From an uncultured candidate division Zixibacteria bacterium (GTDB lineage Bacteria > Zixibacteria > MSB-5A5 > GN15 > FEB-12): 64,000 nt of DNA. The stretch lies in the NCBI GenBank assembly GCA_963735035.1, contig CAVTJJ010000004.1:256001-320000 (forward strand), in the 5' to 3' direction. Shown here piece by piece: positions 1 to 64,000 of the stretch. The position numbers and the translations under genes were made by a program. How positions within the stretch are numbered: position 1 is the first letter of the stretch; the number at the start of each line of letters is the position of its first letter. The notes under the pieces are model-generated. The model was not told the origin of the DNA. It did not search any database and worked only from the letters and a program-made list of their open reading frames with translations.

Positions 1-215
1 ATATAACCCGGAAAAATGTGCATAAGAAGCAGATTCTAATCAGAATATCTTAGACCGTATTAGACCACGAATCCTTTACGAAATAGTAGTCTATTCCGTG
101 TCAGAATAGTTGGATTTAGTGCTACTGTGTGACCGACAACTGCTTGTGTGACGAGTTGTGGGGAGAAGAACGTTGTACGAGCTGGCAGATGTGGGTATCT
201 GCCGAGCACTCTTCA

Positions 216-959
216 TCAGCGGGCCGTGGTCTGGCGCGCTTGAAGTCCCAGACACTTATTTATCGCAGCCCCCAGTAGGACGTCGATCGTGTCTACCAGC
301 GGAACGGGGAATTCCTCGGGCTTCATAACCAGGGGCAACTCGGTGCAACCGGCGATGATTGCTTCGGCGCCTGCGTCAATCAAGATCTGCGCTCCTTGAG
401 CAAGCATCACTTTGGGTTTGCCTTCGACATTGCCGGCTTTGATACCCCACGGGGCATAGACCGGCTGCATGAAGTAAGTCTCCTGATCCGATTCGTCGAG
501 AAGCAGCGATTCGATACCCAGCTTGTGTAGCGGCTTCTGGAACAAATTCATCGAGATTGATCCGTTCGTGGCCATCACGCCAACTTTTTTCACACCGAGT
601 TCGCGGCATCGTTCAGCGGTCTGCTCCAGTCCGTCGATGATCACCGCTTTCGAGTGTTCTCGTAGTTGCGGAATGAAATAATGCGAGGTCATGCAGGCGA
701 GGATAATATAATCGGAGCCCATCCGGTTCAGAATCTCCACGGAGCGCTTGAGTTCCGGCATCGGGTCGGGTCCACCGTAGAGAATAGCCGCCGTCCGATC
801 CGGGATCGTGGGGTTATTGTGAAGGAATGTCTCGACGTGGTTCTGGTCGATCTGGGCCGGAGTGAGCTCGACCAACCGCTTGAAGAAATAGGCTGCCGCC
901 ACGGAGCCCATGCCGCCGATTATACCCAGCCGGGGACGCTTTTCCATCAGTACTGACAC
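216..959 (-). CDS. Aspartate/glutamate racemase family protein (aspartate racemase-like)
   Basis: GIIGGMG, IPDRT, LACMTSHYF and AGCTELP motifs; both catalytic Cys present. Confidence 0.9.
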   Translation of the reverse strand: MSVLMEKRPRLGIIGGMGSVAAAYFFKRLVELTPAQIDQNHVETFLHNNPTIPDRTAAILYGGPDPMPELKRSVEILNRMGSDYIILACMTSHYFIPQLREHSKAVIIDGLEQTAERCRELGVKKVGVMATNGSISMNLFQKPLHKLGIESLLLDESDQETYFMQPVYAPWGIKAGNVEGKPKVMLAQGAQILIDAGAEAIIAGCTELPLVMKPEEFPVPLVDTIDVLLGAAINKCLGLQARQTTAR

Positions 960-1073
960 TCCGATTCTGAATAGTTATTTGAGCCCTCGGGCTCTCAACT
1001 TCTTATCGGTCAACCGTGCATCTGAGTCAAAGGTTCACTGAAAAAAAGTCGCCCCGGAAGAAAATCTGCGACT

Positions 1074-1847
1074 CTATGGGGTCGTTTTCAAGCTCCGGGA
1101 TGGGCCGGAAACCGGCGGGTTAAGGACTTTCAGCACTTCGGTTGCTATGACTCGGTAGCCGTCCAGGTTCAAATCAACTTTGGTCCGGGCCAGATTATGC
1201 CGGAGATATCCGTTCTGGTCTACCACCGCCGTCCGCCAGTCGGCCAACAGGTAGCCGTTCTGTTGAGCCAGGTCGGTTACTAACTGACTGTACAAGGCGG
1301 CGGTGTCACGGACGATGAAATCCTCATGTTCGAACACCTGGTAGTCATCGCAGGGGGGAATACAGGTAGTTAGAATCGGCTCGACCCCCTGGCAGCGAGC
1401 CAGGGCAGCCATGGTACGGACGTAATCGAACACTTCGCGCACGTTCGTATTCGGAAGGAAATTGTAAGAGCTGACTTCGAACACGACATACCTCGGATGG
1501 AGATTAAGCACATCCGGCTGGAATCTTAGAAGGAATCCGGCCGCCCGTTGTCCTGTAACACCCCGGTTTATGGCCTCATAACCGGGGAAATACTGAGTCA
1601 GCGGCCATTCTTCCGTGACCTGCGTTCCGAAGAACACCACCCGGTTGATCACGGTTGCGTCAGATTGGAGCGCCGAATTGGCGGCTTCGTATTTCTCGCG
1701 ACAAGAGAACTCGTCGATCACGTACAGATACTTATCCAGCCAGTAATTGATGTACGAGCGGTATTCGTAGGCTTTGAATCCGACATAGAGAATAGTCAGG
1801 TTGCCTATCAACGACACTAGCAGCACCAGCCGCCATTTCCTTGTCAT
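1074..1847 (-). CDS. SGNH/GDSL-fold protein, membrane-anchored, degenerate catalytic motifs
   Basis: N-terminal TM helix; VVFFGTQVT (block I), INRGVTGQ (block II), RFQPDVLNLHP; block V reads KVDLNLDGY. Confidence 0.75.
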   Translation of the reverse strand: MTRKWRLVLLVSLIGNLTILYVGFKAYEYRSYINYWLDKYLYVIDEFSCREKYEAANSALQSDATVINRVVFFGTQVTEEWPLTQYFPGYEAINRGVTGQRAAGFLLRFQPDVLNLHPRYVVFEVSSYNFLPNTNVREVFDYVRTMAALARCQGVEPILTTCIPPCDDYQVFEHEDFIVRDTAALYSQLVTDLAQQNGYLLADWRTAVVDQNGYLRHNLARTKVDLNLDGYRVIATEVLKVLNPPVSGPSRSLKTTP

Positions 1848-2860
1848 TGTGCCTTCTCCTTTGACCGATACCGTCCGATCAGCAACTCCCTCAGAAATCC
1901 ATAGCCCAACCCCAGATGGACCGCGACATAAATAGGCGGGGCAAGCAAGAGGTACGAGGCGCCATGGCGCAAGGCAATCCCGGCCGAAGAGCCTATCACC
2001 GCCGCGAGATACAAGCCGTAGAGGATTAGAAACAGGACCCAGAACGCGCTCGTCAACAGCGAGAGCAATGGAAGCGCCACTAACCCCAATGCAAAGAGGG
2101 GCGGAATCATCGTGCCGACTCCGAGGGTATCCGGATGTTTGCGCGCCAGGCGCATCCGACCGGTCCCATAGCGAGCCATTTGTTTGAAGAGGCCCCCGAG
2201 TGACTGACGCGGATAGTAGTAAACCGCCAGCTTTAGCGACGTAAACGCCCGGTAGCCTGCCAGGGCCACTCGGTAGTTGAATTCGTAGTCTTCGCTGGCG
2301 TCAAATTCTTCATCGAAATACCCCACTCTTGTGAATACTTCACGCTGGTACGATGCCCCCGCGCTGGCCGGGTTTACGTACATATCCTGTTCGGTGTAGA
2401 TAGTCGAATCGAGGCCGTGGCCGAGAGTTGACTTACGCACCAGGGCCACCGCCTGCTGGAATCTACTGTTGTCCGGTGTCTCCAAAAATTGTGGACGACT
2501 GAGGACCTGCACGTCGTTTTCGGTCATTAGACGGGCGGTGTTCTTCAGCAACTGATCGTTGTCAATGTAAGTGTGGCCATCGACATACGTGACAATCTCG
2601 CCGGTTGCCGCTTTGGCTCCGAGATTGCGCGCCGATGACGACCACTGCTTCAGGTTGTGGAGATATTTGACCCGGGCATCTTCGGCCGCGATTCGTCGAA
2701 CGATATCGGCGGTGTCGTCGTTGGAGTCGCCCACAGCCACCAGGATTTCGAGCTTATCGCGAGGGTAGTCCTGTTCCTGCAGGTATTTAATGGTGCGGGC
2801 GATGAATTTTGCCTCGTTGCGAATAGGCAAAACGACTGAGATTCTGGGCCAGGTTTCCAA
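1844..2860 (-). CDS. Glycosyltransferase family 2 (ExoA-like) with C-terminal TM helices
   Basis: ISVVLPIRNE, ARNLG, YVDGH, FDE..SEDYEFNYR, QMARYG motifs; TTG start after GGAAGG. Confidence 0.9.
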   Translation of the reverse strand: METWPRISVVLPIRNEAKFIARTIKYLQEQDYPRDKLEILVAVGDSNDDTADIVRRIAAEDARVKYLHNLKQWSSSARNLGAKAATGEIVTYVDGHTYIDNDQLLKNTARLMTENDVQVLSRPQFLETPDNSRFQQAVALVRKSTLGHGLDSTIYTEQDMYVNPASAGASYQREVFTRVGYFDEEFDASEDYEFNYRVALAGYRAFTSLKLAVYYYPRQSLGGLFKQMARYGTGRMRLARKHPDTLGVGTMIPPLFALGLVALPLLSLLTSAFWVLFLILYGLYLAAVIGSSAGIALRHGASYLLLAPPIYVAVHLGLGYGFLRELLIGRYRSKEKAQ

Positions 2861-3244
2861 GTAAGTATCCTTCCAATGCCATGGTTAAGGACAAAGCCCG
2901 GTTGGGTCAACCCTAAAGCAAGCGCAAGGAACCGTAGGAATCGTAAGTCAAGAGGCTCCAGTTCAGGAGCTTACCAAGCTGATAGGAAAGAATGTACCAG
3001 CAGAATCTTCCCCGGTAGGTGTTTTTTGTTTGGATTATATTTGGAGACAAGACGCTATTTTCGTACTATAAAGATGATAGTCCCAGTCTTCACTTGAAGA
3101 GAATAGAGCGTTTTCAACGTACCAGAACCTTTGTATACATAGAGATTCCTGCTTTTGCAGTCCAGCTAAACCAGAGATTACCAGATATATCCGCTCGGAT
3201 GCTTCTTACCGTGCCATATCCCTGGAGGAAGGAAGTTTCCGTAA

Positions 3245-4366
3245 ATGTTCTCAACGAGTCTGAGACCTCTTGTCATAGGCGATAAGATCGCTCCGTTGCC
3301 CATAGTTCAAGGCGGCATGGGAGTGGGAATATCGCTAGCCGGTCTGGCATCGGCTGTCGCCAACGTAGGCGGAATCGGCGTTATCGCCGCCGCCGGCATC
3401 GGGATGTACGAACGCGATTTCTACTCCAACTATCTGCAGGCCAATACCAGGGCCCTGCGCCGCGAGATACGCAAAGCCAAGCTACTCACCGGAGGCATTC
3501 TCGGTCTCAACATCATGGTAGCTTTCTCCAACTACGGTGATCTTGTGCGGGTGGCTGTGGAAGAAGAAATCGACGTCATTTTCTCGGGCGCCGGTCTGCC
3601 GATGACCCTCCCGCAGTATATCGACTCCAACTCCAAGACCAAGATCGTACCGATTATTTCCTCGGGCCGCGCAGCCGCGCTTATCTGCAAACGCTGGTTG
3701 AGCAAATACGACTATCTGCCCGATGCTATCGTGGTCGAAGGACCCCGGGCCGGAGGGCATCTAGGGTTTTCCGAAGCTCAGATATTTGATCCCGCCTTTG
3801 CGCTGGAAAAACTGGTGCCGGACGTAGTAGAGCAGGTCCGCGGGTTCTCAGAACGAAGTGGCAAGCCGATTCCCGTGATTGCGGCAGGCGGTATCTACAC
3901 CGGCGCCGACATCCGGGCGATTATGGCATTGGGAGCCGATGCCGTCCAGATGGGGACACGCTTTGTCGCCACGCATGAATGCGACGCCGATGTTCTGTTC
4001 AAGCAGGCTTACATTGACGCCAAAGCTGAGGACATCGTCATCATCCACAGTCCGGTCGGGATGCCCGGACGGGCGATCCGCAATCAGTATATCGATGACG
4101 TCGGCGAGGGAATCAAGAAGCCGTATAAGTGCCCATATCACTGTATTCTCACTTGTGACTATAAGAACTCCCCATACTGCATTGCGCATGCTTTGATGAG
4201 CGCCAAACGCGGCCGGTTCCGCGCCGGTTTTGCTTTCGCGGGCGCCAATGTGCATCGGGTCAACGAGATTGTCTCGGTGAAGGAACTCGTCTCGACCCTG
4301 GTCGATGAATACGAACAATCGGCCGATGTGGCAGCTGTGCTGCCGGCTCGCCGCAAAGCGGTGTAG
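3245..4366 (+). CDS. Nitronate monooxygenase / FabK-like FMN oxidoreductase
   Basis: PIVQGGMGVG, EGPRAGGHLG, AAGGIYTG, VQMGTRFVATHECDA; Cys-rich C-terminus. Confidence 0.9.
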   Translation: MFSTSLRPLVIGDKIAPLPIVQGGMGVGISLAGLASAVANVGGIGVIAAAGIGMYERDFYSNYLQANTRALRREIRKAKLLTGGILGLNIMVAFSNYGDLVRVAVEEEIDVIFSGAGLPMTLPQYIDSNSKTKIVPIISSGRAAALICKRWLSKYDYLPDAIVVEGPRAGGHLGFSEAQIFDPAFALEKLVPDVVEQVRGFSERSGKPIPVIAAGGIYTGADIRAIMALGADAVQMGTRFVATHECDADVLFKQAYIDAKAEDIVIIHSPVGMPGRAIRNQYIDDVGEGIKKPYKCPYHCILTCDYKNSPYCIAHALMSAKRGRFRAGFAFAGANVHRVNEIVSVKELVSTLVDEYEQSADVAAVLPARRKAV

Positions 4367-4368
4367 GT

Positions 4369-5112
4369 CTACTTAGACTCCTCCGGGGGAATCTTTGGCA
4401 ATCGCGCCGTCCATGGCCGACGGTATGCTCCATCCATAGTCAGACGATTGAATCCCGATTGGGCCGCCCTGATATACCCGCTCTCATCAGAGATTGGAGG
4501 CCAGGAGGCTCTAAGCTTGGGAATGTCGCGGGGAAAGAAATAGTCGCTCTCCGCTTCGATGTCCCGATCTCCGTTGCTGTCCTGTAGAGTCACGATGACC
4601 TTTCCGGCAAGTTCTTTCACGCTCGGCCAATTCCCCTGCATTTTGTCTTGAAGCACTTGTGGAGTGATCCAGCGATCGTCGCCGATCCAGTCCTTCAGGC
4701 TGTCGCGGAGTCTTAATTGCCAGTCCTTGTCCCAATTGTCAGCGCATTGGAACGAAGGAAATCGAAATGGACTGCACGGTTTCGTGGTTTTCGCTTCCAG
4801 CTTGATTATCAAGGGATGGACCGAAAGCGATTCGGCGGATAGCGCGTTACGAACCCAGTCCCCGAGACTGGATAGATGATGCCGGGGTTTTGGCCCACTG
4901 TGACCGACCTCGAAATCGGGAGAGTCAAATGGAATTCCGAAGTCTAACTCTATCTCCCAGACGTCGAACTTATCAATCTGCACTCGTGGTGGGTCGGGCA
5001 AATCGTAAGAGTTGTGAGTAGCTTTGAATTGAATCTGGTCAAGCGTGAGCGAGTCGGCACAAAGACAGACCGCCGGCAAAAGCATGAGAAAAGCAGCGAC
5101 CCTGGCCCACAT
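4369..5112 (-). CDS. Secreted PI-PLC-like phosphodiesterase
   Basis: Signal peptide from ATG 5112; QFKATHNSY, EIELD, VGH, WPSVKELAGKVI resemble the PLC X-domain. Confidence 0.65.
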   Translation of the reverse strand: MWARVAAFLMLLPAVCLCADSLTLDQIQFKATHNSYDLPDPPRVQIDKFDVWEIELDFGIPFDSPDFEVGHSGPKPRHHLSSLGDWVRNALSAESLSVHPLIIKLEAKTTKPCSPFRFPSFQCADNWDKDWQLRLRDSLKDWIGDDRWITPQVLQDKMQGNWPSVKELAGKVIVTLQDSNGDRDIEAESDYFFPRDIPKLRASWPPISDESGYIRAAQSGFNRLTMDGAYRRPWTARLPKIPPEESK

Positions 5113-5134
5113 CACAGATAATTTACCCGTGGTA

Positions 5135-5893
5135 CTAGTCAAAACAACCGAACACCACATACTTCGGCGCTATCGCCGTTGTGTCTAACGGGACCGCGTA
5201 CTCATGCCCCGGAATTCTCACCACGTCGGTCTTACCCTTCACAAAGTCTTCCGCGGTGTAAATGAGAAAATCGGCCACCCGCGTCTTGAAATGCATCGGG
5301 ATTACCGCCCGCGTCGGTTTTAATTGCGCCACCACTGAATCAGCCGTGGCTCCCCAGAAAGTGTATTTGCCACCGACCGGGATCATAAGCACATCGACCT
5401 TGCCGATCTTCTGAAGCTGCTCCGGGTTGAGGGTCGTACCAAGATCGCCCAGATGCACCACCCGGAGGCCATCGATCTCGTACACGAAGATCGCGTTCAG
5501 AGTGCGGTTCTCGGCGGGGTTGTGGTGGAATGAACTCACGTCATAGATGTGAACACCCTTAATGGTGGTGTCGACCGGGATAAACTTCTGAGAGTCGTCA
5601 TCCCCGGTCCGAGTCTTCCCGAATATGATGTGCGGACTCCCAGCCAGTGAATCGACCGCGGCATGGTCAAAGTGATTGTGCGAAACCGTGACGACATCAG
5701 CGATCAGGTCTTTCGGCACCTGATACTCTTTGATATTGACCGGATCGATCAAGATCTTGGCGCCTTCGGGCGTGGTAATCAGAAAGCAGGACTGGCCGTA
5801 CCAGGTGAAAGTGACCTGGTGCGGAGTTTCGGCCTGGACGAACGAGCCCAATCCGAGAAGAAGCATAAGCCCTGCGAGTACGATTTCTTTCAT
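5135..5893 (-). CDS. Secreted MBL-fold metallo-hydrolase
   Basis: Signal peptide; WYGQSCF, SHNHFDH, HLGDLG, IPVGG, IPMHF. Confidence 0.88.
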   Translation of the reverse strand: MKEIVLAGLMLLLGLGSFVQAETPHQVTFTWYGQSCFLITTPEGAKILIDPVNIKEYQVPKDLIADVVTVSHNHFDHAAVDSLAGSPHIIFGKTRTGDDDSQKFIPVDTTIKGVHIYDVSSFHHNPAENRTLNAIFVYEIDGLRVVHLGDLGTTLNPEQLQKIGKVDVLMIPVGGKYTFWGATADSVVAQLKPTRAVIPMHFKTRVADFLIYTAEDFVKGKTDVVRIPGHEYAVPLDTTAIAPKYVVFGCFD

Positions 5894-5930
5894 ATCATTA
5901 TCTCCAAAACAATGCAATCACTTCGCTCTT

Positions 5931-6272
5931 TGTACCCCACCCAACGGGTGGTATTTGTCGCCCTGGATGCCCCGCCTGAAGCGGGGCAAGACAGAGGGGA
6001 GGCCCCGCTCATAGAGAGTGCCCGGCAGATGTCCACATCTGCCGGCTCGTACAACACTCTTCGGTACCCTACCCAGCAGGTGGGTACTTTTCGATTGCAT
6101 GAGCGATGTCGGGTTTCTCGTCGCTCCCGACATGGTCGGGCCCGACTCGGAACGCCGACCTACACTAAGCCACCCAACGGGTGGGACTTGTCGCCCCTGG
6201 GTGCCCCGCCTGAAGCGGGGCAAGACAGAGGGGAGGCCCGCTCATGAAGAGTGCCCGGCCCGCCGCGGCGGA
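5931..6272. repeat. Cluster of REP-like palindromes
   Basis: Two near-identical units CCACCCAACGGGTGG...GCCCCGCCTGAAGCGGGGCAAGACAG; GTGCCCGGCAGATGTCCACATCTGCCGG at 6018-6045; the same units occur inverted at 14600-14800. Confidence 0.85.
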
Positions 6273-6409
6273 CCTTGCGATTACGGTCCCTGGGCAATTT
6301 CAATAGTCCCAGCGCGTCTGCATCCGTCGCACGCTGGTGGACGAGGGCATCCACCAGCCACTGAGATTATGCATTCGGTCGACCGGACAAGCCAGTCTGT
6401 TTTTCGTCT

Positions 6410-6979
6410 CTACGGCTGGGCGATACCGATTACTCCGCAGGCGATCCGCGCCCCGGAGTTGCCGGTCGGCTGGGTGGTCAGGTCATCTTCCTTCTCATGA
6501 ACAACCACCGACCGCCCCAAAATCGAGCCAGGTCCGTCAAAACTGATATGTGAATCAATCCACTCCACGTGAGCGGTGCCATCGGCCTCAGCCACCAGAT
6601 TGCCCATGTCGCCCATGTGACTGGTCGCACTGGCCGGAGCGCCGTGGGTTTCACCGGCAACCATGAAATGCGGTCCGGCGGACGTGAAATCGGGGGCGCT
6701 GCAGTCACCGAACGCGTGAATATGAAAGCCGTGCTTGCCGGGGGTTAGCCCGGTGATGTCGGCCGTCACCTTGATGCCACCTTCGGTCTTTTCGAATCGG
6801 ATTATGCCGCGAACCGGGTTGTTCGCCGCCGGGACTAGAACAGCGATTGCCTTGATGACTTCGGTGGGCTTGGCAATCTTCATGTCCATTCCCCCGTGCT
6901 GCATTCCCTGCATTGTCTGGGCGGGAGCGGTCACACCGAGTAAGGCGACCACCGCGCTCAGGATCATAATCTTACGCAT
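6410..6979 (-). CDS. sodC: Periplasmic Cu/Zn superoxide dismutase
   Basis: Signal peptide; GKHGFHIH, SAGPHF, HMGDMGN, VVHEKEDD, GARIACGVI. Confidence 0.95.
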   Translation of the reverse strand: MRKIMILSAVVALLGVTAPAQTMQGMQHGGMDMKIAKPTEVIKAIAVLVPAANNPVRGIIRFEKTEGGIKVTADITGLTPGKHGFHIHAFGDCSAPDFTSAGPHFMVAGETHGAPASATSHMGDMGNLVAEADGTAHVEWIDSHISFDGPGSILGRSVVVHEKEDDLTTQPTGNSGARIACGVIGIAQP

Positions 6980-7106
6980 ATAGAACCGTCCTTTCGTTTA
7001 CTCCTGGCTCTGCCAGTTCTGTTCGCTCTGTAACAATTGATTTTTGATGGAGTTCACGAAAATGGACTAGTGGGTCGGGGGGCTGTGATTTCAACTGGGA
7101 GGAAAT

Positions 7107-7148
7107 GGCAGAACCACTCCACCCAAGGGGTGGAGGGTTCTGCCCTAC
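7107..7148 (-). repeat. GTAG-type REP (GTAGGGCAGAAYC...)
   Basis: Minus strand GTAGGGCAGAACC...GGTTCTGCC; relatives near 51645-51657, 52071-52118 and 52164-52205. Confidence 0.7.
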
Positions 7149-7273
7149 GGTCTGTTGAGCTGACTTAGCTATTTGGCAAGAGTCTTGTAAGTCGAAACCA
7201 GCCCGCTTCGGGCGGTTTCGACATGCAATGACAAAACCACCCACATGTTCGGTGGGGTACTGTACCCGCTATC

Positions 7274-9148
7274 TCACACCCACGGCGCATCGGAATCAAT
7301 GAACTTCCGATGGAAATACTCGAAACTGAACAACCAATCCAGTTCGTAAAACGCCTCGCCCCCCTCGCGCTGACGTTTCAGCAGCGCCTTCACGGCTGAC
7401 GGCTCGAAGTAGCCGCGCTCCTGGGTGCGTTTGTCGGTGAGGATCGACTCGTACCGGTCGCGCAGCCGTCGATCCACCCGATACCATTGAGCATGATGGG
7501 CATAGTTGCGCTTGTCGTAATATTTGTACCGGCCCAGGGTCAGTCGTTCCAGCAAGTGCATAGCCCTCCGGTAACGGGGCTTCAGGCCAAGCGGATCGCT
7601 CTTCGGGGTAGAGTACAAGTTAACCCCGGTCGCCTGGTACTCGACCGCCGCCAGGTGGGGGAACAGCGCCTTGATGTACGCAATCATGAAGCGACGTTTC
7701 GTTTTCAATAGCGACGGCAACTGCTGATAGAAATCGACCAGCTTGTCATCGTACAATGCGAAATGGTCATGCCACCGATATCGGTTACAGTCGACCCGGT
7801 TCATATAACGGGTCAGACGATTGCGTATGAAGAAGATGTCCCGCTGAAAATGAAATTTGTCGGTGACTTTGGAATGAAAGTCCATCTCCTCGGTGACATT
7901 CTTAATGAAAGCTTGCGGGAAACGGTTCCGCCACTCCGGCCTGAACAGCGCATAGAACGCCTGCATATCGTGATGGGCGCGAACAGAACGGGTGACATTC
8001 TCGATCCGCTTTTCCGGGGTCAGGACGAGGTCAATATCTTCCTCGCGGAAATAGGCGTTCCCGAAATTGGTGGGTCCGCCAAAGATGCCGTTAAGAAGGC
8101 AGGTGCTCTGCTGCGGGAGATTATACTGCGCGCCGATTCCGAGCAGGATCGCCGGGCTGAGATCGACCATCCCTTCGGCGTATCGGGCGAAATCGTCCAT
8201 GTAATCAAGCACCCATCCGGGTTGTATTTCGATGAACCGGTGCTCGAAATTGAGCGTCGCTGCCATTTTTTGGGCGATGCTAAGATCGAGGCATCCGGGT
8301 ATCCCGTGGGTAACAAAGATCGGTCTGATGCCCGCTTTGACCGCCTGCCCGGCGATCAGTCGCGAATCGAGGCCACCTGACAACGGCAGAAGGACATGTT
8401 CATATCCGGCGGTCCGCTTCTGGATCACGCCGGCGTAGGCGGCCTCGGCTCGTTCAATCAACTCCGGAACCGACGCCGTTGACTCGATATCGAAATTGAA
8501 ATCCCACCACTTGCTCAGGCGCGTTTCGCCCTGCTGATACTCGATCCGATGCCCCCCACGCAGGAATTTCGCCTTCTCGAAAATAGTCCGGTCGCCGAAC
8601 GGATAGCCGACATTGAAGAAATCTTCGATGGTATGTTTGTCCAATCCCCGGGTGAATTCCGGGCAGGCAAGGAACGCCTGAAGCTCCGTGGCAAACAAGA
8701 AAAGCTCGCCCAGATCGGCATAATAGAGATGACGGTGGCCCATCCGGTCGGTGGCGATGAGCGCCTTCTCTGCGGTTGTGTCAAAGACCGCCAGGTTGAA
8801 CGATCCGTCGATCCGGTCAGGTAGGTCATGGCCGAGTTTCCGAAAGCCGTGCACCAGTTGAGACGGCATATCGGGAGCAGTGCGTCGGACGTCGGCGGAA
8901 TTGTCTTTCCAATCATAGATGTAGCCAGAGTATGCGGCGCATCCTTCGGAGCGGTCGACCAGACGCTTTTCGTTAGGGCGCGACAGGCCCACGTAGGCCA
9001 GGGCGAACCAGGGGTGGACGGCGGTTTCGGTCGCGTAGCCGTCGGTATGGTTGAGCCGCTGACACATTTTGTCGAGGAGCCGACGATTGACCTCCACGGC
9101 GTTCGCCTCACGACCCTTCTTTCTGATAAAACCCGCAATGCCCGGCAT
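7274..9148 (-). CDS. Asparagine synthetase-related amide ligase lacking the N-terminal catalytic Cys
   Basis: MPGIAG start, DRMGHRHLYY, FATE, LSGGLDSR; C-terminal ERGYF. Confidence 0.85.
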   Translation of the reverse strand: MPGIAGFIRKKGREANAVEVNRRLLDKMCQRLNHTDGYATETAVHPWFALAYVGLSRPNEKRLVDRSEGCAAYSGYIYDWKDNSADVRRTAPDMPSQLVHGFRKLGHDLPDRIDGSFNLAVFDTTAEKALIATDRMGHRHLYYADLGELFLFATELQAFLACPEFTRGLDKHTIEDFFNVGYPFGDRTIFEKAKFLRGGHRIEYQQGETRLSKWWDFNFDIESTASVPELIERAEAAYAGVIQKRTAGYEHVLLPLSGGLDSRLIAGQAVKAGIRPIFVTHGIPGCLDLSIAQKMAATLNFEHRFIEIQPGWVLDYMDDFARYAEGMVDLSPAILLGIGAQYNLPQQSTCLLNGIFGGPTNFGNAYFREEDIDLVLTPEKRIENVTRSVRAHHDMQAFYALFRPEWRNRFPQAFIKNVTEEMDFHSKVTDKFHFQRDIFFIRNRLTRYMNRVDCNRYRWHDHFALYDDKLVDFYQQLPSLLKTKRRFMIAYIKALFPHLAAVEYQATGVNLYSTPKSDPLGLKPRYRRAMHLLERLTLGRYKYYDKRNYAHHAQWYRVDRRLRDRYESILTDKRTQERGYFEPSAVKALLKRQREGGEAFYELDWLFSFEYFHRKFIDSDAPWV

Positions 9149-9277
9149 AAGTCTCCTGCGCGAATATGGTTACCGGCTGCCGCCGTCTTTCTACCGACCG
9201 GGAATACTAACAGTCTGTTAAGGCATCAGGCAACGTTTTTGGCGGGGGGGCGGTGTATGAGGCGCCAAGTAGAGGTT

Positions 9278-9408
9278 GTGTCAGTTCCTGCGCCCCCGAT
9301 TTCAATCGGGGGCGCAGGAACTGACACCGCTATATTCGAACGAGCAGCAGTGTCAGGTCACATCCCCATCCCGCCTCCGGCGGGCCGGGGACAGGACCTG
9401 ACACAACC
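9278..9408. repeat. Pair of GYGTCAG(G/T)TC...GA(C/A)CTGACRC palindromes
   Basis: Perfect 23-bp arms 9278-9300/9305-9327; related second hairpin 9350-9404. Confidence 0.8.
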
Positions 9409-9525
9409 ATTCTGGACACCCACCGGCAACAGACCGCGGGATATTTTGATTGAAAAGACCCCCCGCGGCCGATAGCTTGTTACAGACGTTGATGATCCAT
9501 TATCGATGCCCAAAGAATCGCGGAT

Positions 9526-10998
9526 ATGGCCAGAAACAACTCATGGTTTGAAACCGACCAGATAATCAAGCCGAACCACGTTTGGATCGCGGTTCTGGTG
9601 CTGCTGTCGGTGGTGCTCGGGCCGATGTTGCTTCTGCCGTATCCGCTGAACCTGCTCCCGTTCGTGATCCTCGGCGGAACCGTGTTTCTCTACGCCGCTT
9701 TCCGACAGCCGTTTGTCGGGCTGTTCATCTACTTGTTCATCTTCTTCTTCCGGCCTTATGAGCAATTTCCGGTGCCGGTGCCGTACGAGAAGATTGTCGC
9801 CATTGTCGTGCTCGCCATTCTGGCCGTCCATCTGGTCGTAAATAAGGTGCACATAAAGTTCGACCGGATCGACTGGGCTGTGGCGAGCGTAGTCATTGCC
9901 GCCGCCGCGTCGGTGCCCAGCTTCACATACCTGGGCGACAATATGATGTCGTTCACCGCCTGGTTCGAGTTCTTCAAGATTTTCCTGGTCTATTTCTTTA
10001 CGCTTCAGATTGCCACCAGCAAAACCAAGCTGGAAGCGATCGTATGGCTCTTCGTTCTGGCGAACGTCTATCTTACGGGTACTACTACCTACAATTATCA
10101 CACCGGCCATTTCCGCATGAGTATGGGTATCGCCCGGGCGCGGGGCATCGCCGACGAAGGTCTGTTCTCGCATCCCAACTCGGTGGCCAACTCGGCCGTG
10201 CTGGGTCTGCCGTTTGCCTTCTATCTATTCTTGCACTACCGCAATCTGGCGGTTAAGATGTTCCTCTTGGGAGTTGTGATACTGAGCGCCTGGACAGTTG
10301 TGATCACGGGATCGCGCGGCGGCATGATGAGTTTGTTTGGTTTCGTGCTCATCACCGGCTGGAGAAGCAAATATCGAGCCGTCAGTCTGGCGGCGTCGGG
10401 TATCGCCATTCTGTTGGTCGTAGCGGTGATGCCGGAACAATATCGAGAGCGCCTCTTATCACTGTTGAATGTTTTCGGTCATGACGATACCGGAGCGGCC
10501 GAGTCGGCACAGGGTAGAGTCGAGGGAATTGTCGCCGGATGGAAGATGTTCTTAATGCGGCCTGTGACCGGCGTTGGAATAGGCGTGTTTGGCCGAGCCC
10601 ACTATCTCGTTGACGGAATAGGTCTCGAAGCTCATAGTCTGATCGGGCAGTTGTTAGGGGAAGTGGGACTGGTCGGAATGGCTGCCTTCTCCTGGTTTAT
10701 CGCGACTTCGTTCCGTCACCTCAAGAATATTGCGGTCGCGTACAGTTCACGCAACTGGCCGAGTGATTTCATTTCGGCCACCACCAGGGCGGTGCAAACA
10801 GCTCTCATACTGCTTCTCGTGCAAGGTCTCTCCGGACACAACCTCTTCCGCTATAACTGGTACATCTTCGTCTGCTTCGCCAGTATCATGGCGGTCATCG
10901 TCCAGAAGCGAATCGAGGATGAGGCAGCTCCACCTGGTATAAGTGCTATTCCCCCCGAGCAAGAAGCGCCTGAAGCGAGCCGCCTACCGCAGTTGTGA
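9526..10998 (+). CDS. O-antigen ligase family / Wzy-like polymerase
   Basis: About 12 TM segments; HPNS, TGSRGG, RPVTGVGIG, AHSLIGQLLGEVGLVG. Confidence 0.85.
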   Translation: MARNNSWFETDQIIKPNHVWIAVLVLLSVVLGPMLLLPYPLNLLPFVILGGTVFLYAAFRQPFVGLFIYLFIFFFRPYEQFPVPVPYEKIVAIVVLAILAVHLVVNKVHIKFDRIDWAVASVVIAAAASVPSFTYLGDNMMSFTAWFEFFKIFLVYFFTLQIATSKTKLEAIVWLFVLANVYLTGTTTYNYHTGHFRMSMGIARARGIADEGLFSHPNSVANSAVLGLPFAFYLFLHYRNLAVKMFLLGVVILSAWTVVITGSRGGMMSLFGFVLITGWRSKYRAVSLAASGIAILLVVAVMPEQYRERLLSLLNVFGHDDTGAAESAQGRVEGIVAGWKMFLMRPVTGVGIGVFGRAHYLVDGIGLEAHSLIGQLLGEVGLVGMAAFSWFIATSFRHLKNIAVAYSSRNWPSDFISATTRAVQTALILLLVQGLSGHNLFRYNWYIFVCFASIMAVIVQKRIEDEAAPPGISAIPPEQEAPEASRLPQL

Positions 10999-11247
10999 TT
11001 CCGTGTTTCCACTGCCGCAGAACTTGCCTTTATAATAAGCCTGAACGTGTATGACTGTTCACAAGCTGGAGAGGCCCCTGGGAGGAGTACTTTGGGCGAT
11101 GTGGTCTATTGAGTTAGGAAGTTGCAGGCGGGCCAAACGGGCCTCATCAGCTGTTCGGAAACTGAACAGCGCGACTGTCACTGAGCCGCAGCACGATATT
11201 ATGCCCTTGTCTTACAAGGCATTGCGAGTCCAATTCCGGTCTTGAGG

Positions 11248-11263
11248 CGGCACCCCATTTGCC
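11248..11263 (+). promoter_or_regulatory. Candidate sigma54 -24/-12 promoter
   Basis: CGGCAC-CCCAT-TTGCC (GG-N10-GC), about 160 bp upstream of the 1039-aa gene. Confidence 0.55.
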
Positions 11264-11423
11264 TCAAAGGACCCGGCAGCACTTAATTTTTTCTGTTTCT
11301 GAGGCTTATTTGCGCGTACAATGGTGGTCGGTCGAAAAGCGGGCTTGACGCCTTGAGAAACCTGCCGAAAATACTCCCCGTAGGACCGCGCTGAGAGATT
11401 TAGTTTGAATTGGAGGCTTTATC

Positions 11424-14400
11424 GTGATCCATAGCAGCAACCGCCCCACATGTATCGGTCGAATCGGAGTCGTTGTTATCGCCTTTGCCCTGGTGCAGGT
11501 GATAGCTGGCGGCGCCTTCGCCGTTACCCATAATATCTCTTCGTTGCCTTACACCTGTTCGACCAGTAACGACACCCTGACTGTGACGGCCGATTTATCT
11601 TCTACGGGAACGGCTCTTACCGTAGGCGGGTCGGGGATTCGCAATATCTACATCAAGGGCGCCGGACACACCATCACGTTTAATACCGGGAACACGGACG
11701 GAGTTATCGGTATCGCCATCAATCGCCCGCAGTTCATCACAATCGAAAATCTGACTCTGATTCAGTCGGGGACCGCACTCAGCAATCGAGGCATAAATGT
11801 CGGCGAAGGTGACAGTACCTTCTTGAACACTGTCAGCGTCCACGTCAAAGGTGACGACTCCAAGAACGTTTACTCCGACGGTACCCGCGACCTGCGGATT
11901 TCTTACGGCAACTACACGTCGTATGTGACCAACGGCACTCGCCGCGACCTGTTCTCAGCCGCTGCCATTATGCTCGACGATGCTTACGGTAACAACAACG
12001 ACTGGTCGGACCCCTCTACCTGGCGGTACTGGATTCGACATATCACGATTGACAGTTGTCCTCACGCCGGTATGTACTTGCGTGGCGGCCGGATTATCGC
12101 CGATTCGAACAATATTACTGTTGATGCTCAGTCGGACTACACCTACCCCTCCGGAAATATGTACTACGGTGTGGCGAACGCTTATGCTATCATAGCCGAC
12201 CGTGACGCCAAAGACTCAAGGATTATCGGCAACACGCTCCGCTCCGGCACGAATCACCTGGGCGGCCGCGGTATCCTGATTGAGAATTCTCAGGACGGCC
12301 GGTTCACCGGTACGGCGGGCTATACGCCTGTCGGCGACGGAATAGAGATCGCTTACAACAACATTAACGTGCATGCGGGACCCGATCCGTACTACGGCGG
12401 GTCATATCAGTCCGTAGGCCTGAGAATTAGAAATGACTTTGGCTTTGACAGTGTATATGTCCATCACAATACCATCTTTGTAGAGGCGGATACCGCGACA
12501 GCCACCAATCATACCGGTCCGAAAGCTGCCGGTATGTGGTTCTCCGGTCCTGGCGGGCAGACGTCGTGTGTAGGATGGCGCATCGAATACAACAACGTTA
12601 CGGCCCAGGGCAAGCCGGGGCTGTACGCGCGGGTGGCGTCCAGTGGCGACCCCGACAACTACGGGTCCTATGCGCGAGCGTTGATATTCGATCAGGATCT
12701 AAACGACGGTTCGAACAATACCCGACATAACCGTTTCATATCCAACGTTGTACCAATCACTTTTGGCGACGTCAACTCCTGGGGTGTTACCTCTGGTGAA
12801 CAATGGACCCTGTCGGCCGATACGATTGTGAGATCGACCCCGTCCTTTGCGGACAATTTCAACAACAACGGGGCGGTAGTGCTGAATCTCTACGGCGGCG
12901 ACGCCCTGGACAACGACATTGTCGACCCGGTATTTCAGGGTGACACTTCCGTGGTTCTGGCGGCAGGCGGCTCCGGCCCGGCAGAGTTGACCGCGCGGAG
13001 AACGGTCCATCTCACCGTCCTCGACAAGAACGGCCTGCCCGTGCAGGGCGCGACCGTCGGCTTGAGAGATGCTCGTGGCATCTACCAGGTCAATGGTATC
13101 ACCGACGCCAACGGTAAGCTGGTGGACACGGTCACTTTCAGATATTACCATTGGGGTGTCGGCTCCGACACGGCCTACAACCCGTTTGTCCAATTCGCCA
13201 AGTTCGGCGCCGATTCAGTCGGTGAATCCAAGTCATTTGGTCTGTCGACCAACGGCAACGATACGCTGCTTCTCAGCGGCAGTATCGGACACCTGGACAC
13301 GATCCCGCCGGGGATGGTCGGTGATCTGTCGGTGGCGCCGGCCGACGTTGCGGGCCATTTCACTTTCGGATGGACGTCTACCGGCGATGATGGCGCAACG
13401 GGCACGGCCTCGTATGACAGCGTCCGGTTTTCTACTTCGCCCCTGAGTGCTCCAACCTGGGCGAGTGCGACCAGGGTGCCACGAACGGTATCGCCAAAAG
13501 CGTCCGGCGTGGCCGACCAAATCGATGTATCCGAAACTGCCCCGGTCCCGGGGCAGTTTTACTATGTGGGAATCATGGCCTACGATGAAGTGGGTAGTGC
13601 GTCGCCGCTGGCGGTCGATTCCGGATTCGCCCGGGGCATCCTGACGCCTCAGATTGCCGCCGACCTGACCAACATGGATACGGTGGGGCGGCACATGACT
13701 TTCTACAGTTCGACTGTCCGATCTTATCTCAGCCCTTACTATGAATTCCAAAGTGACTCCGCGTCCGGCTTCCCGGCGCCCACGATACTCCAGGGCACCG
13801 TCCAGAGCGGTCATGCGACGGCCACATTCAACATGCCGACTACCTACAGTACGGTCTACGTCCGCTGTCGGGCCGTGGCAGGCGATCATTCACAGAACAG
13901 CGCCTGGTCGACCACACGCGCTTTTTCGATAACCGGCGGAGCCGTGAACGTTCCGCCCGATGTGCCGGTTGCCGTCAATCCGATATCCGGTGACACGGTC
14001 ACTTCGCTCACCGTGGCGCTTACAGTTGTCAACAGCGTTGATCTCGACCAGGACCCGGTGACCTATCAGTTTGAACTTTACGATGCCAATGGAACGACCC
14101 GTCTGGCGGCGTCCCCTGCAGTATCTGAGGGTGTGACGAGCACTTCCTGGACCGTGCCGGCGGGAATTATTCAGGACCGCGCGACTTATCGCTGGACGGC
14201 CAGAGTGTACGACGGCCAGAACTACTCGGACTGGATGAACAAAGTCAGGTTTACGGTCTTGAAGTTGTCGAGCGATGTCGGCTTGCCGAGCGGGGTCGCT
14301 CGCGCTTATCCGAATCCGGTGAGTTTTGGAGATGGCTCCGAGGCGACATTTGTGCTGGGTGATCAACCAACCGACCTGACTATTATGACAGTCTCCGGTG

Positions 14401-14543
14401 ATATTATCCTTCGCCGCGAGAACGTCTCAGGGGATTATCGCTGGAACGGACTGAACCAGTCGGGCGAACGGGTGTCGGTCGGGCTGTATCTCTGGTTTCT
14501 CTCGAACGGCAGCGAGGGGAAACTGATGGTCAAGCCGAATTAA
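11424..14543 (+). CDS. Large secreted protein: parallel beta-helix, Ig/FN3-like modules and FlgD/T9SS-like C-terminal domain
   Basis: Signal peptide; repeated I.YNN./I.GN/VHHN turns; DTIPPG..DL..W..TGDDG FN3-like module; AYPNP...WNGLNQSGERVSVGLY C-terminus. Confidence 0.75.
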   Translation: MIHSSNRPTCIGRIGVVVIAFALVQVIAGGAFAVTHNISSLPYTCSTSNDTLTVTADLSSTGTALTVGGSGIRNIYIKGAGHTITFNTGNTDGVIGIAINRPQFITIENLTLIQSGTALSNRGINVGEGDSTFLNTVSVHVKGDDSKNVYSDGTRDLRISYGNYTSYVTNGTRRDLFSAAAIMLDDAYGNNNDWSDPSTWRYWIRHITIDSCPHAGMYLRGGRIIADSNNITVDAQSDYTYPSGNMYYGVANAYAIIADRDAKDSRIIGNTLRSGTNHLGGRGILIENSQDGRFTGTAGYTPVGDGIEIAYNNINVHAGPDPYYGGSYQSVGLRIRNDFGFDSVYVHHNTIFVEADTATATNHTGPKAAGMWFSGPGGQTSCVGWRIEYNNVTAQGKPGLYARVASSGDPDNYGSYARALIFDQDLNDGSNNTRHNRFISNVVPITFGDVNSWGVTSGEQWTLSADTIVRSTPSFADNFNNNGAVVLNLYGGDALDNDIVDPVFQGDTSVVLAAGGSGPAELTARRTVHLTVLDKNGLPVQGATVGLRDARGIYQVNGITDANGKLVDTVTFRYYHWGVGSDTAYNPFVQFAKFGADSVGESKSFGLSTNGNDTLLLSGSIGHLDTIPPGMVGDLSVAPADVAGHFTFGWTSTGDDGATGTASYDSVRFSTSPLSAPTWASATRVPRTVSPKASGVADQIDVSETAPVPGQFYYVGIMAYDEVGSASPLAVDSGFARGILTPQIAADLTNMDTVGRHMTFYSSTVRSYLSPYYEFQSDSASGFPAPTILQGTVQSGHATATFNMPTTYSTVYVRCRAVAGDHSQNSAWSTTRAFSITGGAVNVPPDVPVAVNPISGDTVTSLTVALTVVNSVDLDQDPVTYQFELYDANGTTRLAASPAVSEGVTSTSWTVPAGIIQDRATYRWTARVYDGQNYSDWMNKVRFTVLKLSSDVGLPSGVARAYPNPVSFGDGSEATFVLGDQPTDLTIMTVSGDIILRRENVSGDYRWNGLNQSGERVSVGLYLWFLSNGSEGKLMVKPN

Positions 14544-14597
14544 GCACCGCATTATTCAAGACTCAAAATGGGGAATCGTTCTGCTGCGGATTCTGTT

Positions 14598-14800
14598 AGC
14601 GGCAGATGTGGACATCTGCCGGGCACGGTTATGATCGGGGAGTAGTGGCAGATGTGGGCTCGCCGCGGCGGGCCGGGCACATTACCAACTGTCTTGCCCC
14701 GCTTCAGGCGGGGCATCCAGGGCGACAAGTCCCACCCGTAGGGTGGGGTACCGAAGAGTGTTGTACAAGCCGGCATATGTGGGCATCTGCCGGGCACGGT
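14598..14800. repeat. REP cluster (inverted counterpart of 5931-6272)
   Basis: CGGCAGATGTGGACATCTGCCGGGCAC twice plus GCCCCGCTTCAGGCGGGGC and CCCACCCGTAGGGTGGG. Confidence 0.85.
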
Positions 14801-14849
14801 TTCAACCTGAACGTTCGGGGAGTCGCGGTACACCGCAGGACGGAGTGGT

Positions 14850-16046
14850 CTAGTCGAAACGCACCGACCGACGCGGCGCTTTAGCAATCAGCGTGAAGAA
14901 CTCTTCTGCCTCAAGCAGTCTCTTCTGGGGAGAAAATTGATCTTCCACTCGCTCACGCCCAGCCTGACCCATCTTCTGCCGCAGATCAGGGTTATTTAGT
15001 AATTCCAACACTCGGGCGGCCATGCCGACTATCTCACCTTCCGGAACGAGATATCCGGTCACCCCGTCTTCCACCACCTCAGGATTTCCCCCCGTATTGA
15101 ACGCGACTATGGGCAAACGATTGAATGAATACTCAACCAGCGTGTTGGACAGACCTTCCGATTCCGACGTCAGCACCCCAACGTTACTCAACCGCAAGTA
15201 CGGGCCGACATCGGGCACCGACCCGGCGAAAACTATCTTTCCCGCAAGACCCAATCGAGTTGACTGCTCGCTTAGTTGATCCCGAAGTTCACCTTCGCCA
15301 AGTATCAGATAGTGGGTATCAGAATGTTGGCGGGCGACAGATGCCGCCATGTCTATGAACCGATCGACCCGTTTCACCGGCCGAAGATTGGCTACAATCG
15401 TCACTACCGGTACATTCTCCGGAATGCCGAGCTGTGCGCGTGTTACAACCGCAGAGGTAGTTGCGTCAGGTCCTGCCCCCGACTCGGTCGGGGGCAAGAC
15501 CTGACGTCCCGACACCTCAGTCATTTTGACGGCCAGCATATTGTATATCACCTTGATCCGCTCTCGGGGGAAAGACTCAGCTTCGGCAACCATGTTTTTG
15601 ATGGCTCCAGCGTTCACCAGAAAGTAGTCGACCAGCTTGTTGACCAGCCGCATCGATTTCAGCAGACCGGGGGTGTACCAGTAGCCCATGTCACGACGGT
15701 TGACCACACAGCGGGTTCTCCCGGCCAGCCAGGCGGCCGGGGGTACGAACAGTTGGCTATCGACAAAATAGAGCATGGCGATATCGATCTGCTCCCGCCT
15801 GAGAGTCCGAACGAGTCGCCAGAACACTCCCAATGAGCCAAGACTGCGTAATCGTCCCAGGTGGAGGCATTCGCACTTCGATGATAGCCGCGACCTGACC
15901 GCTTCCGGTACCGGTTGACGCAATGTGAACAGATACGTTTCGAATCGTTCCGGGTCGAGTCTCGCCAGCAGGTCGAGAACCTGGTTTTCGGTACCGGCGC
16001 CCGCCTTGATGGCATCGATGAAAAAGGCAATGCGAAGCTTGTTCAT
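14850..16046 (-). CDS. Glycosyltransferase family 4
   Basis: AGTE, NRRDMG, VANLRPVK, SEGLSNTLVE, GGNPEVVEDGVTG; start at ATG 16046. Confidence 0.9.
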   Translation of the reverse strand: MNKLRIAFFIDAIKAGAGTENQVLDLLARLDPERFETYLFTLRQPVPEAVRSRLSSKCECLHLGRLRSLGSLGVFWRLVRTLRREQIDIAMLYFVDSQLFVPPAAWLAGRTRCVVNRRDMGYWYTPGLLKSMRLVNKLVDYFLVNAGAIKNMVAEAESFPRERIKVIYNMLAVKMTEVSGRQVLPPTESGAGPDATTSAVVTRAQLGIPENVPVVTIVANLRPVKRVDRFIDMAASVARQHSDTHYLILGEGELRDQLSEQSTRLGLAGKIVFAGSVPDVGPYLRLSNVGVLTSESEGLSNTLVEYSFNRLPIVAFNTGGNPEVVEDGVTGYLVPEGEIVGMAARVLELLNNPDLRQKMGQAGRERVEDQFSPQKRLLEAEEFFTLIAKAPRRSVRFD

Positions 16047-16103
16047 GGTTATATCACTTTTTCGACGCACCGCTTGTGGCGATGTGACGATCATAAATCT
16101 CGG

Positions 16104-17180
16104 TCAAGCCGTGTCACCTGCGCCGGGAAACAGTACCGATCTCTTGACTAGTTCTTGCCCGGCCGCGCCACACCGGGCGTGGAAATCCGGAATCTGCAGC
16201 GCTTTCTCAATCACAGCGGCAATGGCCTCGACCGACGTCTCCTGCGCGAGATAGCCGGTGACGCCGCTCTCGATCAACTCAGGCAATCGTCCCACAGGTG
16301 TGGCTACTACCGGCGTTCCCTGAGCCCAGGCTTCGAGGAGAACCAGGGGAAAAGCCTCGGAGCGCGAAGGTATTACCAGAAACTCGGCCTGCCCATAAGC
16401 GGGGCGAAGGTCTGCGGCGAATCCTTCTAATCTGACACAATCACCGAGGCTCAAGGAATCGATCAGACTCTCCAGCGCTTGTCGTTCCGGACCTTCCCCG
16501 AAAATTCTCATATCGAACGACACGCCGCGACCCTTGATCAACTTGGCGGCTCGGATCAGAAGATCATTCCCTTTCTCATAGCTGAGTCTTCCAGCGGCGA
16601 CAATCAGTTTGCGGCCGTGCTGTGGTGCGAAAGACTCCGAGGACACTCGCTCGAACGCCTCTGGTGCTACCGCATTGATTACGACTTCGATCTTCTGCTT
16701 ATCAACCCCCATGGTGGCGAGAAGTTCTTTGGTCTGCTCAGCCACCGTCAGGACAGACCGGCAGCGGCGCATGACGGCTCGATCGATCGCGTTGTAGAGC
16801 CGCACTTTCAATCCTTCGGCGGTGAAGCCGTGGAAATGTACGATGTGCGGCACACCGGTCGCCCTGGCCGCGAAATAGCCGTATAGATTCGATTTGAATT
16901 CGTGAGTGACGATCAGTCGGGGCTTTCGTTCTCTGATCAATTTCTTCAATTGCGAGATCGTCCGCAGATCACCCGGCCCGAACTCGTCGAGCTCAACGCA
17001 GGGAAGGTTCTCGCCACGAAGATGCTCGGCAAAGGCATTTGATTGCCCACGGCGACGGTAGGTGACTGGAAGACATTCGTATTTCGATAGGAATCGAACT
17101 TGTCCGAGGATGAGCCGTTCCGGGCTGCCCCAGATATTGGCTTCCCGCACATGAAGGATCAGCTCACGGTTGGTGCTCAA
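16104..17180 (-). CDS. Glycosyltransferase family 4 (C-terminus probably frameshifted)
   Basis: GSPE, HFHGFT, GRLSYEKG, SRSEAFPLVLLEA; TTG start 17180 preceded by GGAGG. Confidence 0.85.
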   Translation of the reverse strand: MSTNRELILHVREANIWGSPERLILGQVRFLSKYECLPVTYRRRGQSNAFAEHLRGENLPCVELDEFGPGDLRTISQLKKLIRERKPRLIVTHEFKSNLYGYFAARATGVPHIVHFHGFTAEGLKVRLYNAIDRAVMRRCRSVLTVAEQTKELLATMGVDKQKIEVVINAVAPEAFERVSSESFAPQHGRKLIVAAGRLSYEKGNDLLIRAAKLIKGRGVSFDMRIFGEGPERQALESLIDSLSLGDCVRLEGFAADLRPAYGQAEFLVIPSRSEAFPLVLLEAWAQGTPVVATPVGRLPELIESGVTGYLAQETSVEAIAAVIEKALQIPDFHARCGAAGQELVKRSVLFPGAGDTA

Positions 17181-17211
17181 GCAACCTCCTGAGTACACGG
17201 GCGATCCGACG

Positions 17212-17591
17212 TGATCGGTACGGCATCGATACGAGTCGGCAGATGTGGGCATCTGCCGGGCACGGTGATGTCACGTTGGTTTCTGCCGGGTACGGTTACG
17301 CTTCGTGGGCGGCAGACGTCCTCGTCTGCCCCATCGCGTAATGTGGGCGGCTGAGCCTGCCCCCGACTTGATCGGGGGTCCTCGTCTGCCCCATCGCGTA
17401 ATGTGGGCGGCTGAGCCTGCCCCCGACTTGATCGGGGGGCCTCGTCTGCCCCAACAAGATCTTGCCGGTAATCCGCCTTGATCGGTACGGCATCGATACG
17501 AGTCGGCAGATGTGGGCATCTGCCGGGCACGGTGACGTCATGCTGGTTTCCGCAGGGCACGGCTCTGTGGCGTGGGCATCTGCCGGGCACC
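17212..17591. repeat. REP mosaic with 60-bp tandem repeat and ~57-bp direct repeats
   Basis: 60-nt period at about 17318-17453; TGATCGGTACGGCATCGATACGAGTCGGCAGATGTGGGCATCTGCCGGGCACGGTGA at about 17212 and 17479. Confidence 0.85.
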
Positions 17592-17627
17592 ATTAAGTAG
17601 CGTCTATCTATCCTATGCGAGGTATCA

Positions 17628-18822
17628 TCAATTGACAAATTCACGCAGGAATTTCTCCAACCGGTCGGCCAGTTTGTCCCAGCCGTATTGTTCTTCGACC
17701 AGTTTTCGCCCACGCTCGCCCAATTCGCGGCGCAGGGCGACATCACGAAGAAGCATATCGACTTTCTCAGCAAATTCATCGGCCGTATCGGCCAGCATGA
17801 TATCGGCCCCGTCAGTGACATTCAGCCCTTCGGCGCCGACCGAAGTCGACACGATCGCCTTCTTCATGGCAAGCGCTTCCAGAATCTTCAACCGTGTCCC
17901 GCCGCCGATACGCAACGGCACAACGTAGACCGCCGCAGAATCGACATACGGCCGAACGTCTTCCACTCGTCCGGCTATGTGCACGCCGGGGAGTGAATCG
18001 AGCTTTTGAATGTGCGGCGGCGGAGCCTGGCCGACCACGACGAGGGATACATCGGGGCGGCGATCACGAAGCAAGGGAAGTACTTCCTCGACAAACCAGG
18101 TGACCGCGTCTTGGTTCGGTCGCCAGTGCATCGCGCCGACAAACACCAGCGACTCACGATCCGGTTCATCAGGCGAGGGGGTGAAGAATTTGAGATCGAC
18201 GCCGTTGGCGACCGTTTCCACTTGTAGACTTGGGGTTGATGGCGCGAATTTCTGCTGCTTCGCTGTCGGATACCGCAATCGCCCCCTCGACCAGACGAAA
18301 CGTCTTTCTTTCAAACGTAGCTACTTTGGGCGCCTGACGACCGATATACCACTTCTTGTAAGGCGACGTCTCATGCTCGTAATAGCGCCGCCAGATGTGA
18401 TGCTCGATATTGTGTGCGACCACAACTCGGGGAATTTCTTGTGTATTCTTCACGAACGCCGCGTAGGGTGTCCATTCGCACAGAATCAAGTCCGGGTGCA
18501 GGTTTCCGACCGCTTCATTGAAAGCGTTCTGGAATACGGCTGAATAGTGACGGGCGACAATGTACGGATACGGCGAAAACAGGTTAGCCGCCAGGCGAAG
18601 ATAGAATGACAGGCCCGATTGCGGTGGCAGGTCGGCCGGAACGGCAATCGGGTTCATCCGGGCCTTGTTAAGAGCGTTGAACCCCTCCGACCCGATTTGT
18701 CCGTAAGACAGATAGTAGAGTTCGTGGCGGGCAGCCAGGCGGCTGAGCAGGTTGAAACTGCGTATCCGCTTCCCCGAATCCAGCGGGTAAGGAAACTCTT
18801 CGTCGATTACCAGTATCCGCAT
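17628..18822 (-). pseudogene. GT4 glycosyltransferase (PEP-CTERM-locus-type sugar transferase) split by a +1 frameshift, probably a sequence error
   Basis: N-half PYPLDSGKRIR/AHNIE; C-half NGVD/FVGAMHWRPN/GGGTRLKILEA; removing one base at GGGG 18232-18235 joins them (INPSLQVETVANGVD). Confidence 0.8.
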
Positions 18823-18927
18823 CGCACTATCCGGCCGAGGCCACGTCCTTGTGTTCAAATCAATGTTCGACCCGGAACAATCAGACAGATAACCGGCCCA
18901 GTACTCTTGTGGCGGGTGAGGCGCCGG

Positions 18928-20282
18928 TCATAATAATCTTACCGGTTGAGCGTCTGCTCCGTTACCCGAATCACCAGGGGGAACGATATCGCTGTTTTGC
19001 GCGCCGCCCGAACCTAAATCGTTCACTTTACCTGGCGGTGTCAGATCAACTTCGGCCGCCACGACCACCTTGGCAAAATAGACGCTGCTATTGGTGCTGC
19101 CACACGACCAGAACACCGGGATGTAATCCGCCGAACTCGGCACGTGGAAACAGGTGTTGGCGTCGCGGTTGTAGGTGTTATTGGCGTCGGTGGATATCAA
19201 TGTGGCAGCGCTCCAGCTCCGATCAGTCTGCGACCACTTGCGATAATAGATCATAGAGCTCGACTGCGTTGTCGTTCGATTTGCGGCTGTAGAAGAGATA
19301 CAAGTCGCTCCCGTGGACGGTCGAAATAGGGTACCACTCGTTGTCGGCCGTGAAATTTGAACTCTCGACCGTGCTCACGTTCCAGGTTCCCGTTGCCGCC
19401 GTTGTAATTCTTCCATACGTGGATCAGGTCGTTACCGCTTCCGAAAATAAGGTGCATCGTGGTATCGTTGATCACGTTGTGGGTGAAGGCTCGCGAGTAC
19501 CCCATGTTGGCAGCGTAGATCGAATGGTCGTTCGGTGCAACAAATGCAGTGCCGTTCCAGAGATAGTATTCGAAGCCTCGAGTATCCTGTAGATGCTCCA
19601 CTATCAAGGCCGGTCGACCGCCGACAAAAGGCATTGAGCCGATCCGGACATCGTTCGCTCCGGTAGACCAGGCCGTGCCGCTTGTCCAACTCGTGCCACC
19701 GTTGGTGGACGTAAAGTACTTCACGTTTTCGGCCGGGACATCGGCGCGACGCGTGAATATCCAGATCCGTCCGTCTGGCTCCAGCATAATGTTGGAGCGA
19801 TGCAGCGAACTCGTTCCGGGGAGCGCCACCAGCGGACCGGCGTCGTTTTCGCTGTGCGCGGGGGCGTTGAAGCGGCGGAAATTGATCCCGTCGGCGCGTG
19901 GAAACGTGAAATTCAGATCGCCATTCTGGCCAAACAGCGAGAGGTGATAGTCAAGGTAGCCGTCGATATTGATCGTGTTCGTGCTCCAGGACGTTCCGGA
20001 GTTTGTCGAATAGAGCAGATTGTTGGAATTGCCGCCGTCGTTGGCGAGGCTTATCCAGCAGTTGGCCGGTGCCGTCTCCTGCATGTAGGCTTTCCAGCGC
20101 GGGATGCCCAGGACCGGGGCTTCCGACCCCGATGTCGCTATCAAAACCGGTTTGGTCACCGTATCCGCCAGAGTCGATCCGGTCATCACCGCGAGTTGTG
20201 TCACCAGAAGAATCTGAAACAGCCGTTTTCGTCCTGGTATCAACCTTTGCATCTGCCTGAATTGTCTGATCACGGTTAGCAT
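18928..20282 (-). pseudogene. Secreted BNR/Asp-box beta-propeller protein (paralog of 25259..27157) with two +1 frameshifts
   Basis: STNSGTSW and STNGGTSW Asp-boxes; colinear with 25259..27157 once single bases near 19389 and 19265 are removed. Confidence 0.8.
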
Positions 20283-20442
20283 ATCCAGATTAGACTTTCG
20301 TTACTTAAGCTCCGACGTCCCCGTCAGTTAGCTCCAGCGCGTCCTGGCTTCACTATTAATATAACCTGCACCCATACAGGCTTACAAGACAATAGTACAT
20401 TGGTTCTCAGTATCCCGGAGTCTGTACTAACAGTACGCAGTC

Positions 20443-21822
20443 TCAGCGCCGGGGCGGCGGCGGTATTTCGCAGATTACATACCGCGTCTTCCCTGACGGT
20501 GCCTGCGGAATGCTATCCACAACTTCAAAGGCCACTGTAACTTCGGGGCCCAGGATGGTCTTCATGTTCTGCTCGAGAAAACTGAAAGTCTCCTGTGTCG
20601 GCGTGGGCTTGTCGGTCAGGCGGATCAGAAAATGAGTAAGAGACTTCTGGATGAACTGCATCTGGCCCACCGCCACGTCGTCGTGACCGGTAGTCAGGTG
20701 AATGCCCAGTACGTTTCCGCTATGGCGCGTGCCGTCCGGGCTGTAGATACAGTCAAGGACCCTCCCGACTGTCGCGTCCATGCGAGTGAGCCCCCGACCA
20801 CAAGAGCAATCTCCGGAGAGCGGGACGCCGTAATCGTTGATCCGGTAACGGATGAGCGGCATCCCGTAGTTGGTCAGGTCGGTGATGAGCATCTCACCTT
20901 CTTCACCGGGCGCCACCGCTTTGCCGTCCACTACGAATTCAACCAGACTGCTTTCCATGGCGATATGCAGTCCCCGGTGCGCCGAGCATTCCGCCGCCGT
21001 GTTGCCGACCTCACGCGAGCCATACATGTCGTGCACCGGACATTGGAAAACTTCTTCCATCGTCTTTCGATGCGCCGCATAGAGAACCTCACCGGTCGCC
21101 ATGATTCCCCGTACGCGCGGCAGCGGCAGGTTGTAGGTCTGAGCCATCTCGATAAACGAATAGAACGATACCGGAAAGACCTTAAGATATTGAGGTCGGA
21201 ATTTACAGAGTTGGTCAGCGATCCGTCGCGCCGTGGCTTCGTTCAGGCTGCCGCCCGGTATCATTTCCAGACGGAATATGTGCCGCTGGGCAAATTTTGT
21301 CTTCCAGCTCTCATGTTCCGGATAGTCGATATGCGCCGGCCAAAACAGGGCGATCTTGTCGCAGGGCTGACAACCCATCAGCCCTTCGTGACGCCAGGCC
21401 AGAGCCTGCTTGATATTGAAACTCTCCTGGTCGGCGTACAATTTGGCCTGCTGTCCGGTAGTGCCCCCGGTATAATGCACCAGCAGTTTGTCTTTCTTGT
21501 AGCGGCTCGATATCAGCTCGTCGGCATGGCCGTAAACGTCATCCCGTGAGAGAATCGGAAAGCGCGATATATCATCAAGCGATTTCAACGAAGCGGGGGC
21601 GAGTCCGTGTGCGTCGAAAGTTCGACGATAGAACGCACAGGTATCGTATGCGTGTCGAAGCAATTCCTTCAGATGCTGGAATTGGTAATCCAGCAATTGC
21701 TGCCGCGACCAGAATTGACTCTGATCGTAGAACTTCTTGTGACGGAGCGCCGATGAGCGGTTGTAGCGCTTGAGCATAAAAGGCAACGCGGTGTGGCGAA
21801 GAAAGGCCGAATACAGACTCAT
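20443..21822 (-). CDS. Phenylacetate-CoA ligase family / CapK-like adenylating enzyme
   Basis: YTGGTTG, YGSREVG, TDLTNYGMPLIRY, SGKTR; start at ATG 21822. Confidence 0.88.
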   Translation of the reverse strand: MSLYSAFLRHTALPFMLKRYNRSSALRHKKFYDQSQFWSRQQLLDYQFQHLKELLRHAYDTCAFYRRTFDAHGLAPASLKSLDDISRFPILSRDDVYGHADELISSRYKKDKLLVHYTGGTTGQQAKLYADQESFNIKQALAWRHEGLMGCQPCDKIALFWPAHIDYPEHESWKTKFAQRHIFRLEMIPGGSLNEATARRIADQLCKFRPQYLKVFPVSFYSFIEMAQTYNLPLPRVRGIMATGEVLYAAHRKTMEEVFQCPVHDMYGSREVGNTAAECSAHRGLHIAMESSLVEFVVDGKAVAPGEEGEMLITDLTNYGMPLIRYRINDYGVPLSGDCSCGRGLTRMDATVGRVLDCIYSPDGTRHSGNVLGIHLTTGHDDVAVGQMQFIQKSLTHFLIRLTDKPTPTQETFSFLEQNMKTILGPEVTVAFEVVDSIPQAPSGKTRYVICEIPPPPRR

Positions 21823-21823
21823 C

Positions 21824-22756
21824 TCAGGCTCCCATCCACCATATCTTGAGCAATCGCCCGTAGAACTGCCGACCTTCGGACGCGCTCGCACTTCCCATGA
21901 CCAGCTTCAAAGTGGCAAATAGATAAGACCAGCAGATGAAGGGTAGATAGATCAGCTTGAAGAGGGGATAGCGTCCAGAATGATGTTTTCTGAAGAACAG
22001 TTGTCGGCTGCGAAAGAAATTCGCTTCCGAATCCATCCAACCCCGTTTCTTCCGGCTGACTCCCACCAGATGCACTACCTCGGTACCGGGAAGATAATAT
22101 CCGAAGAGTCCCAGCCTGCGCATGCGGAGGAAATAATCGACTTCCTCGGAAAACAGAAAGTAATCCTCGGCCAACACACCTACCTTCTTGACAACATCGC
22201 CGCGAATAATTAGACAGGCCGCCGAAAGCACTTCGGATTCGGTCGGCTGAGTGAGCGTGGTCCAGTCAACCGGCGCCGCGGCCAACAGTCTTCGAAACAG
22301 GCCGTTGAACGGCTCAAAATGGCTCGCCAGACAATATCGAAGCTCACCGTGAAGGGTCGGCAGTTTCTTGAGAGGCGCCTCGACAATTCCTTCGGCGTTC
22401 TTTAGTTTTGGTCCCGCCGCGCCCACGTCCGGATGGCTCACCATGTATTCGTACATCTCGCGAATGGAATTGCGGGGCACGATGGTATCGGTATTCAGAA
22501 GCAGATAGTACTCCGCCTCAACCGTTTTCAATATCTGATTGTTTGCCCGCGCAAAACCGACATTCTCGGTGTTGACAATCAGCTTCACCTGCGGAAATTC
22601 AGAGCGAAGCATCGCAACCGAATCATCGCTGGAGGCGTTATCCACCATCCACACTTCAGCGTCGAGGCCTTCCAAAGCCGTGAACACCGTCTTCAGGCAG
22701 TCGCGAGTCAGAGCGCAGGTGTTCCAGTTGACCATGACCACGGCCAGTTGGGTCAT
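21824..22756 (-). CDS. Glycosyltransferase family 2 (WbbL/rhamnosyltransferase-like)
   Basis: VNWNT, VDNASSD, NVGFARANNQ, LLNTD, FLFSEEVD; TGATG overlap with the upstream gene. Confidence 0.9.
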   Translation of the reverse strand: MTQLAVVMVNWNTCALTRDCLKTVFTALEGLDAEVWMVDNASSDDSVAMLRSEFPQVKLIVNTENVGFARANNQILKTVEAEYYLLLNTDTIVPRNSIREMYEYMVSHPDVGAAGPKLKNAEGIVEAPLKKLPTLHGELRYCLASHFEPFNGLFRRLLAAAPVDWTTLTQPTESEVLSAACLIIRGDVVKKVGVLAEDYFLFSEEVDYFLRMRRLGLFGYYLPGTEVVHLVGVSRKKRGWMDSEANFFRSRQLFFRKHHSGRYPLFKLIYLPFICWSYLFATLKLVMGSASASEGRQFYGRLLKIWWMGA

Positions 22757-23715
22757 CAGGCGCTCACTCTCTCCTGAAGCCAGGTGGTAATCATGTCGAA
22801 CAACTGGCGACTCGATTCCAAGCTGGAGAAGGTATGGTTTGACTTGGGAATTCGAACAATGCGGTGCAGTGACTGGCAATCGGCATACCGACGCGTAAAC
22901 GAATTCAGAAACACGCGGTCAAAATCGTAGGTAGCGCGGTCCAACTCGGGCATAACAAACAATACCTGCTTGCCGGACTTGAGCAGACGATCAAGCGCCG
23001 CGAGATAGATCCGATTGAGCAGGCTCCCCTTGTCTTCCGTGGCGGGCGGCGATACGAGGTCTTCTTGCTTGCGGGGCCGGAACCGTGAGAGAACGTCGTG
23101 TGCTTTCGTCTTGACTGAATTGAACATATCCCGGTAGTCCGACTGACCGGTAACAAACCGCCACCAGGCTTTGGGATTGAACGCCCGATGCGCGTACATC
23201 GATAACATCTGGTCAGCCTGGAAGACGTGCATGGTGGAGAGCTCGACCTCGGCCGAGGTCACCGTCACCGGACCCGCGATGAAAACCACGCCGTCGGTCT
23301 TGCCGTCGCTGGCGGCGGTGATAGTCGCGGTCAGAGCGCCCCCGCACAGTCCGGCGAAGAATAATTTCGTGGGTTGAAATCGTTCGCGCAGGTAGGCCAG
23401 AAGCTCCTCTGAATCTTCGCGGAACAGACCGGTCTGGACGGCGTCGTACATATCAATAGCCCGCTCGGTTACGATTTCCCCCTGGCTGTAGCCGATTCGA
23501 GTAGGATCAAACCTGACTACCGTGAATCCGAGTCCTTGCAGATGGCGGGCGAGGCGCACGAACATTCGCGAGTGCGACGTCCGATAGTGCAGCCCTATAT
23601 TGAACAGCACGACCAGCCCGCCGTTGGACCGCTCGGGGGGATGCACGATGCCGTGCATTTCCTGGCCGACTCTATTGGTGAGACTAAAGCACGTTTCCGA
23701 AAAAGCCATTGGCAT
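22756..23715 (-). CDS. Alpha/beta hydrolase, exosortase-associated hydrolase 1-like
   Basis: YRTSHSRMFVRLAR, GLCGGA nucleophile elbow, NHTFS. Confidence 0.8.
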   Translation of the reverse strand: MPMAFSETCFSLTNRVGQEMHGIVHPPERSNGGLVVLFNIGLHYRTSHSRMFVRLARHLQGLGFTVVRFDPTRIGYSQGEIVTERAIDMYDAVQTGLFREDSEELLAYLRERFQPTKLFFAGLCGGALTATITAASDGKTDGVVFIAGPVTVTSAEVELSTMHVFQADQMLSMYAHRAFNPKAWWRFVTGQSDYRDMFNSVKTKAHDVLSRFRPRKQEDLVSPPATEDKGSLLNRIYLAALDRLLKSGKQVLFVMPELDRATYDFDRVFLNSFTRRYADCQSLHRIVRIPKSNHTFSSLESSRQLFDMITTWLQERVSA

Positions 23716-24565
23716 TCAAATATCCCAGGGTCTCGGAAAAGAGGAGCGGCGGCGCAGGCTGCCAGATTTCGGTCTTTTCCCATTCGAATTCCCGAGGCAG
23801 CGCTTTCAGGGTGACATTCTTCATCGCTGTTTGCAACTCCGTGTACTCGGGGCGGATCTTCGCGGGATTGCCGGATATTTGCAGCACCAGGGTGTGGCCA
23901 TCCCGCTCGAACTGGTGCCCGGTCAGGCCGGTTTTCGACGCCGTAAAGAAGAAGTCGCCGGTCAGGTTATATCCCTCGACAGTCAACACTTCGCCGGCTT
24001 CAAGATCTTTGACCAATTGATCACGATTACGCACCACTGCTCCCTCAGTGAGCATCTGCGACGCCAGATGCGAGCGAAGGTGATCGCGGAAATAGCGGGT
24101 GCTGTCGACCACCGGTTCCCACATGACGAGGACATCCGGTCGTAGTTCTTCGGCTACCAGGGCGGCAAGAGTCGCTCCCCAACGGAGCCCCATCAACCCC
24201 ATAATTCGGGCGCCGGTTTTCGCCTGAGCATCGCGATAGACCGCCTTGATATCGAGCAGGCGATCTTCGAGACGGGCATCTTCGAACTCGCCCTCGCTGT
24301 CGCCGTCACCGTAATAGTCGAAACAAACCGCCGCCGCGCCCTGGGCCGCAATTGCCCGGGCCATAGACACATAAACGCGCTGCGTGCGGACTTTTTCCTC
24401 GGCGAGGGGGCTGCATAGAATCATGCAGGAAGAAACCGCGCCCCTCGGAAGATAGTCAGCGCGAAACAGATGTTTGCCGTCGTGTTCAAAAAACCGGTGC
24501 CCTTCCCGAAACGCCGGGCTGGGCATGTTGACGTTTTTGAAATCTACCTGCATTAGTTCTTCCAA
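23684..24565 (-). CDS. Alpha/beta hydrolase, exosortase-associated hydrolase 2-like
   Basis: PLAEE, FDYYGDGDSEG, GLRWGATLA, WEPV, VEGY; paired with hydrolase 1. Confidence 0.8.
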   Translation of the reverse strand: MEELMQVDFKNVNMPSPAFREGHRFFEHDGKHLFRADYLPRGAVSSCMILCSPLAEEKVRTQRVYVSMARAIAAQGAAAVCFDYYGDGDSEGEFEDARLEDRLLDIKAVYRDAQAKTGARIMGLMGLRWGATLAALVAEELRPDVLVMWEPVVDSTRYFRDHLRSHLASQMLTEGAVVRNRDQLVKDLEAGEVLTVEGYNLTGDFFFTASKTGLTGHQFERDGHTLVLQISGNPAKIRPEYTELQTAMKNVTLKALPREFEWEKTEIWQPAPPLLFSETLGYLNANGFFGNVL

Positions 24566-24921
24566 AGTATAGTCTTGTAATACCTTCTCTCTACCGTTTT
24601 TCGTCAGCCGTCAATATTCCTTAACCCGGATGATTCTCTCAGGTGGTCGGATGTCTCGCCAACGACTTTTCAGTCATCGAAAGAGGCCTTTTCTGTGGGC
24701 TGTCGCGAAGCTTATACAAGTCGCGCTGATGCTGTTTCCTCTGAAATCCTCAGCTTTGCCGGTTCGCCCAGGAGGCTATTGAAGTCATCCCGATGCTACC
24801 AGGCCAAGGCGCCGATTGAACCAAGATCTGACGCGAATACCAAATTGGCACTGAATAGAGAGGTTTTCCTGAGCGACTTCATGTCCTGTCGTCTCCCTGA
24901 CAAGACCAACCGATTCTTGAC

Positions 24922-24937
24922 TGCAACTCCTGTTCCG
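24922..24937 (-). promoter_or_regulatory. Candidate sigma54 promoter for the hydrolase 2 operon
   Basis: Minus strand CGGAAC-AGGAG-TTGCA (GG-N10-GC), about 360 bp upstream of the gene. Confidence 0.35.
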
Positions 24938-25258
24938 GCAAGAATATACGGCACTTGCCGAACCAGTTCAAGCCCCAATTGGATCCCCAATCGAGCTTTG
25001 ATTCTACGAAATCTTCTTTTGGCAATTTGGCGCCCTGAGAGTACTCACCTGGGTACAATAGCTGTGCGAAATTTGCACAGTAGGCTTACCGGCTCCGGAG
25101 CGTGGTCATATCTGAGAGTAGCCTATGTCACCGGGGTAAAGAATCAACTAAGTTGACGCGGGCCGGTTGTCGATTAATAGAGAGATAGCGAGTATTGTGG
25201 CCAAAACAGGCCGCGGTTCCCGATTTTCGGGCGGCGGCCAAGACGGACATAAATCAGA

Positions 25259-27157
25259 ATGAACCACCTCTTCGTCACAGAAAAAGCTGCGCTGAGCCAC
25301 CGGACGGCCGGCTCGCCACACGTTTGCCCGCGCGCGAATATCTTCGGGCTGGTTGCTTTCGCGGCACTTCTCGGTCTGGTCGCCAGTCCGGTGGACGCCC
25401 AAACGCCGACCGCTCCGGTCCTGGTCACCACCAGCAGCGTTCAGGGAGCAACGCTGGGGATTCCCCGTTGGAAGGGGTACATGTCGCCCACCAACCCGGA
25501 TAAATTCTGGCTGAGCTTCGCCAACGACGGCAGCACCAATAACATGAGTTACACCACCAACGCCGGTGCGACCTGGAGCAGCAACACCATCACAATCGGC
25601 GCTTACATGGATTATCACCTGTCGCTTTCCGGCCGCAACGACGACCTATATTTCACTTTTCCTTCATCCGTATCTAATGCCATCGGGTTCCGGCATTTCA
25701 GTTCCCCCGCCGAGTCTATCGCCGACGCCGGCAGCCTGGTTACCTTTCCCGGCACGAGCGCCAATCACCGCTCAAGCGTCATGGTGCAAAATAATGGCCG
25801 TATCTGGGTATTCACCCGTCTGGGCAATTCCGCCGCGGAGAACGTTCTTTATCAGTACTCCGACAATGGTGGGTCCACCTGGACTTCCGGCACCGCCGTC
25901 GCCACCGGAGCGGCCAATGTCAGAATCGGATCGATGCCCTATGTCAACGGCAACCCTGTCCTCGTGGTGCTGCATCTCGAAGATGCCCGGGGGTATGAAT
26001 ATTATCTCTGGAACGGGTCGAGTTTTCAGGCGATGCCTGACCATTCGATCTATGCCGGCAATTTCGGCTACGATCGCTGCTTCACCCACAACCAGATCAA
26101 CGATACGGTAATGCACCTGGTATTCGGGGAAGGCACCAATCTTCGTCACGTCTGGAAGAACTACGCCAACGGAACCGGCACCTGGAATACGTCGATTATC
26201 GCCACCGAGGCCAACAACGGCAGTATCGAATGGTATCCTACCAGTACGGTGAGGGGCAACGAGCTGTATGTGTTCTATTGCCGCAGATCATCGGCCGACG
26301 ATGCCACCTCGCGCATCTATTACAAACGCTGGTCACAGGCTTCACAGACGTGGAGTTCCGAGTATCAGGTATCCACTCAGACCTATTCGCGCGATCCGAA
26401 CACCTGTTTTCACGTGCCGGCCACGGCCGACTACATCCCGGTCTTTTACGGGGCGGGCGCGGGTCCCTACAGCATCTATTTCTCCAAGATTTCGGTGACT
26501 CCCGCTTTGACCGATACAATCCCGCCGGACAGTATTGACGATCTCGGCGCGGCTCCTCAGTCAGACGGTGCAGTTACGCTTCAATGGAGCGCGACCGGAG
26601 ACAACGGGAGTGTTGGAACCGCGGCCTCTTATGATATTCGCTACTCGCTGGTGCCTCTCCAGGAATCGAACTGGTCCGACGCGACCCCGCTCGGTAATAC
26701 CCCCAGTCCCGACATAGCCGGTCAGCCGGAATCGTATACCGTCTCCGACCTGCCACCGGGAGTGGTCTATTTTGCGATCAAGTCGGTTGACCACGCGGGC
26801 AACCTTTCGCCTATTTCCAACCTGGCCCTGGTGCTGGTGTCCGACGTAAACGACCCTGATCATGACATCCTGCTGCCGGATCACACGGCCCTGGCGGCCA
26901 TTTATCCAAATCCGTTCAATTCCGATGCCCGGATTGACTATCAGGTTGCTACGGCATCCGTGGTAACGATTCGGGTCTATAACGTCCTGGGCCAGGAAGT
27001 CAAATCCCTGGTTGACGGCCCCCGGTCGAGCGGGAGGTACCAGGTCTTCTGGGACGGCACGGATGACCGGGGAAGCCCGGTAGCCTCGGGCGTCTATTTT
27101 TGCCGTCTCGCAGCCTCCGAAGTCACCGATGTCCGCAAATTAGTGTATCTAAAGTAG
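25259..27157 (+). CDS. Secreted BNR beta-propeller + FN3-like + FlgD/T9SS-like C-terminal domain protein
   Basis: Signal-like N-terminus; TTNAGATW and SDNGGSTW Asp-boxes; DTIPP..WSATGDNG; YPNPFN...VYNVLGQEV...WDGTD..G..VASGVYF..KL. Confidence 0.85.
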   Translation: MNHLFVTEKAALSHRTAGSPHVCPRANIFGLVAFAALLGLVASPVDAQTPTAPVLVTTSSVQGATLGIPRWKGYMSPTNPDKFWLSFANDGSTNNMSYTTNAGATWSSNTITIGAYMDYHLSLSGRNDDLYFTFPSSVSNAIGFRHFSSPAESIADAGSLVTFPGTSANHRSSVMVQNNGRIWVFTRLGNSAAENVLYQYSDNGGSTWTSGTAVATGAANVRIGSMPYVNGNPVLVVLHLEDARGYEYYLWNGSSFQAMPDHSIYAGNFGYDRCFTHNQINDTVMHLVFGEGTNLRHVWKNYANGTGTWNTSIIATEANNGSIEWYPTSTVRGNELYVFYCRRSSADDATSRIYYKRWSQASQTWSSEYQVSTQTYSRDPNTCFHVPATADYIPVFYGAGAGPYSIYFSKISVTPALTDTIPPDSIDDLGAAPQSDGAVTLQWSATGDNGSVGTAASYDIRYSLVPLQESNWSDATPLGNTPSPDIAGQPESYTVSDLPPGVVYFAIKSVDHAGNLSPISNLALVLVSDVNDPDHDILLPDHTALAAIYPNPFNSDARIDYQVATASVVTIRVYNVLGQEVKSLVDGPRSSGRYQVFWDGTDDRGSPVASGVYFCRLAASEVTDVRKLVYLK

Positions 27158-27485
27158 CCTTCCGCCGGCGCCCGTCACGCGGGCTCGTCTCCGTACCCTC
27201 TCCAAAATCTGTCGCGTTCAATTGAGGACAAAGTACTCTGTCCGAAACTCAAATGTCGACCCAATTTATCTATTATCGTTCAGGCGGGTAACGGATTGGG
27301 CGCTCCGCGCCAGCTCGATCTTATTCTACATGAAAATGCTGTTTGGTCCCCGAGATATCAAATTGTTGGTGACCTTTGGCGCCCTTTACTGTTATACTCG
27401 CGGTGGATTCATGTGAGAATCCGATCCGAACAGCAGTAAGGGCTTCTATAGTCAACCATTTCACACAAAGGTCGACAATTAACCA

Positions 27486-28640
27486 ATGTTGAAGCGCCTG
27501 GCAGTTATCATAGTAGCGCTGGCTATCGTAGTGGGTTACTACGGCTGGCACAAGCTCTACTCGGGGAATACCTTCATCTGGCTGTCGGATTATCTATTCC
27601 ATAGCCCTTCTTTCACGCCGCAGGATAAGACTGTCGATATAATCTTCACCGTTGTCGATCACTGGGAACCGGGTGGCCATGAAGAGCCGATGAAGGCATG
27701 GATGGGTCCGTATCGACAGTTGGCTGATAAGCACATCGACGCCGACGGTGTTAAACTACAGCATTCCTGGTTCTATCCGATCGACCAGTTCCGTGGTTTT
27801 GAAGTCGACAGTCTGGTCAAGATGAGCCGGGAGGGATACGGTGACGTGGAAGTCCACCTGCATCACACGGGTGATGATTCCGTGTCGTTGCGACGGAAAT
27901 ATGTCGATGGCATCGACTCGCTTCAGGCGCACGGGGCACTTATTTCGCCCGATGGCCGCGTGCATTTCGCTTTCGTTCATGGCAACTGGGCGCTGGACAA
28001 CTCACGGATGAACGGCACCCATGACTACTGCGGCGTCAATAACGAGATTACGATACTACAACAACTGGGCTGTTTCGCCGATTTCACGTTCCCGTCGCTA
28101 GGTCAGACCTCGCAGCCGTCGCTGGTCAACAAGATCTACTACTGCAAGGACGATCCGATCAAACCAAAATCGTACGACAGCGGGATCCAGTCGTCAGTCG
28201 GCCTGGTCACGCAACCGAATCAATTCATGATCTTTGAAGGCCCCCTGGTAATAGACTGGCATAATTGGCAATTCATTACGCATCCGGACTTTGAGGATGG
28301 GAATCTGTACTGGGAGGTCAAGAGTTCCCTGCACCGATTCGAAGACTGGCTCAGTGCCGATGTCCATGTGGAAGGGCGCCCCAACTGGGTCTTTGTGCGA
28401 CCTTTTACACACGGTTGTTCACTCCACAAGCCGGAAGATTATTCGAATATCCTCGGTGACAATTTCAACCAGATGTTGACCGACATGGAGAAGAACTACA
28501 ACGATGGCACCCGCTATCGTCTGCACTATATGACCGCCCGCGAGGCGTACAACGTGGCCAGAGCGGCCCAGGCCGGGCTCGACGGTAATCCCAATGATTA
28601 CCGCGACTACGAAATCAAACCCTATAATTACAGTCGTTAA
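27486..28640 (+). CDS. Conserved hypothetical exported protein, possibly a metal-dependent carbohydrate esterase
   Basis: N-terminal TM/signal; DHWEP, EVHLHH, FVHGNWALDNS, GCFADFTFPS, THG motifs. Confidence 0.6.
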   Translation: MLKRLAVIIVALAIVVGYYGWHKLYSGNTFIWLSDYLFHSPSFTPQDKTVDIIFTVVDHWEPGGHEEPMKAWMGPYRQLADKHIDADGVKLQHSWFYPIDQFRGFEVDSLVKMSREGYGDVEVHLHHTGDDSVSLRRKYVDGIDSLQAHGALISPDGRVHFAFVHGNWALDNSRMNGTHDYCGVNNEITILQQLGCFADFTFPSLGQTSQPSLVNKIYYCKDDPIKPKSYDSGIQSSVGLVTQPNQFMIFEGPLVIDWHNWQFITHPDFEDGNLYWEVKSSLHRFEDWLSADVHVEGRPNWVFVRPFTHGCSLHKPEDYSNILGDNFNQMLTDMEKNYNDGTRYRLHYMTAREAYNVARAAQAGLDGNPNDYRDYEIKPYNYSR

Positions 28641-28668
28641 GTGCCGGAGTCTTAGTTGTCTGGTCGCG

Positions 28669-30000
28669 CTACTTTGTGGCGGCATTCATAATTTCGGCCA
28701 GTTTACGGGATTGCGCTCGCCGGTCAAATTCTTCTGGTATCCGCAATGCGGATTGGGGCGCCCCATCAGCCCGTTGCCATTTAGAGTAGGCGTCTGTCAG
28801 ATATCCTACCGCAGTTTCAATATCGGGTCCGGTCACACAGTATCCGGGGCTGTGGCGGTCGATTAGCTGCTTGGCTTCACCTTCCGGCACCAAAGCCAGA
28901 ATCGGCCTCCCGGTAGCAATATACTCGAATAGCTTAGCTGGAATAACCCCTGCGACTTCGTCACCAAAGCCGAGTATCAGCAGGAGTAAATCGGCCGCCC
29001 ACAACTGAGTCAGGACCTCATGATGGGGTACGTGCGGTGTGAAACTAATCATAGCGCGAACTCGTGAATCGGTGATGAAACTCTCCGCGCCGGGCGTGTT
29101 GCCAATGAACTTAATTTCACACTGGCTTGAAGCTTCTGGACATTTTTCGATGAAAGCCTTGACGGCATTGAAGAAGAACGACGGGTCACGCCGTCCGTAC
29201 AGCGATCCCAGATGAAGGATTGTGAAGCGTTTGTTCTTTTCCGTCGGGAACTTTACCCCTCGGAAGTCATCGGCGTCGAGACCGTTGGTAATGGTGTGCA
29301 CCCGGCCGGGGTCTAAGCCACGGTTGTGGAGTCTGATGGAATCCGAGAACTTATCAGACGCGGTCGTTACGGCGGAGGAACGGGCCAGCACTTTTCGTTC
29401 CACCCAGCTATCCACGCGCTTGAGAGCCGACGGCCGGTCCAAGAGATCATAAGCTTCGTTCTGAGTCCACAGATCGCGGAAATCCACAACATGGGGTATT
29501 CTCAGCAATCCCGCAATCTGGGCGCCGATCACATGAGCCGAGGCAGGGGGAGAGGTAGACAGGACCAGATCGATACCTTCCTTCCTCACCGCTCTAATCC
29601 CCGTAGCAGTCCCGAACGGAATCCAGAGGCTGCTTGAATCGGGCGTGGAGAGAGTCTGGCGGATAAGTCGCTTCAGCCCTGACCCCGCCGCAGGCGATGG
29701 CGGCGCAGAGGCTTCCTGTTTCTTTGCACCGTCTGGCTTCTCGACGGATTTTGACTTGGCCGCACCTCGCCGATCCCACCACATGAAAGGATCCCAGGCG
29801 CGGGATCGATACACTTTCAATTCAGGATCGAGATCTCTGGCAAGGGCCTCATCTTTCGCATAGTTGAACCCGGTTTTGACCGTAAGGACAACCGGCTGCC
29901 AGCCAAACTGCGGAAGGAATTTGCAAAACTTGATGACCCGATAGACGCCGACTGCGGCCATTGGGGGAAAGGCATAGGAAATGATCAGTACTTTCTTCAC
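28669..30000 (-). CDS. Glycosyltransferase family 4
   Basis: SYAFPP, TSPP, DFRDLW, ITNGLD, GSLYGRR, PAKLFEY. Confidence 0.9.
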   Translation of the reverse strand: MKKVLIISYAFPPMAAVGVYRVIKFCKFLPQFGWQPVVLTVKTGFNYAKDEALARDLDPELKVYRSRAWDPFMWWDRRGAAKSKSVEKPDGAKKQEASAPPSPAAGSGLKRLIRQTLSTPDSSSLWIPFGTATGIRAVRKEGIDLVLSTSPPASAHVIGAQIAGLLRIPHVVDFRDLWTQNEAYDLLDRPSALKRVDSWVERKVLARSSAVTTASDKFSDSIRLHNRGLDPGRVHTITNGLDADDFRGVKFPTEKNKRFTILHLGSLYGRRDPSFFFNAVKAFIEKCPEASSQCEIKFIGNTPGAESFITDSRVRAMISFTPHVPHHEVLTQLWAADLLLLILGFGDEVAGVIPAKLFEYIATGRPILALVPEGEAKQLIDRHSPGYCVTGPDIETAVGYLTDAYSKWQRADGAPQSALRIPEEFDRRAQSRKLAEIMNAATK

Positions 30001-30172
30001 ACACGGTCCTTGGCCGAGTTGGCAACAATCGGCATCAGGGAGTATTATATCGGCAGTTAGCGACCGGGGTAAAGTATTTAGCGTGGCGGACCGACCAGAA
30101 TTTATGAAGCTTGACTTGGAAGTTAGTGTCTCGTTTCATTGAAACATTGTGAATTAACGGAAGAAAAGCCCA

Positions 30173-31135
30173 GTGCCTCAGTCAATTTTGGTCACCGGCG
30201 GCGCCGGTTTCATCGGTTCACATCTGGTCGATCGCCTCTTGGCCGACGGCGAGCGGGTGACTGCTATTGACAATTTCAACGATTTCTATTCCCCCGCCAT
30301 CAAACGTGTCAATATTGTCGCGCACAGCCGCTCGGCTGACTACCACCTGGTCGAAGGCGATCTTCGCGACGCGGCTCTGGTCCACAAGGCTTTTGCCGAG
30401 GGTAAGTTCGATCGGGTCGTCCACCTGGCGGCGATGGCCGGCGTAAGACCGTCGATCCAGAATCCGAATCTCTACCACGAGGTCAACCTGATCGGCACAG
30501 GGAACGTGCTCGACGCCGTGCGAACTTTTCGCGTGCCGCACCTGGTCTTTGCGTCGTCTTCCTCGGTATACGGCAACAACGAGAAAGTGCCCTTCTCCGA
30601 GACCGACCCGGTCGATCACCCCATTTCGCCCTACGCCGCCACCAAGAAGGCGGGCGAGCTCATGTGCTATACCTATCACCATCTCTACGGCATCAAGACG
30701 GCGTGCCTGCGTTTCTTCACGGTGTACGGCCCCAGACAGCGCCCGGAGATGGCGATCTCCAAGTTCACGGACCTCATTTATCGTGGTGAAACGGTTGATG
30801 TCTTCGCCGAAGGCAAATCCCGACGGGACTACACTTTCATCGCTGACATTATCGACGGCATCATGGCCGCCTGCCGCGCTGATTATAAATATGAAGTCAT
30901 CAACTTAGGGCGCTCGGACACGGTCGTATTAGCTGACTTGATCGGGCATTTGGAGCAGGCAATCGGGAAGAAAGCGAAAGTTCGCGTTATGCCGTCGCAA
31001 CCGGGCGATGTAAGTCAAACCTTTGCCGATATTACTAAGGCGAGGCGACTGCTCGGATTTGATCCGAAAGTCTCGATTGGTGACGGGGTGCGGCGGTATG
31101 TCGCCTGGTATTTGAAACAACAGGAGTCTAAATGA
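30173..31135 (+). CDS. NAD-dependent epimerase (UDP-glucuronate 4-epimerase-like)
   Basis: TGGAGFIG, HLAAMAGVRPS, YAATKK, RFFTVYGP, QPGDV. Confidence 0.9.
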   Translation: MPQSILVTGGAGFIGSHLVDRLLADGERVTAIDNFNDFYSPAIKRVNIVAHSRSADYHLVEGDLRDAALVHKAFAEGKFDRVVHLAAMAGVRPSIQNPNLYHEVNLIGTGNVLDAVRTFRVPHLVFASSSSVYGNNEKVPFSETDPVDHPISPYAATKKAGELMCYTYHHLYGIKTACLRFFTVYGPRQRPEMAISKFTDLIYRGETVDVFAEGKSRRDYTFIADIIDGIMAACRADYKYEVINLGRSDTVVLADLIGHLEQAIGKKAKVRVMPSQPGDVSQTFADITKARRLLGFDPKVSIGDGVRRYVAWYLKQQESK

Positions 31136-32442
31136 ATATCTGTATGGTCGGAACCGGATATGTCGGCCTCGTGGCCGGTACCTGTCTCGCCGATTTCGGC
31201 ATGAATGTCACGTGCGTTGACATAGACAAAGACAAGATCGACCGCCTCAACCGGGGCGAGGTGCCTATATACGAGATCGGCCTGTCCGAGTTGATCAGCC
31301 GCAATGTCAAATTGGAGCGCCTGCATTTCTCCACCGATCTGGCCGCGGCCGTGGATCGCTCGCTTATCGTATTTCTGGCGGTCGGTACGCCCGAAGGGGC
31401 GGATGGTCAGGCCGACCTGAAAGTGCTCCATGCGGTCGCCCGGCAGGTGGCGAGCATCATGACCGAGTATAAGATCATCACGATCAAGTCAACCGTCCCG
31501 GTGGGCACCGCGCGCGAGCTCAGGAAGATTATCAGAGAGAATCTCAAGACGCCGGTCGAATTCGATGTCGTCTCGAATCCCGAATTTCTGCGCGAAGGTG
31601 CGGCGATCAATGATTTCCTCCGCCCCGACCGCATTGTCCTTGGCAGCGATTCCGAACGAGCGCTGGCGATCATGCGCGACGTTTACCGGCCGCTCTATTT
31701 GCTAAAGAAACCGATCGTATCGACCACGAATGAAACCGCCGAACTGATCAAATACGCCGCTAACACGATGCTGGCGCTTCGCATATCCTATATCAACGAA
31801 ATCGCCAACCTGTGCGATTTGGTCGGTGCCGACATCTACGACGTTTCCGTCGCGCTCGGCATGGACAAGCGCATCGGCCCGAAATTCTTGCACCCAGGGC
31901 CCGGTTTTGGCGGCTCATGTTTCCCGAAAGATGTCAAAGCCCTGGCTCATCTGGCGCGGGAGCAGAAATATGATTTCCCGATCGTGAATGCAGTTATCGA
32001 AGTAAATGCCCGCCAGCGTCAAATCGTGGTGGATCGCTCCCGTATCGCTCTCGGCAAAGTGGCCGGTAAGACCGTAACGCTGCTCGGGCTGGCGTTCAAG
32101 CCGGACACAGATGACACCCGCGAGGCGCCGGCGTTACATATTGCCGCTGCGCTCATGAAAGAGGGGGCGCGAGTGAATGCATACGATCCGGTAGCCATGG
32201 ATGAAACCCGGAAGGCTCTACCGAACGTCAATTACTACAACGACCCGTATACTGCCTGTGAAAAGAGCGATTTGGTGATAATTGTCACCGAATGGAACGA
32301 GTTCCGTGATCTCGATCTCGAGCGGGTCAGACAGCTAGTTCGCACCCCGATTCTGTACGACACGCGTAATATCTACGAACCGAAGAGAGCCCGGGGGCTC
32401 GGGTTCGAATATCTGTGTACGGGAAGAGCGGCGGTGAAGTAG
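31132..32442 (+). CDS. ugd: UDP-glucose 6-dehydrogenase
   Basis: GTGYVGL, KSTVPVGT, SNPEFLREG, GFGGSCFPKD, AFKPDTDD. Confidence 0.93.
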   Translation: MNICMVGTGYVGLVAGTCLADFGMNVTCVDIDKDKIDRLNRGEVPIYEIGLSELISRNVKLERLHFSTDLAAAVDRSLIVFLAVGTPEGADGQADLKVLHAVARQVASIMTEYKIITIKSTVPVGTARELRKIIRENLKTPVEFDVVSNPEFLREGAAINDFLRPDRIVLGSDSERALAIMRDVYRPLYLLKKPIVSTTNETAELIKYAANTMLALRISYINEIANLCDLVGADIYDVSVALGMDKRIGPKFLHPGPGFGGSCFPKDVKALAHLAREQKYDFPIVNAVIEVNARQRQIVVDRSRIALGKVAGKTVTLLGLAFKPDTDDTREAPALHIAAALMKEGARVNAYDPVAMDETRKALPNVNYYNDPYTACEKSDLVIIVTEWNEFRDLDLERVRQLVRTPILYDTRNIYEPKRARGLGFEYLCTGRAAVK

Positions 32443-32482
32443 GCCTCAGGCTTCTCTCATTATCAAATCAGTCGCACTTAAC

Positions 32483-32601
32483 GTCATTGCGAGCGGAGAT
32501 GGCTCGCCGTCAGGCGAGTCATCGTAGCGCGGCAATCTCAAGCAAGCTGCCGCCCAGCAATTCGAGATCGCCACGGCAGCCAAGGGCGGCCTCGCGATGA
32601 C
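32483..32601 (+). mobile_element. Palindromic MITE-like element (GTCATTGCGAG...GCAATCTC...GAGATCGC...CTCGCGATGAC)
   Basis: Four copies in the window; this copy lies between 31-bp direct repeats. Confidence 0.75.
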
Positions 32602-32632
32602 GGTTGGGGGAAGAGCGGCGGTGAAGTAAGCC

Positions 32633-34624
32633 TCAGGCCTTGACCTGAGCATCTTCATGCCAGACGGAAAATTCACTGCGGTCGATCGGCTTGGGTAGAT
32701 CGAAATTCTGCAGGAATCGGTGCGCCAGGAGCTGGGTCGAGAGTATCCCGACAAAAGCCATATTGTCTTTGAACGACAGATGCTCGTCGGCACCTTTCTG
32801 ACATTTCTTATAGAGCAGTGCCACGGACTTCGGGTTGAAAAGCCCCGTGCGTTTGATCGCATCTTCCGAGAGCATTTCCGCCACATAGGTCGGGGAGTCG
32901 GGCTGAACGAAGCAGTTTGAGTCCGGCGCCATGTACGGTTGCTTTACCCGTTTGACTATTTCCGGTGGAAGCTCCGGTTTCATGGCTTTCTTCAGGATGT
33001 ACTTCTCAATCAATCCAAAAATCTTGTAGCCGGGCGGAACGGTGGCCGCAAATTCGGCGACGCGGTGATCAAGAAACGGGAACCGGCCTTCGACCGAGTT
33101 GGCCGCACATACCCGATCTCCCTGCGAAGACAACAAGTAGCATGACAGGAGCGACCGACTCTCCAGAAATTGCGCCCGCGCCAGCGGATGCCAACGGCTA
33201 AACCCGGACGGCAGGTCGCGTCCGAACGCCCCGACGGAATCGTAATCGCCAATGGCAGTACGAATTTCGGGGGTGAAGAATTCTTTCAGGCGAGTCGTCG
33301 TGTTTATCCTCGGAATATGTGAGAAATAGAACTCAGAGATCTTGTCGAGACCTGACTTATAGAACTGCTCCAGATAATGTTTCGCCCGTGCCCCAGAAAC
33401 CGGCAGCGTCGGATATAGTTCCCTCAGCACCGACGGCCGCCATTTTGATTCGGGATTTCTGGCCCAGAAAGCGCGGATGAGCGTCTCTTTGAATATATCA
33501 TAGCCGCCGAGCATTTCGTCGGAGCCTTCGCCGGTCAGCACCACTTTGAAATTGTTCTGTCGTACCAGGCCGGACAGGAGCAGGAGCGGGGTGGGTGCAG
33601 TCCGAACCAGCGGACGTTCGGTGTGCCAGATCACGCGCGGGAATTCTTCGGCGATGGAGCGGTACGTGCAATTGATCGTGTGATGGCTTGTCCCGAGATG
33701 TTTCGCCATCTGCATCTGATACTTCGATTCATCGTATGCCTTGTCCTCGAACGTTACCGAGAACGTCTCCAGCCGTGATTGAGTGAAGTGTCTTATCAAC
33801 GCCGTTGTCACGGACGAATCCAACCCGCCGGAAAGATACGCTCCCACCGGAACATCGGCCCGCAACTGGAGCCGGACTGAGTCAATCAACAGGGCGCGCA
33901 GTTCTTCGGCGTACGACTCGACCGGTCGCTCACGATCGAATTGCTCCGGGAAAGTCATCGTCCAGTAGCGGCCGTTCTTGACATCGCCATCCTTTACTTC
34001 GAGCCAGGTGCCGGCTTCGAGCTCGTTGATCCCTTCGAACATTGTCCGCGGTGGGGCAGAGGTCCACCAGGTGAAAGTTTCGTCGAGACCCTTTAGATCA
34101 AGTCTTCTCGGTATTCGAGGATCGCAGAGGATCGCTTTGATCTCGGATGCGAAATAGAAACGTCCGTCGTGGACGGCATAGAAGCAGGGTCTGATACCGA
34201 GCCGGTCACGCGAAACGAACAAAGTCCGGTTGCGTCGGTCATAGAGTGCGAATGCAAACTGGCCGTTGAAATGATCCACACAATTGCGGCCGTACTGCTC
34301 ATAGGCGTGGACGATAACTTCGGTGTCGGAATTGGTGCGAAACTTGTGCCCCTGTATCTCCAACTCCTGACGCAACTCGATGTAGTTGAAAATCTCGCCG
34401 TTGAAGGTGATCCACAGGTTGCCGTCTTCGTTGCACAACGGCTGTGACCCTCCGGCCAGATCGATAATCGACAGCCGCGCCTGTCCCAGGCCACAGCGGT
34501 CGTCGAAATACGCCCCGAACTCGTCCGGGCCGCGATAGCGGATAGCGTTCACCATGCGCCCGATCAACTCACGATCCGGGGGCGCCGGCTCTTTCATCTG
34601 GAAGTATCCCGCTATTCCGCACAT
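32633..34624 (-). CDS. asnB: Asparagine synthase (glutamine-hydrolysing), EPS-associated amidotransferase
   Basis: MCGIAG, RGPD, RLSIID, NGEIFN, LSGGLDSS, GEGSDE, RFPFLD. Confidence 0.92.
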   Translation of the reverse strand: MCGIAGYFQMKEPAPPDRELIGRMVNAIRYRGPDEFGAYFDDRCGLGQARLSIIDLAGGSQPLCNEDGNLWITFNGEIFNYIELRQELEIQGHKFRTNSDTEVIVHAYEQYGRNCVDHFNGQFAFALYDRRNRTLFVSRDRLGIRPCFYAVHDGRFYFASEIKAILCDPRIPRRLDLKGLDETFTWWTSAPPRTMFEGINELEAGTWLEVKDGDVKNGRYWTMTFPEQFDRERPVESYAEELRALLIDSVRLQLRADVPVGAYLSGGLDSSVTTALIRHFTQSRLETFSVTFEDKAYDESKYQMQMAKHLGTSHHTINCTYRSIAEEFPRVIWHTERPLVRTAPTPLLLLSGLVRQNNFKVVLTGEGSDEMLGGYDIFKETLIRAFWARNPESKWRPSVLRELYPTLPVSGARAKHYLEQFYKSGLDKISEFYFSHIPRINTTTRLKEFFTPEIRTAIGDYDSVGAFGRDLPSGFSRWHPLARAQFLESRSLLSCYLLSSQGDRVCAANSVEGRFPFLDHRVAEFAATVPPGYKIFGLIEKYILKKAMKPELPPEIVKRVKQPYMAPDSNCFVQPDSPTYVAEMLSEDAIKRTGLFNPKSVALLYKKCQKGADEHLSFKDNMAFVGILSTQLLAHRFLQNFDLPKPIDRSEFSVWHEDAQVKA

Positions 34625-34652
34625 ATGAGTCTTTTTCCGCGATGTCCTATCT

Positions 34653-36239
34653 TTAGTGTGCCGGTCCCGAAAATTTCGTATTCTTGCCCAGCATCTGCTC
34701 TTTTACCAGCAACTTGTTCACTTTGCCCGATTGATATTTTGGCAGACTTTCTACAAAAGTCACGGACCGGGGCACTTTGAACTGGGCCAGACCTTTCTGA
34801 CACCAGCCCTGTATCTGTTTGTCGTCGGCGTGACAGCCCGGTCGCAACACGACCACGGCGTGAATCGCCTCGCCGAGGATATCATCCGGCACTCCGAACA
34901 CGGCCGCCTCGGCAATCGCCTCGTGGGCCACAATTCGTTCTTCGATTTCTTTAGCGCTCACCCTGTGTCCGGCCGCTTTGATGATCTCCCGCTTGCGACC
35001 AACTATGAAGATGAACCCTTCGGCATCCTGATACGCCAGGTCGCCGGTAATCAACCAGCCGTCGCGTAACACTTCGGCGGTTGCCTCGGGCTGATTCCAG
35101 TAGCCCAACATGACATTTGGCCCGCCGACCGCAATTTCGCCGGTCTCGCCCTGAGGAAGATCCTTGCCGTTTTCATCGGTGATCTTCACGGTTACGCCCG
35201 GTACTGCTATGCCTATTGAACCGAGCTTGTCGCTCAGACGTTCCGGCGGCAGATAAGTAACGCGCGGGGCGGCTTCGGTCTGGCCGTACATGATCCAGAT
35301 TTCCTGATTTGGGCAGGCTTCACAAAGGCGGCGGGTCACTTCGGGCGCCATCGCGCCGCCGGCCTGGGTGATATATCTCAAATCGGCCAGCTTGCGTTTG
35401 GCGATGGATGACTTGCTGAGCGCCATCATGAAGGTCGAAGGCACTCCGGAGAAGCCAGTCGCCTTCGATTCTTCCAGAGTATCGAGCACCAGTTCCGGGT
35501 ACATGAAGCGGTTGTCGATCACGACATGACCTCCGCAGGCGACATGGGTCAGCAGGAGCGAGTTGCCGTAGATATAATAGAATGGCAATATGACCAGCAC
35601 TGAATCGTCCTGAGTCAGACGAAGATACTCAACTGTCGCCAGCGTGTTTGAGATCAGATTGCGATGCGACAACATGACACCCTTCGGTTCGCCGGTCGAA
35701 CCCGAAGTATAGAATATGGCCGCCAATTCGTGCGGAGCCTGGTCAGCATTCGGAAGCGTTGCTGCGGCCCGGCTCAGGCTCGGAATCGGTGCGGCGGAGT
35801 CGATGATTTCGCCAATTGACTCTACGGGAACGGATCGAGCGGTCCCCAGTTGCTTGTCGGAGATGATCAATTCTAGTTCGAGGTTGTCGCCGATGATGGC
35901 GTCAAGTTGACGGCGATACTTCCCCTGCACCAGGAGCACCTGCGCACCGCAGTCGGACAAGATGTAATTCAGATTCTCAGGTGCGAGCGAGGTATCCAAC
36001 GGCACGATCACCAGGTCGGCCATGTACGCGGCGAAATAGCAGATGAGGTATTCAATAGTGTTCTCGAACAGAATGGCGGCGCGTGTCTCGGGCGGTAGTT
36101 GCAGCTGTTTGAGCCGTTCGGCCAGAGCCGCCGATGAACGATACAGCTCACCGTAAGTGATACTGCGCCCAAGATGAATCGCCGCCGTCTTCCCTTCGGA
36201 AGCGGCGGCGGTCTTTATCAGAAGATCAGAAACTTTCAT
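34653..36239 (-). CDS. AMP-forming acyl-CoA/aminoacyl ligase (exosortase-associated type)
   Basis: YTSGSTGEPKGVMLSH, YGQTEA, TGD, SGKV; adjacent to ACP. Confidence 0.88.
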   Translation of the reverse strand: MKVSDLLIKTAAASEGKTAAIHLGRSITYGELYRSSAALAERLKQLQLPPETRAAILFENTIEYLICYFAAYMADLVIVPLDTSLAPENLNYILSDCGAQVLLVQGKYRRQLDAIIGDNLELELIISDKQLGTARSVPVESIGEIIDSAAPIPSLSRAAATLPNADQAPHELAAIFYTSGSTGEPKGVMLSHRNLISNTLATVEYLRLTQDDSVLVILPFYYIYGNSLLLTHVACGGHVVIDNRFMYPELVLDTLEESKATGFSGVPSTFMMALSKSSIAKRKLADLRYITQAGGAMAPEVTRRLCEACPNQEIWIMYGQTEAAPRVTYLPPERLSDKLGSIGIAVPGVTVKITDENGKDLPQGETGEIAVGGPNVMLGYWNQPEATAEVLRDGWLITGDLAYQDAEGFIFIVGRKREIIKAAGHRVSAKEIEERIVAHEAIAEAAVFGVPDDILGEAIHAVVVLRPGCHADDKQIQGWCQKGLAQFKVPRSVTFVESLPKYQSGKVNKLLVKEQMLGKNTKFSGPAH

Positions 36240-36272
36240 TTTGTCCCAACGGCGACGGGAGCCGGAGAGAGA

Positions 36273-36536
36273 TCAGCCGGCTTTTCTCTGTACGAACGCC
36301 GCCAGATTGTCGACCGAATCGAGGTTGGCCGGGATCATTTCCTCGTCTTCGACCGTAATGCCGTAAGTCTGTTCCAGATGTGAGACGAGCTCCAGGACTC
36401 CGGTCGAATCTATGATTCCCTTTTCCATGAAAGAATCGCCGTTCTCGAACCCTTCCGAGTCGTCGCCGAACAGGAAAGTTTCCAGTATGAAAGTCCTGAG
36501 TTCCTCGCGGATCGAATTGAGTTTTGCTACTGTCAT
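36273..36536 (-). CDS. Acyl carrier protein
   Basis: Acidic, 87 aa; GIIDSTGVLELV phosphopantetheine site; NLDSV. Confidence 0.9.
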   Translation of the reverse strand: MTVAKLNSIREELRTFILETFLFGDDSEGFENGDSFMEKGIIDSTGVLELVSHLEQTYGITVEDEEMIPANLDSVDNLAAFVQRKAG

Positions 36537-36568
36537 GATCTTGTCCGTGTCTTTTCCTGGGTTAGGTT

Positions 36569-37543
36569 CTACCGTATCGGGGTCATCTCGAGCGGCGTCG
36601 CCCGGAGATATTCGGTGGCGACAATCTTCCGCTTGATGTTGGCGTAACCCCGCTCCACCTGTTGCTCATTGAGCCCCAGCACCGCGGCCGCCTCGGCGGG
36701 AGAAACGTTGTTCTCCATAGCGTACCAGAGCATGTCCATGGTATAGAAATCGAGGCCGAAGAAGAACTCTTCCTGCGTAACCTCGAAACTGTACGTATCC
36801 GTAGTCGGCGTCCGCTTGATGATTTCCTGCGGCACGCCTATGGCTTCGGCAATTTGATACACCTGGATCTTGAACAAATTGGCGATCGGTTTCATGTCCG
36901 CGCCACCGTCGCCGTACTTCACGAAGAACCCCTGCATATGTTCGTCTTTGTTGCCGGTACCGATTACCGCCCAGTTCCGTTTCTCGCCATGATAATAGAG
37001 CGTCGTCATCCGCAGCCGCTGCTTCAGATTCGACGACGCCACCACCTGGAGGTACGATTCGAGCGGCATCCGTTTCGTCAAGACTTCACCCTTGAGGTTC
37101 TCGACCGTCAGGTTGAAAAAGTTGAAAGTGTCTTTTTCGAGGATATTGGTGGGGGTGACGATCTTGTTCTTCCAGCCATCGGTGTATTCGGGGAAGACCA
37201 TGCGGATAGCCTCGTCGCGACGACGATAGCAACCCAGACCGGTTAACCCGCCGCTGATGTCTTCCTTGAGGGTTTCGAAACCGAATTTCTTGGCCAGTAC
37301 GCGAGCCAGTCGCTCGCTTTCGGATGACGAGTCCGTTTCCGGCATCATGATTCCGACCACCCGTTTGGGCCCTAGCGCCCGGGCGCACAGGGCGGCGCAG
37401 ACCGAGGAATCAATCCCGCCGGAAATGCCTATTACGGCACCTGATTTTTTGAGGACCCGACCGACCTGGTGCCGGATTTCGGATTCCATCTGTTCCGCCG
37501 TCTTGGCAGCGTCGATTTTGAGACTGTCCTTAGTAAACTTCAA
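36569..37543 (-). CDS. nadE: NH3-dependent NAD synthetase family protein (EPS-locus paralog)
   Basis: GISGGIDSS, NLKQRLRM, GTGNKDE, GFFVKYGDGG. Confidence 0.8.
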   Translation of the reverse strand: MKFTKDSLKIDAAKTAEQMESEIRHQVGRVLKKSGAVIGISGGIDSSVCAALCARALGPKRVVGIMMPETDSSSESERLARVLAKKFGFETLKEDISGGLTGLGCYRRRDEAIRMVFPEYTDGWKNKIVTPTNILEKDTFNFFNLTVENLKGEVLTKRMPLESYLQVVASSNLKQRLRMTTLYYHGEKRNWAVIGTGNKDEHMQGFFVKYGDGGADMKPIANLFKIQVYQIAEAIGVPQEIIKRTPTTDTYSFEVTQEEFFFGLDFYTMDMLWYAMENNVSPAEAAAVLGLNEQQVERGYANIKRKIVATEYLRATPLEMTPIR

Positions 37544-37954
37544 CAGGCACTACCCTTCCGAGGCTTTGGTTTCGGCTCACGATCTTCTAACGGCCTGCAA
37601 AATAGGCGGTTGGATAACAAACACAACCCTAAATCGATTGGTTCCCTTCCGCCCGGGGCCGGTCGGCGCACATTCGTGGGCCGACTTAGAATATATCGAC
37701 AACTCCGGCAGGGCCTTGAACCGGCGTTACTTAGCTGCGGGATCGCCCGGCCGCGATCTCAGACCAATCTGGCCGTCAGAGCTCCCGTAGCCCGCGAAAA
37801 AGGAATTGGTTCGGGCCAAGAACCCTCCGTATATTTTCTCAGTGGTTCGCATTTACGGAACACGCCGGGAGTCGGCCAGGGCCCGGCAAATAGAGGAAAC
37901 CTTTGTCCCTGCCGATGTTACAAGGGATGGTTCCCACTTCCTGAGGAATAGAAA

Positions 37955-39478
37955 ATGGCTACAATCAAGTCGGTCGGACTAATAGATCTTCGCGATATCT
38001 TCGGCATGCTCTGGCGCCGGAAGTGGCTGGTGGTGCTGCCCCTTCCGCTGGTGGCCGCGCTGGCTTTTGCCGGTTCGTACCTGCTTACCCCCGAGTATGA
38101 ATCGTCGAGTATTATTGCGATCGACCCCCAGGTGCAGTTGATCGGCGATCTACAGCGGATGCTCAGCGAACCGTCGAGTTACACCCTGATGCAAAGCCGC
38201 GACCGTGGCAGCCTGCTTCGCAGTATCTACAACGAAATCACGTCGAGCCATTACGCCGAACTGGTCGGTGAGCGGATGACGTTGGTGGCGTCGCACAAGA
38301 TCGAAGAAAAGGCCCGCGAATATGTCAACATGCAGGCCAACCTGACCATCGAAAAGGCTCGCCTGATGGTGCTTCAGGATATCCTTCAGGAATCGGTGGC
38401 ACTGGATTGGGCGGCCGGCGATCAGATCAAAATCACCGTCAATTCGACTGATGCTGTCGAAGCGCGGGACATGGCCAACAATCTCGGCGACATTTTCATA
38501 GCGGAAAAGATGCGCGAAGACCTGAACGATATCCGCTCCTCTCAGGATTTTTCCGATGTCCAGCTTCAGAAATATGAACGCCAGGTGCAGGATAAGACTT
38601 CCGATGTCACCCGCGTCGAGCAGCGGCTGGCGCGTCTGCGCACCAACGACGGCACAACTTCGGAAACCAACCGCTCTGGTCTGGAAGACGAGATAAGTCA
38701 GACCGAATCTGAAGTCGACGATCTCCGCAGTCAGGAGCGCACCACGCTGGCCCGTCTCAAAGGGGTTTCCGGGCTGAATCTCAAAGACATTGAATTGTCC
38801 AGCACGGACGCCAAGAAAGAGGCCGAATCGGAATTGGAGACCCGCCAGAAAGATATCGGCGAGTTGCTCAGCAAGTACACCTGGAACAACCCCCAGGTGA
38901 TCAATTACAAACTGCGGCAGAACCACCTCCTCGACGTGGTCGAGAGCGAAAACAAGATTCTGGCGAACAGCCAGTTTGCGCAATACGATCAGCCCATCCG
39001 CAACGATCTGGCCACGTTGGTCAACGTACGCATGCGCCTGAATTACTTGTACGCCAAGAAACCGTACCTGGAGTCGGCGCTCGGCGATCTCACTCCGGCT
39101 ACTGATCTAATTCCGGAACTAGAAGCTCAACTTTCTCAATTCCAGCGTGAGTTGCAGGTGGCAATAGATATTCGCGACCGGTTCCGTCGCCAGCAGGAGA
39201 GCTCGAACATTTCCCAGGCGTTGCTCGAGGATCGTTCGTCGAGCAAGTATCGCAAAGTCGAACCGGCCAAGATGCCGCTCGTGCCGGTCAGCCCGAATCG
39301 GATGAAGATACTCGCGATGGGTATCGTGCTCGGCTTGGCGATCGGCGGCGCCGCGGTTCTAACGGCTGAGCTGATGGACAGCTCGTTCAAGAAGGTCGAG
39401 GATGTTGAAGAGATTCTCGGCATCCGTGTAATCGGTATTTCTCCCAAGCTCGATTTCGAAAAGAAGATGACGGGGTAG
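37955..39478 (+). CDS. Polysaccharide co-polymerase Wzz/Wzc(GumC)-like, no kinase domain
   Basis: LWRRKW + TM helix, coiled coil, P..PVSPN + TM helix, EDVEEILG. Confidence 0.85.
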   Translation: MATIKSVGLIDLRDIFGMLWRRKWLVVLPLPLVAALAFAGSYLLTPEYESSSIIAIDPQVQLIGDLQRMLSEPSSYTLMQSRDRGSLLRSIYNEITSSHYAELVGERMTLVASHKIEEKAREYVNMQANLTIEKARLMVLQDILQESVALDWAAGDQIKITVNSTDAVEARDMANNLGDIFIAEKMREDLNDIRSSQDFSDVQLQKYERQVQDKTSDVTRVEQRLARLRTNDGTTSETNRSGLEDEISQTESEVDDLRSQERTTLARLKGVSGLNLKDIELSSTDAKKEAESELETRQKDIGELLSKYTWNNPQVINYKLRQNHLLDVVESENKILANSQFAQYDQPIRNDLATLVNVRMRLNYLYAKKPYLESALGDLTPATDLIPELEAQLSQFQRELQVAIDIRDRFRRQQESSNISQALLEDRSSSKYRKVEPAKMPLVPVSPNRMKILAMGIVLGLAIGGAAVLTAELMDSSFKKVEDVEEILGIRVIGISPKLDFEKKMTG

Positions 39479-39506
39479 TAGCGACTGTGCTATCGCGAAT
39501 TGTCGT

Positions 39507-39712
39507 GTGCCCGGCAGATGTCCACATCTGCCGGGTTTCTTGTGGCCGTTGGCGTACGCAACACGTGCGTAAGTTGCGTCAGGTCTTACCAGGCATGTAG
39601 GTCGGGTTTGCGGAGTCATGAGCGTAGCGAACGACGACAAACCCGACATTTACCCATGCAAAGCGATGTCGGGTTGCTCCCTCAAGTAATCCATGGGCGC
39701 AACCCGACCCAC
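39507..39712. repeat. REP/REPIN cluster
   Basis: GTGCCCGGCAGATGTCCACATCTGCCGG, then inverted pair GTAGGTCGGGTT...AACCCGACAT and ATGTCGGGTT...AACCCGACCCAC. Confidence 0.75.
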
Positions 39713-39852
39713 TATCCTGCCAACTTAACCGTTTGCGCCAGACACCCCCACGCACTATACTCCCCCGGTTGTAGCGCCGGATACAGCTAACCTGTTGACT
39801 ATTCAGCTCCGGCGCTCGTGATTCGATAGGACTGACTCGGCAAGGGACCTGC

Positions 39853-41889
39853 TTGTACCATCGCGTATTGATCTTAGTGGCCGACGGCGCCCGTGACGAC
39901 CTCACCCGGCAACTGCTCGACAACGGTTTCCTGCCGAATATCAAGAAGCATATTGTCGACCGGGGCTGCTATCGCACCGCGCTGACCGTGTATCCGTCCA
40001 CCACCGGCCCGGCCCACATACCGTTCGTGTGCGGCATTCACCCCGGCACGGCCAATATCCCCGGCTATCGCTGGCTAGATCGATACCTGCACGACCAGAA
40101 ACGACGCTCGATCTATCGCCATCGCTCGCTAAACAGCCCGCGCGGCCTGATGGTTGGGCGAGATATGGACCATGACAAATCAATCTCGCTCTACGAATAC
40201 TACGACAACCCCAGTTCTGTGCTGGAACTGATCGATTACTGTCCCAATAAGCATCTATACAAGATCATTGCCCGGCGGCTTCTTAGGATCGTGCAGGCGC
40301 ACAAGAGCGACGATTGGTCGAAGGTCGACAACATGGTGGAATCGGTTGTCATCAAGCGGATTCGCGCCGACAGCCATTGTATTATAGGAAGTTTCTTTGG
40401 CATCGACGAATACTCACACCTCTACGACCCATTTCACGAAAAGACGGTCGCCGCCTATCGCAATATCGACCGAGCCATAGGCGAGATCGCCGAGGTGCTC
40501 ATAGATGAAGACGTTTACGACGAGACCGTTATTGCAATCGTGTCCGACCACGGCCTTAGCAGCACGACCGTGCACATTCCGCTGGTCGATATCGTTAAGC
40601 AGCACGGTTTCGATCCGCACTATTATCCTAAGCTGTATCGTCGGGGTCGCGATTCCGCCGTCTGCGAAAGCGGCAACGCCATGGCGCAGGTCTATTTCAA
40701 GCGCGGTGCAAAATGGGGCGGGCATTGGAATTGGGAAGAACTCCAACAGGATGGCCGTTGTCGCTCGCTGATTGACGACGTCGTAAGACGCGAGGGGGTG
40801 ACGTTTGTAGCGGCGCGCGACGGACAGGATGGAATCGTGTTCGCAGGGCCGGAAGGTCATCTGAAGGCGCGTCGTTCCGGCGATGTATATGATGTCACTC
40901 TTGACGGTGTCGATCCGCTCGGGGGTCATCCGGTGGGGCGTTTCACTAAGGACGAGCTTCTTCGATCAACCTACGATTTCACTTATCCCGATGCAGTCAA
41001 TCAACTGTTCATGCTTTTCTCCAGCCGGCGTTCCGGTGACATCGCAGTCAACGCCGAGCCGGGGTTCGATCTCAGGCTGCAATATGAAGATCCTGAGCAT
41101 CATGGCTCGCACGGTTCGTTGCACAAAGAGCACATGCACGTGCCGTTGATGATTTCGATTCCGCTGGTGAGCCGTCATGTCTCCAACTGCGACCTCGTGC
41201 CGACTTTGCTTTCGCTCATGGGCAAGGTGCCGCTACGACCGACCGACGGCCGAATTCTGAAGACCGAGGCTGAGCATCAAGTGCCAAAGGTCGAAGAGTC
41301 AGAGACAGCAAAGAAGAAGGGCAATCTACTACCGATTCTCCTCACGATCGGCATCATTGTACTCGGCCTTGTGCTGAGCATGATCTTTCAGAATGATGTC
41401 CAGCGCGCCGGTGAGTATCTGTTGACGACTTATGGCCAGGGTTGGGTTGACGGTATACTCCTGCTGCTTACTGCCGTCAGTAGCACACCGCTCGTCTTCC
41501 CGATCTGGCCGTATGTCATGATCGGTGTAGCTCTCGGGTATGGGATTTTCCATCTGGCGCTGGTGATGGCGCTGGGGTCGGCTACCGGTTCATTGGTAGA
41601 GTTCTACATGGGGAGATATTTTGGCGAGTCGGCCTGGTTCAAGAAACGGTTTCCTAACGTCCACAAACATCCGTGGACGCACGGCAAGTCGAAGAAATAT
41701 GTCACCTGGATGCTGTTCATCGGGACCGCCTCGCCGATTCCGTGCAATGTCTTCTACATCGCCTGCGGCGTCAAACGGTACTCGGCTATTTTGTTCTGGG
41801 TGACGATGGTAGCCGCGCGGCTGGTTCGGTATATCTATCTCGGTATCGGCTTCAGGTACTTCCCTGAGCTGCTGAAGAAGTTCATTTGA
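39853..41889 (+). CDS. Alkaline-phosphatase-superfamily (NPP-type) phosphodiesterase fused to a VTT/DedA membrane domain
   Basis: ADGAR, YPSTTGPAH, DEYSH, SDHG, HGSHGS; C-terminal TM helices with GSLVEFYMGRYFG, SPIP, ARLVRY. Confidence 0.8.
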   Translation: MYHRVLILVADGARDDLTRQLLDNGFLPNIKKHIVDRGCYRTALTVYPSTTGPAHIPFVCGIHPGTANIPGYRWLDRYLHDQKRRSIYRHRSLNSPRGLMVGRDMDHDKSISLYEYYDNPSSVLELIDYCPNKHLYKIIARRLLRIVQAHKSDDWSKVDNMVESVVIKRIRADSHCIIGSFFGIDEYSHLYDPFHEKTVAAYRNIDRAIGEIAEVLIDEDVYDETVIAIVSDHGLSSTTVHIPLVDIVKQHGFDPHYYPKLYRRGRDSAVCESGNAMAQVYFKRGAKWGGHWNWEELQQDGRCRSLIDDVVRREGVTFVAARDGQDGIVFAGPEGHLKARRSGDVYDVTLDGVDPLGGHPVGRFTKDELLRSTYDFTYPDAVNQLFMLFSSRRSGDIAVNAEPGFDLRLQYEDPEHHGSHGSLHKEHMHVPLMISIPLVSRHVSNCDLVPTLLSLMGKVPLRPTDGRILKTEAEHQVPKVEESETAKKKGNLLPILLTIGIIVLGLVLSMIFQNDVQRAGEYLLTTYGQGWVDGILLLLTAVSSTPLVFPIWPYVMIGVALGYGIFHLALVMALGSATGSLVEFYMGRYFGESAWFKKRFPNVHKHPWTHGKSKKYVTWMLFIGTASPIPCNVFYIACGVKRYSAILFWVTMVAARLVRYIYLGIGFRYFPELLKKFI

Positions 41890-41948
41890 TGTCGACTCTA
41901 CCTAACTGGCTGTAATACAATCGCATAAGTGATATTTCAGGATAACCC

Positions 41949-42009
41949 TTGACTATTCCGGGAACTTTCCGATATTATTAACTGTATAGTTAGTTAAACT
42001 GAATGGTTA
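41949..42009 (+). promoter_or_regulatory. sigma70 promoter with probable TetR operator pair
   Basis: TTGACT-N18-TATTAT; TAACTGTATAGTTA (41979-41992) and AAACTGAATGGTTA (41996-42009). Confidence 0.65.
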
Positions 42010-42012
42010 GTT

Positions 42013-42666
42013 ATGAAGAGCGACATGACCAAGACCCAAACCAAAGCTGGCACCCGCCCGGCTGACGAATCCTCTACACGGCAGAAGATTTTCGACGCTG
42101 CCCTCAATGAGTTCACCGTCTACGGCAAAGAAGGGGCGCGGATCGACCGGATCGCCAAATCGGCCGGAGTAAACAAGGCGATGATCTACTACCACTTCAG
42201 ATCGAAAGAGGAACTTCATAAAGAGGTGGTGGTTTCTCATTACCAGCGAGTGCGCGAGCGAATTGTTGCGGAGATCAGAAATGACATTTCAGTCGAGGAA
42301 GCTCTCAGGACTCTGGCGCGAATTCACGCCGAGACCGCGCTGCAAAATCCGCAGATGGTGCCGCTCCTGCTTCGTGAGTTGGCCGACCCGAAGGAGGAGA
42401 TCATCGAGGCCATCGCCGAAGTCTTGTCGGGGTCGGGCATTCCAAATCTGATGAGGTCACTAATGCAGCGAGAAGCGGAAACCGGTCAATTCCGCAAAGT
42501 CGATCCCCGTCAGGCGATGGTGGCATTTATCAGCATGAGTCTCGGCTACTATCTCCTATCGCCGATTGTCGATCGCATCATGGTTCACGATGATCGCACC
42601 CGGTTCCTAAATGAACGTCCGGCGGCGATCGTAGACATATTCCTAAACGGTCTTAGGACGAGATGA
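42013..42666 (+). CDS. TetR/AcrR family regulator
   Basis: IFDAALNEF..G..GARIDRIAKSAGVNKAMIYYHFRSKEEL. Confidence 0.93.
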   Translation: MKSDMTKTQTKAGTRPADESSTRQKIFDAALNEFTVYGKEGARIDRIAKSAGVNKAMIYYHFRSKEELHKEVVVSHYQRVRERIVAEIRNDISVEEALRTLARIHAETALQNPQMVPLLLRELADPKEEIIEAIAEVLSGSGIPNLMRSLMQREAETGQFRKVDPRQAMVAFISMSLGYYLLSPIVDRIMVHDDRTRFLNERPAAIVDIFLNGLRTR

Positions 42667-43967
42667 CTATGAAACAGGTAGTTCTGATTCTACTGATGTT
42701 GACGGCCGCAGGGGTGTCATCGCGTGACCTCTCCCTGGAGCAGGCACTTCAATTGGCACTAGAACATTCTCAGACGCTTAAGGCGGCCGACGAAGATCGT
42801 CTCTCAGCCGAGAGCATGGTGTCTGCGGCCCGGGCCGAGAGATTCCCGACCCTGTCCCTGGACGCGACTGCACGGTATGTCGATCAAGTGCCGGCCCTAT
42901 CCATTGATATCCCGCGAATCGTGCACATAGAACGGGAGATCGGCAGCCATGAGGCGTATCAGGCGGACTGGCGGCTGAGGATCCCGCTTTACACCGGTGG
43001 GCGAATAAGTTCCGCTGTGGCTATGGCCCGGTCGAGTCGTGACTACCAGATCGCCATGAATGATCTCCAGCGCGACCGCGTGTTGCTTCAGGCGCGAGTC
43101 GACTACTTCAATCTTTCACGCGCTATGGAATTGCGCCGTGCCTCCGAAGCGTCTTTGAAGCGCACAGAAGTAATTCAGTCAACCGTCCACTCCCTTTTCG
43201 AAGCGGGTGCGGCGGATTCGATTGATTTACTTGACGCGCGCCTGGCCCGCACGAAGTCGGATTTCGCGCTGCGCCAGGCTGAGATAAATGTAGAAAGCAA
43301 CCGCATCTACCTGCTCAGCTTCCTGGGCCTCTCGGCAACCGAGCAAGTCACATTGACTGATTCACTTCCCGATCCAGCGGCTGACCTAAATCACATCGCG
43401 CCGACCGGCGCACGTCCGGAGTTGACCGCCGCTGCGGCCGGGATCAAGATCGGCGAAGCCAAAGTTGGTACCGAACGCTCAGCGTATTTCCCCTCGCTAT
43501 CGGCTTATGGCGGCTATTCTTATGGCAAGCCGAATCTCGACCAGTTCAACAATACATGGAATCATTACTTCACAGTCGGCGCACAACTCCAATGGTCACT
43601 CAACCTTGGTGGTAAGACCGCTTCGAGGAAGAATGCCACCGTGCATGACCTCGACGCTGCCAAGCGCCACTATGACGACATCGCTGAATCGATTACACGC
43701 GAAACCGATCTGGCGTTCGAGCAACTCCGGCTGGCCCACACCAAGTATTTCAGTGCCCTCGATGAATGGCGGATCGCCGGGGCTGATTTCGAACTGGCTC
43801 GCCAGCAGCATCAGAACGGCGCGCTGACTTCAAATCGCCTGCTCGAAATCGAGGCGTCGCTTTCGCAGGCGGAAGCTTCGCTGGCCGCCGCCAAACTCGA
43901 TTTCTATGTCGCACAGAGCGCCTACTACTTTGCGGTCTCCGATGCCAATCTTGGAAAGGGATTATAG
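42663..43967 (+). CDS. TolC family outer-membrane efflux protein
   Basis: Signal peptide; LSLEQALQLAL, PTLSL, PLYTGG; twofold repeat. Confidence 0.9.
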   Translation: MTMKQVVLILLMLTAAGVSSRDLSLEQALQLALEHSQTLKAADEDRLSAESMVSAARAERFPTLSLDATARYVDQVPALSIDIPRIVHIEREIGSHEAYQADWRLRIPLYTGGRISSAVAMARSSRDYQIAMNDLQRDRVLLQARVDYFNLSRAMELRRASEASLKRTEVIQSTVHSLFEAGAADSIDLLDARLARTKSDFALRQAEINVESNRIYLLSFLGLSATEQVTLTDSLPDPAADLNHIAPTGARPELTAAAAGIKIGEAKVGTERSAYFPSLSAYGGYSYGKPNLDQFNNTWNHYFTVGAQLQWSLNLGGKTASRKNATVHDLDAAKRHYDDIAESITRETDLAFEQLRLAHTKYFSALDEWRIAGADFELARQQHQNGALTSNRLLEIEASLSQAEASLAAAKLDFYVAQSAYYFAVSDANLGKGL

Positions 43968-43968
43968 T

Positions 43969-44850
43969 ATGAAACGGCTGATGGCTATTCTGATACCCGG
44001 ACTGTTGACACTGGCCGGCTGTAACAAAGACGACGGTCTCCCCGGCGGGTCGGGGCTTATCGAAACCGAAGAGTCGATTGTCTCGGCGGAGACTTCCGGT
44101 CGGGTCGTGCAACATCGGTTCGACGAAGGCACCGAGCTGCAAATTGGCGATACGCTCGTTGTGATCGACCCGAGTAATCTTGAACTCGAATTGGCTTCGG
44201 CGCGTGCCGGGCTTGATGTCCTCCAGGCACAGTTGTCTTCCGCCCGCGTGCAAGTGCGACAGGCTACCGCCGCCGAAGATTTCGCGCGAACCGAATTCGA
44301 GCGGGTCGACAGACTCGTGAAATCCGGCACGGCCACCGACCGTCAGCACGACCAGGCCTCGTTCGAGCTAAAGAACGGTTCGTTGGCGCGTGAGACTGCC
44401 GAAGCGCAGGTCAAGACGTTCCAGGCGAATGTCACCAAGACCGAAAGCGATATCGCCCGCCTCGAACGTCGTTTGAAAGACTGCTATGCACTCGCCCCGG
44501 TGAGTGGAGTTGTGACCGAGAAGTTTGTCGAACCCGGTGAACTGTTATCTCCGGGGAAATCGATTGCTCGTATTTCCCGACTGGACACGGTCACAGTCAA
44601 AGTCTATCTCACAGCCGACCGGTTCGCCGGTGTCAAATTGGGCGATCCGGCCAAAGTGAGTACCGAAACCGGTGGCTGCAATTATCCCGGAACAGTGATT
44701 TGGACTTCGGACGAAGCCGAGTTCACACCCAAGAATGTCGAGACCGAAGAAGCGCGCGCCGATCTTGTCTACGCAGTCAAAGTCTCGATTCCGAATCCGG
44801 ACCGCACGCTAAAAGTGGGAATGCCGGTGTACGTCACGCTGGAGAAGTAA
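43969..44850 (+). CDS. HlyD family periplasmic adaptor lipoprotein
   Basis: Lipobox LAGC; APVSGVV, AEFTPKNVET, LKVGMP. Confidence 0.9.
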   Translation: MKRLMAILIPGLLTLAGCNKDDGLPGGSGLIETEESIVSAETSGRVVQHRFDEGTELQIGDTLVVIDPSNLELELASARAGLDVLQAQLSSARVQVRQATAAEDFARTEFERVDRLVKSGTATDRQHDQASFELKNGSLARETAEAQVKTFQANVTKTESDIARLERRLKDCYALAPVSGVVTEKFVEPGELLSPGKSIARISRLDTVTVKVYLTADRFAGVKLGDPAKVSTETGGCNYPGTVIWTSDEAEFTPKNVETEEARADLVYAVKVSIPNPDRTLKVGMPVYVTLEK

Positions 44851-45764
44851 TGTCATTCCTGGTCGCCGACAGCCTGGTCAAGAAGTACGGCGCGCTCACG
44901 GCGCTCGATCAGTTCTCGCTGAGTGTTGATGCGGGGACGATCTTCGCACTGGTCGGTCCCGACGGAGCCGGGAAGACGACCATGATCCGTATTCTCTGTC
45001 GCCTGCTCGATCCCGATTCAGGAAGCGTCACGATCGATGGTCGTAACATTGCCCGTGACTATGAATTGGTGAAACCGATTCTCGGTTACATGCCGCAGCA
45101 GTTTTCGCTTTATCCGGATTTGTCGATTGAGGAAAACCTGACTTTCTACGCCGGACTATATGGCATCACTGGCAAACGGTATCGCGACAAACGCGACAGT
45201 TTGTATGAATTTTCCAACCTGGGACCGTTCGCGTCGCGTCGTGCGGGCGCTTTGTCAGGTGGGATGAAACAGAAGCTGGCGCTCTCGTGCGCGCTGATTC
45301 ATGACCCGCGCCTGTTGATTCTCGACGAACCCACCACCGGAGTAGATCCGTTGTCACGCCGTCAGTTCTGGGAAACACTGCTTCAATTGAAATCCGAGGG
45401 TGTGACGATACTGGTTTCGACCCCGTACATGGACGAGGTCGCGCGGTGTGACCGGGCCGCGTTCATTCTGCATGGCCGCAAACTGGCCGAGGACAGCCCG
45501 ATGGGCCTGGCGGAGTCGTTTGCGGGTCGAATATACTACGTGGCGTCCAAACCGACTGTCGCGTTACTGGAGCAGATCAACCGGATTGACGGCATTTCGG
45601 CGGCCCGATTCGGCGCCGGACTGCATCTCTATCTCGGACAAAACGACTCGATTGACCGGCATCTTCAAGAACTGGGCGGACTCGGAATTCAGCCGAATCT
45701 GATTACACCGATCAAGGCCGATCTCGAAGACCGTTTCATTCAGCTAATGGAGAGTGGCGCATGA
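44850..45764 (+). CDS. ABC transporter ATP-binding protein
   Basis: GPDGAGKT, LSGGMKQK, LDEPTTGVD; TAATG overlap. Confidence 0.93.
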   Translation: MSFLVADSLVKKYGALTALDQFSLSVDAGTIFALVGPDGAGKTTMIRILCRLLDPDSGSVTIDGRNIARDYELVKPILGYMPQQFSLYPDLSIEENLTFYAGLYGITGKRYRDKRDSLYEFSNLGPFASRRAGALSGGMKQKLALSCALIHDPRLLILDEPTTGVDPLSRRQFWETLLQLKSEGVTILVSTPYMDEVARCDRAAFILHGRKLAEDSPMGLAESFAGRIYYVASKPTVALLEQINRIDGISAARFGAGLHLYLGQNDSIDRHLQELGGLGIQPNLITPIKADLEDRFIQLMESGA

Positions 45765-46522
45765 TTTACCCCGCCCAGGATACGCGCCACGCCGTGGAGA
45801 TACAGAATCTGAGCCGTCAGTTCGGCCAGTTTACGGCGGTCGACAAGATAACGCTCCAGGTCGAATACGGGGAGATATTCGGCTTTCTCGGAGCTAACGG
45901 TGCCGGCAAGACAACGGCTATCCGCATGCTGTGCGGCCTGCTCATGCCGAGCTCCGGCACGGGTCGAGTGGCAGAGTACGATATCTACCGTCAGCCGGAA
46001 CTGATCAAGCGAAGCATCGGCTATATGTCGCAGAAGTTCTCGCTGTACCGCGATCTGACAGGTCGCGAGAATCTCGCGTTCTACGGTGCGGCATACGGGC
46101 TGGGCAACAGTGAACTGAAGGCCCGCGTTGCCGAGCTGACCGAACGACTGGAGCTCGGTGAGTTTATCGACGAGTTGTCCGGCAAGCTCCCGGTCGGTTG
46201 GCGCCAGCGTTTGGCATTGGCCGCGGCGATTCTACACAAACCGCGCATCCTGTTTCTGGATGAGCCTACCGCTGGGGTCGATCCGGTCTTTAGGCGCCGT
46301 TTTTGGGGGCTGCTGTACGAGCTAGCTGATTCCGGGGTGTCGATCTTTGTCACGACCCACTACATGGACGAAGCCGAGTACTGCGGTCGTATCTCTATCA
46401 TGCACCGTGGGAAGATCATCGAGCAGGGGAGTCCTTTCGACCTAAAACAGAAACATGACACACACTCGCTAGAGGACCTCTTCATCGACCTGATTCGCGG
46501 TCAGGAGGTCGAGCGTGCATAG
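45761..46522 (+). CDS. ABC transporter ATP-binding protein
   Basis: GANGAGKT, LPVGWRQR, LDEPTAGVD, THYMDEAE. Confidence 0.93.
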   Translation: MIYPAQDTRHAVEIQNLSRQFGQFTAVDKITLQVEYGEIFGFLGANGAGKTTAIRMLCGLLMPSSGTGRVAEYDIYRQPELIKRSIGYMSQKFSLYRDLTGRENLAFYGAAYGLGNSELKARVAELTERLELGEFIDELSGKLPVGWRQRLALAAAILHKPRILFLDEPTAGVDPVFRRRFWGLLYELADSGVSIFVTTHYMDEAEYCGRISIMHRGKIIEQGSPFDLKQKHDTHSLEDLFIDLIRGQEVERA

Positions 46523-47621
46523 AATCAAGTTCATCGCGCAAAAAGAGCTGTATCACATCATGCGCGATTATCGCTCGCTCATAATCGTAATCGCCATGCC
46601 GATCATGATGATCTTCCTCTACGGCTATGCGATCAACATGGATATCGAGCACGTCACTCTGGCCGTAGTGGATTTTGACCACACGCTTGAGTCGCGGCAG
46701 TTTGCTCGTCAATTCTACGACTCACCGTATTTCAACGCCCCTAAAGAGGCGGTCGATCTGGCCGACCCCGAGCAGGTGCTTCGTTCAGGCCACGCCTCGG
46801 CGGTGCTCTATATACCGGTCGGATTCAGTGAAGCGCTGATGAGAGGTAAGAAATTCTACGTTGGCATGTCAGTCGACGGGACCGATGCGTCGCTCGCGTC
46901 GGCGGTACAGGCGTATTCCAATGGGGTGCTCTTCCAGTTCCTGAAAGATCGTCTCCCGCCAAAATACGAACTTCCGGGGGTGTCAATCTCCCAGCAGGTG
47001 CTCTATAATCCTGACCTGAAGTCATCGCATTTTCTGGTTCCCGGCCTGGTGGCGATGATTCTAATGATGATCTCGGCGCTGATGACTTCGATGACCATCG
47101 CCCGCGAAAAAGAGTCTGGCACGATGGAACAGCTCTTGACCACCCCGGTGAAGCCGAGCGAAGTGTTGATCGGCAAGCTGCTGCCGTATGTAGTGATCGC
47201 GTTTCTCGATGGTGTCCTGGTGCTCTTGTTTGCGCGGCTGGTGTTCGGGGTGCCGTTTGTCGGTTCACACACGCTGCTTCTGTTCTTCGGCTTGATCTAT
47301 GTAAGCACGGCGCTCTCACTGGGCATTCTGGTTTCGTCGCTTGTTAAGACGCTTCAGGAAGCCACCATGCTGGCGCAGATGCTGACGCTACTCCCGTCGG
47401 TGATGCTCTCCGGCCTCATCTTCGCGATCAAGAACATGCCGGTAGTTCTCCAGGCAATCAGCCACGTCGTGCCGGCCAGATACTTCGTAGTGATCATCCG
47501 GGGCATCATGCTCAAAGGCGCCGGGTTCGCCGTGCTGATGCCGCAGGCGGGAGCGCTCATCTTGCTCATGAGCGTGCTGATGTTCGTGGCGGCCAAGAAA
47601 TTCAAGACGCGGGTGGGATAA
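46515..47621 (+). CDS. ABC-2 permease (YbhS-like)
   Basis: YNPDL, VPGL, AREKESGTMEQL. Confidence 0.9.
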   Translation: MHRIKFIAQKELYHIMRDYRSLIIVIAMPIMMIFLYGYAINMDIEHVTLAVVDFDHTLESRQFARQFYDSPYFNAPKEAVDLADPEQVLRSGHASAVLYIPVGFSEALMRGKKFYVGMSVDGTDASLASAVQAYSNGVLFQFLKDRLPPKYELPGVSISQQVLYNPDLKSSHFLVPGLVAMILMMISALMTSMTIAREKESGTMEQLLTTPVKPSEVLIGKLLPYVVIAFLDGVLVLLFARLVFGVPFVGSHTLLLFFGLIYVSTALSLGILVSSLVKTLQEATMLAQMLTLLPSVMLSGLIFAIKNMPVVLQAISHVVPARYFVVIIRGIMLKGAGFAVLMPQAGALILLMSVLMFVAAKKFKTRVG

Positions 47622-47622
47622 T

Positions 47623-48735
47623 ATGTGGCGCGCTTATTTGGGACTCATCCGCAAGGAATTTATCCAAATCCGCCGGGATCGGAACATGGTTCGGATTATC
47701 TTCCTGATGCCGGTTCTGCAACTACTCTTGCTGGGTTACGCGGTCAATACCGATGTCAAGAAGATCAGCACGGACATTTACGATTTCGATCGCAGCCGCG
47801 AGTCGCGCGAGTTCGTGAGAGCTTTCGATGCGGGCGACTATTTTATTCCGTCTGACCGACTCGCAGTCGGCGATAACGCTCCCCTGTGGGAGCTTCAGGA
47901 CCGGTTCCGTAGAAACGAGACGCAACTGGCGATAGTAATTCCTGAGGATTTCTCGGAGAAGATCGCACAGAGAAAGAATGTCAGCATTGGGATACTCGCC
48001 GACGGTTCCGACGCCAACGCCGCCCGGGCCGGTCTTGGCTACACCGGGTTGATAGTCCGGCAGTACAGCCAGCGGGTGGCCGGGCTGGAATTGCCGTTGG
48101 AAATACGGCCGAACTTTCTCTATAACCCGGAATTGGAATCAGTGTACTACATGGTGCCGGGGATTGTATCGACGCTCCTGACCATGGTTACAATGATGCT
48201 CACCGCTATGGGCATTGTCCGCGAGCGGGAAATGGGCACGCTGGAACAGATCTCGGTCACTCCGATTCCGGGATATGTTCTTCTGCTTGGAAAGATAACT
48301 ACGTTTGGGCTGCTGGGGTTGCTGGAGATGGCCATTGCGTTGGCGATTGGCATTCTCTGGTTCGGAATTCCATTCGCTGGTTCGCCGCTCTTGCTGGTGG
48401 CACTTGCGGCGTTGTATCTGTTGACAACTCTTGGCCTCGGGACGTTCTTTTCCACGATTTCATCCACCCAGCAACAGGCGATGTTTGTCGCCTGGTTCTT
48501 CAGCGTATTCGCTATCCTGACTTCGGGTTTCTTCTCGCCGATCTCCAATATGCCGGTTTGGATGCAACGCGTGACTCTGATTAACCCGATGCGGTTCTTC
48601 ATGGAAATAGTTCGCAGTATCATGATGAAAGGTTCCGGTGCGGCCGATTTACTGCCGGAAATCGGGGCTATTGCCCTGTACGGGGTGGTGATCTTCACCC
48701 TGGCGGCCCTCCGGTTCAGGAAGCGGACGGCGTAA
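47623..48735 (+). CDS. ABC-2 permease (YbhR-like)
   Basis: YNPEL, VPGI, VREREMGTLEQ, PISNMP. Confidence 0.9.
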   Translation: MWRAYLGLIRKEFIQIRRDRNMVRIIFLMPVLQLLLLGYAVNTDVKKISTDIYDFDRSRESREFVRAFDAGDYFIPSDRLAVGDNAPLWELQDRFRRNETQLAIVIPEDFSEKIAQRKNVSIGILADGSDANAARAGLGYTGLIVRQYSQRVAGLELPLEIRPNFLYNPELESVYYMVPGIVSTLLTMVTMMLTAMGIVREREMGTLEQISVTPIPGYVLLLGKITTFGLLGLLEMAIALAIGILWFGIPFAGSPLLLVALAALYLLTTLGLGTFFSTISSTQQQAMFVAWFFSVFAILTSGFFSPISNMPVWMQRVTLINPMRFFMEIVRSIMMKGSGAADLLPEIGAIALYGVVIFTLAALRFRKRTA

Positions 48736-48812
48736 TCGGAGAGTGAAAGGAACTTATTTCGTTTTTCGGCATTACAATAGGTCGGTTAAAACTGTGAACA
48801 AGGACGACGACA

Positions 48813-49295
48813 ATGTCGGTACAAACGAAACTCGAAATCGGCGCCAAGGCGCCGGCATTTGCACTTCCCGATCAGTCCGAGAAGGAAGTTTCTCTCAAGG
48901 ATTTCAAAGGGCAATGGGTGGTGCTGTATTTCTATCCCAAAGATGATACTCCTGGCTGCACGGTTGAAGCGTGTGATTTTACTTCCGGGCTGAAAGCGTT
49001 CGAGAAGTTGAATGCGGTGGTTCTTGGAGTCAGCCCCGATTCCCCGGCGAGTCACCGGAAATTCATCACACACCATGATCTTGAAATCAGACTTCTCGCA
49101 GACGAAGAGCGTACCGTGATGAAAGATTACGGTGCCTGGGGTCTCAAGAATATGTACGGCAAAGAAGTCGAGGGAGTGATTCGCTCGACCTTTATCATAG
49201 ATCCGAAAGGGAAGATCGGCCACGCCTGGTACGGTGTGAAGGCCGACGGCCACGCCGAAAAGGTAAGAGAGAAGCTGGCTGAGTTGGCCGCGTAA
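48813..49295 (+). CDS. bcp: Thioredoxin-dependent peroxiredoxin Bcp/PrxQ
   Basis: YFYPKDDTPGCTVEACDF, RSTFIID. Confidence 0.93.
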   Translation: MSVQTKLEIGAKAPAFALPDQSEKEVSLKDFKGQWVVLYFYPKDDTPGCTVEACDFTSGLKAFEKLNAVVLGVSPDSPASHRKFITHHDLEIRLLADEERTVMKDYGAWGLKNMYGKEVEGVIRSTFIIDPKGKIGHAWYGVKADGHAEKVREKLAELAA

Positions 49296-49317
49296 TGTCG
49301 CTACAAGGCCTTGGGGC

Positions 49318-49494
49318 CTGTTGAAAAAGCCCGTCCAATCGTCATTGCGAGCGGAGGTGGCCCGCCGCCAGGCGGGACAGCGTAGCGCGGCAATCTCAAG
49401 CTCGTTTTGACAGCGTTATTTGAGATCGCCACGTCTCGCCTGCGAAGCGCAGTCGAGACTCGCGATGACGGGGAAGGGACTTTTTCGACACTCC
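49318..49494 (+). mobile_element. MITE-like palindromic element with GTTGAAAAAG/CTTTTTCGAC ends
   Basis: Core as at 32483; terminal inverted repeats. Confidence 0.7.
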
Positions 49495-49571
49495 CGTTGT
49501 ACCTGGTGCCCGGCCGATGCCCACATCGGCCGACTGACTGAGCCAACGTATACAATCGAGGATCCACCGCC

Positions 49572-50477
49572 ATGAGAATCCTGGTCTCCGGTTCGCACGG
49601 ACTTATCGGACGCGCGGTTGTCACCGCCCTGACACAAGCCGGGCATGATACAATCGCCCTTACCCGCGCGAAAGAACCTGCTTCGATAAGTAGCCCTGTG
49701 TGGGAGCCAATCCGTAACAAATCCTGGGAGAGCGACATCGGTACGATCGACGCCGTTGTGCATCTGGCCGGTGAAAATCTGGGGGCGCGACGGTGGACGC
49801 CTGATGTGAAGCGCCGACTTCGCGACAGTCGCACAGTAGGTACCGAACAGTTGTGCCGTCAGTTGGCGAGCTTGAAGTCACCGCCCAAAGTGCTCGTATC
49901 GGCATCGGCAGTGGGATATTACGGTGACCGTGGCGACATGGTGCTCACTGAAAGTGCGATGTGCGGCGAAGGCTTCTTGAGCGAATTGTGCCGTGAATGG
50001 GAGGCGGCCTGCAAACCGGCGGCGAAAGCGGGTATCAGGACTGTTTATCTCCGGTTTGGGATGGTGCTTTCGCGAAGCGGCGGGGCGCTGGCAAAATTGC
50101 TGCCCATGTTCAAAATTGGTCTCGGTGGTCGGCTCGGTTCGGGTCGGCAATGGATGAGTTGGATCGCGATCGATGACTTAGTGGCAGCGGTGTTATTCAG
50201 TGTCACTGACTCACGACTGCAGGGCCCGGTCAATATTGTTTCGCCTAACCCTGTGACCAATCGAGAGTTCACGAGCACGATGGGGAAGATTCTGCGGCGG
50301 CCCACGATATTCTCGGCGCCGGCGTGGGCCCTTCGTATCGGCCTGGGGGAGATGGCGGACGAAATGCTTTTGGCGTCGACCCGCGTGGAACCGAAGAAGC
50401 TACTTGAGAATGGTTACCAGTTCAGATACCCCGATTTGGAATCGGCCCTTCGGCACGTGATTATGAACGACAATTAA
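49572..50477 (+). CDS. TIGR01777 family (YfcH-like) NAD-binding oxidoreductase
   Basis: SGSHGLIG, HLAGE, SASAVGYYG, GSGRQWMSWI. Confidence 0.92.
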   Translation: MRILVSGSHGLIGRAVVTALTQAGHDTIALTRAKEPASISSPVWEPIRNKSWESDIGTIDAVVHLAGENLGARRWTPDVKRRLRDSRTVGTEQLCRQLASLKSPPKVLVSASAVGYYGDRGDMVLTESAMCGEGFLSELCREWEAACKPAAKAGIRTVYLRFGMVLSRSGGALAKLLPMFKIGLGGRLGSGRQWMSWIAIDDLVAAVLFSVTDSRLQGPVNIVSPNPVTNREFTSTMGKILRRPTIFSAPAWALRIGLGEMADEMLLASTRVEPKKLLENGYQFRYPDLESALRHVIMNDN

Positions 50478-50608
50478 CTTGATTCCGATGGGAATCGGTG
50501 CGTATAAGTAGGATATATGGATTGCGATGATGGTAGGAGTCGGTATAGGTATGCCGCCCGCCTGCCGATCTAATATGGATAGTATATGCTTTGTTCACGG
50601 AGGATAAT

Positions 50609-50809
50609 ATGAGAGAGATGATCGGTGAAGCCGCCGGCAAAGTCTGGCGGACATTAAGTCAGCACAAGGAAATCAGCCTTTCGCAGATTCCGAAACTGGT
50701 CGGCGAGAAGGACACAGTGGTCTATCAGGCGGTCGGATGGCTGGCCTGCGAAAACAAGATTCAGTATCGCAACGACCGCAACCGGACGCTGGTCTCGTTG
50801 CGTTCGTAG
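50609..50809 (+). CDS. Small winged-helix protein (DUF2582-like)
   Basis: IGEAAGKVW..L...AVGWLACENKI; GGAGG RBS. Confidence 0.8.
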   Translation: MREMIGEAAGKVWRTLSQHKEISLSQIPKLVGEKDTVVYQAVGWLACENKIQYRNDRNRTLVSLRS

Positions 50810-50996
50810 ACGCGCGGTCAGTGTGACGTCGGGCATCTCTGCCCGACGGTAACTTCTTCGATTCAATCAAATCAGGCCCCTCGACCCGGCAGGTCGGGGT
50901 GTGTGCGGCTGGCATATCTGTCATGTTGTAGAATATCTGTCGACATAGGCTCCCGCCCCTAGACGACCGCCCCTCTGAAGCTTCCACTGTTCTGGC

Positions 50997-51329
50997 TTAG
51001 TCCTTAAACAGATCGTCGAAATTCTTCCGGCGCGATTCCTTGTTGTCTGTCCGCTGCCTGATGCCGCCCGCGCCCTTGACCACCTCGCGCACCTGGAAGA
51101 AATCACAGAAATTGGCTTTGTTCTTGTTCAGCACCGGATGATCGACATTCTCGCGACACTGGTGCCGTCGCGTGGGATCAAAATGCCGACAGCCGCGGCA
51201 GGTGCGAAGATCAGCGAGGCAGTTCTGGCACTGATCGTGCCGCGTGACACTGCCCTTGGAGCCGGACGGTCGCCCGCAACTCCAGCAGAGCAGACCTTCT
51301 TCTTTCAGTTCGCCGCCGTGTAAAGCCAT
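50997..51329 (-). CDS. Small Cys-rich conserved hypothetical protein
   Basis: CWSC, CQNC, CRGC..FDP, CRE, ANFCDFF; ends FDDLFKD. Confidence 0.7.
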   Translation of the reverse strand: MALHGGELKEEGLLCWSCGRPSGSKGSVTRHDQCQNCLADLRTCRGCRHFDPTRRHQCRENVDHPVLNKNKANFCDFFQVREVVKGAGGIRQRTDNKESRRKNFDDLFKD

Positions 51330-51427
51330 ACATAATTATACGCTGAATCACGGTGTTCGTCAAGCTTGATGGGATGGTATCTTTGCGACAGAAGCGATCG
51401 TAACGCCTTGAGGAATCCCACCCGTTG

Positions 51428-51609
51428 GGGAGTGTTGAAAAAGTCTCTTCCCCGTCATCGCGAGTCTCGACCGCGCTTCGCGGGCGAGATGTGGCGATCT
51501 CAAATGACACTGACACAACGAGCTTGAGATTGCCACGCTAAGCTGACCCGCCTCACGGCGTGCCATCTCCGCTCGCAATGACGATTAGACAGCCTTTTTC
51601 AAGACTCCC
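51428..51609 (-). mobile_element. MITE-like palindromic element nested in another repeat
   Basis: IRs GGGAGTGTTGAAAAAG / CTTTTTCAAGACTCCC around the inverted core. Confidence 0.7.
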
Positions 51610-51694
51610 GCTGGGTGGGGTACCGAAGAATTGGCGCAGACTAGGATTCTGCCCTACGAATCTGAGATAGTAGACACTTCTCACCAATTATCAC

Positions 51695-51723
51695 TTGACA
51701 CGACGCCCGCGTATAGTTATGCT
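51695..51723 (+). promoter_or_regulatory. Near-consensus sigma70 promoter
   Basis: TTGACA-N17-TATGCT. Confidence 0.7.
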
Positions 51724-51728
51724 TACGG

Positions 51729-52035
51729 TGCAGTTCACGCTGCACCGCCATACGATCACACATTCGACCTTGCACCTTGGGACTTTCAACTACACGCTCA
51801 CTAATCACGTGGGTCAGTTGTGTGGACCCTCACACCACCTGGACGGACTGGAACGCGTCAGGGGTCCGATTGCAGGCCCCGGTCGGACGGCCGGGAAACT
51901 TGACGTGTTAGAGTTCGGCTGGGGGAAATTCCTCACATTTGTTCGCCACGCTGCGACAGACACGGACGGTAGTATTACGTCCGTTGTGAGGGGGGCGCCT
52001 GCCCCGGTCTTTGCGCCGGGGCAGGTGTTCTGTTG
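51729..52035 (+). ncRNA. Candidate structured non-coding RNA, unassigned family
   Basis: Bounded by a promoter and a terminator hairpin; several nested helices with G-U pairs; no credible ORF. Confidence 0.55.
51995..52035 (+). terminator. Probable intrinsic terminator
   Basis: GCGCCTGCCCCGG/CCGGGGCAGGTGT stem followed by TCTGTT. Confidence 0.55.
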
Positions 52036-52070
52036 ATGTGCAGGTGAATTGTGCGGAAGATCATGCTTTC

Positions 52071-52367
52071 GTAGGGCAGAACCCGAGTCCGCCAAAGGCG
52101 GGCGAGCGGTTCTGCTACACTTCGACCCTTCGACATGCTCAGGGCTCAGTGTGACTTTGAAATGGCAGAATCACCCCACCGAGGCGGCGGGGGATTCTGC
52201 CCTACGTTAACTTAACAACATAAACCCGGCAGACGAGGACCCCCGATCAAGTCTAGGGCAGGCATCTGCCGGGCACAGTTATTGTCGATGCGGGCGTCAG
52301 GTCACACGCCCCGCTGAAGCGGGTCGCAGGACCCCCGATTAAGTCGGGGGCAAGCTCTGACGCAACC
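52071..52367. repeat. REP mosaic
   Basis: GTAGGGCAGAA..TTCTGCCCTAC pair, CCCTTCGACATGCTCAGGG, CATCTGCCGGGCAC, CCCCCGATTAAGTCGGGGG. Confidence 0.75.
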
Positions 52368-52390
52368 TGGCGGCACTGGGGCAACTCATC

Positions 52391-53638
52391 CTACGCGCCG
52401 TACTTGTCGATGATCTCCTGCTTCGACTTGCCAAGGATGTCGTACTTCTTGCCGACCTTACGGAAAGCGTCGAGCGCTTTGTCGAGATGATGAATCTCGT
52501 GACCGGCGGAGATCTGCGTGCGGATACGCGCCTGGCCTTGCGGCACCACCGGGAAGAAGAAGCCGATCGCGTAGATGCCCTCGGCGAACAAATCGCGCGA
52601 GATATCCTGTGAGAGCTTGGCGTTGAACAACATCACCGGCACGATCGGGGTATCGCCCTCTTTCAGAACGAAGCCGGCCTCCTCGAGACCTTTCCGCCAA
52701 TAGGCGGTGTTCTTCTCGAGTTTGTCGCGTCGCTCGGTACTCTTGGACAGAATATCCAGCACCCGGATAACACCGGAAACCACTACCGGCGCAATAGTAT
52801 TCGAAAACAGGTATGGCCGCGCTCTCTGGCGGCACATCTCGACCAGTTCGCGGCGTCCTGACACGCAGCCGCCCGACGCTCCACCAAGCGCCTTGCCGAA
52901 AGTAGTCGTGATGACATCGATCTTGCCCACCACGCCGTATTTCTCGTGCGTGCCGCGGCCGGTCTTGCCGATGAATCCACTGGAGTGGGAATCGTCTACA
53001 AACAGCATGGCGTCGTACTTATCACACAGTTCCACCATCTTGTCCAACTGCGCCGTGTCGCCGTCCATCGAGAACACGCCGTCAGTGATAACCATGCGGA
53101 CTCTGCGTCCGGCGTGAAGCTGCAATTTCTCTTCGAGATGCTCCATGTTGGCATGTTTGAACGTATCCTGCTCGGCGCTGCACAACCGCATGCCGTCGAT
53201 AATCGACGCATGCACGAGCCGGTCGGCGATCATCATGTCGTCTTTGGTGAGAACGGCCTCGAAGATACCGGCGTTGGCGTCCATGCATGACGGGAACAGA
53301 ATTGTGTCTTCGGTGCCGAGGAAAGCGGTTACTTTGCGTTCCAACTCACGATGTATATCCTGCGTGCCGCAGATAAAGCGTACCGATGACATGCCGTAGC
53401 CACGGCTGTCGAGGCCTTCGTGCGCTGCTTTGAGTACCTCGGGATGGCTGGACATGCCGAGATAGTTGTTGGCGCACATGTTGATTACTTTCTTCGGCGC
53501 GGCGCCGGTCGGAAATTCGACTTCGATATCCGCCGCCTGCGACGAATGTATGTACCGTTCCTGTTTGAACAGGCCGGCGTCCTGAATCCCCTTAAGTTGA
53601 TCTTGATAAATTGTGCGAACCTTATCGCTGTAGCCCAT
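52391..53638 (-). CDS. kbl: Glycine C-acetyltransferase (2-amino-3-ketobutyrate CoA ligase)
   Basis: CANNYLG, SSVRFICGTQ, HASIIDG, DDSH, TFGKALGG, RPYLFSN, ARIRTQ. Confidence 0.92.
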   Translation of the reverse strand: MGYSDKVRTIYQDQLKGIQDAGLFKQERYIHSSQAADIEVEFPTGAAPKKVINMCANNYLGMSSHPEVLKAAHEGLDSRGYGMSSVRFICGTQDIHRELERKVTAFLGTEDTILFPSCMDANAGIFEAVLTKDDMMIADRLVHASIIDGMRLCSAEQDTFKHANMEHLEEKLQLHAGRRVRMVITDGVFSMDGDTAQLDKMVELCDKYDAMLFVDDSHSSGFIGKTGRGTHEKYGVVGKIDVITTTFGKALGGASGGCVSGRRELVEMCRQRARPYLFSNTIAPVVVSGVIRVLDILSKSTERRDKLEKNTAYWRKGLEEAGFVLKEGDTPIVPVMLFNAKLSQDISRDLFAEGIYAIGFFFPVVPQGQARIRTQISAGHEIHHLDKALDAFRKVGKKYDILGKSKQEIIDKYGA

Positions 53639-53710
53639 ATTCGACTCCTAGGTTAGCTGCCACATCGCGAACCGGCCGAATCTTACCCGGCCGGTTAATC
53701 ACACCCGACG

Positions 53711-53956
53711 CTACTTGAGGAATTGCCGGACCAGCGCCACGATTTTGTTGACCGAATCAAATGCTTCGGGGGTGGCCTTCTCATCCGGAATGCTGATCTT
53801 GTACTTGTTCTCGAGGAACCGCTTCAGCGAAACCATGGAAAAAGAATCGACGATACCACCCGAGATCAGGGCCGTGTCGCAATCGATTTCTTCTTCTTCA
53901 TCCTCGAGATATTCGTTCTTTACATATTTCAGAACGGCTTGTTGCATTTCATCCAT
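53711..53956 (-). CDS. Acyl carrier protein
   Basis: Acidic, 81 aa; GGIVDSFSMV; FDSV. Confidence 0.9.
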   Translation of the reverse strand: MDEMQQAVLKYVKNEYLEDEEEEIDCDTALISGGIVDSFSMVSLKRFLENKYKISIPDEKATPEAFDSVNKIVALVRQFLK

Positions 53957-53982
53957 CGATACACCTGCTTCTATATTTGACG

Positions 53983-55686
53983 TTAATCATTTTCCAGTGT
54001 GGAAGTGTCGCCGATTTCCTCGCCCCATTCCTTGGCTCGCAACACTCGGCGCATGATCTTGCCGGAGCGGGTCTTGGGGAGCGACGGTACGTATTCAATC
54101 TCCTGCGGCATAGCCAGCGGGGAGAGTCTCTTGCGAATGAAGTTCATGATATCCAGTTCAAGATCGACACTCGCCTCAAAACCGGGCTTAAGTGTCACGA
54201 ACGCCTTCACCACTTCCATGTTGACTTCGTCCGGCTTGGCCACGACTGCCGATTCCGCCACTGACGGGTGTTCCAGCAGCGCCGATTCGACTTCGAACGG
54301 GCTGACCAGATGTCCGGCGGTGTTGATGATATCGTCATCGCGACCTGCGAACCAGAAGTAACCATCGGCGTCGATACTCGACCGGTCACCCGGCATGTAC
54401 CAGCCGTTCTTGAATTTAGCTTTGTAGGTAGCCTCGTTATTGCGATAGCCGCGCATCATCGCCGGCCATCCAGGTTGAAAGGCAATAAGGCCGATCCGCC
54501 CGGGATCAGTAATAGGTTCGTAGGTCTTGAGATCGAGCACGGTTGCCCCGATGCCGGGGAAGGCGCGCCCCATCGAACCCGGTTTCACTTTCATGCCGGG
54601 GAAATTCGTGATCATCATCGAGCCGGTCTCGGTCTGCCAATACGTATCATGGAACGGTAGGCCGAAGACACGCAGGGACCAATGCACCGCCTCGGCGTTG
54701 AGCGGCTCGCCCACACTGCATAGGTGGCGAAGTGATTTCATGTCGAACTTCTTGACGATCTCGTCACCGGCCTTCATCAAAGACCGGATTGCGGTCGGAG
54801 CCGAATACCAGACCGTCACACGATGCTTCTCAATGAATCGGTACCAGTTCTCCGCCGAGAATCCTACATCCTGCACGCATTGAGTGACGCCCATGGTGAA
54901 GGGTGCGATAATGCCGTACGATGTGCCCGTGACCCAGCCCGGATCGGCGGTGCACCAGTAGACGTCGTCGTCCTTCAGGTCAAGCACCCACTTCGCGGTC
55001 AGGAACTGTGATATGAGCGAGTAGTGTACGTGCTGTACGCCTTTCGGCTTACCGGTAGTGCCGGAGGTGTAGTGAATCACCGAGGGCGACTCGGCTTTGG
55101 TCGGATAGGCCGGGAAATTCTCAACCGGTTTGGCATCGGCGAGTGAGAAAGCAATCTCGCGATCTTTCAACTCTCTCTTGCCGTCGTGATCGACAATGAT
55201 GATGTGCTTGAGGAACGGCATTTGATCGAGAATGCGGCGCACTTTGCCGACATGCTTGCGCTGAGTCAATATGGCAGTTGCCTGAGCGTCTTCAAGGCGC
55301 ACGAAGAGCGAATCTTCACCGAAAGCCGAGAACAGCGGCTGTGCGACGGCGCCCATCTTCAGAATGCCGACAAAGCCCAGATACAGTTCCGGAATGCGGT
55401 CCATAAAAAGACAGACACGATCGCCCGGCTGGATGCCCAGATCGCGCAGATAGGCGGCGATAGTGTTGGTAGTGAGGCGAACATCGTTGTAAGTGTACCG
55501 CTTCTCTTCGGCGCCGGTACCTTCCCAGATAAGCGCCGGTTTGTCGGCTTTGCCCATCTGACAGACACGATCAGAGCAGTACCAGCCGATGTTGATGACA
55601 TCGCCCGCTTTGTAACCGAGTTCCTTTTCAGCGATATCCCAACTGAAATTGCGAGCCCGGTCTTCGTAGTTGCCAAAATTATTCAT
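53983..55686 (-). CDS. acsA: Acetate-CoA ligase (AcsA type)
   Basis: YTSGTTGKPKG, YWCTADPGWVTG, SVGEPLN, DTYWQTETG, PKTRSGKIMRR. Confidence 0.88.
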   Translation of the reverse strand: MNNFGNYEDRARNFSWDIAEKELGYKAGDVINIGWYCSDRVCQMGKADKPALIWEGTGAEEKRYTYNDVRLTTNTIAAYLRDLGIQPGDRVCLFMDRIPELYLGFVGILKMGAVAQPLFSAFGEDSLFVRLEDAQATAILTQRKHVGKVRRILDQMPFLKHIIIVDHDGKRELKDREIAFSLADAKPVENFPAYPTKAESPSVIHYTSGTTGKPKGVQHVHYSLISQFLTAKWVLDLKDDDVYWCTADPGWVTGTSYGIIAPFTMGVTQCVQDVGFSAENWYRFIEKHRVTVWYSAPTAIRSLMKAGDEIVKKFDMKSLRHLCSVGEPLNAEAVHWSLRVFGLPFHDTYWQTETGSMMITNFPGMKVKPGSMGRAFPGIGATVLDLKTYEPITDPGRIGLIAFQPGWPAMMRGYRNNEATYKAKFKNGWYMPGDRSSIDADGYFWFAGRDDDIINTAGHLVSPFEVESALLEHPSVAESAVVAKPDEVNMEVVKAFVTLKPGFEASVDLELDIMNFIRKRLSPLAMPQEIEYVPSLPKTRSGKIMRRVLRAKEWGEEIGDTSTLEND

Positions 55687-55689
55687 CAG

Positions 55690-56070
55690 TTACTCTATTC
55701 CTTCAGGTTGCAGGGCAACCACGGCACAAGCGTATTGATCGGTGAATGACGACGAGACCAGATAACGGTCACTATCGACGCCACCTATCAGTTCGCTCAT
55801 TCGACCGCTCAGTCGAAGCCGGGTCGCACCTGAACGATTCATGACTTCTATATCTCTAAATCTGAGCCCTTCATGCAAACCAATTCCAGCCGCTTTTAGA
55901 AGAGCTTCCTTGACGGCCAGGATAGCGGCGAGGCGGGCATATCCTCGGCGCTTTGTCCGATACTCCGCCAGCTCACTATCGGTGAATATTCCCTCAAGGG
56001 TGCCGTCGGCGCGGTCAACCGCGCTTCTAATCCGGTCTACCGTGACTATGTCTATACCGAATGCTTGCAT
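55690..56070 (-). CDS. acpS: Holo-ACP synthase (AcpS-type PPTase)
   Basis: GIDIV..RI, IFTDSE, AVKEALLKAAG.G. Confidence 0.85.
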   Translation of the reverse strand: MQAFGIDIVTVDRIRSAVDRADGTLEGIFTDSELAEYRTKRRGYARLAAILAVKEALLKAAGIGLHEGLRFRDIEVMNRSGATRLRLSGRMSELIGGVDSDRYLVSSSFTDQYACAVVALQPEGIE

Positions 56071-56096
56071 GTCGTGGCGCTCCGTGATAACCGGCC

Positions 56097-57074
56097 TTAG
56101 CCGATCTTGCTCACCGTGGGCCCTACCCGGAGCTTGCGCGACAACACGTCGATCATGTCGCTGGTCATCCTGGCGAGATCGTACTCAGGTTTCCAGCCCC
56201 ACTCCTTGCGGGCGCAGCTATCATCCATTGAGTTCGGCCACGAATCAGCAATCGCCTGTCGCACCGGATCGACGTTGTAGTCGATCGTGAATTCTGGAAT
56301 ATGCTTGCGGATTTCATCGGCGAGAATCTTTGGGGTGAAGCTCATTGCTGTAACGTTGAACGAATTCCGATGTATCAGCTTCGTGCCATCAGCCTCCATC
56401 AGGTCGATCATGGCGCGAATGGCATCAGGCATGTACATCATATCGAGCCAGGTGTCGGGTCTGAGATAGCAGGTGTATTTCTTACTCTTGATAGCCTGAT
56501 AGAAGATGTCCACAGCGTAATCGGTGGTGCCGCCACCCGGTTCGGTTTCATACGAGATCAATCCGGGGAAGCGAACGCCCCGGGTATCGAGTCCGAACCG
56601 TTTGTGGTAATAGTCACACAGTAGTTCGCCGGCCACTTTGGTGACGCCGTAGATTGTGTCGGGCCGCTGTATTGTATCCTGAGGGGTCTTGTCCTGTGGA
56701 GTCGACTTTCCAAACGCGCCTATTGAGCTAGGAAAGAACAGCGAACACTTATGCTGCTGTGCCGCTTCGAGAAAATTGAACAGGCCGTTCATGTTGACCT
56801 GCCAGGCGGTGCCGGGGCGGGACTCGCCGGTGGCGGACAGGATCGCTCCCAGATGATAGATCGTATCGATATCATGAACCTGCATCACACGGGAGATATG
56901 ATGCGGCAGGGTGACGTCCAGAAATTCAAACGGGCCGGCATCGCGCAGCCGTACGTCGGTGGGCATGCGGATGTCGGTCGCGACTACTTTGTCATCACCA
57001 TATTTCTGTCTGAGTGCGGCGGTCAGTTCGGATCCGATCTGACCGAGAGCGCCGGTAACCAGAATCTGCTTCAT
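56097..57074 (-). CDS. tdh: L-threonine 3-dehydrogenase (SDR/GalE-like)
   Basis: TGALGQIG, LSATGE, PSSIGAFG, YGVTK, PGGGTTDYAV, MMYMPD, RQAIADSWP. Confidence 0.88.
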   Translation of the reverse strand: MKQILVTGALGQIGSELTAALRQKYGDDKVVATDIRMPTDVRLRDAGPFEFLDVTLPHHISRVMQVHDIDTIYHLGAILSATGESRPGTAWQVNMNGLFNFLEAAQQHKCSLFFPSSIGAFGKSTPQDKTPQDTIQRPDTIYGVTKVAGELLCDYYHKRFGLDTRGVRFPGLISYETEPGGGTTDYAVDIFYQAIKSKKYTCYLRPDTWLDMMYMPDAIRAMIDLMEADGTKLIHRNSFNVTAMSFTPKILADEIRKHIPEFTIDYNVDPVRQAIADSWPNSMDDSCARKEWGWKPEYDLARMTSDMIDVLSRKLRVGPTVSKIG

Positions 57075-57257
57075 CTCAAAGGACCTCAATAGCTTACTGT
57101 TGCGGGCGCGAATCTGAAATATTTCGCCGCCCAAGCCGTCCACGTTGCCGGCCAGCTCGCTGGAAAATAAGGAACGGGCAGGAAAAATCAAGCGAATCCG
57201 CGCTATCAGACGCGATTCCGCACCAACATCTGTCTATGGGGAAGATCCGCTTAATAG

Positions 57258-57385
57258 TCATTGCGAGCGGAGATGGCTCGCCGTCAGGCGTGGCATCGTA
57301 GCGCGGCAATCTCAATGTTGTTGCACCAGTATCATTTGAGATCGCCACGTCTCGCCCGCGAAGCGCGGCCGAGACTCGCGATGAC
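57258..57385 (+). mobile_element. Palindromic MITE-like element, fourth copy
   Basis: GTCATTGCGAGCGGAGATGG...GCAATCTC...GAGATCGCCAC...CTCGCGATGAC. Confidence 0.75.
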
Positions 57386-57407
57386 GGGGAGTGAACTTCT
57401 ACAACAA

Positions 57408-58073
57408 TTAGTCCGGTGGTCGTATGGTAGCGATAGCGGCCAACAACTGTTCTTTGTTGGCGATAGATATCTTGCGTCCTCTGATTGGTAGATCAGGCAG
57501 ATCTCTGGCGTAGCGCCTTAGTTTGACCACTGGCATCGCTGCAAGCTGTTCCCACGTTGGCTGTTCGGAAGAGATCTCTGAAGTGTGGGCAGGAATGCGG
57601 ACGGGTGGAGTGGCGATTCGAATTGGCGCCTCTACTATCGCGGGTTCTTTGTGACTAACGGGAGCCGGTGCTTTTGGTTTGGTAGGCTTTCTGGCAGGCT
57701 TGGTTGGCGATGCGACACGAACCGCGGCGGCCTTCTCGGGAGCCGGCTTCTTGAGAATCGGGGCGGAAGACTCGTCGGGACTGTAGCGGTCGACAAAACG
57801 CGGATAAGGCATGATCGCACTGACTTCGTCGTCGGATTTTGGGATCACGTGCATCGACACCAGTTCGCCGGCGACATAGGCAGCGCGTGCTCCAGCTTCA
57901 ACTGCTCCCTGGACCGCCGACCATTCACCCTCAATCTTGACCGTCATGCGGCCGGACGCTCCCTGCTCCGCCGAGACAATCACTACCTCACCCAAATCCG
58001 ATGCGGCGCGGGTCGCCTTGATGGCGCCTTCAATGCCGCTTGTTTCTACTAGTCCTAACGCTGGTCGTGGCAT
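57408..58073 (-). CDS. BMC-H shell protein with Pro/Ala/Lys linker and C-terminal helical domain
   Basis: ALGLVET.G...AI.A, VKIEGEWSAVQGAVEAG, HVIPK; C-terminal VVKLRRYAR...ISIANKEQL. Confidence 0.85.
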   Translation of the reverse strand: MPRPALGLVETSGIEGAIKATRAASDLGEVVIVSAEQGASGRMTVKIEGEWSAVQGAVEAGARAAYVAGELVSMHVIPKSDDEVSAIMPYPRFVDRYSPDESSAPILKKPAPEKAAAVRVASPTKPARKPTKPKAPAPVSHKEPAIVEAPIRIATPPVRIPAHTSEISSEQPTWEQLAAMPVVKLRRYARDLPDLPIRGRKISIANKEQLLAAIATIRPPD

Positions 58074-58252
58074 GATCCTGAACCTACAAAATGCCGTGCT
58101 CCGATTCAACCAATAAAGTGATCGACAACTTGTGGAACATAAATGAGCGTCGCCCGTGCATCCCCTCGAGCACGGGCGACTGGGCACCAAGAAAAAGAGG
58201 ACCTACCGAGCGCCTTGTCAGCGCCAGGAGTAAGAATGACGCAACGGTATTT

Positions 58253-58268
58253 AGCAAGGGCTGTGCCA
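58253..58268 (-). promoter_or_regulatory. sigma54 -24/-12 promoter
   Basis: Minus strand TGGCAC-AGCCC-TTGCT, matching the consensus. Confidence 0.8.
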
Positions 58269-58356
58269 TCGAGTTGGTCGCATTACGTATGGTATTGTGT
58301 TTCAACAAGTTGGGGCGTGTGACGGGTAGTATAGGATGGGTGTGGCCGGTTTTGGT

Positions 58357-58372
58357 TCGTATGAACATACGA
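58357..58372. promoter_or_regulatory. Candidate upstream activator sequence
   Basis: Perfect inverted repeat TCGTATG-AA-CATACGA about 120 bp upstream of the predicted sigma54 +1. Confidence 0.45.
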
Positions 58373-58383
58373 CCGACGGACAT

Positions 58384-58424
58384 AAAAAAGGCGGTAAGTG
58401 CTTGACCGGGGGACACTTACCGCC
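58384..58424 (-). terminator. Intrinsic terminator of the peptide/TPR-bEBP operon
   Basis: 11-bp stem GGCGGTAAGTG/CACTTACCGCC followed by T6 on the minus strand. Confidence 0.8.
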
Positions 58425-58487
58425 ACCAAGGAGTGTTCTTTATAATCGTACGGTGTCACGAGACAATTCTTGAGAATCGTCCTGTGA

Positions 58488-60761
58488 CTAGTTGGGCATG
58501 CCGCCCTCCGCGCTGATCCCGTACCGTTTCAGCTTGGTTCTCACGGTCGCTTCATGGACGCCGAGGATGCGAGCCGCCTCGCTCTTGTTACCGCCGGCCG
58601 CCAGAAGCGCTTCGGTAATCAACTGCCGCTCGAATTGTTCGACACGTTCAAACAGGCCACCGGCATTGTCGGCCGCGTGGTCGGGAGCCAGAATCGACCG
58701 GGCTACTTCGTGCCACTGACCTTCAGCCACCGACTGTGACATTATTGAAAGCCGATTGACGACATTGTCTAGCTCGCGAACGTTGCCGGGCCAATCATGA
58801 CCAACGAACTGCTGCACCAATTCCGGCGCCGGTTTCTGTCCCGGCTTGAGCAGCCCACGATGAATCATGAAGTGCTCCAGCAGCAGAGGGATGTCTTCCT
58901 TGCGCGAGCGCAGTGACGGAAGATGCAGGGTGATCCCGCTCAGTCGGTAGTAGAGGTCCCGACGGAACGTGCCCTGTTCCACCATCGCTTCGAGATCGCG
59001 GTTGGTGGCCGCCACCACGATGATATCAATCTCGACCTGCTTGGTGCTTCCCAGCGGTGTTACGCGCCGTGATTCCAGTACGCCGAGCAGTTTCGCCTGG
59101 AGCGACAACGGCATTTCGCCGATCTCGTCGAACAAGAAAACGCCGCCGTTAGCCGATTCGAGCAGACCTTTCTTATTGTGGTCCGCTCCGGTGAAGGCGC
59201 CTCTGTGGTAACCGAACAGTTCCGATTCGAGCAGCGTCTCGGGCACCGAGGCGCAGTTGATCGCCACGTACGGTCCACTGGGTCGAACCTGCGAGTGATA
59301 GTACCTCGCCAGGTGATCCTTGCCGACACCCGTCTCGCCCGTAATAAGCACCGGCAAATCGGAGCGATTCAAGAGCGGCAGTTGCTTCTTGATTCGCTCG
59401 ATAATCGGAGACTGAGTGAGATATTCATGCTCGCCGGGGGTCGGAGAGGATTCGTGCGTCTGCTGTGTGACCTTAGCCAGACGGCCGATTTCGTTGGCCA
59501 GCCGGCTGACCTCGTCCTGTTTCGACTTGATCCGACACCGGGAGTAGAATTCTTCGGCCCTGAACAGATAAGTCAGGCGTTGTTGGTCGGAGAACGCTTC
59601 GGAGGCTCCGGCCGCAATCAACGCTTCGGCCTTGGCCCATCGAACACCCGATTCGGCCAGAATGTCGATAGCCTTCTGGAACAACTGACGGGCTTCAACC
59701 GCCTGTCGTTCACTCACCGGACGGGCTTCACCCATAGCCACCTGAGCCATGATCTTCTTGAGCGCGCCGAGTTCGAGTTTCTCGTCGGAGCGTTCCATGA
59801 TAACCGTGGCTCGCGCCGCCATCTTCTGAGCTTGACGATAGTCGCCGGTGCGCACGGCCAGTTCGGCCAGATGACGCATTACCCGGCCGGACAGCGAGGT
59901 GCCTGAACCAAGAAGTTCCGCTTTCTCGAAAGCGCGTCTCAGGGTCAGGGCCGACTGCGCGAAGTCGGCAATGCGATAGTTCAGCTCACCCAGATAAGTC
60001 AGGTAACTGACTTCATCACGCGGCGAGTTGACCACCGTGAGCAAAACGCCGGCCTGGTTGAATTCCGCCTCGGCCTTGTCATACTCTGCCTGCTGCAGGT
60101 AGACGTATCCGAGAGATAGATGGGCGCGAAGCGTATTGAGATCGTCACCCAGTTCACCGGACATCTGGATATTGATCCGGAGATGTTTCTCCGCTTCAAT
60201 GAAATCACCCATGAACATATATATGCGGCCGATGTTGCCCATCATGAAAGCCAGCTTGCGCGGGTTATCGAGCCGTCGGGCGATTTCGACCGCATCCATC
60301 AGCACCGCCAGAGCGTTACGGTAGTCGGTCTGTCGGAGATACAGTCCGGCCAGACGATTCAGTGCCCGGCTCTGACCTTCGGGACAATCATATCTTCTGA
60401 AAATCGATTCCGCGTCGCGGTACGCCTTCTGTGCTTCAACAAGTTCACCCCTGTCTCGCAGGATACCTCCCAGGGTAACGAAGACCTCGGCCAGCATCAA
60501 CGAGTCGCCGGCGCGGGTAACGATAGCCTGGGCAGTCCGTGCCACCTTCAAGGCAGCTGTCAGATTGGTGAGGGAAGCATAAGCCCGAGCCGCCAGATGC
60601 AGGATTTCTCCTACTTCGGCTGCTCCGGCTTCAGTGTCTATCTGGCTCTGTTGAGCCTCATAGCACTGCACGGCGCCGACAAAGTCTTGCCTGGCCAGCA
60701 TCGCCCGCATGTGGGCGGCCGCCGAAACGCAGAACGTCTTGTCTACGTCGTGTTGGCTCAT
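58488..60761 (-). CDS. TPR-domain sigma54-dependent activator (bEBP) with Fis HTH
   Basis: About 430 aa of TPR-like helices; GETGVGKD, ESELFG..GAFTGA, FLFDEIGE, WPGNVREL, GNKSEAARILG. Confidence 0.92.
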   Translation of the reverse strand: MSQHDVDKTFCVSAAAHMRAMLARQDFVGAVQCYEAQQSQIDTEAGAAEVGEILHLAARAYASLTNLTAALKVARTAQAIVTRAGDSLMLAEVFVTLGGILRDRGELVEAQKAYRDAESIFRRYDCPEGQSRALNRLAGLYLRQTDYRNALAVLMDAVEIARRLDNPRKLAFMMGNIGRIYMFMGDFIEAEKHLRINIQMSGELGDDLNTLRAHLSLGYVYLQQAEYDKAEAEFNQAGVLLTVVNSPRDEVSYLTYLGELNYRIADFAQSALTLRRAFEKAELLGSGTSLSGRVMRHLAELAVRTGDYRQAQKMAARATVIMERSDEKLELGALKKIMAQVAMGEARPVSERQAVEARQLFQKAIDILAESGVRWAKAEALIAAGASEAFSDQQRLTYLFRAEEFYSRCRIKSKQDEVSRLANEIGRLAKVTQQTHESSPTPGEHEYLTQSPIIERIKKQLPLLNRSDLPVLITGETGVGKDHLARYYHSQVRPSGPYVAINCASVPETLLESELFGYHRGAFTGADHNKKGLLESANGGVFLFDEIGEMPLSLQAKLLGVLESRRVTPLGSTKQVEIDIIVVAATNRDLEAMVEQGTFRRDLYYRLSGITLHLPSLRSRKEDIPLLLEHFMIHRGLLKPGQKPAPELVQQFVGHDWPGNVRELDNVVNRLSIMSQSVAEGQWHEVARSILAPDHAADNAGGLFERVEQFERQLITEALLAAGGNKSEAARILGVHEATVRTKLKRYGISAEGGMPN

Positions 60762-61123
60762 TACTTCTCCCTTCTAAGAGGCAGGAAATGCTTCCGGCTC
60801 GAGATAACCGCGGATGAACTCTTGTCCGCCACGTCGGTATTTGACAAAGTCGCCGATTGAGGTGTGCGCGCCGGACTGATCAAAGTGGCGATAAGCACAT
60901 CAATTATTGGGATTCCGGTCAGAACCGTGACTCTGAAAGTCTTGGTGCCGCCGCCGCCGATGACTTCGTCATCGCCCCAGGGATGATCGCCATCCACGAC
61001 CGTACCGCCGCCGGTGCCGGGTTGGTCTAAGCCCTCGCCCCGCATGATGCCTGCATTGAGAGGCATAGCTGAGGCGACTACTAGTACCAGTATCAGGACC
61101 AGTACCGAGTAAACGTGTTTCAT
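60761..61123 (-). CDS. Small secreted protein / putative pre-peptide with GDHPWG motif
   Basis: AAGGAG RBS; signal peptide; Gly-flanked DGDHPWGDDE; TAATG coupling to the bEBP gene. Confidence 0.7.
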   Translation of the reverse strand: MKHVYSVLVLILVLVVASAMPLNAGIMRGEGLDQPGTGGGTVVDGDHPWGDDEVIGGGGTKTFRVTVLTGIPIIDVLIATLISPARTPQSATLSNTDVADKSSSAVISSRKHFLPLRREK

Positions 61124-61241
61124 GACACACTCCTTGGTATGAGTAGTTAGTGTAACTTTTTCTTCAAGTCGTCCGCCGAATGCAGTCAGTCACTGGTGGC
61201 GGCCGTGAGGGGATGGGTAAAACGTCATTCCGGTCACACTT

Positions 61242-61270
61242 AGGATAGCTTATTGCAAAGCGCTTGTCAA
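61242..61270 (-). promoter_or_regulatory. sigma70 promoter of the peptide/bEBP operon
   Basis: Minus strand TTGACA-N17-TATCCT. Confidence 0.7.
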
Positions 61271-61425
61271 TCAAAATGTTAAGGCTCGGAAGTTTGTTGT
61301 TAGCGGATGCCGTGCGCCGAAAATAGCAAGTCGCAGGATATCGGTGATCAGCGCTACGATTATATATCCTTAGAACAGATCAAAGTAGAACCCTTTGTAG
61401 ATGTTCAAAGAGTTCATACCGGAAA

Positions 61426-62367
61426 CTAAGAATGAATCAGAACCAATTGTACACAATCCGGTTCATCTTTGGGGTCACAATAGTGAAACTCGACCCTTAC
61501 AAATGCGCCGACAGGCCGGTTGTCCTTGATCTTGGGGCTAAACACCCAACTAGGTAAGACTGCCGTAAGGTTCTTCGCAAAACCGTACTCTCGTGGCTCT
61601 TCCTTGATGACAAGGTACTGGCAAGTATTGACTACCTCGTTTGAGTCGACAAAGAACCGCAACCGGGCGCTCTTACCATCCTTCATGACAAAGTCGAGGA
61701 AGAATCCGGACGAGTCACTCAGAGGCTGTGATACCGCGGCATATGGCCTCATGGCGCCCGTCGAATCGACGTACATAAGTACTTCGACGAATCCTCCCCG
61801 GTTATTCTCCAAGGCCATAAAGGGAATTTTCGGCGGAGTCTTGGCAATGACCTCGATTTCCCGATTCACCACCCTCCTGGGCAAGGCGTCGACATCATCA
61901 GGCAAGAAGTCCGCAGTCTCGGGAGAGAACTCGCCAGACTCGGTATCGATATCGATTTGCGAATAGGACAAGTTCGTATCCACATTGATTCGGGCTTGTA
62001 AGTGAGGAATTACCTTTGACGGTTTCACTTTCGCCAGCATCGGAACATCGGGAATGATCGTGTACCCCCTGAATCCCGCGAAACCCTTATGCTGTTTCTC
62101 ATACGGATTAAGTCCGTTTGACTGACGGGCTGCTGTGAAAGCGCCATCGTCTGGCACAGCTACTTGGACAGTCAGGTCAGGTTGCGCACTCTTAGACACA
62201 ACCTCGTCGCGGAGTTGTAGCGGCCCAAGATACTTGATACCTACTGCAACCACGAGCGCAAGCCCGGTTACTATCCCCAGCGCCATAAGCATGTTCCGCT
62301 GGTATTTCTCCTTCAGTTCGAACCCAATGGCAGAAAACGAATTGTTCTGCAAGTCAAGTGTCTCCAA
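61426..62367 (-). CDS. Divergent TonB-like membrane protein
   Basis: GFELKEKYQRN+TM resembles the Bacteroidota TonB N-terminus; PKIP..A....GFVEV..VD..G and W.FSP.I.D.RPV resemble TonB_C. Confidence 0.55.
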   Translation of the reverse strand: METLDLQNNSFSAIGFELKEKYQRNMLMALGIVTGLALVVAVGIKYLGPLQLRDEVVSKSAQPDLTVQVAVPDDGAFTAARQSNGLNPYEKQHKGFAGFRGYTIIPDVPMLAKVKPSKVIPHLQARINVDTNLSYSQIDIDTESGEFSPETADFLPDDVDALPRRVVNREIEVIAKTPPKIPFMALENNRGGFVEVLMYVDSTGAMRPYAAVSQPLSDSSGFFLDFVMKDGKSARLRFFVDSNEVVNTCQYLVIKEEPREYGFAKNLTAVLPSWVFSPKIKDNRPVGAFVRVEFHYCDPKDEPDCVQLVLIHS

Positions 62368-62443
62368 TTAGCGGAGTATTCTACAGGGGTCCGTACAAAT
62401 CGCGTACGAACCCCCATTGACTCAACCCACGATCAGCAGGTTG

Positions 62444-62644
62444 CTACCACCATTCGTTGACGGTAATAGTCAAGAACTCTTGCATATCTACTGCTGCACA
62501 CCGTGTTCCCCACCAGGCGCAGTCAAACGCGGTGATGCATGTCCTGTAACGATCACAGGCCACCTGGAACGCACCTGCCGACGCCGGGATCATCGCGAGC
62601 ACGAACGCCAGCACCAGCGTCATCGCAACAATTTTTTTCAGCAC
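62444..62644 (-). CDS. Small secreted Cys-containing peptide
   Basis: AAGGAG RBS, GTG start, signal peptide ending AGA, 4 Cys in the mature part. Confidence 0.65.
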   Translation of the reverse strand: MLKKIVAMTLVLAFVLAMIPASAGAFQVACDRYRTCITAFDCAWWGTRCAAVDMQEFLTITVNEWW

Positions 62645-62755
62645 TTGGTCATCTCCTTTCTTTGTTAGCGGTGAAGGGTTGTCCTACCGATAGTGTGAGG
62701 CCAACGGTAGGTATTTCTCCATGGTATGTCATAATTACTGTGATGTTAATTCCAC

Positions 62756-63316
62756 CTATCCGATCCTGGGCATGTTCTTGCTGAGGTACGCGTACCAACT
62801 TACAATCTCATCCCGCAAGACTGTCACTTGAAAATCCGTTGGATTGATAACGAACCGAACCAAATGAAAATTGCCAGATTGCTCACAACCACACTCCAGG
62901 CGCGCATCAAGGAAGATAAGCACCAGGGCCGAATCAAGGGGCAGCGCGGAGTCGGATATTTGTAGATCAGGGCGAAGGGCCAGCATTTCGAATCCGGCCG
63001 GAGCATTATTTGACTTCCTGAGCCCGATTGCCATCAAGGAATCACTCACTCGCCTAATACAATTATTGATTTGAAGGGCGAAAACCTCATTGTAGCTGAC
63101 CTGTGAATACTGAGGCATGGCCGGCGATAGCGCTACTGGGTTCACAGTCGTATGCGCCGAAAGATACTCGGCTTCAAACGCCCGATAGTACCTCGGACCC
63201 GCATCTATCAGGCCTATCATGAGCAAGAGGCCCACTGTAACAAAGAGTTTCCCCCCAAACCCTGATCGCCAAAATGACAACAGGTCCCGCAAAAAACGAC
63301 GGGCAATTGAGAACAT
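62756..63316 (-). CDS. Hypothetical membrane-anchored protein
   Basis: GGAGG RBS; one TM helix; directly follows the upstream ORF. Confidence 0.55.
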   Translation of the reverse strand: MFSIARRFLRDLLSFWRSGFGGKLFVTVGLLLMIGLIDAGPRYYRAFEAEYLSAHTTVNPVALSPAMPQYSQVSYNEVFALQINNCIRRVSDSLMAIGLRKSNNAPAGFEMLALRPDLQISDSALPLDSALVLIFLDARLECGCEQSGNFHLVRFVINPTDFQVTVLRDEIVSWYAYLSKNMPRIG

Positions 63317-63318
63317 GG

Positions 63319-63999
63319 TTACCTCCCTTTCATTCCAATTTGCTCACTGGCTGCCCGTTCTAGTTCTTCGATCTGCTTTCTGGCGGCCCACTGGGATACC
63401 ACCGTCATCTGGGACTGATCGACTACCTCAAGACAAACGAGCAAACCCGACTCAGTCACATTGAGCACTCTCTTTCGGCCAATGTTGGTTCGCTGAACGC
63501 CCGGAGTGGGCAGACACGGGTAAAATCCTTCGTCGAGAACTATTTGCCTGACAGTCGAACCGAACTGCTCAGCGGTCTGCTCGACCAGACTCCTGGCGCA
63601 CTCCTTGTCACGATTCATCAATTGTATCGTAACGAGATTGGTTGGTAATTCTTTCGGTGACTCCACCTGAAGAAGACTCGAGGTGTCAACGTAGACAAAC
63701 GTCCCGGAATCCAAGTTGATCCGGAACACAGCGGTATCTTCACCGAGAATGACGCGTAAAGGGAATGGCTTAGTGGGAAACCAAATTCGCGCTTCGTGAG
63801 CAACTCTGCTACGAGACCGCAGCCTTAGAATCACTAGTGTGTCCGACTCGCTATGCTCGAAGCCCATCATAGAATAGTGACTCAGTATGTCGAAAGTCCA
63901 CTTTCCGGTGTAACCCATACCTTCATCTTGCGGTTCGCAATCCTGATAGAACAAGAATGCAAAAGGCCTGATATTCCTCGGCGGCTTTCTGGATGGGTT
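63319..63999 (-). CDS. Hypothetical protein, 5' end outside the window
   Basis: Frame stays open to the window edge; its stop lies just before the next gene's start. Confidence 0.5.
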   Translation of the reverse strand, partial: NPSRKPPRNIRPFAFLFYQDCEPQDEGMGYTGKWTFDILSHYSMMGFEHSESDTLVILRLRSRSRVAHEARIWFPTKPFPLRVILGEDTAVFRINLDSGTFVYVDTSSLLQVESPKELPTNLVTIQLMNRDKECARSLVEQTAEQFGSTVRQIVLDEGFYPCLPTPGVQRTNIGRKRVLNVTESGLLVCLEVVDQSQMTVVSQWAARKQIEELERAASEQIGMKGR

Positions 64000-64000
64000 A

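Follow-up and report, generated by a model that had tools for sequence, protein, structure and literature searches.

A probable new family of structured non-coding RNA genes in uncultured Zixibacteria

The window (the whole stretch of 64,000 nucleotides of Zixibacteria DNA that was analysed) contains a 1.06-kb gap between two minus-strand genes, p110 (50997-51329) and a class I/II aminotransferase gene (52391-53638), and a predicted RNA gene lies on the plus strand of this gap, divergent from p110 and convergent with the aminotransferase gene (Table 1). An earlier note, made from the sequence of this DNA, had described a TTGACA-17-TATGCT promoter at this place, and our promoter scan recovered it at 51695-51723 as a near-consensus site, with 10 of the 12 consensus positions. 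The sequence 5' of the -35 box, ACCAATTATCAC (51683-51694), is likewise A/T-rich in most of 10 aligned homologs and could be a UP-like element. The predicted 5' end would lie 6 to 8 nt past the -10 box, near 51729, at the start of a family motif, UGNNGUUG; the predicted 3' end would follow the terminal hairpin and its U-rich tail, at ~52035. Defined in this way from promoter to terminator, the locus appears to be a complete gene for an independently transcribed, structured non-coding RNA of ~308 nt.

Table 1. Features of the RNA locus and its flanks in the window.
Feature	Coordinates	Strand	Remarks
p110 gene	50997-51329	-	110-aa Cys-rich protein, divergent from the RNA
Multi-copy REP/MITE-like repeats	51410-51665		in the interval from p110 to the RNA promoter; short BLAST hits genome-wide, 7-46 per 20-nt bin
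A/T-rich stretch ACCAATTATCAC	51683-51694	+	directly 5' of the -35 box; read from sequence
Sigma-70-type promoter	51695-51723	+	TTGACA (51695-51700), 17 nt, TATGCT (51718-51723)
Predicted RNA, ~308 nt	51729-52036	+	both ends predicted
5' hairpin UGCAGU-UCAC-GCUGCA	51729-51744	+	P = 0.97 for the longer form 51726-34/51739-47
5' C-rich motif CCGCCAUAC	51745-51753	+	family consensus AUCCCCGCCuUAC
Variable central domain	51754-51960	+	single-sequence folding of the window copy
5' sub-domain (central domain)	51757-51825	+	
CCCUCACA motif (central domain)	51827-51834	+	
Long arm (central domain)	51835-51925	+	includes the 11-bp helix 51852-62/51899-909
Second CCUCACA (central domain)	51931-51937	+	
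Small hairpin (central domain)	51938-51960	+	bears the semi-conserved ACGCUGCG motif
Hairpin 1: ACGGACG, 9-nt loop, CGUCCGU	51962-51984	+	P = 0.97; position conserved in the family
G-run GAGGGGGG	51988-51995	+	between hairpin 1 and the terminal hairpin
Terminal hairpin, 16 bp	51993-52030 (51993-52008/52015-52030)	+	4 G-U pairs, P = 0.99
Interrupted U-rich tail UGUUGA	52031-52036	+	read from sequence
Multi-copy REP/MITE-like repeats	52050-52365		between the RNA 3' end and the aminotransferase gene; up to 131 hits per bin
Aminotransferase gene (class I/II)	52391-53638	-	convergent with the RNA

The RNA was set apart from the local REP families in the earlier note, and copy number agrees with that separation: by BLAST, 51670-52050 is present once in the 3.6-Mb genome, whereas both flanks are multi-copy. 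A REP or MITE unit would be expected in many dispersed copies, and the single copy of the RNA compares with 7-131 hits in the flanks. The window RNA gene is intact despite the repeats that have invaded either side.

Comparison with known RNA families by cmscan, a check that the earlier note had itself proposed, returned no match to the RNA, either for the window or for nine homologous loci. More specifically, 0 matches were obtained with Rfam 15 (4227 models) over the whole window at the gathering score, and 0 for the region 51300-52450 at E <= 10; at E <= 1, the nine homologous loci gave a single sub-threshold match, to istR, that lies outside the RNA. The same note had seen no signature of RNase P RNA, tmRNA or SRP RNA. 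Consistently, all three were located elsewhere in the genome, with model scores above their cut-offs (273.8, 72 and 183.7 bits), and ARAGORN found nothing in 51300-52500. A riboswitch or other 5' leader would be followed by a co-oriented gene; as already stated in the earlier note, there is none, the next gene (52391-53638) being on the minus strand, and a convergent gene likewise follows in at least 10 of the 12 members of the family described below. What is found at the locus is the set of features that marks a generic stand-alone sRNA or ncRNA gene, namely its own promoter, a non-coding body, a 3' stem-loop and conservation in relatives.

BLAST of the RNA region matched 0 of 40 relatives and, across 285 genomes of the phylum, returned just chance matches of 17-36 nt (best E = 0.011). 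Similarly, a covariance model built from the window copy of the RNA alone (R1) gave 0 matches in 60 relatives. Homologs were reached through synteny, using 80 metagenome loci that encode relatives of p110: R1 matched one of these, L097, over its full length, at the syntenic place and strand (E = 3.3e-4), and BLAST aligned the promoter and the 5' part. L097 has a -35 box identical to that of the window copy, TATTCT as its -10 box, and the blocks CCGCCAUAC, CCCUCACA, CCGAUUGC and UGAGGGGGG, and its terminal hairpin is followed by U7, which makes it a canonical intrinsic terminator. Iterations of nhmmer on the p110 loci added L102, L100, L137, L132 and L072/L138. A model of the 3' module (R2) matched in 7 of the 108 genomes of the taxonomic family, the source genome (G000) included; among 151 genomes across the class, it matched in 3 of 24 family genomes and in 0 of 127 outside the family. 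A re-trained model (R3) returned the same 7 of the 108 family genomes plus one site in a sister species (G002), which was rejected (see below), and in 80 p110 loci from reference genomes it found two duplicates and two divergent new members, L207 and L208. As the R2 and R3 genome searches used strict filters, with 31-44 first-look candidates scored per genome, and as L207 and L208 scored as low as 24-26 bits, the true frequency is probably above 7/108.

In total, 12 distinct members were obtained, all of them in Zixibacteria MAGs and metagenomes, and they were reached by four independent routes, namely R1, the nhmmer iterations, R2/R3 and a descriptor made of the promoter, a spacing of 180-345 nt, the G-run and a hairpin of at least 9 bp. 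This descriptor recovered exactly the 12 members among 195 loci (906 kb, both strands), and it gave 2 hits in the whole G000 genome, one of which is the true locus. Two matches were discarded, both in G002. The R3 match (C20, 30 bits) is a two-hairpin terminator directly 3' of a coding frame; since it has neither a G-run nor a promoter at the right distance, it was rejected as an ordinary gene terminator. The other, a weak R2 match in the syntenic gap (15 bits, E = 0.23), lies on the wrong strand. For search practice, it matters that BLAST and the single-sequence covariance model missed every homolog in reference genomes, whereas the synteny-guided search succeeded.

The members share an ordered set of features although their predicted lengths range from 231 to 328 nt. 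A promoter of the form TTGAC[N]-16..18-TAnnnT lies 230-340 nt 5' of the 3' end in 12 of 12, and the whole G000 genome, both strands included, holds just 482 sites of this form. In most members the predicted start is a UGNNGUUG-like sequence ~6 nt past the -10 box, and a C-run (consensus AUCCCCGCC) is found in every one, at a distance of 9-24 nt from the predicted 5' end. A CAUACUGCG motif is semi-conserved across the family. Toward the 3' end, hairpin 1 usually has the loop GUGUGCU, which the window copy and L097 lack, and a run of 4-7 G separates hairpin 1 from the terminal hairpin in all 12. The terminal hairpin of the family is CCCGUCCCGG/CCGGGGCGGG, with the variants GGCGGUUCCGG/CCGGAACCGCC in L207 and GGCGGCCCCGG/CGGGGCCGCC in L208; in the window, its core pairs GCCUGCCCCGG (51997-52007) with CCGGGGCAGGU (52016-52026). 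This hairpin is probably a terminator. U-rich 3' tails follow it in some members only, the canonical U7 being confined to L097, and the tail of the window copy was not called a terminator by a simple terminator scan. Folding of the sense strand gave z <= -2 in 9 of the 12 members and was more negative than that of the antisense strand in 11; G124 and L207 have no excess folding stability.

For the window copy itself, the plus strand of 51725-52040 folds at -145.1 kcal/mol (z = -4.43), a stability reached by 0 of 100 dinucleotide shuffles, and the minus strand at -118.3 kcal/mol (z = -1.85), as stable as 5 of 100 shuffles. The excess stability is thus found on the plus strand only, in line with the earlier suggestion of RNA-level structure on that strand. 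We compared the individual helices that had been drawn from the letters with the MFE fold and pair probabilities of the single window sequence. The helix 51852-62/51899-909 is present, with 11 bp including 2 G-U pairs (P = 0.99), as are the hairpin 51962-68/51978-84 (P = 0.97) and, in the MFE fold, the hairpin 51938-46/51953-60. The terminal stem also exists, at a length of 16 bp (51993-52008/52015-52030) rather than the proposed 13 bp. Three further proposals proved to be alternatives only. For GTCCGATTG/CGGTCGGAC, the MFE fold has 51864-66/51875-77 and 51878-84/51889-95; in place of 51809-15/51825-33, it pairs 51809-14 with 51796-801; and in place of CCTCACA (51931-37) with TGTGAGG (51985-91), it pairs TGTGAGGG with a second copy, CCCTCACA (51827-34; P = 0.67). 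The element UGUGAGGG (51985-92) therefore has two possible partners, CCCUCACA at 51827-34, chosen in the MFE fold with the probability just given, or CCUCACA at 51931-37. Several of the central helices proposed earlier are thus no more than alternatives and lack conservation in the family.

Conservation is concentrated at the two ends of the RNA. Pairwise identity over the full RNA is 50-68%, and no family-wide alignment of the central two thirds is possible, the structure given there being that of single-sequence folding only. L097, the one member that forms a close pair with the window copy, retains a long arm with the CCGAUUGC motif, in a rearranged topology: the 3' strand of the 11-bp helix lies on the opposite side of a GC-rich tetraloop hairpin from its place in the window copy. 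The rearranged arm of L097 and the unalignable domain together indicate that the elaborate central fold is largely specific to the window copy. The 5' hairpin is partly retained in L097 and is absent as a family-wide feature. A closing helix, 51757-75/52038-53, that can be drawn in the window was treated as a chance pairing, because it is not conserved in L097 and because the downstream repeat starts (~52050) next to or within its 3' arm.

Covariation was counted over the 20 pairs of the two 3' hairpins on a model-fitted alignment of the 12 sequences (A8). Standard pairs occupied 94.4% of 231 cells, compared with a shuffled mean of 76.8% (0 of 500 shuffles reached the observed value) and with 41-52% in slid controls; 14 of the 20 pairs change on both sides, again a count reached by 0 of 500 shuffles. 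Since A8 was fitted to the structure, it is biased in favour of that structure, but the margins are still large. In hairpin 1, all 9 of the 9 stem pairs covary and 91.9% of cells are paired across the 12 sequences. In the terminal hairpin, 5 of 11 pairs change on both sides and 96.2% of cells are paired across the 12 members; its U-G wobbles (6 of 12 members at one pair) are compatible with the plus strand only, and RNAalifold recovered this hairpin from an independent MAFFT alignment. At the level of sequence comparison, the two 3' hairpins are backed by compensatory changes. The search for homologs and covariation, likewise called for in the earlier note, thus yielded 12 distinct members with two covarying 3' hairpins and, together with the Rfam results, supports the claim with which that note had begun, namely that the locus holds a stand-alone structured RNA of ~300 nt that belongs to no known family.

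Other pairings fared differently. The C-run and the G-run, both invariant homopolymers and for that reason devoid of covariation, may pair as a candidate clamp; the G-run has the C-run as its best partner in 4 of the 12 members only. A helix between the 3' strand of hairpin 1 and the G-run, drawn by RNAalifold from the 12 full-length RNAs, was unsupported, with 85% of cells paired against a shuffled mean of 80.8% (28 of 500 shuffles reached it) and 63-78% in slid controls. A pseudoknot between the GUGUGCU loop and upstream GCACAC-like motifs was rejected too, as its complementarity was no better than that of mononucleotide shuffles, 63 to 997 of 1000 being equally good in the 7 members compared. 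A 5' UGCAGU/ACUGCG pairing was discarded as well, since inspection by eye showed it disrupted by uncompensated changes in L100, G080 and L137.

The neighbourhood of the RNA is conserved on both sides. On its 5' side, p110 encodes a protein that belongs to no Pfam or NCBIfam family; it is zinc-ribbon-like, with 8 Cys and an FDDLF tail that are all conserved, its atlas neighbours are hypothetical proteins, and its AlphaFold model (mean pLDDT 54.5) is too poor for a fold search. In 10 of the 12 members, the p110 gene is divergent from the RNA and no more than 2.5 kb away. The distance from p110 to the RNA promoter is ~90-240 nt in five members (L097, L102, G080, L207 and L137), 365 nt in the window, where most of it consists of inserted repeats, and 1.2-1.85 kb in four members, in three of which an isocitrate/isopropylmalate dehydrogenase (Iso_dh) gene lies between, on the p110 strand. 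In G072, p110 is on a different contig, and in G124 the contig ends 258 nt 5' of the promoter. The p110 gene is far commoner than the RNA, being present in 38 of 41 relatives, which excludes a dependence of p110 on the RNA. Only the link with p110 offers a lead to a partner of the RNA.

On the 3' side, the convergent gene found in at least 10 of the 12 members encodes a short-chain dehydrogenase (SDR) in five, an aminotransferase in two, and BMC, HAD and HprK proteins in one each, and in relatives the terminal hairpin stands 13-150 nt from its stop codon. The same chromosomal place is occupied in at least six genera (g1, g14, g36, g40, g49 and g54). No whole-genome search found the RNA in G001 or G002, the two further genomes of the genus; in G002, the sister species, p110 and the aminotransferase gene still flank a gap, which contains a short-chain dehydrogenase gene and an IS200-like Y1 transposase gene and no RNA homolog. 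The RNA gene thus stands alone at a place that is old and conserved, has been lost repeatedly and is dispensable in close relatives. Its patchy distribution (7 of 108 genomes, neither G001 nor G002 among them) argues against a core function.

Taken together, we consider it likely that positions 51695-52036 on the plus strand hold a genuine ncRNA gene that is conserved and belongs to a new family. What the RNA does can be proposed only tentatively; the best guess is a regulatory RNA that acts in trans and binds either protein or RNA. In the mechanism that we favour, offered as one tentative whole, the 5' C-run, hairpin 1, the G-run and the terminal hairpin would form a protein-binding or scaffold core whose ends are clamped by the C-run and the G-run, the fast-evolving central arms would serve mainly as a stabilising spacer within the RNA, and the RNA would titrate or escort a protein partner. 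Apart from this mechanism, the RNA is predicted to act in trans, and the terminal hairpin probably ends the RNA transcript and may terminate the transcript of the convergent gene as well.

A doubtful but still arguable alternative is a base-pairing sRNA, in which a conserved and probably exposed 5' C-rich AUCCCCGCC would be the seed for G-rich, Shine-Dalgarno-like sites in mRNAs and the G-run an intramolecular decoy. The presence of the C-run near the 5' end in 12 of 12 members and of the G-run in 12 of 12 would suit this role, as would the RNA's own promoter and terminator-type 3' hairpin. At 231-328 nt, however, the members are several times as long as a typical seed-type sRNA and mostly tightly folded, and in several of them the C-run is predicted to be paired.

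In a further reading, which we regard as unlikely, the transcript is functionless, and conservation concerns a strong divergent promoter region together with an insulator or bidirectional terminator placed between the convergent genes. The nearness of the terminal hairpin to the convergent stop codon (13-150 nt in relatives), the fast evolution of the central domain and the loss of the element in close relatives would all agree with such an arrangement. A terminator alone, however, cannot explain a near-consensus promoter 230-340 nt upstream in 12 of 12 members, nor a covarying hairpin 1, an invariant G-run and a 5' C-run, nor the excess stability of the whole transcript; moreover, the sequence of the hairpin is kept even though the convergent gene varies (SDR, aminotransferase, BMC, HAD or HprK). 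We would give a similarly slim chance to the RNA being a subunit or dedicated partner of an RNP with p110, or the lineage's functional substitute for 6S RNA; if either were true, an uncultured phylum would possess a global regulatory RNP of a new class.

By analogy, an RNA polymerase-binding RNA of a 6S-like or Ms1-like type, specific to this lineage, would also be stand-alone and highly structured with a strong promoter, as this RNA is predicted to be, and the Rfam 6S model RF00013 found nothing in the source genome or in any of the 108 family genomes. A blank across 108 genomes makes the missing 6S match a property of the lineage that says little about this RNA, and since RF00013 detects 6S RNA in only 4-5 of 14 control genomes, the blank is in any case weak evidence. 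Such an identity is very unlikely, given that no Rfam family matches the region at E <= 10, that the predicted MFE and centroid folds of the window RNA and its homologs (single-sequence predictions) are multi-branched and not a rod with a central bubble, that the 3' end is an independent hairpin and not part of a closing stem, and that 6S RNA usually belongs to the core genes, whereas this RNA occurs in 7 genomes out of 108 only.

An RNA of a mobile element, either a REP/MITE unit or an IS200/IS605-like guide-type RNA, might be suspected from the multi-copy REP-like repeats that bracket the window copy and from the IS200-like Y1 transposase gene in the same gap of the sister species. This reading is highly improbable: the RNA is single copy in each genome and sits at the same place in at least six genera, 0 of the 10 non-window homolog loci have repeat matches by BLAST, Pfam searches of a few selected frames in 7 of 10 loci gave no transposase hit, and there is no Rfam match at E <= 10, where HEARO and IS605-type motifs are presumably represented. 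Finally, we give practically no weight to a small protein-coding gene, even though an open frame of 113 codons spans exactly 51695-52036, as its TTG "start" is the -35 box itself, it has no Pfam hit, the open frames of homologs lack peptide similarity (no cross-sequence match at blastp E <= 1e-3 for 10 members, each represented by its four longest frames), homologs differ by indels whose lengths are not multiples of three, and stem changes are compensatory.

It is uncommon for a structured ncRNA several hundred nucleotides long to lack a match among known families, and orphan RNAs of similar size that were described earlier later turned out to have new biochemistry. Zixibacteria are a phylum known from metagenomes only, and a full-text literature search found nothing on non-coding RNAs in them. 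The present work provides a defined gene and a seed alignment of 12 members in which two helices covary, together with a genomic anchor for enlarging the family, with p110/Iso_dh on one side and SDR/aminotransferase on the other.

Among known systems, RsaE and RoxS are C-rich sRNAs that pair with G-rich, Shine-Dalgarno-like sites in mRNAs. The Zixibacteria RNA resembles them in its conserved C-run, its 3' terminator hairpin and its own promoter; in contrast to them, it is three times longer, its C-run may pair with an internal G-run, and there is no homology. With 6S RNA (RF00013) and Ms1 of mycobacteria, 6S-Flavo being a further 6S family, it has in common a promoter of the type found at abundant RNAs, a stand-alone non-coding gene, a length of 200-300 nt and a high degree of predicted structure, whereas it differs in matching no covariance model, in its branched fold, in its independent 3' terminator hairpin and in its patchy occurrence. 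A third comparison is with raiA motif RNA, OLE, ROOL and HEARO, which are orphan large structured bacterial ncRNAs represented in Rfam. Unlike these, the Zixibacteria RNA has no match in Rfam 15, is conserved in its 5' and 3' modules only, shows less evidence for an intricate tertiary fold and counts 12 members from one family; its range so far is a single group (family) of uncultured Zixibacteria, narrow and patchy, with no conserved core fold. Like them, it is stand-alone, a few hundred nucleotides long and lineage-restricted, with covarying helices and a conserved neighbourhood, and it represents a new family within this known class of orphan structured bacterial ncRNAs.

The divergent neighbor of the RNA gene encodes p110, a Cys-rich protein that was present in 38 of the 41 relatives and for which p110-like genes were also detected at loci from records titled Treponema and Acidobacteriota. 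Eight of its cysteines (i.e., C15, C18, C34, C37, C44, C47, C58, and C75) are invariant or nearly so and its C-terminal tail, FDDLF(K/E)D, is conserved; searches of p110 against Pfam and NCBIfam returned no family, and its AlphaFold model was poor (pLDDT 54.5). Since the p110 promoter (TTGACG-17-TATAAT) ends 6 nt upstream of the ATG, the mRNA is probably leaderless. In three relatives (loci L100, L138, and L132), an isocitrate/isopropylmalate dehydrogenase (Iso_dh) gene, on the same strand as p110, separates p110 from the RNA gene, and the RNA is divergent from the Iso_dh-p110 pair in these genomes.

Features surrounding the RNA gene and at related loci
Feature	Location	Positions	Strand	Remark
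p110 and its promoter	window	50997-51363	-	110 aa
Imperfect inverted repeat, 16-19 nt	window	51757-51775, 52038-52053		encloses most of the RNA
REP/MITE-like repeats, multi-copy	window	51410-51665, 52050-52365		fill both flanks of the RNA gene
Aminotransferase (alpha-oxoamine-synthase type, PF00155) and adjoining AMP-binding acyl-activating enzyme	window	52391-55686	-	
Iso_dh gene	L100	1409-2437	+	
Iso_dh gene	L138	2290-3327	+	
Iso_dh gene	L132	2906-3922	+	
IS200-like Y1 transposase (PF01797)	L071	1522-2001	-	equivalent gap in G002

In the inverted repeat, the region following the 5' hairpin would pair in silico with sequence past the terminal hairpin; the copy of the RNA at locus L097 carries no equivalent of this repeat. 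Short BLAST matches to the flank repeats peak near 52250, at up to 131 per 20-nt bin. In the sister species G002, an SDR (short-chain dehydrogenase) gene adjoins the Y1 transposase, which is possibly a RAYT.

The Rfam 6S model (RF00013) matched none of the 108 genomes of the family (G000, the genome of the window, plus 107), in a search that matched only 4 to 5 of 14 control genomes; thus, any 6S RNA that this Zixibacteria family may have is unrecognized.

The aminotransferase/AMP-binding gene set, which lies downstream of the RNA gene in the window, recurs in relatives (L138, L100, L207, L208, and L179), where an SDR gene is added to it, and it may resemble the gene sets for bacterial sphingolipid or related lipid synthesis.

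Follow-up and report, generated by a model that had tools for sequence, protein, structure and literature searches.

We describe a widely conserved and previously undescribed five-gene module which, judging from its gene content and context, probably carries acetyl groups between acetate and threonine/glycine on an acyl carrier protein (ACP) of its own and not on CoA. The window (the whole 64-kb stretch of DNA analysed) holds one copy, an operon that we read, tentatively and with somewhat less than even confidence, as a threonine/2-amino-3-ketobutyrate/glycine/acetate pathway running on a private carrier, most likely as an inducible catabolic route in its host. A literature search turned up neither an ACP-dependent Kbl nor this kind of acetate-ACP ligase.

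Gene content of the operon

The module consists of the following five genes:

52391..53638, minus strand: Kbl1, a glycine C-acetyltransferase / 2-amino-3-ketobutyrate lyase paralogue (TIGR01822, 564.8 bits against a cut-off of 493)
53711..53956, minus strand: dedicated 81-aa carrier protein (ACP; weak NCBIfam carrier-protein matches, DSF serine motif)
53983..55686, minus strand: AcsA-like AMP-forming ligase, proposed acetate:holo-ACP ligase (NF003313, 745.9 bits against a cut-off of 729)
55690..56070, minus strand: dedicated AcpS-type 4'-phosphopantetheinyl transferase (TIGR00516, 70.7 bits against a cut-off of 59.8)
56097..57074, minus strand: SDR (extended, epimerase-fold) L-threonine 3-dehydrogenase, Tdh (PDB 7ol1, 439 bits)

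All five ORFs were confirmed at these coordinates, with intergenic gaps of 26, 3, 26 and 72 nt in the order from Tdh to Kbl1. The earlier note had described co-oriented genes with short gaps, in agreement with these positions and the 3–72 nt spacing, and had named them as Tdh, PPTase, an acetyl-CoA-synthetase-type ligase, ACP and Kbl, identities that are borne out by profile and PDB matches. The match of Tdh to 7ol1 extends across residues 1–314, and 18 solved Tdh sequences, 7ol1 included, match it at E 1e-70 or better, against about 50 bits for the best non-Tdh epimerases; it is the single SDR-type Tdh gene in the host genome (tblastn). AcpS is the second copy in this genome, the housekeeping AcpS being encoded at C3:210212-210559 (95.8 bits).

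The 81-aa carrier protein returned no Pfam match and weak NCBIfam matches to ACP_for_OlsHI (55.3 bits), AmcB and DltC. It has an acidic N-terminal stretch and a serine motif, VDSFSMVSL (V36–L44), that is invariant across phyla, with overall cross-phylum identity of 56–81 %. On the AcpP model it scores 26.3 bits, compared with 118.3 for the housekeeping AcpP encoded elsewhere in the host genome.

The ligase lies narrowly above the equivalog cut-off for acetate-CoA ligase and matches PDB 9g79 at 541 bits. Its acetate-type pocket is intact: the motif DTYWQTETG is present, and the four residues that we take to form the acetate pocket (V310, T311, V386 and W414 in S. enterica numbering, verified by counting along the alignment to 2p2f) are all identical, so that the short-chain tryptophan singled out in the earlier note is retained together with the other three. 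The position of Arg526 is Leu in the operon ligase and in 74/74 ORFs of the family, and Arg in the ordinary AcsA of locus L076 and in 9g79, 8rpk and 2p2f. According to the excerpted text of PMC10455477, Arg191, Arg526 and Arg584 are important for the CoA step of acetyl-CoA synthetase. This set is incomplete in the ligase owing to the change of Arg526 to Leu; Arg584, which contacts the CoA 3'-phosphate, is kept, and the residue opposite Arg191 is Gly, although this part of the alignment has gaps and is unreliable. The family-wide change, together with the second AcpS and the separate housekeeping AcpP, suggests a thiol other than CoA as the acceptor, and we infer that the ligase loads acetate onto the ACP. 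The retention of Arg584 and the pass at the acetate-CoA ligase cut-off count against a ligase specific for ACP.

Kbl1, the sole Kbl in the host genome, also exceeds the second curated equivalog cut-off (NF005394, 563.5 bits against 460) and matches PDB 7bxp at 459 bits and 1fc4 at 439 bits. Its PLP lysine, K249, lies in TFGKALGGASGG (TFGKALGG); this lysine is invariant in 23/23 Kbl1 sequences from many phyla, whose mean column identity is 82 %, and the same motif occurs in 7bxp and 7v58.

Conservation of the module and its genomic contexts

To assess linkage, we considered the 66 loci that have a cluster-type ligase and at least 2 kb of sequence downstream. The ACP is kept in 62 of these and this type of Kbl in 56, and in 56/66, spread over many phyla, the ligase, ACP and Kbl1 genes are adjacent with the ACP in the middle; at such frequencies the linkage is not due to chance. 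An AcpS homologue is present in 38/79 related loci. The ligase, ACP and Kbl1 core is unusually conserved across phyla (Kbl1 64–87 % identity, ligase 61–82 %), against only 28–47 % for AcpS. Whether the acp/acpS/ligase/Kbl neighbourhood is conserved was a check proposed in the earlier note, and these counts answer it in the affirmative.

An orthodox Kbl (Kbl2; 575–682 bits on TIGR01822) adjoins the module in 24/79 loci, often in the gene order MDR-type Tdh, Kbl2, ligase, ACP, Kbl1. Kbl1 and Kbl2 are distinguished by 13 group-specific positions, and Kbl1 has a conserved C-terminal tail that is also found on some Kbl2 proteins. On account of the ligase-ACP-Kbl1 adjacency, we infer that Kbl1 uses the ACP thiol rather than free CoA. 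A complex prediction for the Kbl1 dimer with ACP returned a score of 0.08 (mark 0.32), which counts neither way. The pass of Kbl1 at the Kbl equivalog cut-off counts against use of the ACP thiol.

At five loci the ligase-ACP pair occurs in a different setting. It lies beside a DltB-like MBOAT gene and a DltD-like gene in L048, L066, L068 and L080, and within a glycosyltransferase/Wzy cluster in L069. A quick tree with SH-aLRT support, in which loci whose contig ends before the Kbl position were also labelled as Kbl context, placed these five ligases in one clade nested among Bacteroidales Kbl-context ligases. From its neighbours, the pair clearly appears to serve as an acyl donor in polysaccharide contexts, and the existence of this nested offshoot supports the formation of an acyl-ACP.

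These contexts bear on a simpler explanation, namely that the operon encodes a normal acetyl-CoA synthetase and a CoA-dependent Kbl/Tdh couple, with ACP and AcpS as unrelated neighbours. Such an explanation would account for a ligase and a Kbl that both score above NCBIfam equivalog cut-offs for CoA enzymes, and for the kept Arg584, but we consider it very unlikely: it leaves unexplained why the ACP sits between ligase and Kbl1 in so many loci and phyla and follows the ligase even where MBOAT or glycan genes replace Kbl, why Arg526 is Leu throughout the ligase family, why many genomes carry an orthodox Kbl2 alongside Kbl1 and why a second AcpS is dedicated to the cluster.

Two unrelated Tdh families adjoin the core, an SDR type in 18 loci and a Zn-MDR type (576 bits on NF003808) in 17, and never both, which ties the core to threonine. 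Of 41 loci flanked by 4 kb or more on each side, only 19 have an adjacent Tdh, which counts against the threonine reading. In the 18 genomes searched because their locus lacks a neighbouring Tdh, the enzyme is encoded elsewhere in 13 and was not confidently found in five. A SatP/YaaH acetate-channel gene adjoins the cluster in three Cloacimonadota loci; no further conserved gene was found alongside the core in 79 loci.

Since about half of the well-flanked loci have no Tdh and 5/18 genomes yielded no confident one, the ACP module might be real and have a product or consumer other than threonine or acetate, such as an aminoketone (aminoacetone, pyrazines), a different short acyl group (propionyl, for instance) or an acetyl-ACP derived from threonine or acetate and destined for an acetyl acceptor encoded elsewhere. 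The different acceptors apparently served by the ligase-ACP pair in the five loci would suit this reading, as would Kbl/Tdh operons that yield aminoacetone-derived pyrazines, described in an excerpt of PMC9814548. We judge it improbable, however, given that two independent Tdh types have been recruited beside the core, that no additional gene is conserved with it in the 79 loci, that the acetate pocket is fully conserved and that cross-phylum conservation of 80 % or more would be unusual for secondary metabolism.

Relation to known systems

Serine palmitoyltransferase (SPT), an alpha-oxoamine synthase, had been offered in the earlier note as a precedent, and the comparison stands: in the excerpts of PMC9386255, SPT uses a dedicated ACP and an acyl-ACP synthetase. 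The AasR-AcpR-SPT systems of Caulobacter, Sphingomonas and E. coli B described there co-encode an ANL ligase, a small special ACP and an alpha-oxoamine synthase; CoA is no substrate of AasR, which acylates its cognate ACP only, SPT prefers acyl-ACP, and an SDR reductase is often nearby (PMC9386255, in part). In the operon, too, the genes for an ANL ligase and an alpha-oxoamine synthase are accompanied by one for a dedicated ACP that is not the housekeeping AcpP. It departs from those systems in several respects: in place of a FadD-like long-chain enzyme there is an AcsA-type ligase with a pocket for acetate, a Kbl (glycine, C2) scoring over the equivalog cut-off stands where they have SPT, the proposed product belongs to central metabolism and is not a lipid, an AcpS of its own is encoded, and the module is found in the FCB group and other phyla of anaerobes instead of Proteobacteria. 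The acetate pocket of the ligase and the identity of the synthase, which is Kbl and not SPT (NF047600, 314.8 bits against a cut-off of 640), led us to reject a sphingolipid or aminolipid role.

The four MBOAT loci are reminiscent of the DltA-DltC-DltB-DltD D-alanylation system, with an ANL ligase, a DltC-like carrier, an MBOAT and a DltD-like protein; their ligase, however, is of the Acs type and not DltA, and their MBOAT reaches 159.7 bits on the DltB model, whose cut-off is 375. The window itself has no MBOAT, and the partner there is Kbl.

In citrate lyase and malonate decarboxylase, acetate:SH-ACP ligases use acetate and ATP to acetylate a private carrier thiol of the lyase system. These ligases are not known to be of the ANL/Acs type and their ACP has a different prosthetic group; no homology with the operon ligase is implied.

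Compared with canonical Tdh-Kbl (E. coli kbl-tdh; 1fc4, 7bxp, 7ol1), the operon Tdh and Kbl1 are clear homologues and the PLP lysine motif is kept, whereas the canonical pathway works with free CoA and involves neither an ACP nor a PPTase or ligase. Kbl1 also represents a distinct, very conserved sub-clade (565 bits against 575–682 for Kbl2). The ligase can further be likened to the AMP-forming Acs of Syntrophus aciditrophicus, for which excerpts of PMC13404658 describe formation of acetate and ATP from the acetyl thioester, AMP and PPi, a reaction that would be the final one in the catabolic reading of the operon. The Syntrophus enzyme works with CoA, and the source of its bias lies in the CoA-binding loop (G196, T197), whereas the thiol proposed for the operon is that of a carrier protein.

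If the proposed role is correct, acetate activation and the Kbl reaction, both textbook CoA steps, would have a carrier-protein form in several hundred species. The carriers are mostly uncultured anaerobes whose copies currently bear plain acs and kbl annotations, so acetate and threonine fluxes would be misassigned in reconstructions of Cloacimonadota, Aminicenantes, Bacteroidales, Ignavibacteriota, Zixibacteria and others. The AasR/AcpR/SPT principle, in which a private ACP passes a free acid to an oxoamine synthase, would extend from lipids to a C2 unit and provide a testable case in which a carrier protein insulates a pool.

Proposed pathway, direction and regulation

In the pathway we propose, AcpS would convert the 81-aa apo-carrier to its holo form, and the AcsA-like ligase would interconvert acetate, ATP and holo-ACP with acetyl-S-ACP, AMP and PPi. 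Kbl1 would interconvert acetyl-S-ACP and glycine with 2-amino-3-ketobutyrate and holo-ACP, and Tdh would interconvert 2-amino-3-ketobutyrate and NADH with L-threonine and NAD+. The private ACP would insulate the acetyl-thioester pool from the CoA pool and thereby couple the Kbl and ligase steps directly. Run catabolically in the host, threonine would yield glycine and acetyl-ACP, and the ligase, working in reverse, would convert acetyl-ACP, AMP and PPi to acetate and ATP. Four elements lie upstream of tdh:

57252..57406, no strand assigned: dispersed repeat copy of ~155 nt in the BMC-tdh spacer (repeat comparison)
57408..58073, minus strand: BMC-domain protein, first gene after the promoter (Pfam BMC, 55.9 bits)
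58253..58268, minus strand: predicted sigma-54 (-24/-12) promoter, TGGCAC-N5-TTGCT, an exact match to TGGCACNNNNNTTGCW
58488..60761, minus strand: sigma-54 enhancer-binding activator lacking a receiver domain, with a TPR region at its N terminus (Pfam Sigma54_activat, 204 bits; TPR_12; HTH_8)

There is a single exact match to TGGCACNNNNNTTGCW within the 64-kb window, against 0.03 expected by chance. The activator, whose best NCBIfam match is PrdR (285 bits, below the PrdR cut-off), is the probable regulator of the operon. The arrangement of promoter and activator is conserved in the closest relative, L012, which has GGGCAC-N5-TTGCT at the equivalent place and a homologous activator gene (58 % identity) in the same position. 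A relaxed motif, TGGC-N7-TTGCW, was found upstream of the cluster in few of 80 loci, with L020 as a possible case; we therefore rejected the sigma-54 promoter as a general feature of the module, as it has so far been seen only in the host operon and L012. A scan for sigma-70 promoters and terminators gave nothing above the shuffled expectation.

Activator-dependent sigma-54 promoters usually drive inducible catabolic operons. The perfect promoter, the adjacent activator and the BMC-like first gene thus make us lean towards a catabolic direction in the host genome. The Kbl2 genes beside the module and the presence of ThrC in many carriers were counted on the same side. In Syntrophus aciditrophicus, an AMP-forming Acs runs in reverse, according to excerpts of PMC13404658. 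The host genome, however, encodes acetate kinase and so has no need of an ACP for making ATP, and we can offer no compelling reason for catabolism to require an ACP. The acyl-donor role in polysaccharide contexts, the lack of Hom, ThrB and ThrC in the host and the rarity of the sigma-54 motif were also counted against the catabolic lean. A bolder version, which we think unlikely, is that the protein-bound acetyl pool couples threonine cleavage to ATP synthesis from AMP and PPi, reversibly depending on PPi, making the module a widespread and hitherto unknown energy-conserving or threonine-salvage device of anaerobes.

The earlier note had taken the anabolic direction as its main reading, with catabolism as the alternative, and had proposed to check whether carriers lack thrB/thrC. 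No Hom, ThrB or ThrC scored over the cut-off in the host genome (96.9 % complete); HisD and ArgH are likewise absent from it, suggesting that the host is a multiple auxotroph whose lack of threonine genes belongs to a broader auxotrophy. Among 201 genomes of the host phylum, ThrC is present in 21/76 ACP carriers and 49/125 non-carriers (no significant association; Fisher p 0.13, a figure that overstates independence), and all five carriers examined from other phyla have it. The absence of thrB/thrC is thus no general rule among carriers, and we rejected thrC complementarity as support for the anabolic reading. This leaves the anabolic direction possible without favouring it, and the catabolic alternative is at least as good a fit.

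Run anabolically, the same chemistry would place acetate on the ACP at the expense of ATP, Kbl1 would condense it with glycine and Tdh would reduce the product to threonine; a private ACP pool, kept acetylated by ATP-to-AMP chemistry, would push the unfavourable condensation. This is rather unlikely in our estimation, yet several observations are in keeping with it. The host has no threonine biosynthesis genes over the cut-off and Kbl1 and Tdh are its only copies, 55/76 ACP carriers in the phylum sample have no ThrC, a PPTase with a dedicated ACP is typically biosynthetic, and the ligase-ACP pair seems to donate acyl groups in MBOAT/polysaccharide contexts. The ACP of AasR/AcpR/SPT likewise feeds a free acid into a condensation (PMC9386255, in part). 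Set against this, ThrC is also missing from 76/125 non-carriers of the phylum and present in every carrier sampled outside it, the host lacks HisD and ArgH too, an orthodox Kbl2 in the same operon at many loci would undo the condensation, and the operon is probably under the control of a sigma-54 activator.

The start of the BMC gene is likely the ATG at 58073, before the BMC domain, although the ORF as listed extends to a TTG at 58190; the domain occupies residues 44–118 of the long ORF and is accompanied by a Pro/Ala/Lys-rich linker and a C-terminal extension. Homologues of this gene occur upstream of tdh in L012 and L016. It is the single PF00936 match in the whole host genome, so that the PF00936 search did not yield the several shell-protein genes expected of a microcompartment locus, in which BMC-H/T hexamers and a pentamer would be encoded with encapsulated enzymes. 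The inverted 155-nt repeats on either side of the operon were rejected as borders of a mobile cassette, as they are not specific to the operon and gave 59 blastn matches in the host genome, 25 of them of at least 120 nt; in the window, copies lie at 49314–49495 and 51428–51609 as well as in the BMC-tdh spacer.

The operon and its conserved core

The window ORF listing bore out the five co-oriented minus-strand ORFs of the earlier note, which are spaced by 26, 3, 26 and 72 nt and are predicted to encode the following:

56097-57074, minus strand: Tdh, an epimerase-fold SDR (439 bits to the solved L-threonine 3-dehydrogenase 7ol1 versus ~50 bits for epimerases)
55690-56070, minus strand: AcpS (above the AcpS model cut-off)
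53983-55686, minus strand: AcsA-type acetate-CoA ligase (745.9 against a cut-off of 729, a narrow pass; 541 bits to the 572-aa enzyme 9g79)
53711-53956, minus strand: ACP (weak NCBIfam matches to the specialised carrier proteins ACP_for_OlsHI, AmcB and DltC; no match in a Pfam search)
52391-53638, minus strand: Kbl (above both Kbl equivalog models; matches solved Kbl structures)

The product of 56097-57074 is a far better match to solved L-threonine 3-dehydrogenases than to any sugar epimerase. As a genome search located a separate housekeeping AcpS and a housekeeping AcpP elsewhere in the window's own genome (G000), the PPTase and carrier protein of the cluster are extra, dedicated copies.

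A scan with the ligase as query, using one genome per species, matched at least 596 stretches and confirmed at least 588 relatives, of which the best 80 were retained. One of these 80 (L076) is an ordinary Bacillus-type AcsA, while the ligases of the remaining 79 loci are 61–82 % identical to that of the window. The record titles of the best loci name Ignavibacteriota, Bacteroidota, Cloacimonadota, Aminicenantes/Acidobacteriota, Zixibacteria, KSB1, Marinimicrobia, Delongbacteria, Gemmatimonadota, Fibrobacterota, Fermentibacteria, Stahlbacteria/WOR-3 and others. Among the best 80 of at least 588 relatives, 66 loci have at least 2 kb downstream; the ACP was detected in 62 of these and Kbl1, the Kbl type tied to the carrier protein (≥62 % identity to the window Kbl), in 56, while AcpS was present in 38/79 (L076 excluded). 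Within the same loci, AcpS has diverged much further (28–47 % identity) than Kbl1 (mean column identity of 82 %), the ACP (70 %) and the ligase. Such a pattern points to tight constraint on this core of three proteins and speaks against whole clusters having been transferred recently.

Among described systems, AasR/AcpR/SPT comes closest: its specialised ligase acylates its own ACP only, and its oxoamine synthase favours the resulting acyl-ACP (PMC9386255). In the present system, by contrast, a relative of acetate-type Acs is paired with a Kbl as synthase, and the chemistry would involve a central-metabolic C2 unit. No published description of such an ACP-ligase-Kbl system was found in full-text literature searches, and every biochemical step of the module is inferred.

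Acetate pocket and link to threonine

Counted along an alignment to S. enterica Acs (2p2f), the window ligase keeps V310, T311, V386 and W414, which we take to be the acetate pocket of the S. enterica enzyme. Arg584 is also kept. The Arg526 position is occupied by Leu, as it is in 74/74 family ORFs examined from the best 80 of at least 588 relatives; L076, 9g79, 8rpk and 2p2f carry Arg. Arg526 is one of three arginines described as important for the CoA-dependent second step (PMC10455477). In Cloacimonadota, a GPR1/FUN34/YaaH gene (SatP-type acetate channel) adjoins the cluster (L022:6661-7224, L062:9322-9894 and L002:5115-5705) and, in two of these three loci, is placed between Kbl1 and Kbl2, the orthodox Kbl adjoining some modules.

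All ORFs of the retained loci were clustered to find recurring neighbours. Within the best 80 of at least 588 relatives, an SDR-type Tdh adjoins the core in 18 loci and a Zn-dependent threonine dehydrogenase of the MDR type (576 bits on NF003808 vs 380) in 17, and the two types never occur together at one locus. This recruitment of two unrelated enzymes of the same activity beside the core is good evidence that threonine/2-amino-3-ketobutyrate forms part of the predicted pathway. The link between Tdh and the core is not universal: only 19 of the 41 loci flanked by ≥4 kb on each side (same best 80) have an adjacent Tdh, and a search of 18 genomes without one detected a confident Tdh elsewhere in 13 and none in five. 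In four Bacteroidales loci, the genes for the MDR Tdh and the ligase are separated by one encoding a protein of ~238 aa (L030:1043-1849, L041:2709-3425, L042:4960-5661 and L055:5172-5891), for which a Pfam search gave no match.

Ligase and carrier pairs without Kbl

The ligase and ACP occur without Kbl1 in six loci (best 80 of at least 588). In L048, L066, L068 and L080, the pair adjoins genes for a DltB-like MBOAT and for a DltD-like protein, and in L069, it is surrounded by glycosyltransferase genes and genes for a Wzy-like protein and a polysaccharide deacetylase. In these five loci, identity is 67–72 % for the ligase and 64–69 % for the ACP. A quick ML tree groups the five ligases as a single clade (SH-aLRT 90) nested inside a Bacteroidales clade of Kbl-context ligases (support 99). 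The arrangement looks like Dlt-style co-option, which supports our suggestion that the ligase charges the carrier protein; the pair in these loci may serve surface O-acylation that depends on an acetyl-carrier protein, a system that would have arisen a single time from the Kbl module.

The window holds a second ligase/carrier set (32633-36536, minus strand), in which an 87-aa ACP accompanies an acyl-CoA-ligase-like protein and an AsnB-type amidotransferase in an arrangement reminiscent of the PEP-CTERM/EPS-associated trio. On TIGR03098 (exosortase A-associated), its ligase reaches 378.8 bits, short of the model cut-off, and its ligase and ACP are 26 % and 31 % identical to those of the operon.

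Direction of the predicted pathway and regulation

According to the earlier note, the cluster would provide an ATP-driven route to threonine, and one check it suggested was whether genomes with the cluster lack thrB and thrC. This holds for G000 (96.9 % complete), where Hom, ThrB and ThrC were not found over cut-off (controls positive in 14/14 genomes). HisD and ArgH were likewise not found over cut-off, while IlvC and AckA were detected. The organism is thus probably auxotrophic for several amino acids. The expectation did not extend to the phylum. Across 201 of its genomes, the specific ACP (≥59 % identity, our definition of a carrier) was detected in 76 and ThrC in 70 (both, 21; ACP only, 55; ThrC only, 49; neither, 76), with no significant association (Fisher p 0.13, itself too optimistic given relatedness); 131 yielded no ThrC match within the E-value limit of 1e-35. 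In carriers from other phyla, ThrC was present in 5/5. Given this distribution and the wider auxotrophy of G000, the cluster is, as judged from gene content, no general substitute for the homoserine route, which counts against the anabolic proposal.

Several features favour an inducible catabolic operon instead. The sole exact sigma-54 promoter match in the 64-kb window is just upstream of the operon and is adjoined by an enhancer-binding activator gene; both are kept in the related locus L012. The first gene after the promoter is:

57408-58073 (ORF listed to 58190), minus strand: BMC-domain protein (BMC domain at the N terminus, then a linker rich in Pro, Ala and Lys, then a C-terminal extension)

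Since no other BMC-domain gene was found in the whole genome, this protein does not appear to be part of a microcompartment locus. Homologues lie upstream of tdh in one Ignavibacteriales and one Zixibacteria locus (L012:3795-4346 and L016:20-691). Kbl2 adjoins the module in 24/79 loci (best 80 of at least 588), with five sampled copies scoring 575–682 bits vs 565 for Kbl1, and the order there is often MDR-Tdh, Kbl2, ligase, ACP, Kbl1, which would be coherent if all genes degrade threonine. There is also precedent for an AMP-forming Acs running in reverse (PMC13404658).

Against catabolism, we counted the presence of AckA in G000, the apparent donor role of the ligase-ACP pair in glycan contexts and the fact that an insulating thioester pool is the sole reason offered for an ACP. 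Weighing these against the features above, we tentatively prefer the catabolic operon, at somewhat short of an even chance, and consider ATP-driven threonine synthesis the less likely of the two.

A dispersed repeat of ~155–180 nt (49314-49495, 51428-51609 and 57252-57406; copies 83–88 % identical) occupies the spacer between the BMC gene and tdh with one copy and recurs in inverted orientation downstream of the operon. It was rejected as a cassette border on account of 59 blastn matches across the genome (25 of ≥120 nt) and looks like a REP/MITE-like element. Finally, a Cys-rich 110-aa ORF with CxxC motifs (50997-51329, minus strand), without a Pfam or NCBIfam match, has counterparts close to the cluster in the two nearest of the best 80 loci from at least 588 relatives (L012:11302-11631 and L016:8486-8806, 55–64 % identity).

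Follow-up and report, generated by a model that had tools for sequence, protein, structure and literature searches.

A candidate Zixibacteria regulatory cassette joining a small exported HPW protein, a TPR-sensor sigma-54 activator and a small RNA

We analysed a 64,000-nucleotide stretch of Zixibacteria DNA (the window) and found that its minus strand holds a compact set of regulatory elements: a promoter, a small ORF, an activator gene, a terminator, a palindrome and a sigma-54 promoter. We favour, at a probability of roughly 0.55, the reading that they belong to a self-contained regulatory cassette of Zixibacteria, in which a fragment of an exported protein, bearing its HPW motif, would re-enter the cell and meet the TPR sensor of a sigma-54 activator, with a small RNA as output and anti-RBS feedback on the operon. 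The conserved candidate small RNA, a pair of TCGTA-N6-TACGA sites and a covarying 3'UTR anti-RBS are new observations beyond the original prediction for this locus.

A small exported protein and a sigma-54 activator share a conserved operon

The operon begins at a sigma-70-type promoter, TTGACA-17-TATCCT (61242..61270, minus strand), located by a sequence scan and an alignment of relatives. It matches 10 of the 12 consensus positions, and taken alone such a site is not above chance (2 in the scan vs a mean of 2.0 in shuffles); when 21 relatives are aligned, however, the pattern recurs as TTGACA-N17-TATnnT. The first gene (60761..61123, minus strand), defined by its ORF, motif and conservation, encodes a 120-aa protein with a signal-like hydrophobic N-terminal segment (residues 1-24), signal peptides of the small proteins having been assessed by eye (n, h and c regions) and with a regex. 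Residues 38-59 read GGGTVVDGDHPWGDDEVIGGGG and include the HPW motif, D44-I55 (DGDHPWGDDEVI, at about 60959-60994). H47, W49 and G50 are invariant, and G-[DE]-D-H-P-W-G-G-[DE] is the only invariant feature of the protein. Other conserved features of the 95-aa mature protein are R-x-x-P-[YW] and an amphipathic TG[YF]xx[ILV]D stretch; the protein here carries the amphipathic stretch TGIPIIDVLIATLI and a polar tail. The motif lies near the N-terminus of the mature protein, not at the C-terminus of a short pro-peptide: its median position is 41 in ORFs of 94-139 aa, and it occupies residues 44-55 of 120 here. No Pfam or NCBIfam family matched the small protein, and its homologues are annotated solely as 'hypothetical protein'.

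The stop codon of the small ORF overlaps, in TAATG, the start of a 757-aa ORF (58488..60761, minus strand; reading its translation by eye, we noticed no transmembrane stretch), base 60761 being common to both. Across 31/31 loci, the activator start lies between -4 and +18 nt from the small-ORF stop. The 757-aa protein opens with a TPR sensor domain (residues 1-440; 59442..60761, minus strand) recognised by Pfam (TPR_12, E 1.8e-26, and TPR_MalT), Foldseek and an AlphaFold model with a pLDDT of 93.8, in which 22 helices form helical hairpins throughout; on this model, the activator has the predicted form of a cytoplasmic TPR-superhelix receptor, as known from RRNPP systems. The remainder (58488..59441, minus strand) comprises a AAA+ sigma-54 interaction domain (Sigma54_activat, PF00158, residues 449-612, E 1.5e-60), a AAA lid and HTH_8 (residues 707-747, E 9.4e-13). 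GAFTGA and the Walker A motif GETGVGKD are present in the translation and rpoN is encoded in the genome (E 3.2e-58), which, with the HTH, completes the equipment of a bacterial enhancer-binding protein.

The original prediction had named a sigma70 promoter TTGACA-17-TATCCT, a 120-aa signal-peptide gene with a Gly-flanked acidic motif, a TAATG overlap and a 757-aa protein made of TPR helices, an intact AAA+ domain (GAFTGA) and an HTH. All of these are borne out, including the TPR superhelix fold of the N-terminal domain. Conservation shows, as far as sequence can, that a small signal-peptide protein and a TPR-AAA+-HTH sigma-54 activator, apparently coupled in translation, are transcribed from a sigma-70 promoter.

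An intrinsic terminator ends the operon at 58384..58424 (minus strand; GGCGGTAAGTG-13 nt-CACTTACCGCC then T6), where a clean terminator past the activator had been foreseen. Our terminator scan missed it because loops were limited to 3-8 bases. The hairpin sequence GGTAAGYG...CRCTTACC is found in most intergenic stretches of the 21 relatives.

The gene pair is conserved in Zixibacteria

An HxWGG small ORF precedes the orthologous activator in 32/32 loci, that is, in this genome and in 31 relatives that span four families of its order. The small-protein profile matches 205/285 Zixibacteria genomes and only 355 clusters among 1.84 billion representatives; the 150 clusters listed are 94-139 aa long, and H.WG is present in 147 of these best 150. 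The same genome holds a paralogous pair, consisting of a 97-aa ORF with GEHPWDSD and a 979-aa TPR activator. Throughout this paralogous family (21/21 loci), a signal-peptide ORF with a PW[DEN] motif lies upstream, the two genes being separated by 17-151 nt with no overlap, and in other orders of the phylum the pair bears SHPWQDD, GHPWGE or GHPWDD motifs. A signal-peptide ORF with a conserved core, which the original prediction proposed to look for beside activator homologues, is thus found at all 32 orthologous and 21 paralogous loci and in other orders, matching the adjacent small exported pro-peptide gene of RRNPP systems. Four small signal-peptide ORFs with DDHPWGG[DE] in other MAGs (one a Kerfeldbacteria record) have no activator within 2 kb, so the HPW motif may also have a role outside the activator pairing.

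The HPW motif is predicted to lie in the TPR groove

Among the Foldseek matches listed, the solved folds nearest to the TPR model are LGN/Pins, OGT, MalT DIII and KLC1. Entries 6hc2, 3sf4 and 4wnd match at E about 1e-9 with a TM of 0.7-0.8 to the target, and 6swu (KLC1) at E 8e-7; the titles of the LGN/Pins and KLC1 entries name complexes with a partner protein or peptide. Co-folding of the TPR domain with the small protein gave a score of 0.82 (runs of 0.82, 0.83 and 0.79), which is a model confidence and not a measurement, while all three controls stayed at or below 0.01 (best, 0.01). In the calibration, 116/157 solved complexes vs 2/215 mismatched pairs attained the mark, figures that hold only roughly here, our own alignments having been supplied. 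The runs share at least 20% of contacts, and the partner pLDDT is 35-39. On the small protein, the interface consists of residues 44-55, and the tightest pairs join W49 to N176 and R179. The co-fold that had been suggested as a check on the motif peptide thus places the motif in the groove. Conservation of the 31 interface residues exceeds the TPR average (0.714 vs 0.599), with 44 of 10,000 random samples as high. Together, the co-fold and the groove conservation suggest that the HPW motif is bound by the TPR groove; the input to the cassette would be the motif, which would adopt an extended form within the concave groove of the superhelix and rest on N176, R179 and Y219.

The sigma-54 promoter heads a conserved candidate small RNA

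A TCGTA-N6-TACGA site lies on either side of the activator's terminator. The first candidate upstream activator site (TCGTGACACCGTACGA read on the minus strand; 58446..58461) has one mismatch to this pattern, and the second (58357..58372) is the perfect-arm palindrome TCGTATGTTCATACGA. They lie 178 and 89 nt, respectively, upstream of a sigma-54 promoter, TGGCACAGCCCTTGCT (58253..58268, minus strand), a consensus match that is the sole exact TGGCAC-N5-TTGCW site in the window. The promoter is conserved in relatives as a YGGCAY-N5-TTGCT-like site 186-473 nt past the activator stop; two palindromes, 87-93 nt apart, occur in 13/21 loci, and at least one in 18/21. Both the perfect palindrome and the consensus TGGCAC-N5-TTGCT promoter of the original prediction are therefore present. 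A -24/-12 promoter with candidate upstream activator sites nearby is what an enhancer-binding protein would be expected to use. We infer that the activator acts on these elements: it would bind both palindromes around its own terminator and open the sigma-54 promoter, which lies some 100 nt beyond.

The product of this promoter would be a candidate sigma-54-dependent small RNA of ~105 nt (58139..58243, minus strand), defined by an RNA model, covariation and synteny. It is laid out as 5' GUCAUUCUUACUCC, hairpin 1, a single-stranded CU-rich stretch UCCUCUUUUUCUUGGUG and a terminator hairpin with loop GAGGGGA. The model has one match in this genome (E 6e-20) and matches 70/151 sampled genomes (51/54, 3/3, 10/10 and 5/15 in families f1, f2, f3 and f4), and at all of the best small-RNA loci (30/30) the sequence immediately upstream encodes, on the same strand, a homologue of the activator C-terminus. 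Covariation supports the structure, with 86.3% of cells paired vs 30-48% when partners are slid and double changes in 21/24 pairs; the observed values were reached by 0/500 shuffles. No Rfam family matched at gathering score, the best reaching 19 bits vs 45 and covering the promoter only.

The first gene past the small RNA encodes a BMC-domain protein with a long C-terminal extension (57408..58073, minus strand; Pfam BMC, E 4.1e-15). A BMC-domain gene follows the small RNA in 13/30 loci; the remaining 17 have no such gene within 1.5 kb. Because the terminator in this window has a poor U-run (GCUCAUUUAUGUU) and the BMC-domain gene begins about 66 nt on, the small RNA may partly serve as its leader here, and in this genus read-through into the BMC / threonine-dehydrogenase / Kbl genes is possible. 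The original prediction was right to set a sigma54 promoter beside the activator, but the target is not simply the next gene, as the promoter heads a conserved candidate small RNA. With its -24/-12 promoter, conserved structure, own terminator and retention independent of the next gene, the element has the features, judged from sequence, of a sigma-54-dependent small RNA. Conservation demonstrates that the candidate palindromes, the -24/-12 promoter and a structured ~105-nt RNA with its own terminator lie downstream of the activator, and this RNA is most likely switched on by the activator. Its targets would be mRNAs, reached through the CU-rich single-stranded stretch, which is anti-Shine-Dalgarno-like; with the RBS of the small gene, the small RNA pairs no better than with shuffled sequence (z about 0).

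The operon's 3'UTR complements its own ribosome-binding region

The alignment defines a conserved ribosome-binding region of the small gene, ACCAAGGAGTGT (61127..61138, minus strand), whose perfect complement is the 3'UTR anti-RBS ACACTCCTTGGT (58425..58436, minus strand), immediately 5' of the terminator stem. ACCAAGGAG has only two occurrences in the window; genome-wide it occurs 28 times vs about 27.6 by chance (arithmetic), and 9 of these occurrences precede ORF starts. RBS and 3'UTR form Watson-Crick runs of 9-13 nt in 11/21 loci, with compensatory (covarying) changes. This covarying element would add feedback on translation of the small gene.

Route of the motif and alternative readings

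The weakest step of the cassette reading is the route, as the motif is exported and the TPR domain is cytoplasmic: a fragment bearing the motif would have to be taken up again from the periplasm or medium to reach the sensor. We found no SBP_bac_5 (Opp/Dpp) protein in the genome, which is 96.9% complete, with a search whose control was positive in 11/14 known genomes. The genome encodes OPT (4 genes) and PTR2 (1 gene) transporters. OPT transporters are present in 270/285 genomes, including every cassette-less family except f12 (0/1), so they do not track the cassette. From the original idea of RRNPP-like sensing wired to sigma54, the pairing, the TPR fold, the motif-groove co-fold and a predicted sigma54 output stand, while RRNPP membership falls and Opp is absent. 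We extend the cassette reading only tentatively, and with some doubt, to a phylum-wide diderm peptide circuit in which a returned HPW peptide acts through the TPR-sigma-54 activator on one small RNA that resets translation of a regulon, each lineage having two to three paralogous channels or more.

The co-fold and groove conservation would look the same if the small protein bound the TPR groove before export and Sec then removed it, the activator and small RNA reporting export with no re-import. We consider this rather unlikely, though it is a live alternative. It would suit the strict translational coupling (31/31 loci), with both proteins made at one place and in a fixed ratio, as well as the near-invariance of the motif across the order, the absence of Opp and of any importer tracking the cassette, and a 3'UTR anti-RBS control of small-gene translation fit for a dosage-sensitive partner. 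However, the motif lies only ~20 residues past the signal peptide and would enter the translocon early, Sec substrates normally stay only briefly in the cytoplasm, and the paralogous genes are 17-151 nt apart and do not overlap. A reading without direct contact, in which the small protein has a function of its own in the envelope or extracellular space, with an HPW motif that acts outside the cell, and is merely the operon partner of a TPR activator that senses something else, seems improbable given adjacency in 32/32 orthologous and 21/21 paralogous loci at phylum-scale divergence, a predicted interface made of exactly the invariant motif and invariant groove residues, and three controls all at or below 0.01. 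In its favour are four other MAG records in which a small DDHPWGG[DE] signal-peptide ORF has no activator next to it, the small protein's further conserved features, which a peptide signal would not need, and the fact that a co-fold can pass wrongly (2/215 mismatched pairs at the mark).

SecM, MifM and VemP are secretion-monitoring leaders that stall within a few codons of their end. By analogy, H-P-W-G-G might stall the ribosome unless the translocon pulls the chain, with the stall governing translation of the overlapping activator. An upstream signal-peptide ORF translationally coupled to the regulated gene, an invariant Pro/Trp/Gly-rich motif, and a conserved RBS with long-range RNA pairing in the operon are in keeping with such a leader. 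We nevertheless regard it as very improbable: 65 codons separate the end of the motif (residues 44-55 in a protein of 120) from the stop, unlike in an arrest peptide, so a ribosome stalled at HPWGG could not expose the activator start. Moreover, the paralogous family retains the motif without gene overlap, and the co-fold accounts for motif conservation without stalling.

Discussion

If the cassette reading is true, this would be the first case of a sigma-54 activator whose TPR sensor has a gene-encoded ligand, and its read-out would be compact, one promoter and one small RNA. Enhancer-binding proteins are known to be fed by phosphorelay, small molecules or partner proteins. We know of no Zixibacteria isolate available, and the cassette would offer a first way into the regulation of a phylum that is widespread in sediment and soil. 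The parts are all small and well delimited, namely a motif of 12 residues, a sensor of 440, a pair of 16-bp sites and an RNA of 105 nt, so that the meeting of exported motif and cytoplasmic sensor is directly testable in a surrogate host.

Our literature searches turned up no published equivalent of the cassette, which agrees with the earlier statement that no described equivalent was known. It resembles the RRNPP systems of Firmicutes and of their phages and plasmids (Rap-Phr, NprR-NprX, PlcR-PapR, PrgX, AimR-AimP) in placing a signal-peptide gene beside a cytoplasmic TPR-type superhelix receptor, and in that conservation of the small protein is confined to a short segment, here the one predicted to occupy the groove. 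We rejected membership on the different fold relatives, the different output domain and the lack of Opp. No RRNPP receptor is found among the 37 Foldseek matches listed through rank 50, and no RRNPP-specific Pfam family matched the activator at E up to 0.01. The output is a AAA+ sigma-54 activator with a C-terminal HTH_8, unlike the N-terminal HTH or phosphatase/anti-activator surface of RRNPP receptors. Unlike the RRNPP systems of Firmicutes, the cassette belongs to a diderm phylum (a TolC-type OEP gene lies in the window), its genome has no binding protein of Opp, the permease by which mature RRNPP peptides are re-imported, the motif is N-proximal and near-invariant, and the peptide gene is upstream of the receptor gene. 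Quorum-sensing pherotype peptides diversify, whereas the HPW motif hardly varies within an order. Signalling by a receptor encoded next to its pro-peptide is described as characteristic of Firmicutes and their mobile elements. One source (PMC10075063) presents signalling by genetically encoded peptides as the Bacillota/Firmicutes way, and signalling by small molecules as typical of Pseudomonadota and Actinomycetota.

LGN/Pins and KLC1 are like the TPR sensor in fold and in the predicted mode of binding, with extended peptides in a concave channel. KLC recognises an acidic-flanked Trp motif. Unlike the sensor, LGN/Pins and KLC1 are eukaryotic scaffolds, with 18-22% identity over the aligned stretch, and neither family nor function is common to them. 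FlgM and ExsE are secreted anti-regulators that leave through flagellar export and type III secretion, respectively. If binding precedes export, the cassette would share with them the tying of expression to a small partner's removal by secretion, but it would use general Sec export via an ordinary signal peptide, with a sigma-54 activator as the partner in place of a sigma factor or AraC-type cascade. The Staphylococcus aureus icaR mRNA carries an anti-SD in its 3'UTR that pairs with the 5'UTR of the same mRNA. Here too, a pre-terminator stretch complements the SD region of the same transcript's first gene, and the two covary; unlike icaR, the transcript is a two-gene operon, and the candidate pairing could be in cis or via a processed 3'UTR fragment.

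On the output side, CbrB-CrcZ and GlrR-GlmY are cases in which an enhancer-binding protein and sigma-54 drive a small RNA. The cassette resembles them and LuxO-Qrr in having a sigma-54 activator, a small RNA adjoining its gene and a predicted post-transcriptional output. For Vibrio, a preprint (bioRxiv 10.1101/2021.07.01.450815) describes LuxO with sigma-54 driving the Qrr small RNAs. LuxO, CbrB and GlrR are phosphorelay-fed response regulators, whereas the activator here has a TPR sensor with a gene-encoded candidate ligand; unlike Qrr, CrcZ and GlmY, its small RNA belongs to no Rfam family at gathering score and is single-copy in each genome. The peptide circuit, if true, would represent a convergent fusion of RRNPP-type sensing with LuxO/Qrr-type output.

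Organization of the cassette

The elements that the original prediction had named are all present as written: the promoter, the 120-aa ORF, the TAATG overlap, the TPR/AAA+/HTH protein, the terminator, the palindrome and TGGCAC-N5-TTGCT. On the minus strand, a motif scan places a sigma-70-type promoter, TTGACA-17-TATCCT, at 61270..61242. On match alone it is not above chance (2 occurrences vs a shuffle mean of 2.0), but alignment shows that it is kept in relatives despite this score. It is followed by a small ORF of 120 aa (60761..61123, minus strand) with a basic/hydrophobic N-terminus and GGGTVVDGDHPWGDDEVIGGGG at residues 38-59, whose stop overlaps the start of a 757-aa activator ORF (58488..60761, minus strand) in TAATG. 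Pfam finds TPR_12 (E 1.8e-26), Sigma54_activat (E 1.5e-60, residues 449-612), an AAA lid and HTH_8 (E 9.4e-13) in the activator, and its translation contains an intact GAFTGA as well as an intact Walker A motif. Pattern searches 3' of the activator stop give a near-palindrome, TCGTGACACCGTACGA, then a strong hairpin with a T6 run on the minus strand, which is the operon terminator, then a palindrome, TCGTATGTTCATACGA. Beyond it lies the minus-strand sigma-54 promoter TGGCACAGCCCTTGCT, the sole exact TGGCAC-N5-TTGCW in the 64 kb. The genome (3.6 Mb, 96.9% complete) encodes rpoN.

Several other features surround the cassette. The 5'UTR of the small gene (61140-61240, minus strand) carries a C-rich, CCCCTCAC-like word between promoter and RBS, and this word is kept in many of 21 aligned relatives. 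Upstream, a 313-aa ORF (61426-62367, minus strand) without Pfam or NCBIfam family has one N-terminal hydrophobic segment after KYQRNMLM; it shows no synteny in 20 relatives checked. Two genes upstream of the cassette, a 66-aa ORF (62444-62644, minus strand) without Pfam family combines a signal-like N-terminus with a Cys/Trp-rich tail (…CDRYRTCITAFDCAWWGTRCAAV…WW), and may represent a different type of small secreted peptide.

Conservation of the gene pair

The TPR domain has an orthologue in 40/40 relatives of the same order. We compared 32 orthologous loci (the own genome, the 29 best loci and two more), and in every one the activator is preceded on the same strand by an ORF of 110-136 aa that has a signal-like N-terminus and contains H-x-W-G; the predicted co-occurrence of a signal-peptide ORF with a conserved core beside TPR-activator homologues is thus borne out. 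In 31/31 loci the activator starts -4 to +18 nt from the small ORF stop, and its Shine-Dalgarno sequence lies inside the last codons of the small ORF. Mean column identity of the small protein is 23% across 31 of the 32 sequences (L033 was omitted as a near-copy of L032), with M1, H47, W49 and G50 invariant. Three orthologous activators (L052, L055 and L056) have variant sigma-54 contact loops (GAFTDA, GAYTDA) instead of GAFTGA; these loci retain the small ORF and the candidate small RNA described below despite the variant loops, and the RNA scores lower in L055 and L056.

A profile of the small protein matches 205/285 genomes of the phylum, covering the four families of the own order (f1 97/107, f2 5/5, f3 14/14, f4 33/33) and seven others (f5 19/21, f9 6/6, f14 18/20, f20 7/15, f13 2/9, f15 2/4, f10 1/6), with no match in nine further families. 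A search of 1.84 billion representative proteins with this profile gives 355 clusters at E up to 0.001. The best 150 of these are 94-139 aa long, and 147 contain H.WG, with the logo G-[DE]-D-H-[PT]-W-G-G-[DE]. Homologues of the small protein are named "hypothetical protein" in their source annotation and none has a Pfam family, while the labels given to those of the activator go no further than "sigma 54-interacting transcriptional regulator" or "tetratricopeptide repeat protein". An ESM Atlas look-up with the small protein gave no usable match. We rejected a lipobox reading of the Cys in many signal segments, since Cys is missing from the window's protein and several others, and a transmembrane reading of the second hydrophobic stretch, which contains D/E/K/R in most homologues.

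The HPW motif in paralogous pairs and other genomes

A paralogous pair lies 825 kb away in the own genome, where a 97-aa signal-peptide ORF (...AFSGEHPWDSDR...) is followed by a 979-aa TPR-AAA+ activator. In 21/21 loci of this family (the own genome and 20 relatives), the predicted cleavage site of the upstream signal-peptide ORF is directly followed by [DE]-x-P-W-[DEN], as HPW in 15 loci and as N/L/G/D-PW in 6, with a gap of 17-151 nt between small ORF and activator. An ATCUN (N-terminal X-X-His) metal site was ruled out for this family because the His is missing in 6/21 members. Families of other orders also have such pairs: a SHPWQDDNQW ORF overlapping a 734-738-aa TPR protein (f5), a GHPWGEY ORF with an 803-aa TPR protein (f14) and a GHPWDDG ORF with a 973-aa TPR protein (f20). 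Since HPW-type motifs occur in the own order, the paralogous family and other orders, the (D/E)HPW core of the original prediction is the common denominator of small-ORF/TPR-activator pairs phylum-wide.

By eye, the paralogous pair (L225, G000:C4:1141173-1147500, and L228) is followed by a lipoate-protein-ligase-like ORF and a TonB-dependent-receptor-like ORF, the latter with a carboxypeptidase-regulatory-like N-terminus, and this gene order recurs in the distant family f20. These ORFs could be the target of the paralogous pair or an outer-membrane uptake route.

A degenerate DNA pattern for [DE]DHPWGG[DE] occurs in 85 stretches in ~186,000 species genomes, 80 of which were sorted by script. 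A signal-peptide ORF with a downstream activator signature is present in 36 of the 80, and ~11 more carry an equivalent ORF but lie on truncated loci or escaped the script's regex. Another ~28 lack a signal segment, lie mostly in high-GC actinobacterial frames and look like chance matches, of which we would roughly expect ~17. Four odd loci (L126, L137, L171 and L183) encode small signal-peptide ORFs (71-129 aa) in which the signal segment is directly followed by DDHPWGG[DE]; these ORFs have additional acidic Trp motifs and are hydrophobic or aromatic at the C-terminus. None of the four loci has an activator within 2 kb. They come from MAG records without a Zixibacteria label, L183 being titled Kerfeldbacteria, and L126 and L183 have a homologous neighbour gene in common. 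More than any other finding, they hint that the HPW motif could function independently of the activator. Close to the HPW gene of L126, an ORF (L126:1-915) begins with SLYQRNMLIG, a word similar to the KYQRNMLM of the 313-aa ORF.

Palindromes, sigma-54 promoter and a candidate small RNA

Order and spacing of the DNA 3' of the activator stop are kept across the order: palindrome 1, an anti-RBS word, the terminator, palindrome 2 at 87-93 nt from palindrome 1, and YGGCAY-N5-TTGCT ~100-130 nt beyond palindrome 2. Both palindromes, of the form TCGTA-N6-TACGA, occur in 13/21 loci and at least one in 18/21, and the terminator sequence itself recurs (GGTAAGYG...CRCTTACC).

The promoter is followed by a candidate small RNA (58139-58243, minus strand) that consists of a 5' GUCAUUUUUACUCC, a hairpin of variable sequence, a single-stranded UCCUCUUUUCUUUGGUG, a hairpin with a GAGGGGA loop and a U-run. 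No Rfam family matches it at its gathering score, and a look-up of sequencing runs listed no RNA run for 57900-61300. With a covariance model of 20 sequences, a single copy is recovered in the own genome (E 6e-20), and 70/151 sampled genomes of the phylum have copies (f1 51/54, f2 3/3, f3 10/10, f4 5/15), with none in 68 genomes of other families. In 30/30 best loci the RNA is directly preceded, on the same strand, by a homologue of the activator C-terminus, at 100-545 nt in the 29 where the distance is measurable. In 40 model-aligned sequences, 86.3% of cells are paired in the two-hairpin structure vs 30-48% after shifting the partners by 1-3 columns, two-sided changes occur in 21/24 pairs, and 0/500 shuffles reach any of the observed measures; this alignment was fitted to the terminator helix and thus favours it. 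RNAalifold on a MAFFT alignment finds compensatory changes in 9/12 terminator pairs.

A BMC-domain gene follows the RNA after ~60-310 nt in 13/30 loci, and the other 17 have none within 1.5 kb; the Tdh/ACPS/Acs/Kbl genes downstream in the window are common only to close relatives. We therefore predict that it is this RNA that is conserved as the output of the sigma-54 promoter. In this genus its own terminator has a weak U-run, so that transcription may read through into the BMC/threonine-catabolism genes. We infer, with good support, that the activator binds both palindromes and activates the RNA's promoter.

The downstream row (52391-58073, minus strand) encodes a BMC-domain protein whose 130-aa extension is rich in Pro/Lys and whose C-terminal end is helical, an epimerase-family dehydrogenase, holo-ACP synthase, acetate-CoA ligase and glycine C-acetyltransferase (Kbl). 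The NAD-dependent dehydrogenase (Pfam Epimerase; best NCBIfam match D-erythronate dehydrogenase, below its cut-off) is likely a threonine dehydrogenase. At L043, L045 and L052 a by-eye reading places an EutN/CcmL-type pentamer gene after the BMC gene.

Complementarity between the RBS and the operon 3'UTR

The small gene's RBS is unusually conserved (AACCAAGGAGTGT). Within the window, ACCAAGGAG occurs only twice, at this RBS and as the reverse complement just 5' of the operon terminator; genome-wide it is at chance frequency (28 occurrences, 9 before ORF starts). The complementarity extends over 12 nt (61127-61138 with 58425-58436). RBS/3'UTR Watson-Crick runs of 9-13 nt are found in 11/21 loci vs a median of 6 for other 330-nt windows of the same loci, and the two words covary (CCAAGGAGTAAT / ATTACTCCTTGG; TAGCAAGGAGC / GCTCCTTGCTA; ACGTAGGAGTA / TACTCCTACGT). 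This covariation points to a putative translational feedback on the small gene, which would act through 5'-3' pairing in the mRNA or through a processed 3'UTR fragment. Duplex energies of the small RNA with the same RBS are no better than with shuffled RBS (z about 0).

Predicted binding of the HPW motif by the TPR domain

Modelled from 31 sequences, the TPR domain forms the superhelix expected of the N-terminal domain, with 22 helices (pLDDT 93.8, pTM 0.87). Foldseek gives the TPR domains of LGN/Pins (E about 1e-9, TM 0.7-0.8 to target) as its nearest solved folds, in entries whose titles name a complex with NuMA, Inscuteable or Frmpd4. Also among the matches are domain III of MalT and, with cargo peptide, the TPR domain of KLC1; those listed through rank 50 include no RRNPP receptor. 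We know of no solved complex of this TPR-activator family.

Co-folding of TPR residues 1-440 with small-protein residues 25-120, both as alignments, scored 0.82 (runs 0.82, 0.83 and 0.79, contact agreement at least 20%) vs 0.01 for the best control, and placed the motif in the groove. The mark used is reached by 116/157 solved complexes and 2/215 mismatched pairs, a calibration that holds only roughly here because our own alignments were used. The small protein has pLDDT 35-39, so its own fold is uncertain, and its confident interface is the invariant motif only (residues 44-55, DGDHPWGDDEVI). On the sensor side, the predicted interface is a groove strip including invariant G175, N176, R179 and Y219 and near-invariant N135 and A213. 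The 31 interface residues have a conservation of 0.714 vs 0.599 for TPR residues 60-339, matched by 44/10,000 random samples. The model supports binding of the HPW motif by the TPR domain without showing it, and with good support the motif would be the ligand of the TPR groove.

How the motif and the sensor could meet

Conservation shows that one cassette is formed by the gene pair with its coupling, the two palindromes, the promoter and the structured RNA. The HPW motif sits behind a signal peptide and the TPR sensor is cytoplasmic. We place first, at a probability of roughly 0.55 for the reading as a whole, that the motif re-enters the cell after export. The own genome (96.9% complete) has no Opp/Dpp-type binding protein, which counts against the classical RRNPP route. 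It encodes four OPT-family transporters and one PTR2 transporter; OPT transporters are uninformative as a cassette-linked importer, being present in 270/285 genomes regardless of the cassette.

In the scheme we place second, the sensor binds the small protein before export, which then removes it; the near-invariant motif and the strict coupling fit this as well as they fit re-entry, and we consider it improbable but worth serious weight. The third, that small protein and activator make no contact, draws on the four odd HPW ORFs without a nearby activator, which hint at a role of the motif apart from it, and seems to us doubtful. Last comes a SecM-like stalling leader as the function of the small ORF, which we hold to be very improbable.

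Comparison with known systems

The original prediction's statement that no equivalent has been described agrees with the literature searched, with subscription journals outside its coverage. Judged by title and abstract, the literature on TPR enhancer-binding proteins with sigma-54 and a peptide contains no such system, and neither do the titles listed for RRNPP-type systems in Gram-negatives with sigma-54, subscription journals again being outside coverage in both cases. Among the best-matching literature listed, the strings HPWGG and DHPWGG have 0 occurrences, the only matches there being to "ehpw", and the name Zixibacteria is absent among the matches listed for sigma-54, small RNA, quorum sensing or microcompartment. 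The RRNPP_Detector paper (PMC10075063) describes peptide signals as of the Bacillota type.

The cassette had been predicted to be an RRNPP-like system wired to sigma-54, and of this the likeness on the input side stands. Three RRNPP features fail, namely receptor homology, output domain and Opp, and the small RNA matches no described RNA family, which is why we place the cassette outside both RRNPP and LuxO-Qrr. It would work like an RRNPP pair on its input side and like LuxO-Qrr on its output side.
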